DNA from: Eledone cirrhosa
Taxonomy: Eukaryota
Reading direction: 5' to 3'
Assembly: GCA_964016885.1 (NCBI GenBank)
Contig: OZ024747.1
Span: forward strand, 33,046,001 to 33,110,000
DNA: 64,000 nt
Translations under genes and position numbers: made by a program
Shown: positions 1 to 64,000 of the stretch, piece after piece
How the letters are laid out: the number at the start of each line of letters is the position of its first letter
Position numbering within the stretch: position 1 is the stretch's first letter
The notes under the pieces: generated by a model
What the model saw: the letters and a program-made list of their open reading frames with translations, nothing else
What the model was told of the DNA's origin: nothing
Database searches by the model: none

Positions 1-24789: not shown

Positions 24790-27311
24790 AACCATGTTAA
24801 GGCTGTGCACGGCAGTGGGGTGGCTAGAGTGGACATGTGTGAGAATCCCACGACCGTCATAAAGCAATCGCACAACAGGAAAAAAACCGGATGTCGCATC
24901 TCAGAGTTGCCACACTTAATGTTGGCACTCTAACAAGTCGATCTGGTGAGATTGCAGAGATGCTGGAGAGAAGGCATGTGGTTGTGTGCTGTGTGCTGTG
25001 TGCAAGAGGTACGATGGAGAGGTGCCTCTGCAAGACTAATCGCAGTCAAACATCGTAGTTATAAGCTTTTCTGGGTGGGTAATGATGATGAGTTGGCATA
25101 TTACTGGCTGAGAGATGGATCAATAAGACAATAGAGGTAGTAACAGAATAATTAAGATTAGATTAGTTGTAGGCAAGAGACAACTGACAATCATTTCTAC
25201 CTATGCTCCCCAGGCAGGCCTAGGTAAAGAAGACAAAGACTGCTTTTACGAGCAACATTTACAAACAGCCTCAATGACAGAGGACAGAGACATCGTTATG
25301 CTAGCAGGGGACTTCAATAGACATGTTGGGCAACTCCAGCATGGATACACTGGGGTACATGGTGGGCACGGTTACGGCTCAAGAAATGAAGAAGGGGTGA
25401 GACTTCTTGAATTTTGTTATGCAAATACACTAACCATTTGCAACACTAACTTCCAAAAGCCTACCAACCACCTAATAACCTACAAAATAGGCGAGCACAT
25501 AAGCCAGATTGACTTCCTGCTAGTTAGACAGCGAGACAGACGGAGGGTGTCAAATACTAAGGCTTATCCTGGGGAAGAATGTACCCCAGTGCATAGGTTA
25601 GTCGTTAGTGACATCTCAGTAAGCAAAAGAAATAATGAGACATACAGGAAGGTGTGGAAAAGAAAGGTCTGGAAGCTAAAAGACCTTTCATTAAAATATA
25701 AATTTAGCAAAGCCCTTCAAGATGTGTACGACGAAAAAAAAAGACGATTTAGAGTTGTATGACATAGATGATAACTGGAATTTCTTGCGTGACAACTTAC
25801 TGCAGGCTACTGAAGAAACTTGTGGTTGGGGCAGAGCTTCCACCAGACAGAGAGTGACCTGGTGGTGGAACAGCACAGTAGATAAGGCCATTAGAGACAA
25901 AAGACTGGCATGGAAAGCTTGGAAAAATGGTGGGAGTAGAGACGGATACACAGCCGTTAAGGGAAAAGATAGACGTCAGGTGTACTTAGCACGCAGGGAG
26001 GCGGAGAGTAGAAGGTTTGCCAATGTCCTGCGACGGGAAAATCAGAGACGTGCGGTGTTCCGCATTGCAAGGCAGTGTGTCAGTGAAAATCAGAATGTTG
26101 TTGGAGATAAGTGTGTCCGAAATTATACTGGTGTACTTAGTGTCACGAATGATCAAAGAAGGAGGCCTGGAAATGTCATTATGAGAGACTGATGAATCTA
26201 GAGAACGAATGGGACAGAGGGGAATTACATCCCAGTAGACTCGACAGAAGGACCAGCTATTGAGATTGACGAATATAGGGTACAAGAGGCATTTAAGGAA
26301 ATAAAGAATAGTAAGGCTGCTGGACCGTCAGAGATAGTTGCTGAGATGCTGAAGGCTTCAGAAGTAGGCACTAAACTAGTTGCACGCATCATTAATCAAG
26401 CTATATATGGTAGTGTCATACCCAAAGACTGGTGCAGCAGTATTCTCATAAATTGTTACAAAGGTAAAGTGGATGCGCTAGAGAGGAGGAATTATAAGGC
26501 ATAAAGCTGATGGATCAGGTTATGAAAGTGGTAGAGAGAATATTAGCGCAACTGATTAGAGAAAGGGTCAATTTAGATGAGATGCAGTTTGGTTTTGTGC
26601 CTCGGAAAAGTACAACAGATGCCCTCTTCATAGTGAGGCAACTACAAGTGAGGTTCTTAGAGAAAAATAAGCCTCTATACTTAGTTTTGTTTACCTAGAG
26701 ATGGCCTTTGATAGGGTACCCAGATCTGTCATCTGGTGGTCCCTAAGGAAACTAGGGCTAGAGGAATGGCTTGTGAGGACAGTGCAAGCTATGTACAGGG
26801 GTTCTGTCAGTAAAGTGAGAATAGGAATGGAGTTTAGTGAGGAATTCCAGATACAAGTAGGTGTACCTCAGCCCAGTGTTGTTCATTATAATGCTCCAAG
26901 CCATAACAGAGGAGTTTAAGACTGGATGCCCATGGGAACTTCTTAATGCTGATGATCTGGTTCTTATAGCAGAATCAGTAGACGAGCTAGAGAATAAATT
27001 CTGTCTATGGAAATAGCAGTTGGAATCAAGAGGCCTGAGAGTGAATATAACTAAAGCAAAGGCGTTGATAAGTAGAAGAGAAGACAATACTCTGATTCCA
27101 TCAGGGAAATGTCCATGTTCGATATGTAGGAAAGGAACTGGCATAAATTCCATAAAATGTATGCAATACAGATCTTGGGTACCCAAGAGATGTAGTAGGC
27201 AAACTAACAGGTAGGGAAAACTACGTATGCAGTAGATGTACAGGGAAAGTTGGTAGTAGTAATCGATGTGACAGACTCATTTTTTCAATGCAGGTGGGTT
27301 CTATATCAGTG
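24790..27311 (+). mobile_element. RTE-clade LINE (second subfamily), EN plus RT, 3'-truncated
   Basis: ORFs 25274..25762 (AGDFN, SQIDF), 25722..26192 (TWWWN), 26510..26698, 26701..26919, 27020..27214; closely similar to 19916-22100 in opposite orientation. Confidence 0.93.
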
Positions 27312-28457
27312 GATATATATATATAAACGTGTGTGTGTGTAAGAGAATTAACCATTTCTTCCTCTGTGCATGTTTTTTCTAATAAAACACTTTTACTTTT
27401 CTGCAATGCATTGTTTAATATATATATATATACATATATATATGAGAAAGGTCTGATCAGTTAGGCGCACCATACCCTGCTCATAGTGGAATATGTGTTT
27501 TGGCTGGGTTTTTACAGCTGCTGGATGCCCTTCCTAACACCAATCACATTTGCCATGTGGTTACAGTGTGGGTCCATTTATGAGGCATGTCTGGCATGTT
27601 GACCGTGCCCTACCTAGCTCATACATGTGAGCAGATAGAAGTAAATTTGATGAGAAGGATGGAAAGAGTTAGCAAAATGATGATGATGTCATGAGTGCGA
27701 GTGAGTATGTGTGTATATGTATTTATACATATGTCTATATGTATGTTTATCTATATAAAATGCATATATGTATATTTGAAGAAATAAAACAGCCTTATAC
27801 TTAGTTGTAAGCAATCCTTTCTATTTATCTACTAATCTTATTCTGTGAACAGAGATCTAACATAAGAAAATGGTACAGTACCCCTCCCCATCCTCTCTAT
27901 TAATATAATCAAGGGGTCCTGTTCTGAACTGACAAGAAACAGACAAGATATCTAATTTACAACTGAGGTCATATGTCTATTCAATCAGAAGGGACCTTGT
28001 GCTATACAACTTTGAACTTCGGTTTCAAATTAATATCATTTTATACAACTGAGTTCACCTCATATTTTCTCACTGAATTCTTCTATTCCTTGTTCAATGA
28101 TTATATCAAGATATGAACAACACATAAACCTCCTTGAAATTGGCATCAAAAGAGCATCCTAACATTTCTCATTGATGTTTTGTTTTTTCATATATATCAT
28201 GTACATGTATATAATATACATGAAGATCAGACGTTGGTTATCCTAGAAGTCAGAGAATGTTTGGAACAGAAAAACTTACAATGTCTAATATTGGGTTTGA
28301 GTTTATGATACCAACTGATTTACCTCCAATATTATTCATGTTTAGAAATCTATATCAAATATTTGCAACCAGTATATCATATAGTAAGATATGTTTTAGA
28401 ACAACTACATCAGGATATATACAATATATATGTGTATAGGACAGTTATATATATATT

Positions 28458-28516
28458 GCTGTTATATATATTTCGGTGATAACTATTATGCAACAGTTAT
28501 GACCTCATCAGACGGC
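28458..28516 (-). ncRNA. Type I hammerhead motif, family H4
   Basis: Minus strand GCcGT-CTGATGA-GGTcATAACTGTT gcat AATAGTTATcACC-GAAA-tatata-TA|ACAGC. Confidence 0.8.
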
Positions 28517-28724
28517 TAGAATTTTAACAAAAAAAAACAGAAATCAAAGAAAAATATTCCTTTTGTTGTTTAAATTCATTGATATTCCCTGGGCTGATAT
28601 TTGGTGTTGCTCTCTCAAAGCACCAGTGACATATACTTTGAGAGAGCAACACCAAATATCTATGAATCGAAACAACAGAAGTAAGCTTTATTTCTTCTTT
28701 ATATTTTTTTCTGTTCAACTTTTA

Positions 28725-28783
28725 GATGTCTGATGAGGTCATAACTGTTGCGTAACGGTTATCACCGAAATATATATAACAGC
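28725..28783 (+). ncRNA. Type I hammerhead motif, family H4
   Basis: GaTGT-CTGATGA-GGTcATAACTGTT gcgt AACGGTTATcACC-GAAA-tatata-TA|ACAGC; long stem II, palindromic loop III. Confidence 0.8.
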
Positions 28784-28833
28784 GATTATGAATAAATGAA
28801 GTTAACTTGTACTTCATGATTATGTATATATAC

Positions 28834-28916
<83 letters not shown>

Positions 28917-28922
28917 TATATA

Positions 28923-28959
<37 letters not shown>

Positions 28960-29610
28960 TTAAGTGAACATAATATTTGTGAATAATTTTGACAAATGAT
29001 ATCATATCTGGTATTTTTAGTTTTCAAATAAGTTCTGTCAGTTTTTTTTAAATGTTAATAAAATGTCTTATGCATTCTATATTTGACAGACATGTGACTT
29101 CGGTTAACAGCTGTAAACTTCATAATTCTCAATGGTAAGCTGTTTTAATATAAGAAAGTTAAAGATGTGTTCTATTTCAAATATGAGCACAGAACAGTAT
29201 ATAATGATTTGTTACAGTCAAACTCCCAGGGTTTGCTTTGCCAATAAGATGATACTTATGAACAGCTATAAATATATTAATATGATATTTTGTAAAATAG
29301 AAATGATAAATAAATGATAAATAACAATCAATCATTTATCATAGCTTATCTGTTACATTGAAATTTTTATCAGCATGTTTCTAGTAGCATTTATTGCAGT
29401 ATCAATTACACTCCTGAAATACATGCTATTGTGTAGCTGCCTTAGTCCAATGACTCAAACTATTAAAAATGTATACCACCCATCAGGTTAGATAGTAATT
29501 TAACTCTATTTCAACAACAACATAACACACTTGCTGTAATTTACAAAGCTAACCAAAAAATCAATAACAAAAGATTAAATCCTATGTAGGTATGACGGAG
29601 GGCAGGTTTA

Positions 29611-29720
29611 AGGCTGAAATAAAGGGGACAAAGGCAGAAAGGGTTCCATCAACAGAAGACCGGACAAATCTAATCAGACAACACTCGCCTCCTATGTTTG
29701 GGACCTCAAAAGGAACTCCA
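29611..29720. mobile_element. Junction of an inverted H1-unit fragment (29611-29656) and a small PLE GIY-YIG fragment (+)
   Basis: 29611-29656 is the reverse complement of about 54648-54692; then DKSNQTTLASYVWDLKRN resembles TSSLSSYVHSLK and TALANKVWEFK of the other PLEs here. Confidence 0.6.
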
Positions 29721-30300
29721 CCCCCTACATGCAAGTACTTCTTACCTATCTGCTCTTCTGCATGTAGAGCGTACTTCACCTTTATACTGTATATATGTGT
29801 ATATTTATGAGTGTATGTTTGTACGTATTTGTATGAGTGGCCGTACGTATGTATGAGTATGTTTGTGTGTACCTGCGTTTATATATATATGCGTATATGT
29901 GTATGTTGTGTGTATATATATATATGTGTGTATGTGTATGTGTGTATATATATATATATATTTATATCTTTATATGTATATATATGTATGTATATGTGTA
30001 TGTATATGTATATATATATGTGTCTATATATGTGTGTATGTATGTATTTATGTGTATATGTATATATATATGTGTATGTGTGTGTATATATATATGTTTT
30101 TCTTTATATATATGTCTGTATATGTATATATATGTATGTATTTGTATATGTATATTATATGTATGTGTGTGCAAGTTTGTATATGTGTATATATATATAA
30201 GTTTATGTATATGTATATGTATGTATATATATATGTGTATATATATATAAAAGAAATGAATACAAAGGAGTATATACCGTTAAAACATGTTTATATAACA

Positions 30301-30345
30301 ATGCACCTACGTACGTTTCGCCCAGAACGGGCTTCTCAAGGGCAT
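30301..30345 (-). ncRNA. Type I hammerhead motif, family H3 (U3-A8 core variant)
   Basis: Minus strand ATGCCC-TTGAGAA-GCCC gttct GGGC-GAAA-cgtacg-TA|GGtGCAT. Confidence 0.8.
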
Positions 30346-30698
30346 AGAAAACAAAAAAAAAATGATCAGTACGCGACCCAGGAGGGGTTTTAAGGTTAAA
30401 TTCCATAACACTCCGGTGGGAAGGCGGCGCAAACAAACATCTGTGAACTAAATATACATCCCAGACCCAGCTCGAACCGGCATTAGTAAAGCAGCGCCTA
30501 CAAAATAATAACGCAAAACACCATCATGTGAACGGGTAAAAAAGCCAGTGGGACAGGATTATTCAAGCACCGACAGGAGTTACTCCTCCTGCTCTGTGGC
30601 AATAACAACACATGTACTTATACGAAGAATGAACTCTGATGTGAATTTAACCTTAAAACCCCTCCTGGGTCGCTTACTGATCATTTTTTTGTTTTCTC

Positions 30699-30741
30699 TG
30701 CCCTTGAGAAGCCCGTTCTGGGCGAAACGTACGTAGATGCA
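30699..30741 (+). ncRNA. Type I hammerhead motif, family H3 (U3-A8 core variant)
   Basis: TGCCC-TTGAGAA-GCCC gttct GGGC-GAAA-cgtacg-TA|GatGCA. Confidence 0.75.
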
Positions 30742-31001
30742 GTTATATAAACATGTTTTAACGGTATATACACCTTTGTATTCATTTCTTTTGTAACCGC
30801 TTTGCTTATTTTCTCGCCCACTAAATATTAACGCTTCTAATATTTAACCCGGTAGGCACACGTATTCAGCACATTTGCACAAACTATTGGCAACTAAATA
30901 TATGTATCGCTTATCTTTCCTTTTTTCTCTCTCTCGTTACTTAAACATTCTATATATTTATAAATTACACAATTATCAAACTTATGCTCAAATCATTTAA
31001 T

Positions 31002-31048
31002 TGCTGACAATCATTTCTTCCAAACTTTCGTTTGGAGTCATCAGAGCA
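31002..31048 (-). ncRNA. Type I hammerhead motif, family H2
   Basis: Minus strand TGCT-CTGATGA-cTCCAAAC gaaa GTTTGGAa-GAAA-tgattg-TC|AGCA. Confidence 0.8.
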
Positions 31049-31972
31049 TTATCAATGTTTGTACATATAATTAACCTCCTATTCAACTGAACAATCATAT
31101 ATATATATATATATATATTGATGTTGTGAGCAACAGTTTCGTATTTACAGGGTGTAATGGATGCGACTGGTATTATAAGAGAATTTTACAAAAATTAAAA
31201 TTAAAATTAAAACCACAGAGTGGAATACATGCGACAGATAATGCAAGAGAATAGTCTAATAATTAAAGAGGCATTGAGAAAGAAGCATTAACACCTTATT
31301 AAACTCTTTTGAAAATGATCTAATTAAACTAGTTAAGAACATAAGGTACAAAAAACATCGTAATAGAAACAATACCTTATTAAACAACCCAAACTTCACT
31401 ATTAAAGGATTTAATAAATATAAACAAATTCTAGTACATGCAGATAAAACTAAATATATATATAGCTTAGATTACGATACATATAGAAAATTCAGATATA
31501 AAGAACTGCATAGGAGCTATAAGAAAACTACTACTAAAAAACTAGAAGATATAAATATAGAAGGCCGTAGTATAGTGTGTAAATTGGGACTTCAGAGACA
31601 TACACAGCCATTTCCCCCTTACCCCCCCCCCCCCCTCAAGATTCTCTCTGAAGGACCATAAAGAAGACTTCATTAGTAACCCTTCGATAAGACTAATTTG
31701 ACATTGATATTATCAGCAAGAAAATATTAGATAGAATCATCCCTCAATTTAAGCACAAAATATATCTTAACCAATGGGGAAATACAGGTGAAGTTATTGA
31801 ATGGTTCAAGGATATTAAAGAGAATTAAAAAAATTTGTATACAATTTGATATCAAAATAGTAACCTGACTAGATCCAAAATTGATGTCATACTTGCGGCC
31901 CGAAAAACCATAATTAGATTTGAAGATCAAATATGGACCTGCAAGGATACGCATAACAACTTTGACATAAGT

Positions 31973-32608
31973 ATGGGATCTAGTGACTCGGCGCAGGTCA
32001 GTGATTTGGTGGGCCTATATCTACTGAATGAAATTCATAAGAATCTACCCTACCTCAATGGTAGTTCATACCGCGATGATGCACTACTCCTTATAGACTA
32101 TACAAAATTTAATATAGAAAGAACTAGGAAACAATTACATAACATTTTCAAAAACTTCAACTTAAGTATCACCTTAGATAAAAACACTAAAAACGTGAAC
32201 TTCCTTGATGATACCCTTTACCTGGACTCTAAAATATACACACCTTTTCATAAACCAAACGAAAAACTAATTAATGTGAATACCAACTCTAAACACCCTA
32301 AATCCATATCAAACTCAATTACTAAAGGAATATCTAATATAACCTCTAATCTATCATATAATGAAACCATATTTAACAATAATACACAATACTATAATGA
32401 GGCCTTAGCTAAATCAGGACATAAGAATGGGATTGAATTCATACCTATAAAATCATATAGTTACAACATTATTTCTCACAATATGGCCATGAGGAAAACT
32501 AATAAAAGTACTAGCCACTCTAACTCTAATACGAAGGGTAATATTAAACTTAACTCGCACCAGAGTAAACACCACAATAATAATATAAACAGGAATACAA
32601 ATACCTAA
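31973..32608 (+). pseudogene. PLE reverse transcriptase C-terminal half/thumb
   Basis: YRDD, VNFLD..L, PFHKPNEKL..VN..SKHP..I, YNEAL.KSG. Confidence 0.88.
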
Positions 32609-32909
32609 AAAACATTACAAAAAACAAAAATAGAAGAACTAATACATTCTTCAATCCCCTTTCAATCTAACCGTCTCTACCAACTTGCCTAAGGCTTCCT
32701 TCTCAATCTTAGAAAAAAACTTCCCATCGGCCAGAAATACTATAATCTTATCAATAAAAATACCATTAAAATCTCTTACTCTACCACACCTAACATCGCG
32801 TACCATATAGCTAGTAGTAATAAAAGGAAGATTAATAATTATTTCCAACTAATTAAAACACAACAGGAAGTAAACTTAGTACCTGTAAATCCTAGTAGTA
32901 ATAGTAATA

Positions 32910-33452
32910 ATGGTAATAGCACTAATGAAATCAATAACAATAGGAATGACAACCATCATTACCCTAATGCTGTCCCAGACTTCTACACAACATAGTAACC
33001 AGCAAGCAAACATACAGAATAAATGTAACTGTAGAACTAATAGAACTTGTCCCTTAGGTAATAATTGCTTAATCAAAGACATCATTTACTCATGCACGGT
33101 CAACGCAAACAACTCTTCTAAAACATATATTAGCTCTACTTCGAACTGCTTCAAGACGAGATACAACTCGCACCTCCACTCTTTCAAAAAACACAATCTA
33201 GCCAACACTTCTTCTTTATCTAGCTACGTACACTCTCTGAAAACTAGGAATAGACCATTTACACTTCAATGGAAAGTAGTAGGTAGGGCTATATCGTATG
33301 AACCACCGAATAAATTGTGTAACCTCTGTCTTCTAGAGACCCGTACTATAATCTTTTCGAAACCAGACCCGCTAAATAGAAAATCAGAGGTGTTTTCTTC
33401 ATGTGAACCCCACTACCGACACTCGTTCCATAACTTTAAACCTAGCTGCTAG
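32910..33452 (+). pseudogene. PLE Cys-rich linker plus GIY-YIG endonuclease
   Basis: CNCR...CPLG.C, IIYSC..., TYIS.TS, FKTRY, W.VV.RA..Y, CNLCLLE, LNRKSE.FS.C. Confidence 0.88.
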
Positions 33453-34776
33453 TATATAACAATGTCAGATTTGAATTCCTCACCGCCATTAACACTTCAT
33501 CTCCAGGACTTAACATCCCCCACAGCAACACACTTTTTGATCAGCTCTTTCCTCTACACAACTATTTATCTCTAACCTTATACTATACAATAACTATTAG
33601 AAATAAACATAATATAACTACTAAAGCTTAATTATATTATATACAGTAATGGATATATATGTAGAGACATTTAATGTAATATGTAATAATAAATTATATA
33701 TACATGTATAATTAAATATTTAAATTAATAGCATTGTATATAAGGGATTTACTTTTAACACAATATAATAATAATAAATTATATATACATTTATAATTAA
33801 ATATATAAATTAATAGCATTGAATATAAGGGATTAACTTTTAACACAATATAATATATATTATTACACAAATGATTTAACTCTTTGGACATGTAAACAGC
33901 TATACATTTTTCCATAACTTATATCTTGTCCAGTAATGGATAGATAACAATCTAATGAGACCTTTAATGTATTATGGGAAAATAGACTGTATTTAAAATT
34001 AAGTATAAATATATAACATCATGTAATAGAGATTCATTTGTATCACAATATAATGTGTATTAGAGCAAAGAATTTAAATAATTGAATTTAATTTTATTAG
34101 CTAGTTACCTCCCCTTACGCATTAGCTCCCCTTAATCTTGGATCTCATACTCACTTCCGGAAATTAAACCGTTGGAAAAACTATCTGTTGAACAACTCTA
34201 ATCCATGAATAAGAATACAATAAGACCAATTCACAATCCATTGCTGTAACTAACTTAGAACATTAAATATAAACATTAACTAAAATATAATTCAACGTAT
34301 GTAATGGAAAAGACTACAATAACTTTGATTTTCTCAACACACACAAATTTGAACACTATCATCATATTACATCCGCCAAAAGGTTTTAATACATTAACAC
34401 ATTTTCTTGCCATACAGTATTTATTTATTTATCTATATATGCCTAATACCTTTGCTTATTTCCTTCTCATATATATGACTAACTCATGTGCACTTTCTAA
34501 TCGATTGCATATGTACTGCTAATGTACTCATTCTTTCTCAATGCTTCTTTCTCAATGCCTCCTTAATTATTAGACTATTCTCTTGTATTATCTGTTGCAT
34601 GTATTCCACTCTATGCTTTTAATTTTAATTTTAATTCTTGTACAATTCTCTTATAATATATGCTGCATCCATTACAATCTGTAAATACGAAACTGTTGCT
34701 CACAACATCAATATATATGTATCTATATGATTGTTCAGTTGAATAGGAGGTTAATTATATGTCCACACATTGATAA

Positions 34777-34823
34777 TGCTCCGATGACCCCAAACGATAG
34801 TTTGGAAGAAACGATTGTCAGCA
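34777..34823 (+). ncRNA. Type I hammerhead motif, family H2 (U4C)
   Basis: TGCT-CCGATGA-ccCCAAAC gata GTTTGGaa-GAAA-CgattG-TC|AGCA. Confidence 0.75.
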
Positions 34824-35000
34824 ATTAAATGATTTGAACATAACTTTTTGATAATTGTGTAATTTATATTCCTGCTCTGTAAAATACCTGATGTTCTTAC
34901 ATTGAGCTATTTCTATTACTGGTAATAAGGTAGTAGGAAATTACTGACCTTTCCTCTTTATAGTTGTTTATAGTATATAGATAACTATAAATAGTATCAT

Positions 35001-35088
35001 TGCCTTTCATCCTTACGGGGTCGATAAAATAGAGTACCAGTAATACACCGGGTTATTGCTGGCCTTGTGCCAAAAGTAGAAACAATTA
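35001..35088 (+). mobile_element. 5'-truncated S1 SINE
   Basis: TGCCTTTCATCCTTACGGGGTCGATAAAAT...GTAGAAACAATTA. Confidence 0.85.
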
Positions 35089-35212
35089 TATATATATACA
35101 ATAAAGTATGTCGATAGAATCATTTGATAAAATCTATACACCATCTCCTCTCCCAATCAGCATCATCAACCACATAAAAAAACAATTAAACAAGGCTATA
35201 AGATTAAAAGCC

Positions 35213-35959
35213 ACCGAAAACGATAAACGGAAAAAAATGAAACGAAATTTCATTTCTCACTTCTTCCTTTGTCTGGGTTGAAGAAATGCGCAACGATGGT
35301 TGCTAGACACTGTACGGCTTAATTCGGGATGTTTGTTTACAAACACACCGAGCATTATAATAAATGTTCGGTGAATCCATACGTACATATATATATGTGT
35401 GCATGTATGTATATATATATATATACATACTACTGTACGTCTGTATACATATATGTATGTACGTATACATACTTATATTTAAGTAACAGCCGTACTAAGA
35501 GTGAGAAATGAAATTTCGTTTCATTTTTTCCGTTTATAATTTTCGGTACCCCGGCCTATTAACTCACTCAATATACAAATTAGACTGCTCAGCCGTTAAT
35601 ATGCATAAGGAAAGTATATACTTTCAGACGTTCAATCATCAGGCAGGAAGGTATACGTTGCTGACGATAGCTAATAAGCTATAACTAGTACAGCGTTCCT
35701 TTGTCAGGGTTGAAGAAATGAGCGACGATGGTTGCTAGACACTGTACGGCTTAATTCGGGATGTTTGTTTACAAACACACCGAGCATTATAATAAATGTT
35801 CGGTGAATCCATACGTACATATATATATGTGTATATGTATGTATATATATATACATACTACTGTACGTCTGTATACATATATGTATGTACGTATACATAC
35901 TTATATTTAAGTAACAGCCGTACTAAGAGTGAGAAATGAAATTTCGTTTCATTTTTCCC

Positions 35960-35965
<6 letters not shown>
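35213..35965 (+). mobile_element. H6 unit: partial tandem (period about 432 bp) with short 5' inversion and degenerate HHR at 35655-35696
   Basis: 35267-35537 repeats at 35699-35965; 35213-35261 is an inverted copy of about 35499-35547; ACGTTG-CTGACGA-TAGCT aata AGCTA-taa-ctag-TA|CAGCGT (GAAA damaged). Confidence 0.75.
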
Positions 35966-36005
<40 letters not shown>

Positions 36006-36023
36006 CTATATATATATATATAG

Positions 36024-36101
<78 letters not shown>

Positions 36102-36163
36102 TGGGATATATGTGTCTGCATGTGTGTATGTATGTCTGTATTTGTATGTGTATGTATGTATAC

Positions 36164-36585
36164 CCTGGCAAAGAGCGGAAAAAACAAAGATAATACGTCA
36201 TTATTTGGAGCGGTGAAAACAATTACACGCAAAGACAAAACTACGTTTATGGTATAAATGAAGTCGTAGAATAATATTCTATTAGGTGGTTCGTGGAGAC
36301 GATCTCTGGCAATGAACGTGGAAAACCAAAGATAATACGTCATTCTGTGGAGCGTGGAGAACAATTACACGCAAAGAAGAAACCACGTTTATAGCATAAC
36401 TGAAGTCGTAGACTAAAATTCTATTCAGGAAACCGAATGATTCTCGGCTTCAGAGTTAAGAATAATGTAAATAAATTACAGAGGTAATTGAAATCAACAA
36501 AAATTAATTGTTTTCCTCGCTCCAAATAATGACGTATTGTCTTCGTTTTTTCCCGTTCTTTGCCAGGGAACGTTTCCACGAACCA
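36164..36585. repeat. About 142-bp unit in tandem (36164, 36306) plus inverted partial copy (36505-36585)
   Basis: CAAAGATAATACGTCATT.T.TGGAGCG..GA.AACAATTACACGCAAAGA shared between copies. Confidence 0.8.
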
Positions 36586-36818
36586 ACATATCGTCTTCCT
36601 GTCTTCCTTCGGTTGCAACGTTTTTCGAAATATTTACTTCTGCGTTCACAGATTGATTTTTTAGTTTCAGAAGATCCCGTTAAGGATGAAAGCCGATTCT
36701 TTGCTTCCACTTTAATCTGTTATTTTAATAAATATTTGCTCTACGGTTCTTATATATTTGATATATATTTATCCTCATCGATCCCTCTTTGGATTTTAGT
36801 CTTCCAATTTATTATTAT

Positions 36819-36876
<58 letters not shown>

Positions 36877-36904
36877 AAACATAAACGAACTAAGGAAAAC
36901 ATTA

Positions 36905-37643
36905 GAAATAAGTGGGATCAGATGTTGTTTACTCGAGAGAAGGCTACGTTGGTATGGTCACGTGATGCGCATGAAGGACGATAGCTGTATAACAAAGTGC
37001 AGGGCAATAAAGATAGACGGTAGCCACGGAATAGGCAGACCCAGAAAAACCTGGGACGAGCTGATAAATTCCGACCTCACACACTTACACCTCACCAAGA
37101 CAATGTCACTGGACAGAGAACTTTGGCGGTACTCAGTAATAGAGAAGACCCGCCTTAACTAAATACAAAGTAAAACCTACTACAGTCAGTAGGCATCTCT
37201 AACAAAATACACCCCCGTCCCACCCACCCCACCCCATCCACACTGCCCCTTTCAATGTAAAGTTATGTTGGTGCCACAACATCCAGGCCTAAACAAATGA
37301 GATCGTGTAGTGTCACGTCAAAAAACACACAGTTCACGCTGTAATGTGGCCGTGTAGGCAATACGGTAAAAACCTCCCAGCCCCACACTGTAAATGTGGT
37401 TGGTGTTAGGAAGGGCATCCAGCTGTAGAAAACCCGCCAGACAGTCCACGCTGTAATGTGGCCGTGTAGGCAACACGGTAAAAACCTCCCAGCCCCACAC
37501 TGTAAATGTGTTTGGTGTTAGGAAGGGCATCCAGCTGTAGAAAACCCGCCAGATAGTCCTATGCGAGCAAGATAATCACTCTTGCCTCAAGTGGGAAAAC
37601 CCCCGTCCAAACCCATGCAAGCGTGGAACACGGACGTTAAACG
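36905..37643 (+). mobile_element. 5'-truncated RTE LINE 3' end with a 121-bp tandem duplication in the 3' UTR
   Basis: RLRWYGHVMRM..DSCI.KC...GRPRKTW, matching 15522-16157; repeat 37326-37444 / 37447-37553. Confidence 0.9.
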
Positions 37644-37752
37644 CTTATTATAGCGCCCGCTTTGTTCGTTTGTAAACAAACTGAACAGCCTGAATTTATG
37701 CCGCACGGTGTTAAGGCAACCACGTCACCTTTTGTTCAACACTGACACAGGA

Positions 37753-37795
37753 ACGATGTACTAGTTTCAAGCTTGTTAGCTATCATCAGAACCGT
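37753..37795 (-). ncRNA. Type I hammerhead motif, family H6
   Basis: Minus strand ACGGTt-CTGATGA-tAGCT aaca AGCTt-GAAA-ctag-TA|cATCGT. Confidence 0.78.
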
Positions 37796-37932
37796 ATACC
37801 CATCTGCCAGATAGTTGAACGTTCGAAAGTATATACTTTCCTTATGAAAATTAACGGCCGAGCAGCCTAATAATAAGCAGCCTATAATAAGCGTCCGCTA
37901 AACTGATACGTACATATATGTATGTGTACCTG

Positions 37933-38000
<68 letters not shown>

Positions 38001-38236
38001 TGCTACTGTACGTCTGTATACAGATATGTATGTACGTATACATACATACTTACATTTAAGTAAGTGCCGTACTAAGAGTGAGAAATGAAATTTGGTTTTC
38101 ATTTTATTACAACTCATCGCCTTCGGTGCGCCTGACCGATTTAACTCACTCGATATGCAAATTAGGCTGCTCAGCCGTTAATTTTCATAAGGAAAGTATA
38201 TACTTTCGAACGTTCAACTATCTGGCAGATGGGTAT

Positions 38237-38279
38237 ACGGTGCTAATGATAGCTAACAAGCTTGAAACTAGTACATCGT
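38237..38279 (+). ncRNA. Type I hammerhead motif, family H6 (G5A damaged core)
   Basis: ACGGTG-CTaATGA-tAGCT aaca AGCTt-GAAA-ctag-TA|CATCGT. Confidence 0.7.
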
Positions 38280-38430
38280 TCCTGTGTCAGTGTTGAACAA
38301 AAAGGTGACGTGGTTGCCTTAACACCGTGCGGCATAAATTCAGGCTGTTCAGTTTGTTTACAAACGAACAAAGCGGGCGCTATAATAAGCGTCCGCTAAA
38401 CTGATACGTACATATATGTATGTGTACCTG

Positions 38431-38518
<88 letters not shown>

Positions 38519-38671
38519 TGCTACTGTACGTCTGTATACATATATGTATGTACGTATACATATATGTATGTACGTATACATACATACTTACATATAAGTG
38601 CCGTACTAAGAGTGAGAAATGAAATTTCGTTTTCATTTTATTACAACGTATATATATTTATATATATATAT

Positions 38672-38786
<115 letters not shown>

Positions 38787-38813
38787 TATATATTTATATA
38801 TATATATATGTTA

Positions 38814-38890
<77 letters not shown>

Positions 38891-39105
38891 GTTAAAAATG
38901 TACATCCACATATGTATACTGAAATACTAGTATGCATATGAATACACACACGTATACATATGTAGATGTACCGAGTTTTTCACTGGTCACTTTACTGTGA
39001 GTGTCCAGCTATTCTGTATGTAAACACACAGACAAACCGGTTTTTAGAGTCATACTGGTTTTTGAGGAAACACCTTTCCTCTATTCTCCAGAAAGCCAGA
39101 CAAGG

Positions 39106-39150
39106 AATATTGAACTAGTTTCGTTGTTGTTACAACTCATCAGCAATATT
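39106..39150 (-). ncRNA. Type I hammerhead motif, family H5
   Basis: Exact reverse complement of 39908-39952. Confidence 0.85.
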
Positions 39151-39907
39151 TACCTATCTTCCGGCCTTTCTAGAGAATCGTAAAAGCACATATCGTTATA
39201 TGCTTTTTCTATGAAAATTAGTAGTGGGCAGACTAATTTGCATAGAGCGTGAGTACGTACCGGTTCAACGGAGACGATAAAAACAAATAACGAAACGAAA
39301 TTAAATTTCGTTTCGTTTGTAACTCACTTTTGTATGACTGACGCTTAAACAATTAAGTTAAAAATGTACATCCACATATGTATACTGAAATACTAGTATG
39401 CATATGAATACACACAAATTAGTCTGCCCACTACTAATTTTCATAGAAAAAGCATATAACGATATGTGCTTTTACGATTCTCTAGAAAGGCCGGAAGATA
39501 GGTAAATATTGAGGAAAGGTGTTTCCTCAAAAACCAGTATGACTCTAAAAACCGGTTTGTCTGTGTGTTTACATACAGAATAGCTGGACACTCACAGTAA
39601 AGTGACCAGTGAAAAACTCGGTACATCTACATATGTATACGTGTGTGTATTCATATGCATACTAGTATTTCAGTATACATATGTGGATGTACATTTTTAA
39701 CTTAATTGTTTAAGCGTCAGTCATACAAAAGTGAGTTACAAACGAAACGAAATTTAATTTCGTTTCGTTATTTGTTTTTATCGTCTCCGTTGAACCGGTA
39801 CGTACTCACGCTCTATGCAAATTAGTCTGCCCACTACTAATTTTCATAGAAAAAGCATATAACGATATGTGCTTTTACGATTCTCTAGAAAGGCCGGAAG
39901 ATAGGTA

Positions 39908-39952
39908 AATATTGCTGATGAGTTGTAACAACAACGAAACTAGTTCAATATT
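39908..39952 (+). ncRNA. Type I hammerhead motif, family H5
   Basis: AATATTG-CTGATGA-GTTGT aaca ACAAC-GAAA-ctag-TT|CAATATT; perfect 7-bp stem I, 5-bp stem II, AACTAGTT palindrome. Confidence 0.87.
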
Positions 39953-40274
39953 CCTTGTCTGGCTTTCTGGAGAATAGAGGAAAGGTGTTTCCTCAAAAAC
40001 CAGTATGACTCTAAACACCGGTTTGTCTGTGTGTTTACATACAGAATAGCTGGACACTCACAATAAAGTGACCAGTGAAAAACTCGGTACATCTACATAT
40101 GTATACGTGTGTGTATTCATATGCATACTAGTATTTCAGTATACATATGTGGATGTACATTTTTAACTTAATTGTTTAAGCGTCAGTCATACAAAAGTGA
40201 GTTACAAACGAAACGAAATTTAATTTCGTTTCGTTATTTGTTTTTATATATATATATATAAATGTATATATATT

Positions 40275-40311
<37 letters not shown>

Positions 40312-40605
40312 AATTGTACATCTATGTATATGTGTGTGTGTGTACGTGTGTATATATGTATATATAGGTGTACGTATGATTATATATGTGTGTGTGCGCC
40401 TGTGTATGCATGAGAGCGTGTGGGTGTATGTGTGTGTGTATATATATATATAGAGAGAGGGAGGATAACAATTGTTAGACCGTAAATAAATCTCCTTTTT
40501 TGTACTGTTGACCATGTTATTCTCCACTTTTTCAATTATATATATATATTTGTGTGTGTATGTATATGTATATATATATAAAATATATATATATATATAT
40601 ATATG

Positions 40606-40684
<79 letters not shown>

Positions 40685-41256
40685 ATATATTTGTATATGT
40701 GTATGTGTATGTATATGTCTATATGAATACGTATGTATGTAAACACATATATGTATATGTGTATGTATATATTTGTATGTATGTATATGTCTATACGTAC
40801 CATTATATATGTTTGTTGTGTGTGTGCCTGCCTGTGAGTGAGTGCGTGTATGTGTATGTACGTGTGTAAGTGAGCCCGTGTGTGAATGTGTTTGTCGACA
40901 CCTGAATCCAACAAATGAATCTGTTGATGGAACCCTTTCTGCCTTTGTCACCCTTAAAGATTTATCTTCTAAATAATTTGCCTTTTCTTTAAACCATTGA
41001 ACCCCACCCATCCTGTAGACACCTGTTTTACAGCCATTGTTACTTTAAGTGATAAACAAGGATTGGTATTCCAATTTTGAACTTGTTTACAGTATTCTTT
41101 CTGCTTTTGTTAATTTTAGAACTTTAAAGAATTAGCTTTTAATGAACTCCCTTTTCTTTAATTCCTTCAACCAATGACCTACACCCATCCCAATCCCCAC
41201 CCTCTCCTACCACCAGAAAAGAAAAGATATAAATACCACCACCCACTCGGACAGCC

Positions 41257-41307
41257 AGCTTCCTGATGATTTCTCACGAATGAAACAGTTCTAGTCCTGT
41301 AGAAGCT
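41257..41307 (+). ncRNA. Type I hammerhead motif, family H1 (in unit 40907-41390)
   Basis: AGCTTC-CTGATGA-tTTC tcac GAAt-GAAA-CAG ttctagtc CTG-TA|GAAGCT. Confidence 0.87.
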
Positions 41308-41727
41308 CTTCTATATTAAAACATTTATCCTCTGCAATGTATTGAGTACTTTACTTACTGTGGCTACCTCTGATTTAACCCGGAATAACTTATGTATATA
41401 TATATAAGTGGTAACAAAATATTGTTATAGGTAAATATCGTTATAGGTTGTGCATACTCTGTATAATGGATAGTTTTAGCGTACGGCGTTGTTTGACTCA
41501 ACAAGAGGTTTACGTAGTTGGCGAGTGTATGATTTCACTTGTATTCCTATATAAGTTTATCTTGGAGTAATATAATTGAAAAAGTGAAGAATAACATGGT
41601 CAAAAGTACAAAAAATGGATTTATTTACAGTCTGACAATTGTTTCACTCATGAGTTGTCTAAACATTGCTGAACACTTGGAGCTCTGCCACTCAATTTCA
41701 AATGCGTTGTTAGCTCAACCAGATCAT

Positions 41728-41802
<75 letters not shown>

Positions 41803-42412
41803 CAATGATATTAATAAATGGAAACTATATTTATAAAACCATATTTATTCTATTATATATATTTCAAAGGTACCAAAACATCAGAAAAAATACAAAGTTT
41901 GTTTTATAAATATTGACATACCCTGGAATGAGACCTTAACAGTTCAAGTTTCGACTGGCGAAACTTGAACCGTATATAATATATATGAATATTATATATA
42001 TATATATATATATAATTAGGGGATGAAATAGGAGTAAGGCGTAACCCGAGAAGACAACTTGACACTGCACACATTACTAGTAGCAGACGACGAAATAAGA
42101 ATATATCTAGAATAGAGGAAAGGTGTTTCCTCAAAAACCAGTATGACTCTAAAAACCGGTTTGTCTGTGTGTTTACATACAGAATAGCTGGACACTCACA
42201 ATAAAGTGACCAGTGAAAAACTCGGTACATCTACATATGTATACGTGTGTGTATTCATATGCATACTAGTATTTCAGTATACATATGTGGATGTACATTT
42301 TTAACTTAATTGTTTAAGCGTCAGTCATACAAAAGTGAGTTACAAACGAAACGAAATTTAATTTCGTTTCGTTATTTGTTTTTATATATATATATATAAA
42401 TGTATATATATT

Positions 42413-42449
<37 letters not shown>

Positions 42450-42743
42450 AATTGTACATCTATGTATATGTGTGTGTGTGTACGTGTGTATATATGTATA
42501 TATAGGTGTACGTATGATTATATATGTGTGTGTGCGCCTGTGTATGCATGAGAGCGTGTGGGTGTATGTGTGTGTGTATATATATATATAGAGAGAGGGA
42601 GGATAACAATTGTTAGACCGTAAATAAATCTCCTTTTTTGTACTGTTGACCATGTTATTCTCCACTTTTTCAATTATATATATATATTTGTGTGTGTATG
42701 TATATGTATATATATATAAAATATATATATATATATATATATG

Positions 42744-42826
<83 letters not shown>

Positions 42827-43398
42827 ATATATTTGTATATGTGTATGTGTATGTATATGTCTATATGAATACGTATGTATGTAAACACATATATGTATAT
42901 GTGTATGTATATATTTGTATGTATGTATATGTCTATACGTACCATTATATATGTTTGTTGTGTGTGTGCCTGCCTGTGAGTGAGTGCGTGTATGTGTATG
43001 TACGTGTGTAAGTGAGCCCGTGTGTGAATGTGTTTGTCGACACCTGAATCCAACAAATGAATCTGTTGATGGAACCCTTTCTGCCTTTGTCACCCTTAAA
43101 GATTTATCTTCTAAATAATTTGCCTTTTCTTTAAACCATTGAACCCCACCCATCCTGTAGACACCTGTTTTACAGCCATTGTTACTTTAAGTGATAAACA
43201 AGGATTGGTATTCCAATTTTGAACTTGTTTACAGTATTCTTTCTGCTTTTGTTAATTTTAGAACTTTAAAGAATTAGCTTTTAATGAACTCCCTTTTCTT
43301 TAATTCCTTCAACCAATGACCTACACCCATCCCAATCCCCACCCTCTCCTACCACCAGAAAAGAAAAGATATAAATACCACCACCCACTCGGACAGCC

Positions 43399-43449
43399 AG
43401 CTTCCTGATGATTTCTCACGAATGAAACAGTTCTAGTCCTGTAGAAGCT
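43399..43449 (+). ncRNA. Type I hammerhead motif, family H1 (duplicate)
   Basis: Identical to 41257-41307. Confidence 0.87.
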
Positions 43450-43869
43450 CTTCTATATTAAAACATTTATCCTCTGCAATGTATTGAGTACTTTACTTAC
43501 TGTGGCTACCTCTGATTTAACCCGGAATAACTTATGTATATATATATAAGTGGTAACAAAATATTGTTATAGGTAAATATCGTTATAGGTTGTGCATACT
43601 CTGTATAATGGATAGTTTTAGCGTACGGCGTTGTTTGACTCAACAAGAGGTTTACGTAGTTGGCGAGTGTATGATTTCACTTGTATTCCTATATAAGTTT
43701 ATCTTGGAGTAATATAATTGAAAAAGTGAAGAATAACATGGTCAAAAGTACAAAAAATGGATTTATTTACAGTCTGACAATTGTTTCACTCATGAGTTGT
43801 CTAAACATTGCTGAACACTTGGAGCTCTGCCACTCAATTTCAAATGCGTTGTTAGCTCAACCAGATCAT

Positions 43870-43922
<53 letters not shown>

Positions 43923-43937
43923 CAATGATATTAATAA

Positions 43938-44853
43938 ACTGCACACATTACTAGTAGCAGACGACGAAATAAGAATATATCTAGAAAAATAACAAGGTTC
44001 AATGCACCGGACTCGAAGCATGTATGCACCAATGTGCCAGGCCTCTTCTTCAGGGCATTGGACGAGTGTTTCCCGGCATCGCACAGATACCACAAAATAT
44101 TCAACCGCCACACCGTGAAGTTCTCCTTTTCCACGGCACCTAACATGGCAGACTACATGGCCAAGGCCAACGGAATGAAAATGAGGACACCCCATCGCCA
44201 AACTTTACAGGCCTCGGGCACATCGGCTGAGGGGAGCGCATGGGGAAGTGGCTAGGGGTTCTGAAGATGTGCTTGGGGTCGGAGCTGTGGCCGTGGAGGA
44301 CGCAAAACTTGACAACAGAGACCAGCAAGTAGTGAACACTCAGTCCACCAATATGCCAGAAGACCATATGAGGACCGGGGAGAACCCAAATAAGACGTCA
44401 GGCCCACATGAAAGGAATGACAAAATGATGCACGGACATGTGACTGCCGTGTAGGTGAGCATTGCCCTCTGCAGGGAATGTGCCTGAGAAAGGGCGTTGT
44501 CTACAGATGTGTGGTTACCACGCAAAATGATAGGCACACCCACGACTTTTAAATCGAGGATATACAACCACAAGACTCATTCAAAGACAGGAACAAGAGA
44601 CACATCACCAGACTGGCGGACCTAATATGGGGACTCAAAGACAGTGGCACGGAGTTTGACCTCAGCTGGAGTATTGTCCAGCGCGCGAATGCATACTCGG
44701 CTGGCGAGATTAGGTGCAGGTTGGGCCTGTCCGAGGCTATGGAGATAATAAAACTAAAGGTTGACGCAGTCATCCTCAAATCTGAACATAGCCTGCAGAC
44801 ACCAACGTAAATGCATGCCCTCCGCTTTAGTGATACCGGATGGGTCTATCTAA
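43938..44853 (+). mobile_element. GC-richer PLE 3' fragment (linker plus GIY-YIG); its 5' piece lies at about 42016-42112
   Basis: RKITRFNAP..KHVCTNVPGLFFRALDECFP.SHRYHKIFNRHTVKFSFS..PNMA, CDCR...CPLQG.C, VVYRC, FKSRIYNH, LADLIWGLK, WSIV.RA.AY. Confidence 0.85.
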
Positions 44854-45738
44854 GGCCCTACCGGTACGAAAATGGCAAGTGGGGCGCATTCAGCGGAACA
44901 CGATATGCCATAGCATACCTATGAATACAAGGCGGAACAAGCTGATTCAAGGGCAGATCCAACGATACCTACCTCGTAACGTACATAGGATAGCACCGTC
45001 CCACCAACTTGGGGACGCCGACTCAATATGAGTCTGATTTTGTTTACAACCTTATATGTGGTTTTGAATTTGAATTTGAATTTTTGATTTTTAATTTTTA
45101 ATCATCTATTTTTAATTTTCGAGTCTTGATGTTTAATTTGCAACTTTGATATTGGACTTGATGTTGGACTTAAGGTTAATGTTGCAATTAATTCTAACTT
45201 TGCCTGCCCTTGCTATGTGTATGCCTACAACACAAGCCGTTGGTATATTCCACTTATTCATCAATTCCATGTACATTTCATATATACTATTATGAAAAAG
45301 ATATTCTAAACATTCACAGTATATATAACTTGTTTGTGTATACACACCCGTTCCCTTGTGTCCACCCGTCATGAAACCTGTCTCATGTGCATGGTTGATG
45401 TGACGGTTCGTACCCAGTCCCTTGAATCTTCAGTCCTTCAGTATCTTATATAACTCTATGCATCACAGTCTTCAAGTATTTTATGCAAATTTATGCAAAT
45501 CCCAATAATGTCCTGGTGGCGTGAACAGATACCCACTTTGTATCTTTTTCGTCAGGTGAAAATGAATTGTCTTCAAATCCTTGATATGAGGGAGAAAATT
45601 AACGATTTTCACTCAGAGAAGATGACCCTCATATGAAGATCAAGCAGTCAAAACACGGCGACTGCTTTCGTCTTCAGTTAGGGTCATAAAACTATCAAGT
45701 CTCTATCTCCCAATAGCTGTAAAAGTCTCTGGACATCA

Positions 45739-45945
45739 ATCAAATCTGTAGAATTCCAGTCGGTCACAGTTAATGTGAGTGTGTACACACTCACACACAC
45801 CGACGCGAGGTCAAAGAAAAAATATATACATATACATACATAGCTTCAAATCTGTAGAACTACAGACGGTCACAATTAGTGTGAGTGAGTACACACACAC
45901 TCACACACACCGACGCGAGGTCAAAGAAAAAATATATAAATATAC
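45739..45945. repeat. About 106-bp tandem duplication
   Basis: TCAAATCTGTAGAA...CGGTCACA...CACACACCGACGCGAGGTCAAAGAAAAAA present twice. Confidence 0.85.
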
Positions 45946-46725
45946 CAACATAGTATTCACCAAAAGTTAGTTTACAAAACAACAAATGTCATATTGGTCA
46001 AATCTCAACTTGACGATGTAAATTGGAAAAATTGGGTCAACCGCAACCCTATACACATGCAAGTAAGTTCAGTTCAATGTTCTGCTATACGTGTATAGAT
46101 TGAATTGTAACATCCGTATCTCCAAATAGTGTATGTATGGTATATACACATCCATGTGAAGAGCAAGTAGTCAGCTCATATCGAACTCAGTATGTCCCAT
46201 TGAGAATCTGAGTCCCCAAATCTGTGCGTGCAAGCAACCGCTATGTAGGCCACCAAGGGGCTCTGTATAGGGTTCGGTATTTGGGTTAAGGTGTCAGTAT
46301 GTGCGTTTTCCCGTCATATGAGCCCTTGGGCTTTTAAGTGATGGAGGTGTGTTATTCAACACAACAATAAAAATAAAATAAAATAACAAAGAATAGCAAA
46401 ACCTAGAGGATTAGATGATCACGGATCAAAACCTAGTGTAGTGTTCAATCGATAGGAACGTGACCAGTAATAACTGTGAGAACTCCGTGTCTAAAGAAAC
46501 CGGGTACTGTGTATAGAGAGCGTAATCGATCTTAACTGAGTGTCTAATACGTCTAGCTATATCCTAACCGAGAGAACTCAATGGTTAGTGTATCCTAAAG
46601 TAATGGTGAATGCGCGTAATCGGTCTTACCTGAGTGTGTAACCATTCTAACTATTTACTAACTAGGTATTCTAATGTGCAATCAGCTGTGTGAACTCTGT
46701 GAGAACTCATGTTTATTTAAAAATA

Positions 46726-46765
46726 GCACCTACCTACGTTTCGCCCGAAAGAGCTTCTCAAGGGC
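46726..46765 (-). ncRNA. Type I hammerhead motif, family H3, in a diverged unit (about 46710-47005)
   Basis: Minus strand GCCC-TTGAGAA-GCTC tttc GGGC-GAAA-cgtagg-TA|GGtGC; the flank is homologous to 30460-30700. Confidence 0.72.
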
Positions 46766-47026
46766 ATAAAAAAACTAAAAAGCGTTCCTTACATGACCCG
46801 GAATGGGTTTTTAGAAATAAGTTCACGTCACAGTTCATTCTTCGTAAAAAAAACATGTATTGATTTTGCAGTAGGTCAAGGGAGATAACTCTAAACGGTG
46901 TTAGAGCAGTATTCTCCAGGCAACTTTTTATCCGTTATTACTTTGTGGTAGAAGCTCTCTGTCAAACGTATTGTAACGTTGCTCTGCTGGTTTTAGTTGG
47001 CGTGAGATAAACGCCAGTGGTTGAAC

Positions 47027-49055
47027 CTAGTGATCGATCGCATGTTGCAAAACTGCACCAACAGCATGATCGAATGCATCAACAGATAAGGAAAGTCGTG
47101 CGTTTGCAACAAGATGGGCAAGGAAGGAAACTTTAGCTATCTCAGACTTGACGGATTCAAAAGATTGCAAGGCATCGGCAGAAAGTGAAATAGGAGCATC
47201 TTTCTTTTTTGGAGCCTTTAAAAACTGTGTCAAGGGGATCAACTTGTCCGCACAGTTAGGAATGAAACGACGATAAAAGTTAATTAATCCCAAGAAATGG
47301 CGTAATTGTTTCAAGGATGTTGGTTGTGCGATATGCTGAATCGCTTCTACCTTAGATGGCAAAGGTCGAATGCCTTCTGAATCTATAAGATGTCCAAGGA
47401 ATTCCAGTGAATCTGTACCAAACACACATTTAGCTGGGTTGATTCTGACCTGGTACCATTGGAGACGTTGAAATAACTGGGATAGATGTTGATGATGATG
47501 TTCAACTGTGTCACTGGCTATCAGGAGATCATCTACGTAAGCAAACACGAAATCCAATCCACGCGTGACTTCATCGATAAAACGTTGGAACGTACTAGAG
47601 GCGTTCCGCAAACCAAAAGGCATGGACAGAAATTCAAACGAACCAAAAGGGGTGGTCACAGCTGTTTTTGGTATGTCTTCTGGATGCATGGGTATTTGAT
47701 GGTAAGCGCGTACCAGATCTATTTTAGAAAATATCTTGCATCCATGCAGAACGGATGAAAAATCATGTAAATTTGGTAGAGGATAACGATCAGGGGTAGT
47801 GATAGCATCAAGTTGTCTATAATCTCCCACAGGTCTAAAATCCGCCTCACCCTTACGAGCCAAATGAAGCGGATATGCGCATGGGCTGGTGGACGGTCGT
47901 ATAAGACCGAGCTGGAGCATGTGCTCGAACTCGTTTCGTGCTTTTTTTAGTCTATCCGGAGCCAACCTTCGTGGACGAGAGAAAACAGGTGGACCAGTTG
48001 TTGTAACGAAGTGTTGATTCGAGTGGGCTGCTTGGGTAGGTTTAAATGAAATATCCGTTAACTCGGGAAACGAAGTAAGGAGTGCATGAAACTGGCTTCC
48101 AGCGGCAGCCACAAAAAATAACGGACTTACAGTAGTAGTGGTAGATTTACGAGTAGGCGTAGATAAGGATGTTGTACTATCCTCAAGTTTCTGGTTCCCG
48201 ATATCTACCAAAAGTGAATAGTGCTGTAAGAAATCCGCACCGAGAATAGGATGAGGTAGGTCAGCAATGACAAAAATCCATTTGAAATCTCGACGCAAAG
48301 CTAGGTCCAATGATAAAGATATCTGTTTTATAGGAGACTGGTTTACTGCATACAAGGAAATACCGGAAAGAGTTGGCTTCGTAGAGTTGAACCAAAGAGG
48401 CCAAATACTGCAACTAAATCCTGTGTCCACCATAAATGATTTGTTTGAAACTCGGCCTCTGATGAAGAAAGCACGATAAGGTGAATTGTTAAGGGAGAGG
48501 TCTGCTGTGTTCATACTCTCCAAACTTAGTTTTTTCGATGCCCCAAAAGGGCAGGGCTGAATACAATGTTTCGCCTTTTCACGAAAACGCATGTGATACC
48601 AACACATAGACGAGTTGTTGGCGGGGAGGTTGGCGCGACGGTGAAAGGAAGAAGACCGACTTCGTGAACGCCATCTAGATGGCGTGCAATCCCTACATGG
48701 TTTAGCTACTTTCCTAGTTAACGCCTCAATGGCTCTCAACATTGAGTCCTCACGAGGTGAAGCAGGCTGGGTTTTGAAAGCAGAAGAGGCAATGACCGAA
48801 TCAGCCGAGGTAGGTTCTCTAGAAAATTCCATAATTCTGTCCGCAGAGGCAGCAATTTGTTCTATCGAACTGGTGTCAACCGTATTCGCCAATATGGTTT
48901 GCACTTTGGTTGGCAAATGGGAGAAGAATAACTTTTTTACGAAGGAACTGTCTTCGGACGCAACATCATTGAGTTCACGGATACGCCGTAAAAACTCTGT
49001 AGGAGTTGTGTCCCCCAGATTTTCCTCCTCTAATAAGGAACGAAATTTACTCTGA
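47027..49055 (-). mobile_element. Ty3/Gypsy gag-pro-RT fragment (open frame), truncated in RNase H; no LTRs or integrase seen
   Basis: ORF 47027..48916: CWYH..F...A..C..PC, VDTG protease, [59 protein letters not shown]. The frame reads open to about 49055. Confidence 0.95.
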
Positions 49056-49254
49056 GAATTGCTGCTTCTACAGTATCCTCAGAGCAGAATGGTTCCATTC
49101 GGTAGAACGGTAGAAGCAGCATTTGAAAATTGAGTTTCTGCAAATAATTACCAATTTGCGCATAGCATGACTAGGCTGTATAACTACTGTTGAAACATTT
49201 GTAAGCACTCGGAATAAATTACCTTTTTATGATGTCTACCTGTTATTATTCATT

Positions 49255-49301
<47 letters not shown>

Positions 49302-49304
<3 letters not shown>

Positions 49305-50302
49305 CTTGGTCAGTGTCCAAGTCTCAGACCCATACAGCAGCACAGACTCCACTACAGCAATGAAGAGGCGGATTTTCAGGTCTCTACGAAGGTCCGACTT
49401 CCACACCGATCTCAAGCTGTGGCACGCCGCCCAGGCCTTGCTCTTCCTCTCAACCACATCATCCTCCGTATTCCCAATCTTTGCTCCCAAATACAGGAAG
49501 TCCTCAACCAATTCTAGCGGCTTCCCGCCTACATTAGTGATCCCCTCAGGCTTCTCAACATTCTCTACCAGATATTTTGTTTTAGTCTCATTCATTCTCA
49601 GCCCCACACTCATCGACACAGTCTCAACCTCCCGCATCAAATCCTCTGCCTCCTTCACTGTATTTGTCACCAAAACTATGTCGTCGGCAAATTCAGCATC
49701 CGATACCTTTTTCGCCCCAACTCTCCTGCTCTGAGCCGGTGCTACAGTAAAGCCAGAGTCCTGGTGTTTCTCCAGTGCAAGGCGCATACAATAGTCCACT
49801 ACGATGATAAAAAGGTAGGGAGCCAATGTATCTCCCTGGAGCACTCCAGTCAGTATCTCAAAGAACTCTGTCATCCCATCAGGTGTAATGACTTGGGCTT
49901 TGGTGTTGGTGTAGACCAAGAAACTCACTCAGATGGTGGATGGGTGCTACACGAGAATGTTGAGGATCGCTCTGAACATTAATCAGTATACACTGAGGAT
50001 GAAAAACTCAGAGCTGTATGGGAGCATCCCAAGAGTCAGCTCAAAAGTGACACAGAGGAGACTGAGGTTGGCTGGACATGCTCACCGACATCCAGAGTTG
50101 ACATTGCACTCAGTGCTCCTTTGGGAGCCCCTACATGGAGACACTAGAAGAGTAAGACCAAGGTTAACATATGTTGATGCCCTAAGGACAGACACTGGTC
50201 TGTTGGAGATGCAGGATATGGCAGCGATAATGAGGGACAGAGACCGCTGGAGAGAACTTGTCCATGGATCTCGGGAATTTTACCCGCCTTAGATAGATAG
50301 AT
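49302..50302. mobile_element. RTE-like LINE 3' part with 5' inversion (49302-49913 minus, 49914-50302 plus), (TAGA)n tail
   Basis: Minus: GVLQGDTLAPYLF, EFADD, FLYLG, LLYGSETWTLTKK. Plus continues TKKLTQMVDGCYTRMLR...RRLRLAGH. Confidence 0.92.
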
Positions 50303-50314
50303 ATATATATATAT

Positions 50315-50582
50315 TAGAAAGTGAGGTTTTTTTTACAAAATGAAAAATAACCGAGGTGTCCTACACGAGTGAAAGTATAAAGAAAAGAAAGATGAAATCG
50401 AAAATGCAACTGGAGTCTTATTTAAAAAAGATATATATATTTATTTGGTTCCTTTACCGGTTTCGCATTTCTTCTGCTTTTCAAAAGTAGAGTTGAGATG
50501 GAGGGTCTGTGAGTATGTGGATGTGTACGCATGTTTATTTTATATTTCATATTTCATATTTTTATATATTTGTGTATGTAGA

Positions 50583-50656
<74 letters not shown>

Positions 50657-53577
50657 CACAAAAATATTAAAATATACAATATAAAATATAAAATAAACAT
50701 ACGTACACATCCACATACACATACACACGCATACACATATACGTATATAAAAACATGCATACAACCAAATATACTAACACACACATAAACCCTACAAAAA
50801 AGAGCATTGGTACAAACCCTACTTACAAACGTATACACATGCGTGCGCGCACTCTCACGTGATGAGAAATCAACACACGCATACAAAACCATATGTAAGA
50901 CTATATGGACAAAAACAGAAGCATATATACAACCGCATACACACAACTATATACGTAAACACATACATAGAACCATAATTAGATATAATATAAACATAAA
51001 TAAACTCACACACATAAATATATACATACAAACACATACACACATATATAATTATATACATACACACATACAAATACATACACACGCATTTATATATATA
51101 TTTATATATAAATACTATAAATACTATAAATGTATGTACACATTAGCCTGTCTGCAAATGCGCCCGCACACAGCCCTATGTCAGAACATAAAAAGCTAGT
51201 GGGTAAGTAAGGACAAAAGGGGAGTAAAATTGAAATAAGAAACACAATAATTAAGAATGGGTAAGGGGAAAGTGTTGTAAAATGTTTGAGAGGAGATCTA
51301 GATAAGAGTATCTGGTTAAAGAGTGAACTGAGTAAAGGATAAAGGTGGTGGGTAAGGTAAAATATAGGGGGGATTATAAGACAACTGAAAAAGAAATTTT
51401 GAATGATAGGAAAAAAATAATAAATATAAGGAGGTATAGAAGGAGATTTGGGAGAAAAAGTATATATGGGTAAGAAGTATGAGTTCATAGGGTAATGATA
51501 TTCGTGGTGAGTGGAAGGCGTAATGAGTAAAGAAGAAGCTCAAGGTGGTTGAGTCATCGGAGGAATGTCAATCCAGTTAAAAAGTAGATGTGATTTCAGA
51601 TGTGGACAACATCTGAAGATATCGGTCTTGGAGTTGAGGCAAGTGGAAGGGGCTTTCAAGTTTTGGAGAATTCTAAATTTTTCCGTGGTGCACAAAGAAC
51701 ATTTCTTTGTGACCCTTTGGTATTCTCTTGAATGGTCTAAAATAGACAAATCAATAGTGTACGGAATATTTTTGTCTTTGAATTCCCACACTTTATTTGC
51801 AAGCGCCGTTGCTGTTCTTTTTTCAGTGTGTTTAAAAGAAGTGACATGTGCATAATACCTGGTTTTGAATCTGTCCTGAGTCATGCCAAAATATCGTTCA
51901 CTCCTGGCTGGTTATTAATCATCGGTGTCAATTTGGCCTCATACACAATGGATTTGGTATTACATTTACCCTGTAATGAGCATTCTTCTGGCTTCCTGCA
52001 CCTGCATCCTGGTTTTAGTCTTCTTTGATGGACAGCAAGAGTAACTGATTTTGACTACATGTCTATTAAATATCTTATGATATCTATGATTAGGGGGAAA
52101 ATGTTTGTCTAGGAGGTCGAGGAATTTCCTTCCTACATTAGTTTTGACAGTTAGAGAGAAGGGGGGTGTAAACCAAATAATGTTTCTTTTCCTGTTATTT
52201 TGTTTAGTGTTAGAGGGAGGAGTAGGTAAATATCTAATATGTTCGGTGAAGCCGCTGTTATTCAGGGCTTTATTATAATAAGGCTTTGTTAAAAAATATC
52301 TAGAGACGAAGATAAGGTAGAAATCTTACGGCTAATGTTAGGAATAATATTTTTAAAGGCTATAGTGGGATGGCAAGACTCTTTGTGTATATATCTTAAA
52401 TTCTCGTTAGGTTTATGATAATGTTTAAAAGAGGCATTAAGTAGATCAAGATTAATATCAAGAAATTTAATATTAGTAAGATTCGTATCTATAGTAATTT
52501 TAAGGTTTAGGTTAGCAAAGGTATTGATTAAATGTTTACGGAATTTATCAAGGTTATGGCCTTTAATGATATGAGAAACTGCCACATCGTCGTCTCGGTA
52601 TAAACCGATATTATGGCAAGGAAATTTCTCTTTAAGGGTGTGTGGAGGAGGAATAATCCTACTAAGTCGCACACATCAGCACTATCATAAGAGTCCATCG
52701 CAACATCAAAAGAATTTTCAAGGCTTCAATTTTTAACACAAAAACTTTCATTTAGCAAAGAGTAGTGTTTTCCTAGAATGAAAGATAACGTCTTCTTCTA
52801 ATTTAGAAATATTAATGAAAGGTCTTGCAAAATCTAAGGCTTTTGTTAATAAGGATTCAGTGATAGAGGGGTAAAAATCAACAATATCAAAGTGGGTAAG
52901 TCTACACTTATTTTTACCTTGTATATTAGTAAACCAAGAAATAACAGGATGTATTTAACCATTGTGATAAGTCAGTCTTAGTTCTAATTTGGAGTATTAT
53001 TTTTCTTAAGATTTTTTTACTTGCAAGGCCAACTTCAGATTTAGCAGAGTTAATTAGTCTACAGCTAGGTCGATTAGTAAAGTATGATTTATGGTCTTAA
53101 AGGATGATATAAGCTTTACGTTAGCTAGTCTTTCAATCCGGTTATCTATTTTTAAAGTACTAGCTAAGTCTTTAGCTTCTTTATTAATGGTATTGTAGGT
53201 ATTATTGTTAGCTATTTGATGGTAATGCTATCTGTTAAAAGTTGGTTATACAAAATATTATTTAATTCAAAGTGATTTTTAGTTTTATCAGAAAGAACAA
53301 AAGTGTTTGTAGAATGTTTAAAATTAGAAAGTTTAGTTTGAAAGTTATTGTTGTACTTACGATATTTGATTTCACTAAGGTCTATTTAACTAGGTCTATT
53401 TCGAAGTTGGCCATGTCTTTAATTCTAGGTGGGTATTTGCGGGATTTAATGTCAAAATAGTCATTGGTATCAGCACTGAATTGTCCATCGTAAAACATTG
53501 CCTTCCATCTCATTCTTTTAATGACTTGTTCGATTTTATCTATAAGCAGTTTGGTATAGGTAGTGTTGGAAAGAATA
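50315..53577 (-). mobile_element. Penelope-like element (broken ORF 53577-51540 plus microsatellite-rich 3' region)
   Basis: IEQVIKRMRWKA, FEIDLVK, DKTKN, KDHK..F.NRPSCRLINSAKSEVG, FDIVDFYPSI, YRDD, IWFTPPFS.TVKTNVGRKFL, FKTRY, CSLC.TEK. Confidence 0.9.
50452..50487 (-). ncRNA. Candidate minimal hammerhead (U3-A8 core) downstream of the PLE ORF
   Basis: Minus strand CTT-TTGAAAA-GCA gaagaaa TGC-GAAA-ccgg-TA|AAG; palindromic ACCGGT, but stem I is only 3 bp. Confidence 0.55.
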
Positions 53578-53915
53578 TTTCTAACTTTAAACATTCTACA
53601 AACACTTTTGTCTTTTCTGATAAAACTAAAAATCTTTTTGAAGTAAATAATATTTTGTATAACCAACTTTTAACATTACCATCAAATATCAAATAGCTAA
53701 CAATAATACCTACAATACCATTAATAATGAAGCCAAAGACATAGCTAGTATTTTAAAAATAGATAATCGGATTGAAAGCCTAGCTTAACGTAAAGTATAT
53801 ATTTCCCTTAAAGACCATAAATCAGACTTTACTATTCGATCTAGCTGTAGACTAATTAACCCTGCTAAATCTGAAGTTGGCCTGGCAAGTAAAAAAATCT
53901 TAAGAAAAATAATAC
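53578..53915 (+). repeat. Inverted, diverged copy of PLE RT segment 52994-53330
   Basis: Reverse-complement match with scattered substitutions and indels. Confidence 0.85.
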
Positions 53916-53919
53916 ATTC

Positions 53920-54240
53920 TACCTTAATGCCTCTTTAATTGTTATACTTATAATCTCTGTCGCTTGCATTCCACTGTGTGCCTTTTTAATTTTTAATTTT
54001 TAATTTTAGTTATTGTACAATTCTCTTGTAATCTAGGTCGCATCCATTCCACTCTGTAAATACGAAACTGTTGTTGACAACATTAATATCCATGTATCTA
54101 TATGATTGTTCAGTTGAATAGGAGGTTAATTATATGTACAAATATTGCTACTGCTCCGATGATTCCAAATGATAATTTAGAAGAAACGATTGTCAGCAAT
54201 AAAATGATTTCAACATAGCTTTGATTATTGAGTAATTTAT
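53920..54240 (+). mobile_element. H2 pseudo-LTR with HHR at 54152-54198
   Basis: Homologous to 34540-34868; TGCT-CCGATGA-TTCcAAAT gata ATTTaGAA-GAAA-CgattG-TC|AGCA. Confidence 0.8.
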
Positions 54241-54343
54241 ATATCTATATATGTATATATGTATATATATATATGTGTGTGTATGTGTATGTATATATAT
54301 ATGTGTGTATTTATGCATACGTATGTATGTACATATATGTGAA

Positions 54344-54408
<65 letters not shown>

Positions 54409-54419
54409 CTATATGTATG

Positions 54420-54475
54420 TCCCACCCTTGCAAGCAGGGAAAAGCAGACGTAAAATGATGATGATGATGATGATG
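54420..54475 (+). mobile_element. Extremely 5'-truncated RTE tail insertion
   Basis: CCCACCCTTGCAAGCAGGGAAAAGC...AAAATGATGATG matches the 3' end of RTE 19916-19970. Confidence 0.7.
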
Positions 54476-54480
54476 TGTGT

Positions 54481-55125
54481 ATGTACCATTATATATGTTT
54501 GTTGTGTGTATGCCTGCCTGTTTGTGCATGCATGTATGTGTGTGTGTGTACGTGTTTAAGTGATCCCGTGTGTGAATGTGCTTGTTGACACTTGGAATAT
54601 ATATTAAGTGAAACTTCACAATAAGGGGACTCACCCCAACACTTTAATCTGTTGATGGAACCCTTTCTGCCTTTGTCACCCTTATTTCAGCCTTAAAGAA
54701 TTAGCTTCTAAAGAATTTCCCTTTTCTTTAAACCAATGAACCCCACCGATCCTGTAGACACCTGTCTTACAGGCATTGTTAGTGATAAACTAAGATTGGC
54801 ATTCCAAATTTGAATTTGCTTACAGTATTGTTTCTGTCTTTGTTAATATTATTGCTTTAAAGAATTAGCTTTTAATGAACTCCCTTTTCTTTAAATCCTT
54901 CAACCAATGACCTCCACCCATCACAATCCCCACCCTCTCCTACCACCAGAAAAGAAAAGATATAAATACCACCACCCACTTGGACAGCCAGCTTCCTGAT
55001 GATTTCTCACGAATGAAACAGTTTTAGTCCTGTAGAAGCTCTTCTATATTAAAACATTTACACTCTGCTATGTATTGAGTACTTTACTTACTGTGGTTAC
55101 CTCCGATTCAACCCGGAATAACTTA
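54481..55125 (+). mobile_element. H1 unit with CCAAT/TATA and HHR at 54990-55040
   Basis: TATAAATA at 54961; AGCTTC-CTGATGA-tTTCtcacGAAt-GAAA-CAGttttagtcCTG-TA|GAAGCT; ends CCCGGAATAACT(TA)n. Confidence 0.85.
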
Positions 55126-55429
55126 TATATATATATATTATACATATATACATTACATAGTGTGTAGACTGGAATCGATAGATATACTCTATAGCATATT
55201 ATATGAAGGAGGAAGAGGAGATTTGAGGAGTAAGGGAAAATACTTCAGTTGACAATAAGGAACCATTATATTAAAAGTAACTAAAAACAAAAAAAATGAT
55301 TCCTTGAATATTTATTTACTCTGGAGACCAGCTTTATATCTGTTGTACAGATATAGATTGTATTACTGTATTGTGAAACAAATATGTTTTAAAGGACAAC
55401 AATACAAGCAACCCCACACTACTATAACA

Positions 55430-55812
55430 TTAACAATAGATATATCAACTACAACAACAGTACAACAGCAGTACAACAAATACAACAACATTAACAATAG
55501 ATACAACAGCAACAATATCTACTATGACAACAGTAACATTAACAACATATACAATAACTATAACAACAACAACATCTACAGTGATAACAATAACATTAAC
55601 AACAGATACAACTACATCTACAATGACAACAGCAATGATGAACAAAGCAACAATAGCAATAACAACAAAAAAGGAACAACAGATGCATCAATATATAGAG
55701 ATACAACTATGACAACTACAGTGAAAACATTAACAGCCACAACAACAATGATGAACACACAAAAAAAACAGCAACACTAGCAATAACAACAGCAATAACA
55801 ACAATAACAATG
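55430..55812. repeat. Degenerate (AAC)n low-complexity tract
   Basis: Directly visible; source of N/T-rich ORFs. Confidence 0.85.
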
Positions 55813-56904
55813 AAAGGCTGACACAGTTTTACAGCTGAAATCCAAACAGAAGGATTATCACCAGAATCAATGAGATAATCTACAAGAAAATTTCCTGTTT
55901 TGTATTCTTACAGCAATCGAGTGGAATGTTGTCATTGTTAAGTTTTTCTCCTGCTTTTTGTCAATAATTCAATTAGTTTTGACAATTCCTGCTTCTAATT
56001 TGCCTTTTCTGCTTTGTCCTGATTTTTGTCTTCTGTCAAGTTGTATAATACCTCATCTATATTTTCCTGTGGTAGATTGGTTGTCAAATTCTGTGGCTAG
56101 ACTAGTCAGGTGATCATGTCTTGCTCATATACTCCATTTTTAGTTTGGTTTCTATGGCTAAATGGCCTTCCTATTACTTTACAGCATATACTGGGAACAT
56201 AGTTTTCATGGCTGAATGGACTTCCAAATACGAACTTCTTTACAGCATGTACTGGAAGCATGGTTTCTGTGACAGGATGCCCTTCCTAGTGGTGGTAGTG
56301 GTGGTGGTTAATGCTAAAATGTTCACTTTTGAGCTGGTGGTATTGCTGACACTGATGTTATTGTTTGATGCCATTGTAGAAGTGATGCTGATGCTGATGA
56401 TGAAAACGTTTAGTTCTTTGCTGCTGGTATTGATCCAGTTTTAGCTGAACTGGTGTAGATATCATTGCTGTTTTTTTCTTTATGGTAATGTTAGCTAATA
56501 TATTGTTGTTGTTGCTTCTATTGTTATCATAACAACTGTTGTTTCTCCTCCTCTACTCCCAACTTAACATCAGACATGTAAAGTTGTTTTCACTGAAACA
56601 CAGACATTCAGACATTGAATAGTAATCTCAACTTTGCAATAGTTTGCTGGCTGGCTATCACAGTTGCTGGCATATTTCATACTTTGAAGAGAATATTTTT
56701 GAAACTCAATTTAGCCACAAAGTGTTGAAAAACAAAGAAGCTAGCCAGTCATCCAGCAAAACAGTCATAGCCAGCTCTGTAACATAAACAACAAAGAAGA
56801 AAAAATGACTAAACAAAACTCCCATAATACAACAGGGCAGATATCAACAAATATGTCATGACAAGAAATAACGACGGCATCAAAATAAAACGACAATAAT
56901 AATA

Positions 56905-57545
56905 ATAATGGATTCTCATTTAGGTACAAGGCCAGCAATTTACTCAAGAGGAAACTTGATTAAATCAAGCACAGTACTTTTATGTCACTCGATTGTATTC
57001 TTATCAGGAGAATGAAAGATAAAATATAAAAGTGACCTTGACAGTATTTGAAATCAGAGCCTAAAGAATTTGAACAAACACTGTAAGACATTTTCTTCAA
57101 AGCTCTAAGTATTTCATTTATCCAGAATAATAATAATGATTTCTGATGTAGGCAAAAAGGCCAGCAATTTTTGGGGAAGTTAAAGTCAATCAAATCAATC
57201 CTGGTGTATTACTGGTACTTTATTTTATCCACATTTTAAGGATGAAAAGCAAAGGTAACCTTAGCAGGATATGAACTCAGAATGTAAAGGGCCATAACTA
57301 TATGCTGCAAAGCATATTATCTGATACTCTACTGGTACTGCCAATCCACCCTTATAATTGTTTCTGATTTAGGCAAAAGGCCAATAATTTTGGTGGGAGG
57401 GCAAGTCGATTAAATTGATCCAGTACATTACTGGTACTTTATTTTATCAACGCCCATAACGATGGAAGGTAGAGCTAACATTGATGGAATTTTAACTCAG
57501 AACGTAAAGGGCTGCAACTATGCTGTGAAGCATGTTATCTCAACT
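56905..57545 (-). mobile_element. Three tandem S1-type SINE copies of differing divergence
   Basis: Units begin at about 56910, 57135 and 57355 with AGG(T/C)A(C/A)AAGGCCA..AATTT and contain (CT)GGTACTTT(T)ATTTTATC. Confidence 0.75.
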
Positions 57546-57892
57546 CCTGCTACTCCAAAAATGTATTATTATTTCTAACGTTTCATTAGCACACACTTCG
57601 AAAGACTACTATAGACAATTTAATTGAACTTGCTGCAACATTTTGTTATGACTCACAAAGGGATAAAAAATAAATATGTCCCAAACATGGTAGCAACACA
57701 TTGAATAAAAGAAACTTAAGTGAAAATAAGACAATTAGTTCATCTAGCCTTATGATTTTGCCATCCAAAGCCCTTCAACATCAACATCATCATCATAATA
57801 ATAACGTTAATGTGAGGACTAATAAAAATGGTGATAATGATGAATGTATGATGGTGACAACTATCTTGATAATGATGATGACTATGATGACT

Positions 57893-58597
57893 GTGTATGT
57901 AAAAAACAACCAGAGACCATTGACCATATAATTTCAATGTGCAGTCCTATAGCTCCAACCGAATACCTAAACAGGCATACCAGAGCTGCACTATACATAC
58001 ATTGGATAATGTGTAAGCATTTTGACCTGCCCCATCAAAAGAATTGGTGGGAGCATCAACCACCTCCCATACTTGAAAAAGATCACATCTCAATCTTGTG
58101 GAACTTTAGCATCCAAACAGCCCGAAAAATAGATGCAAATAGACCTGATATAATACTGAAGGACTTTAAAAAGAGGGTATGCCTGCTAATTGATATGTCT
58201 GTTCCAATAGTCAGGAATGTATCTATAAAAACATTTGAAAAATTGAGCAAGTATAAGGACCTGGAGATAGAAATTGGAAAAATGTGGAAATTGAGAACTA
58301 AAACAATACCAGTGGTTGTAGGCACTCTAGGAATGATACCTAAGGGGTCTAATGATTACTTATCGCAAATCCCAGGAAACCCGCGTATAGGAGAAATACA
58401 AAAGATAGTACTAATGGGAACTGCCCATATACTAAGGAAGATTCTGTCAATATAATTACATCACAAGTCTAAACACCTAAAGATGCATGTGTGTATGTAT
58501 GTTCTTTCTTGAACATGGCGGACCTTATTGTCTCTTGAGGTCACTGGTTGTGACTTGGTCATAACTCGTATGAACATAAAGCAAGATAAATGCAACT

Positions 58598-58600
<3 letters not shown>
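57893..58600 (+). mobile_element. R4/Dong-like non-LTR retrotransposon 3' end (CCHC plus restriction-like endonuclease), ending in (AAT)n
   Basis: ORF 57844..58455: C....ETIDHIIS.C, YLNRH...A..IHW, RPDII, LIDMSVP, EKLSKYKDL, IPVVVGTLG, IQK.VL.GTAHILR. Confidence 0.88.
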
Positions 58601-58636
<36 letters not shown>

Positions 58637-58637
<1 letters not shown>

Positions 58638-60012
58638 TTTCTTTATTAACCACAAGGGTTTACATAAAGTAGACATTAAGGACAGTGCAGGACAATACAG
58701 GACGGTACAAATGGGCATTTCTGCGTGTAAAAAACAAAAACAGAGGATGTAACAAAAAAAATAACAATGAAAAATTCCCCAATAGGGGGGAGACTTCCGA
58801 GGGACATTTGTGGAGAAAGCCCAGTAAAAGGCCACAGTGACCCTGACCACCAAGGCAAGTGCCCTCTCGCAGTTTTCCACCTTTAATTTACAGATACATA
58901 CTCAGAGTAGGTCCATTCACTTGGGCCATTCTTGCTTCTCTCACCCAACTTTCAACAAAATGCTGGGAAGAGAACACTTCCCTCTCTACTCTGATTTTCC
59001 TTCTCAAATGAAATTTGAAAAAGTCAATCAGGGCATCACTGAAGAGGTAAGTGCTCGTCTTCAGCCCTTTCAAACGTGTCCACCATACTATCTCTTTCGC
59101 CATGGCCACCAGACAGATAAAAACTGCCTGCCCTTCCCAGCTAAAGGAAGAGGGCGGGGCAATCCTCACGATGGACTCAGATGATAGCCGGATCCGTCCT
59201 ATACGCGACAGCAGGTGTTCGACATAAACCCACAAGTCAGCAATTTTCGGACACTGGACGAGCGCGTGCAGGACGGTTTCGTCGCCCTGCATGCATCTCG
59301 GACATGCCCGGCTGATGGCACCTCCATGTCTGTAGAGTTTATCCTGAACTGGCAAGGCTCCTCAGTAGCACTGCCAGGCCAGAGATTTCTGGAAGTTGTC
59401 CATAGGCCCAGCCCGAAAGTTCTTCCGAAGAGATTGGCTAGTTGATTTTCGTCGACGCCTAGAGTTTCCCCAAGTATGTTGTCGCTCTTCCCCTCCACTA
59501 ATCCTCTATAGAACGCCGAGGTGGAGTTTCCACCGATCACATTGCCCGATTGGTCGAGGGCTGTGAGCGCCTAAAGACATTCCAGTCTCCAGGCGCTCCC
59601 TCTCGGTCTTCGCTTGACTCAGGACTGCAGCTCCGTCAAGGAAATGAGCTGGGGAAATACGTGTCTAGCAAACGGCGACCACACCTAATCACCGTCGAGG
59701 AAGAGGTGGAGATGTCGTAGCCTGAGCGCGTGTCTGTGCATCATCAGCCTCGGCATGCCCAGCCCTCCACATAGCAGGTGTTGACAACAGATGGACCGCC
59801 TGACCATCGGAGCGCGTCCCTTCCACAAAAAGCGAAAGAGCAAACGCTCCAGCGCATTCAGGCGGGGCTTAGGACAAGGTACGATGGTCAGGCGGTAGCA
59901 GATGACAGACGCGATGTACGCGTAAGCCACCTCTGCTCAACCTTTCAGGGATAGCTTCCTCTCCGCCCATTTCTGGGTGAGAGAAGCCACCCTGCTCATC
60001 ACCTCCTCCCAG
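58637..60012 (-). mobile_element. Tx1/L1-clade LINE 3' fragment
   Basis: WAERKLSLKG, LERLLFRFLWKG...RRSIC....GGLGMP, CPRC...ETVLHALVQC; the 3' end abuts (AAT)n. Confidence 0.85.
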
Positions 60013-60032
60013 TTTATAATAATAATAATAAT

Positions 60033-60980
60033 GGTTTCTTTACAGATGGCGCAGAACTGTACGGGAAGATACAAAGTGAGTTTTGGCCATGTAAAAAAGG
60101 TTATAACAAGAAGATAGAAATATAAAAAAAATTCAAACAACAAAAATTCCCCAATAGGGGGAAACCTCCGAGAGTCTCTCGTGGCGAAAACCACATAAAA
60201 GACCACAGCCACCCTGACCACCAGGGCAAGTGCTCTCGCTCAGTTTTCCACTCCTCAGTCTACAGGCGCTTACTCAGAGCGGGCCCGTTCACTCGGACTA
60301 GACTCGTCACTTTCACCCACCTTTCAACAAACTTACTAGAAGAGAGCACTTGCCTCTCCACCCTGATTTTCCTCTTCAAGTGAAATTTGAAAGAGTTAAT
60401 CAGTCATTCACCGAAGAGGAAAGTATCCGTCTTAAACCCTTTCAACCTTGTCCACCATACAATCTCTTTCGCCATGGCAGGGGAAAACTGCCTGCCCTTC
60501 CTCCTCCTTAAAGGAGGACGGTGGGGCTATCTGCACAATGGACTCAGCTTGGAGACATTCCAGCTTCCAAGCGCTATCCCTAGGTCTTTTCCTGATCCAA
60601 TACTGGAGCTCCGTTAATGAGACGAGCTGGCGAAAAACACGTCTGGTGACCATACCTGTTCACCGTCAAGGAAGCACCAGAGATGTCGCAGCCTCAGCTC
60701 GTGTTTACACATCATCAGCCATGGCATGCCAGCCATCCATGCAATGGGTGTTGACAGCAAATGGATCGTCTGACCAAGGGAGCATGTCCCTTCCATAAAA
60801 AGCGGAAGAGGAGGCATTCCATTTTGTCAGAGTTGGGCCGGGCCAAGGCACAATGGTTAGGCGGTAGCAGATGATGGATGCGATGAACACATTCGCCACC
60901 TCTGCCCGACCTTTCAGTGACAGCTTCCTCTGGGCCCATTTCTGGGTGACAGAGGCCACCCTGCTCGTCACCTCACTCTC
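60033..60980 (-). mobile_element. Second Tx1/L1-clade 3' fragment, internally deleted
   Basis: KWAQRKLSLKGRAEVAN.FIASII.YRL, FRFLWKG; the 3' UTR is homologous to 58637-58900. Confidence 0.82.
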
Positions 60981-61118
60981 ATTTAGGCACAAGGCCAACA
61001 CAATTGGGAGGGGTGAAAGTCGATTAAATCGACCCCAGTGCATGACAGGAACTTTATTTTATTGACCCCGTCAGGATGAAAGGCCAAGCAAAACTCAACA
61101 GGATTTGAACACAGAACA
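60981..61118 (-). mobile_element. S1-type SINE fragment
   Basis: AGGCACAAGGCCA...ACTTTATTTTATTGACCCCGTCAGGATGAAAGGC. Confidence 0.75.
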
Positions 61119-61361
61119 GATTTTCTGACCAGCAGAATAAATCTATTCTGAAAGAAATGAAAAAAATGAAAAAGATGTTTCCTGGTGCAAGTTATAATAA
61201 TCAAACAGTTGTACAACACTGAGACTATCTAGGTGGTGGCCTCCTCTAGCCAACATTTGAGTGACAGTTTCTTCTCAGACACTGCTGGATTAACCATTAA
61301 GCTAAATAGCCCCATGTTTAGGGCAATCCACTAATGTTGGGCACCATTTTATCTATGTATA

Positions 61362-62568
61362 TACTACTAAAACTCTGTGATTGCTTGCTTGCTTGTCTGT
61401 AATGTAATACACCCAAGAGGGCACATAATGGGAAAATACTTTGAAATGATGTTGACCCTGAAATGGGAATACAAATGGAATAAAACAAGTTTCGCATAAA
61501 TCGGAGCACAGGTTCACGAGAAATGGGGTTTCCTGGGTACCTTCATAAACAGAGAGAGAGAGAAAGATAGAGAGAAAGAGATAGTGGTTGTGAGAGAGTA
61601 GATTAAGGGAGGGATATAGAGAGAGGGAAAGGAGACAGAGAAGGAGAATGGAAGAGAGAGAGAGAAAGAGAGAGAGCTTGTGGTGTTGTTGTGTATATAT
61701 ATATGTGAGTGTGTGTGCATATATATATATGTGTGTTTGTCTATGACCAGTGTATATAGATCACAGACACCCACATATATATATATATATATGCATATGA
61801 TATATGTATACACACACACACATTTATATATATACATACACACATGTATATATATGGGTCTTCCAGTTTCATTTCACATTATATACATGTCTGTATATTT
61901 TGATTATTTAAAAATTATTTTTAAGTGAACAAGATCCAACAGGTCACGGGTGGTCTAGTATAATACTAAAACTCTGTGATTGCTTGCTTGCTTGTCTGTA
62001 ATGTAATACAGCCAAAAGGGCACATAATGGGGAAAATACTTGGAAAGGAAGTTGACCCTGAAATGTGAATACAAATGAAATAAAACAAGTTTCGCGTAAA
62101 TCAGAGCACGTGTTCCCGAGATATGGGGTTCTCTGGGTACCTTCATAAATAGATAGAGAGAAGGATAGAGAGAAAGAATAGTGGTTGTGAGAGAGTAGAT
62201 TGAAAGAGAGACATAGAGAGAGGCAGGGTGACAGAAAAGGAGAATGGAAGAGAGAGCGAGAGAGCTGGTGGTGTTGTTGAATGAAATTATAACCAGTGAC
62301 TTCAAAGAAACAAATTCAGCCTTTCTGTATCCTGCTAAATAGAAAGGGTTTCTAAGTATGTGTGTGTGCGTATGTGTGTGTGTGTGTGTCTATGACCGGT
62401 CTATATAGGTCACAGACACCCGCATACACACTCACACACACACACACATATATATATATACATATGGGCTTCTAATTTCATTTTACATTATATACATGTC
62501 TGTGTATATTTTAATTATTTTAAAATTATTTTTAAGCGAATATGACCCAACGAGTCATGGGTGGTCTA
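61362..62568. repeat. About 600-bp diverged tandem duplication (61362-61955 / 61963-62568)
   Basis: ACTAAAACTCTGTGATTGCTTGCTTGCTTGTCTG...GGGTGGTCTAGT shared between copies. Confidence 0.85.
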
Positions 62569-62682
62569 GTTCAAATTAAATGTGTGTCATTCCTAAAAAT
62601 ATATTTTATATATGAAAGGGTACCAACAATTTTTAAGGGATTAGGGCTTCAAAAGGACTTAATCTAAACATATTCTCACTTT

Positions 62683-62879
62683 ATTTGGGTTGGCTGAAAT
62701 GTTTACAGGCTGACTATGAAGGAATGATTTTAGAGCAGTGAAATCTTGCATGCATTAATGTCAACTCTTATTAATAACAGCATTTTTTTTTCCAGAGACT
62801 ATGTTGGAAAATAAACCCCATTTGGTCATTCCATGAGAGAATCTTGTTCAGACTATGAAATTTTCAGCCAATCCTCGTA
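62683..62879 (+). mobile_element. Mariner-type MITE, uninterrupted (about 197 bp)
   Basis: TIRs GGGTTGGCTGAAA.GTTT..AGGCTGA / TCAGACTATGAAATTTTCAGCCAATCCTCG followed by TA. Confidence 0.75.
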
Positions 62880-63897
62880 TATCTGCATGAGACTGCCACC
62901 TTGCATGAGGACTCTTTTAATTTTTATTCAGCTAAAGGTCTGGACTGAGCTAGATCATTAACCCATTATCTTCACCCTCATTCCAGTGGCTTACTGTTCA
63001 TTATAGAGTTGACATTCCAGAAGCCTAATTGCAAGTCCACAGAAATATCAGAATTAATGCATACTCCTATTAATGCCTGGTATGTCTCAGATATAGTGCT
63101 GTTCACCTCAATGTTTTGTGGTGGCATCTAAGGTGGGTATTCACAAGACACTACAGTGTCACAGCTGAGAGAGATGTTCCTCAAAACCTCAAAATTTGCA
63201 GCAAAACCTTGAGCACCAAAACACAAAAGATATAAGATGTATTGTGTTTATAACTCTAAATGGTACTGGTAAAAAGTTTATTTTTATTTGACCATCAAAA
63301 ACATCCATATAAATACACATGATATATGGAGAAATGAACACAGATTAATTAATTATTGTGGGTTTTCTCTGATCCCTTCAATTCTGTGCTGCATATTTAT
63401 GTCAACTGATTAGCATCTAGTTATCACCAGTAACTGTGGAAATAATGTTCATCGCTGCACTATATTACCCCTCTCACATATGCCACCCTTATGTGAGAGG
63501 GGATTCAGTTAGTGGCAATACTTGAAATTGAGTTGCAGCTACCATATGTATATACACATATATATGTATACACACACACACTTATATATATATATGAGTG
63601 TGAGTCTATACATACATATAATATATATAACTGAGTTTTGTAGCTTAGCAGATTGAAATGTTCAAAACAGTATTTTGCTGCTTTTAAAGTAGAAAAGATC
63701 AGATTAACTTTCAAACAAGTCAACTCCAAATGATCCTTTAAGTCTCTCCTAGGGATACTCCCTTAATAATGGATTTTTAAACCTGAAAATATTTGGGATC
63801 ATTAAATTTGCTAAGGTAAGATTCTCCTGTTATCTTAGCGATTTAATTTTCTTTCTAATACATTGTTTGGTTTTCAAAATTATTTAAATTTGTGTTT

Positions 63898-63939
<42 letters not shown>

Positions 63940-64000
63940 TGAAATTTCCAACAAATCATACTTAATTTATTAAGGAAGGCCAATATAGATAAAAATGTCT

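Follow-up and report, generated by a model that had tools for sequence, protein, structure and literature searches.

A non-coding hammerhead repeat of Eledone cirrhosa with the insertion anatomy of Penelope-like elements

Insertions of a large and young repeat in the genome of Eledone cirrhosa have the "tail" anatomy of Penelope-like elements: two arms stand back to back, and in 84 of 89 insertions of families A and B taken together there is one start site per arm. The repeat is non-coding, its units carry a type I hammerhead ribozyme, and it is probably a non-autonomous Penelope-like element (non-LTR retrozyme), the monomer RNA of which would be ringed and then copied as cDNA into (TA)n sites by an enzyme borrowed from Penelope-like elements. 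The class is already known and the family probably new to it; a search of the literature returned no report of family A, B or C or of a one-site-per-arm count, though the family may be deposited in Repbase or Dfam.

Two copies lie in the window analysed here, a stretch of 64,000 nt from the 3.0-Gb genome, and a preliminary description had taken them for retrozyme-like units of monomer size. This reading is supported by the non-coding tandem units, the type I hammerhead and signs that one monomer was copied more than once. What had been overlooked are the inversions and fixed 3′ ends as a signature of Penelope-like insertion, which names the likely mobiliser.

Repeat families in the genome

The 427-nt unit of family A contains an intact ribozyme stretch with 5,032 exact matches genome-wide, and the unit of family B, about 466-520 nt long, contains one with 10,122 (reversed control 0 for each), giving more than 15,000 genomic places with an intact hammerhead sequence and bearing out the earlier proposal that the consensus ribozyme is intact. 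Family C, about 66% identical to A, is of low copy number, with at least 34 matches. A motif near the 3′ end of family A has 14,806 exact matches, an excess over the ribozyme that is expected from 5′ truncation. Copies of A are about 94-99% identical to their consensus, and the best B copies differ from the window copy (locus 2 below) by about one base per 280. Of 95 cut-to-cut spacings counted in A, most lie at 420-432 nt, and the fixed periodicity on which the preliminary description had staked its reading is present across thousands of genomic copies.

The longest ATG ORF per unit has 68 codons in A, 63 in B and 50 in C, in agreement with the earlier statement that the units have no ORF, and their GC content is low (34-37%). 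As rings, the units fold better than shuffled sequences (z −8 to −12, 30 shuffles each), partly owing to TA-rich palindromes. Arrays occur in both A and B. Long family A arrays stand at C1:51768000-51797700 (about 50 units) and C1:49581500-49591400 (10 units, 420/422 alternating), with 49 spacings counted across three adjacent 10-kb stretches of the long-array region; the higher-order periods in these arrays are the product of later expansion. The family was also present in four sequencing runs of unrecorded kind, in which the long 3′ end runs into TA and the usual tail of the SINE neighbouring locus 2 was seen. Contigs of two other organisms (runs X4 and X5) hold low-depth pieces of families A and B, derived either from related species or from carry-over.

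The hammerhead ribozyme

The family majority has the type I hammerhead core (CUGANGA / GAAA / UH, three helices, helix I open), unlike the three copies of the two loci first described. Its core is invariant across A, B, C and two variants, and helices I and II change in pairs (5 aligned sequences): 94% of 50 cells are paired, 6 of 11 pairs have changed on both sides, and 0 of 500 shuffles were paired as highly, in a comparison of five sequences with a structure drawn from those same sequences. Such compensatory changes argue for selection on the ribozyme. Helix I, interrupted by internal loops, is about 20 pairs long, and helix III consists of two pairs around an invariant six-base palindrome with a self-duplex energy of −6.8 kcal/mol; a short palindromic helix III has been described as the form requiring a dimer (PMC4209133). 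At the base of helix II (the G10.1-C11.1 site) family C has G-C and families A and B have U.U, which is also present in one autonomous family, the usual pair thus being absent in A and B. A U.U instead of G-C at this position may slow cleavage. No match was obtained in Rfam at gathering thresholds. At the E-value level only family C was matched, to Hammerhead_HH9 (E 5.2e-7; 37.7 bits, below the gathering score of 52), and miRNA-family matches at this level were rejected as TA-repeat noise.

Two ends and two arms

Positions in the unit are numbered from m1, the first base 3′ of the predicted GUA cut. Family A was mapped in 137 loci, 61 of them picked via the ribozyme region and 76 drawn from the 3′-motif matches, of which the first 100 were used, and duplicate loci, the long arrays (L087-L090) and insertions touching locus edges or shorter than 50 nt were left out before counting. 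Back-to-back two-armed structures make up 75 of the 142 family A insertions, and the 3′ ends cluster at m214-217 (short) and m273 (long), about 57 nt apart. After setting aside two-armed insertions with a non-standard, fragmented or cut-off end (16 of 75 in A and 13 of 43 in B), one short and one long end were found in 54 of the 59 A insertions with both ends standard, the others being 3 short-short and 2 long-long (P 1e-11 vs 50%). The same combination was seen in 32 of 34 insertions of the A sample not chosen via the ribozyme, in 30 of 30 in family B (43 two-armed loci among 63), and in 9 of 9 in family C, read by eye from 17 loci with noisier mapping. Between the two ends lies the tail, with a hairpin kept in all three families; it measures about 70 nt in C, compared with about 57 nt in both A and B.

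A (TA)n tract stands behind 163 of 181 arm ends, a raw count not set against the chance frequency of (TA)n, and target-site duplications are unreadable inside such tracts. No poly(A) or simple-repeat tail belonging to the repeat itself was found. Partial tandems, 5′ truncation, an inverted 5′ copy and a one-ended tail with two start sites, which are features of a non-autonomous Penelope-like element, are present. Inverted 5′ copies and the one-ended tail are hallmarks of Penelope-like elements (PMC8557442, PMC3846280), and for Poseidon_Ac it has been shown in vitro that two reverse transcription start sites bound the tail and that both strands are extended (PMC11167929).

Loci of the window

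Both window loci are minority forms and exceptions to the main insertion pattern. They belong to different subfamilies, about 80% identical, and each consists, as had been described, of an inversion followed by about 1.5 monomers: 49 nt and 1.63 units at locus 1 (695 nt, unit of 427), 231 nt and 1.47 units at locus 2 (746 nt, unit of 506). The periods reported for them, about 432 and 497 bp, were measured as 428-432 (anchor spacings of 432 and 428) and 498, with 534 in the second half of locus 2, where TA repeats have expanded. The length of about 1.5 units is, however, nothing special, given that arm lengths are widely spread (48 two-armed insertions; medians 310 and 356 nt).

At locus 1, the outer end of the inverted piece (m283) differs from either usual end and recurs in two further loci (L220 and L056). 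The main arm begins 5 nt past the cut-site equivalent and has (TA)n directly 3′ of it; its position near the cut had been noted correctly, but arm starts fall in m1-20 at the expected number (9 of 195 vs 9.1), so the significance attached to it was that of a chance event. The rare variant C25G is present in both overlapping copies within this arm.

At locus 2, the outer end of the inverted arm (m119) abuts the start of the main arm (m107), forming a continuation-type, twin-priming-like inversion. Twin priming is a mechanism of L1. Continuation geometry within 35 nt was also found in 6 of 13 family A insertions with one non-standard end (P 0.013). For locus 2 it is possible that this geometry stems from a later deletion, because the adjoining SINE is without its usual tail there. 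That neighbour (36875-37643), which we take to be SINE-like, has a 112-bp internal tandem duplication and lacks its (GAT)n tail where it meets locus 2, and the same SINE end stands in three further family B loci (L104, L113 and L279).

Each main arm holds only one ribozyme. The hammerhead copies differ in their lesions, as the preliminary description had it, but the lesion is not single at locus 1, where the GAAA box was lost through a substitution and a 1-nt deletion. In the inverted arm of locus 2 the closing G-C pair of helix I is missing, and each locus 2 lesion is found in 1 of 70 rows among the matches listed, rows that include overlapping loci; a spreading subfamily with G5A was accordingly rejected, this lesion being private. 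With one damaged ribozyme per arm, both loci are likely dead ends, ordinary decayed copies. Elsewhere in the window, an unrelated small repeat, which contains inverted pieces and a tandem duplication of 142 bp, occupies 36163-36585. There are also remnants of an LTR-type RT with RNase H, as well as of the endonuclease, RT and zinc-binding domains of LINEs, at 47030-49078(-), 16849-21475(-), 25127-25759(+) and 58891-59361(-).

A third locus (38885-40247), of family C, lies outside the stretch first described and is a very young insertion. Its arms are 99-100% identical, both its hammerheads are intact, and an additional 97-nt piece stands at the junction. A near-identical local duplication of about 2.1 kb (39971-42100 / 42109-44000) starts inside this copy and is either genuine or an assembly artefact. 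Near 41265 and 43405 there is a hammerhead-like motif from another repeat family, which was also seen in several GIY-YIG loci (L166, L170 and L175).

Table 1. Positions of the repeat copies, their parts and the autonomous elements with long frames (window positions unless a locus is named)
Feature	Position	Strand	Description
Locus 1, short inverted piece	35213..35261	-	family A m236-283, 49 nt; contains conserved tail hairpin
Locus 1, main arm	35264..35965	+	family A, m6, across one cut site, to m273 (long end)
Locus 1, type I hammerhead	35656..35695	+	GAAA box damaged; predicted cut after 35690
Locus 1, tail	35910..35965	+	about 57 nt from short (m214-217) to long (m273) 3′ end
(TA)n microsatellite target, 3′ of locus 1	35966..36101	.	
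Locus 2, inverted arm	37641..37871	-	family B m394, through cut, to m119; 231 nt
Locus 2, hammerhead of inverted arm	37754..37794	-	core intact; closing helix I pair broken
Locus 2, inversion junction	37861..37892	+	14-bp local duplication
Locus 2, main arm	37882..38647	+	family B m107, one cut site, to m346 (long end)
Locus 2, hammerhead of main arm	38238..38278	+	core G5 to A; predicted cut after 38273
Locus 3, inverted arm	38885..39416	-	family C, short end; intact hammerhead, core at 39143
Locus 3, direct arm	39415..40247	+	family C, 466-nt unit, long end; intact hammerhead 39908-39952, predicted cut after 39945
Autonomous Penelope-like element	L161:3809-6622	-	938 residues stop to stop
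Autonomous Penelope-like element	L162:2488-5019	+	844 residues stop to stop
Autonomous Penelope-like element	L163:1775-5062	+	1096 residues stop to stop

Autonomous Penelope-like elements

Two-armed autonomous loci with RT and GIY-YIG for which both ends are listed number four (L142, L163, L172 and L180), and in each a short end is combined with a long one in (TA)n. Several autonomous Penelope-like loci carry minimal hammerheads: those of L142, L172 and L180 have a palindromic helix III and a GUA cut, the family of L161 and L162 has a U3-A8 variant, and no hammerhead was found in L163. L161, L162 and L163 have long frames, two of which are padded by microsatellite, and their products are candidate mobilising enzymes. 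By a single feature, the Cys finger preceding GIY-YIG, the autonomous elements may be labelled Neptune-like, and the closest named relative of a Penelope-like protein from this genome is an Octopus bimaculoides protein (75% identity over 55% of the query).

Neither in the units nor beside the loci was there an ORF with RT and GIY-YIG, the mark of an autonomous element. Among 70 GIY-YIG loci examined (150 listed; 10,596 candidates), no sequence shared with A, B or C was found beyond nested insertions, and we therefore infer the partner from insertion anatomy only. Family C near two GIY-YIG loci (L171 and L303) and family A beside an ORF in L262 were considered as partnerships and rejected, the former being separate insertions into the same TA tracts and the latter likewise a separate insertion.

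Signs that one monomer was probably read repeatedly

Linear monomers cut by the ribozyme can be ruled out as template, since their cDNAs would stop at m1 and do not, which leaves rings or uncut multimers. Indeed, the pile-up of 5′ ends at the cut site expected from such monomers is absent: of 67 unbiased arms, 3 end in the 25 nt preceding the first cut, against 0.11 per 28 nt further on, and 4 of 24 arms stop at the second cut, against 0.14 elsewhere.

Rare variants in family A gave weak evidence, with 19 shared vs 152 unshared in tandem pairs (many from long arrays) and 11 vs 283 between arms, against a control of 15 shared vs 7,639, which is why family B, a younger one, was tested in the same way. 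Its 48 loci fall into 19 majority haplotypes by 16 lineage markers; conflicting markers were met at 8 of 483 sites inside an arm and at 4 of 343 when the two arms were compared, while between loci the figure is 39%. A rare variant is common to both arms in 12 of 33 two-armed B loci. Sites covered by at least three units yielded 148 rare variants: 119 occur in a single unit, 14 in some of the units (one array accounts for 7 of these) and 15 are fixed in every unit, the last at 8 of 40 loci. Three of the fixed ones belong to L306, where each is carried by 7 of 7 units spanning both arms. A variant that arose once and is present in every unit across an inversion implies a one-monomer bottleneck, as repeated copying of a ring provides. 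In family A, an exact-pattern search found C25G in only four places: two are the tandem copies of locus 1 and two the arms of L281. The L281 arms share five more variants that are missing from the list of locus 1 or lost in its damaged core.

The fixed rare variants, together with read-through of the cut site, point to one monomer read repeatedly, and a covalent ring, a nicked ring held by helix I or sibling molecules from one locus all fit the data alike. Subfamily markers are mixed in 4 of 27 two-armed insertions of A and in 1 of 26 tandem arms of that family, so that two templates or later conversion do occur. These mixed-marker arms speak for an alternative that we consider unlikely, namely that the same Penelope-like mobiliser took uncut linear multimers from arrays as template, the hammerhead trimming some 5′ ends or acting later and no ring being formed. 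Since array units mostly carry private variants (the single ones above), daughters of linear multimers should be mosaics, whereas marker concordance is 98-99% and fixation of rare variants extends to as many as seven of seven units across an inversion. Arrays of dozens of units do exist and could supply uncut multimers, and unprocessed RNA was the main substrate of the anole element in vitro (PMC11167929), but no tandem source of C25G besides locus 1 was found by the exact pattern, a search that would miss a mutated or unassembled source. Read-through fits this alternative equally well; the lack of a pile-up of 5′ ends at any cut site tells against it.

A plausible scenario for the insertion

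In the scenario of a non-autonomous Penelope-like element copied from a ring, loci of at least two units would be transcribed and cut by paired hammerheads, the helix III palindrome needing a dimer, as structure and published homologues suggest. The monomer would then be ligated, or kept as a nicked ring by the long helix I. A Penelope-like GIY-YIG endonuclease would nick (TA)n, the sequence that flanks the insertions, and its reverse transcriptase would begin within the unit, at either of the two fixed UA-rich sites that bracket the conserved hairpin, where the ends are indeed found. The two target strands may be primed one per site, a chemistry that would produce the observed back-to-back arms with a tail on only one of them. 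Each cDNA would pass the cut site, circle the unit and stop approximately at random, consistent with the observed read-through and length spread, and the two would then be joined. At locus 2 the second priming may have taken place where the first cDNA had stopped, and the short inversion of locus 1 may derive from a rare site.

A stricter version, to which we give even chances, is that an asymmetric RT-endonuclease dimer primes the two (TA)n strands at two different fixed sites on one hammerhead-made ring and copies its way around from both, the ring being the true transposition intermediate and the one-ended tail obligatory. Two sets of published results count against the favoured scenario as a whole: with the anole element in vitro, ribozyme cleavage was not needed and the two strands showed no difference in start site (PMC11167929), and 8 of 9 Xenopus dimers did not cleave (bioRxiv 10.64898/2026.07.22.740005). 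Far less probable, and largely refuted, is the view of the repeat as a satellite or SINE-like element that LINE enzymes or DNA-level amplification have spread, with tandems and inversions formed after insertion and the ribozyme a passenger: the LINE RT and endonuclease remnants in the window, the L1-type continuation geometry of locus 2 and the odd-end insertions, and the higher-order periods of some arrays would suit it, but the 3′ ends lie inside the unit at two sites paired one each, as in the Penelope-like elements of this genome, DNA-level duplication can neither complete a partial copy nor fix variants across an inversion, and the repeat has no poly(A) or simple-repeat tail of its own and shows compensatory changes in its ribozyme.

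Relation to known retrozymes and Penelope-like elements

Circular RNAs have been shown for the non-LTR retrozymes of coral, mussel and axolotl, and their mobilisation by Penelope-like elements has been proposed; their units measure 350-390 nt in mussel and 225-245 nt in coral (Cervera and de la Pena 2020, PMC7229834). Like these metazoan retrozymes, the present repeat has non-coding tandems, low GC, one type I hammerhead per unit, thousands of copies and a high degree of self-pairing. Unlike them, it has units of 427-520 nt with an internal TA-rich hairpin, is known from genomic copies, and occurs at most loci as partial copies rather than arrays; fixed 3′ ends and inversions are not described for them in the accessible sections of that report (PMC7229834).

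Recently, a preprint has tied retrozymes to pLTRs, mainly in vertebrates and, in the portion available, with no mollusc sampled (Li, Clavereau, Pollet, bioRxiv 10.64898/2026.07.22.740005). In it, 24 of 57 Xenopus families matched known elements. Non-autonomous Penelope-like derivatives, both those of the preprint and the MRC1-type (PMC8557442), resemble the present repeat in their co-occurrence with autonomous EN+ elements, the type I hammerhead and the partial tandems. The link in the preprint is pLTR similarity, whereas here no similar pLTR was found among 70 loci and the link is insertion anatomy.

EN+ Penelope-like elements with a Neptune/Nematis-type finger (PMC11167929) share with the repeat an internal start at two tail-bounding sites, AT-rich or (TA)n targets, partial tandems, an inverted 5′-truncated copy and a tail at one end. 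In contrast to them, the repeat is without an ORF, and its tail exceeds the 30-40 nt reported. Strict pairing of one site per arm was counted here, whereas the Poseidon_Ac strands in vitro used the same sites (PMC11167929).

Implications

The origin of the tandem and inverted structures and of the one-ended tail is still called open (PMC8557442). Reverse transcription of retrozyme circles by Penelope-like enzymes was proposed in 2014 and 2020, and no demonstration was found in the literature, as far as its accessible text goes. Counts across the family provide genomic support for both ring templates and an asymmetric priming at two sites. Moreover, the family supplies a small, defined RNA (427-520 nt, with two mapped start sites) together with candidate enzymes with long frames from the same genome, so that the copying of circles and the origin of the tail become testable in vitro. 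If an asymmetric dimer does prime on a ring, tens of thousands of insertions would stand as a record of Penelope-like integration geometry.

Follow-up and report, generated by a model that had tools for sequence, protein, structure and literature searches.

The locus at 38885 to 40247 of the window (the whole 64,000-nt stretch of DNA that was analyzed) is a two-armed, head-to-head insertion of a non-coding hammerhead repeat, H5, in (TA)n. One arm ends at a site that we call S and the other at a site that we call T, and the insertion was probably made in trans by a Penelope-like enzyme with reverse transcriptase (RT) and GIY-YIG endonuclease. The layout, the fixed ends, the near-identity of the arms, and the unclustered 5' stops are observed directly. 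The insertion is real and recent, the repeat is abundant and non-autonomous, and structural tests on the sequence liken the insertion to those of Penelope-like elements (PLEs). Neither the strand switch nor the unit without a ribozyme is surprising in itself.

Structure of the locus

The locus consists of two arms of a 466-nt monomer that meet head to head at 39415/39416 within (TA)n. The H5 repeat period is 466, and monomer numbering runs from position 1 at window 39708 to position 466 at window 40173. Arm A (38885 to 39416, minus strand) is 532 nt long and contains monomer 401 to 466 followed by 1 to 466. Its outer 3' end is site S and is untailed. The plus arm (39415 to 40247, plus strand) is 833 nt long, and its outer 3' end is site T. 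The arms overlap by 2 nt (CA) at the head-to-head junction (39415 to 39416), and the 3' ends of both point outward into (TA)n. The first-pass annotation had near-identical monomers flipping at 39415/39416, as is the case: arm A is 99.6% identical to 39642 to 40173, with two differing positions. The left flank is a (TA)n-rich tract (38431 to 38884) that also contains the 3' end of a neighboring H6 insertion (38647). The right flank is a (TA)n tract at 40245 to 40295.

The plus arm contains unit B (39416 to 39818, plus strand), which is 403 nt long and lacks 63 nt at a deletion junction at 39511/39512. It also contains a complete 466-nt monomer in the phase that ends at site S (39708 to 40173, plus strand), which is highly structured as RNA by computation (z of -10.9). 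A 74-nt tail runs from site S to site T (40174 to 40247, plus strand) and contains a conserved hairpin at 40207 to 40235. Copies of a 29-nt inverted repeat start at 39741, 40207, and 39289 (minus strand). AAACCGGTTT is present at 39034, 39549, and 42153; a C at 40016 breaks it in the last unit. No ORF of at least 170 aa was found within 38885 to 40233, and the locus has no RT plus GIY-YIG ORF like that of an autonomous PLE.

A partial copy of the element, from monomer 264 to site T (42109 to 42385, plus strand), heads a tandem duplication of 39971 to 42108. The duplication (39971 to 42108 and 42109 to 43986) begins within the last unit of H5, and its two copies overlap by 4 nt where they join. 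Its second copy lacks 41820 to 42063 and, outside TA tracts, has one substitution (40016). The duplication may be genuine, or the second copy may represent another haplotype.

Hammerhead ribozyme

Type I hammerheads are present at 39106 to 39150 (minus strand) in arm A, where the motif is intact, and at 39908 to 39952 (plus strand) in the plus arm. The copy in the plus arm, read on the plus strand, has stem I at 39908 to 39914 and 39946 to 39952, the core CTGATGA at 39915 to 39921, stem II at 39922 to 39925 and 39932 to 39935, and GAAA at 39936 to 39939. The predicted cleavage site follows GTT, at 39945. The motif thus has the type I core elements CTGATGA, GAAA, and an NUH triplet (GTT); the triplet is GTC in an H5 subfamily and GTA in H6. 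Stem III is replaced by the palindrome ACTAGT. RNA folding places the hammerhead at the tip of a predicted long stem.

The core with its stems was unaltered in 84 of 103 unit passes of the first sample of loci described below. Six of the 11 pairs of stems I and II are changed on both sides among six related sequences from H5, the H5 subfamily, H6, and H35. In the same comparison, which covers only these six related sequences, 84.8% of cells in the two stems are paired, against 21 to 49% in slid controls. An Rfam scan at the gathering threshold gave 0 hits. A scan by E value matched Hammerhead_HH9 on both intact copies, with 37.7 bits (gathering score, 52) and an E value of 9.6e-7. MicroRNA matches in that scan were rejected as TA-repeat noise. 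The initial description of H5 as a hammerhead retro-repeat is supported.

The palindromic stem III would require a second copy for pairing, and an intermolecular duplex is predicted at -8.0 kcal/mol. Any self-cleavage would probably occur as a dimer through stem III. Dimer dependence of the hammerhead is described for amphibian retrozymes in passages of PMC7229834. Activity is not to be assumed, as one of nine predicted dimers was cleaved according to sections of a recent preprint (bioRxiv 10.64898/2026.07.22.740005). Two of the three units at the locus that reach the hammerhead site keep it. These two lie on opposite arms, and the locus departs from the rule of "two consecutive units" that those sections of the preprint give for an active copy.

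Two fixed ends in most insertions

The two-armed layout recurs at dozens of further loci in the assembly, so it is not in kind a local assembly quirk. Two samples of loci were scored. The first came from a similarity search; removal of one duplicate left 37 loci. It proved biased toward the rare words of the query unit, and a second, position-ordered sample was therefore taken, consisting of the first 26 insertions listed on contig C1. Ends were classed as S at monomer 465 to 6 and as T at 69 to 74.

An inverted 5'-truncated copy beside a partial tandem, the insertion form of PLEs, was found at 29 of 37 loci in the first sample and in 22 of 26 insertions in the C1 sample. The other eight loci of the first sample were one-armed, and the other four C1 insertions were single. 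All 26 two-arm loci of the first sample with both ends intact, the present locus included, were S+T, and three had a broken or foreign end. In the C1 sample, all 15 full two-arm loci were S+T, five had a mini arm (about 7 to 20 nt) of the other class, and two had a broken end. The probability of 15 S+T loci is about 3e-5 under an independent 50% choice of end. A search with the deletion breakpoints retrieved L166, which is S+T, and L167, the sole T+T insertion seen. In total, 42 of 43 two-armed insertions with both ends intact are S+T and thus have a tail at one end only. Site T lies 74 nt downstream of site S across the conserved hairpin, and each class is found on either side of insertions. 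The strand switch that the first-pass annotation singled out is real. It is also the ordinary form of a PLE insertion and is found in most copies, which that annotation missed.

Related families gave the same result. In H6, a distance of 59 nt separates the two ends of that family, and one of each is present in 10 of 10 cases among 23 insertions; these were motif hits read by eye, with false hits removed by eye. A third family has one of each end in 8 of 8 cases among 14 loci. A related hairpin lies between the two sites in both H5 and H6. A DNA search with the tail region as the query gave no matches and was uninformative. Per-insertion counts of the two ends, or such layouts for retrozymes, were not found in titles and abstract openings of a largely non-subscription literature.

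A satellite-like tandem array that was inverted later by a DNA rearrangement, or a misassembly, is hardly credible as the source of this pattern. The layout at the locus was read from the assembly, and the repeating variant patterns in the long arrays L025, L053, and L162 suggest some later expansion at the DNA level. Against both readings, the outer ends are fixed at two sites next to (TA)n, and this holds for three families and for dozens of loci dispersed in the genome. Apparent target duplications of about 10 to 14 nt, seen where the flank is unique (L039 and L045), also argue against them.

Two further observations concern individual loci. L167 (G000:C1:350051.5 kb, 1137 to 1653) has a plus arm that also lacks the hammerhead, with a jump from monomer 207 to about 403. 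L032 and L034 are separate loci with one common head-to-head junction (monomer 86 with 309, 8-nt overlap) and with the S and T arms swapped.

Arm identity, template, and mechanism

The two arms of an insertion differ at 19 of 4,651 sites (0.4%) in the C1 sample, compared with 2 to 5%, or about 3%, to other loci, and at 44 of 8,977 sites (0.5%) in the first sample. The arms therefore come from one RNA variant or were homogenized later. High identity had been taken initially as a sign of a young insertion. With two arm differences the insertion does look recent, but such identity is typical of the family (0.4%) and gives no date.

We consider it unlikely that the locus was formed by a single priming, in which the first cDNA folds back, its copy becomes the inverted arm, and endonuclease cleavage of that copy creates the second fixed end. 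Such self-priming would account directly for the identity of the arms. It was proposed in passages of PMC3846280 for rotifer PLEs, which have the same layout, and endonuclease resolution of the tail appears in sections of PMC8557442. Some junctions lie on palindromes (L155 and L159), the arms of L040 share unit-specific variants in order, and one arm is containable in the other at 18 of 25 loci and 8 of 12 loci in the two sets tested. The remaining loci, 7 of 25 and 4 of 12, have arms of which neither could be contained in the other. A fold-back copy cannot yield these 11 of 37 tested loci, since their arms are unable to be copies of each other, and they support two syntheses. Parts of PMC11167929 also map both tail boundaries to internal RT start sites, with hammerhead cleavage not needed.

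Foreign second arms were found at L053/L060, L049, L055, L046, L074, and L081. They include a PLE ORF (L053/L060), another PLE 3' end (L049), another hammerhead family (L055), a LINE-like 3' end, and an H35/H6 chimera (L081). The PLE ORF, the other PLE end, the other hammerhead family, and the chimera would fit an origin in which each priming used a different RNA molecule and the asymmetry of an enzyme pair set the site for each. We regard that origin as quite improbable. Arms of the same family share locus-specific variants despite many subfamilies, L055 is S+S, and composites could also arise by deletion between neighboring insertions.

The 5' stops of the C1 sample are unclustered. No 20-nt window contains more than 6 of the 43 (P = 0.56), and none of them comes within 5 nt of the site of predicted cleavage. 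Arms at the surveyed loci extend to 15 and more units. Because arms run through many ribozymes and no stops fall at the cleavage site, the template was not a cleaved linear monomer. A circle and an uncleaved multimer both fit. Head-to-head junctions in the first sample have overlaps of 1 to 13 nt, or inserts. Among 12 junctions of the C1 sample, five overlap, two are blunt, and five have 1 to 11 extra bases.

Apparent hot spots of substitutions and 5' stops at monomer 309/310 and 356/357 (nominal P values down to 1e-11) were rejected as an ascertainment artifact, because the query unit bears rare bases at both sites and the search favors rare words. The variants and the stop cluster are absent from the C1 sample.

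Unit-specific variants are mirrored between the arms in the same order at L040, and at one site in L052. Variant patterns repeat along the arm in L025, L053, and L162. These patterns point to multimer templates, conversion, or later DNA-level expansion.

The likely source of the insertion is a PLE enzyme acting in trans on one RNA; in favor of this, the genome has abundant intact PLE-like ORFs that end in (TA)n. Perhaps as a dimer, the enzyme would bind the hairpin that separates S from T in the RNA, and it would cut both strands of the TA tract. Of the two cut 3' ends, one would then prime a cDNA at S and the other a cDNA at T. Both cDNAs would copy the same RNA species, either a circular monomer or an uncleaved multimer. 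They would stop at unfixed places and be joined head to head through a 0- to 13-nt overlap or a short insert. Against this mechanism stand the T+T insertion L167 and the S+S composite L055. The tails, at 74 nt in H5, 59 nt in H6, and about 118 nt in the third family, are longer than the published 30 to 40 nt. A comparison with one intact PLE-like family and three foreign partner arms turned up no autonomous element bearing a related repeat. The identity of the arms could also be explained by gene conversion between inverted arms. In sections of PMC11167929, start sites did not differ between the two strands in vitro. The use of one of each start site on a single RNA variant gives a prediction for the existing in vitro PLE system with single target molecules. 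With one of each end used almost strictly in three families, and both arms from one RNA variant, a feature already known in qualitative terms becomes a model that can be tested.

More tentatively, a PLE dimer that straddles the hairpin might use both of its RT sites simultaneously on a single circular retrozyme RNA, each primed by one strand of the cut (TA)n, as a double rolling-circle insertion. This version is possible but doubtful. If true, PLEs would act directly on metazoan retrozyme circles, and the genome would preserve a record of the PLE integration complex in the one-of-each rule.

The 63-nt deletion

Unit B lacks the equivalent of 39915 to 39977, beginning at the first base of CTGATGA, just as the first-pass annotation had it; one G is ambiguous, and 39914 to 39976 is an equally good placement. 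The deletion ends 32 nt past the predicted cleavage site and is centered on it, with 31 and 32 nt on either side. The centering may be chance. Looking for the same deletion elsewhere had been suggested as a check and turned up none, as the exact junction occurs once in the genome. The loss is a private event. No other ribozyme loss was found among the 103 unit passes of the first sample, save a 3-nt gap, or in the second sample.

The earlier proposal was that RT skipped the folded ribozyme. In the long stem, the 5' strand survives the deletion, and the core and the 3' strand are lost. This geometry misfits the skipping of a folded hairpin, since skipping would take both strands. The breakpoints are also no hot spots; genome-wide junction counts are 1 for the right breakpoint, 2 for the left (this locus included), and 3 for a control position. 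L167 jumps from the identical left breakpoint. The proposal is upheld only in part. In favor of a template jump at the time of insertion, the three jumps seen (this locus, L033, and L167) all lie less than 100 nt from the head-to-head junction, a zone that makes up at most 12% of the 92.8 kb of arms surveyed; only two of the three are independent of the choice of locus.

The deletion junction creates a 9-bp inverted repeat, a feature of 2.4% of random deletions that was noticed post hoc. It hints at a trace of snap-back re-priming.

Stalling of RT where the ribozyme stem begins was considered and rejected. Three of 70 segment starts fall at 269 to 272 (P = 0.02), but genome-wide there was one match, compared with three for the control. 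Intact counts for this test were alike in the sample (68 and 70). The pattern requires two mismatched bases and consequently fails to match the junction of the locus itself.

Since the three jumps lie near heads, we lean toward a template jump, by RT or in repair, during finishing or joining of the heads. A later repair deletion is less probable, though still a serious candidate, and an assembly error is very unlikely. Purified PLE protein inserts hammerhead-dead RNA in vitro (portions of PMC11167929), and the ribozyme-less unit therefore says little about mobility.

Related families and candidate partners

A 23-mer that spans the start of the hammerhead has 9,213 matches in the genome at one mismatch or fewer, and its reversed control has 0. 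H5 consists of tandem non-coding monomers with a type I hammerhead per unit and a GC content below 45 to 50%, as in retrozymes. H6 and the element at 35.2 to 36.0 kb are homologous to H5, with 62 to 63% identity over 430 to 630 nt and E values of 1e-25 to 1e-42, which upholds the early suspicion that H5 and H6 are related families. A similar sequence in H6 had also been reported. One-base variants of GAAATGAAATTTCGTTTC do occur in H6; the exact form is in the 35-kb element.

H6 (37641 to 38647; 1,411 first-look candidates) and H35 (35200 to 36000) are related families with the same layout. The neighboring H6 insertion is also head to head, its plus arm ends at the H6 T site, and the H6 monomer contains an internal (TA)n tract. 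Further short hammerhead-like repeats are present at 12516 to 12717, 14848 to 14914, 41257 to 41389, 43399 to 43531, 54990 to 55122, and 28472 to 28824. Some are exact head-to-head palindromes.

A large family, with 60,148 first-look candidates when relatives are counted, includes the foreign arm of L060. The family has intact ORFs of about 785 aa that end in (TA)n. No Pfam hits were found on two pieces of the L060 copy, and no PDB hit was found for the ORF of the family. The ORF has Atlas neighbors at 0.96 to 0.99, and in most of their clusters a minority of the members have RVT_1 or GIY-YIG. H5 has no DNA similarity to the one intact family examined outside TA tracts and none to three foreign partner arms. 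The family is at most a candidate mobilizer of H5.

L136 (G000:C1:91.47 to 91.49 Mb) is a PLE-like tandem array with a period of about 3.5 kb and open frames of 784 to 786 aa. The canonical CTGAnGA...GAAA was not found on its sense strand. The window contains a broken PLE-like ORF at 31850 to 33452 (plus strand), whose RT and endonuclease pieces resemble L136 by eye. It also contains a 683-aa open frame at 47027 to 49078 (minus strand), which we take to be a gag-pol piece of an LTR retrotransposon. Fragments at 9.7, 16.8 to 19.0, 20.4 to 21.1, 25.1 to 27.3, and 49.2 to 49.9 kb are presumably LINE-like RT and endonuclease sequences.

Comparison with known systems

LINE-1 twin priming also joins two primed cDNAs head to head, and the target lies next to the 3' end of each. 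Its second priming site is variable, whereas H5 has both sites fixed.

Among Chlamys elements, the non-autonomous ones such as MRC1 are similar to H5 in being non-autonomous PLEs with multicopy head-to-tail insertions (passages of PMC8557442). In the same passages, Chlamys elements and Naiad lack canonical hammerheads, and elements of the MRC1 type resemble the 3' end of their partner; no such partner was found for H5.

Endonuclease-positive PLEs (Penelope/Poseidon, Neptune, Nematis, and Naiad) share several features with H5 in the sections cited from PMC8557442, PMC3846280, and PMC11167929. They have the head-to-head inverted 5'-truncated copy, partial tandems, a one-ended tail, a repeat that contains a hammerhead, targets that are AT-rich or (TA)n, and short overlaps or palindromes at the junction. 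The text consulted in PMC8557442 gives (TA)n targets for Naiads and, for PLEs, a 30- to 40-bp tail that is often one-ended. It states the formation of the inverted arms and tail to be open. In parts of PMC11167929, both strands of the target are cut and extended by purified PLE protein, for which a dimer is predicted. H5 differs from these elements in having no ORF, a longer tail, and arms that can both be multimers.

Metazoan non-LTR retrozymes (PMC7229834; Li, Clavereau and Pollet 2026) are described in the portions consulted as tandem non-coding monomers of a few hundred nucleotides with low GC content, a type I hammerhead per unit, and high self-pairing. They are defined as forming circular RNA in passages of PMC7229834 and are proposed to be non-autonomous PLE derivatives. 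The H5 monomer is longer than the 170- to 400-nt RNAs and 150- to 450-bp repeats given in the cited part of Cervera and de la Pena 2020 (PMC7229834), and it falls within the 51 to 972 bp in the corresponding part of the preprint (bioRxiv 10.64898/2026.07.22.740005). Inverted arms, tails, and (TA)n targets, as seen in H5, do not figure in the accounts of retrozymes in the sections of these two sources considered here; "inverted" and "microsatellite" have 0 occurrences in the available text of PMC7229834. The sections of the preprint state the movement of non-LTR retrozymes to be open and link retrozymes to PLE pLTRs by co-occurrence and phylogeny. The thousands of young H5 copies with a PLE insertion signature are structural evidence for the link between retrozymes and PLEs.
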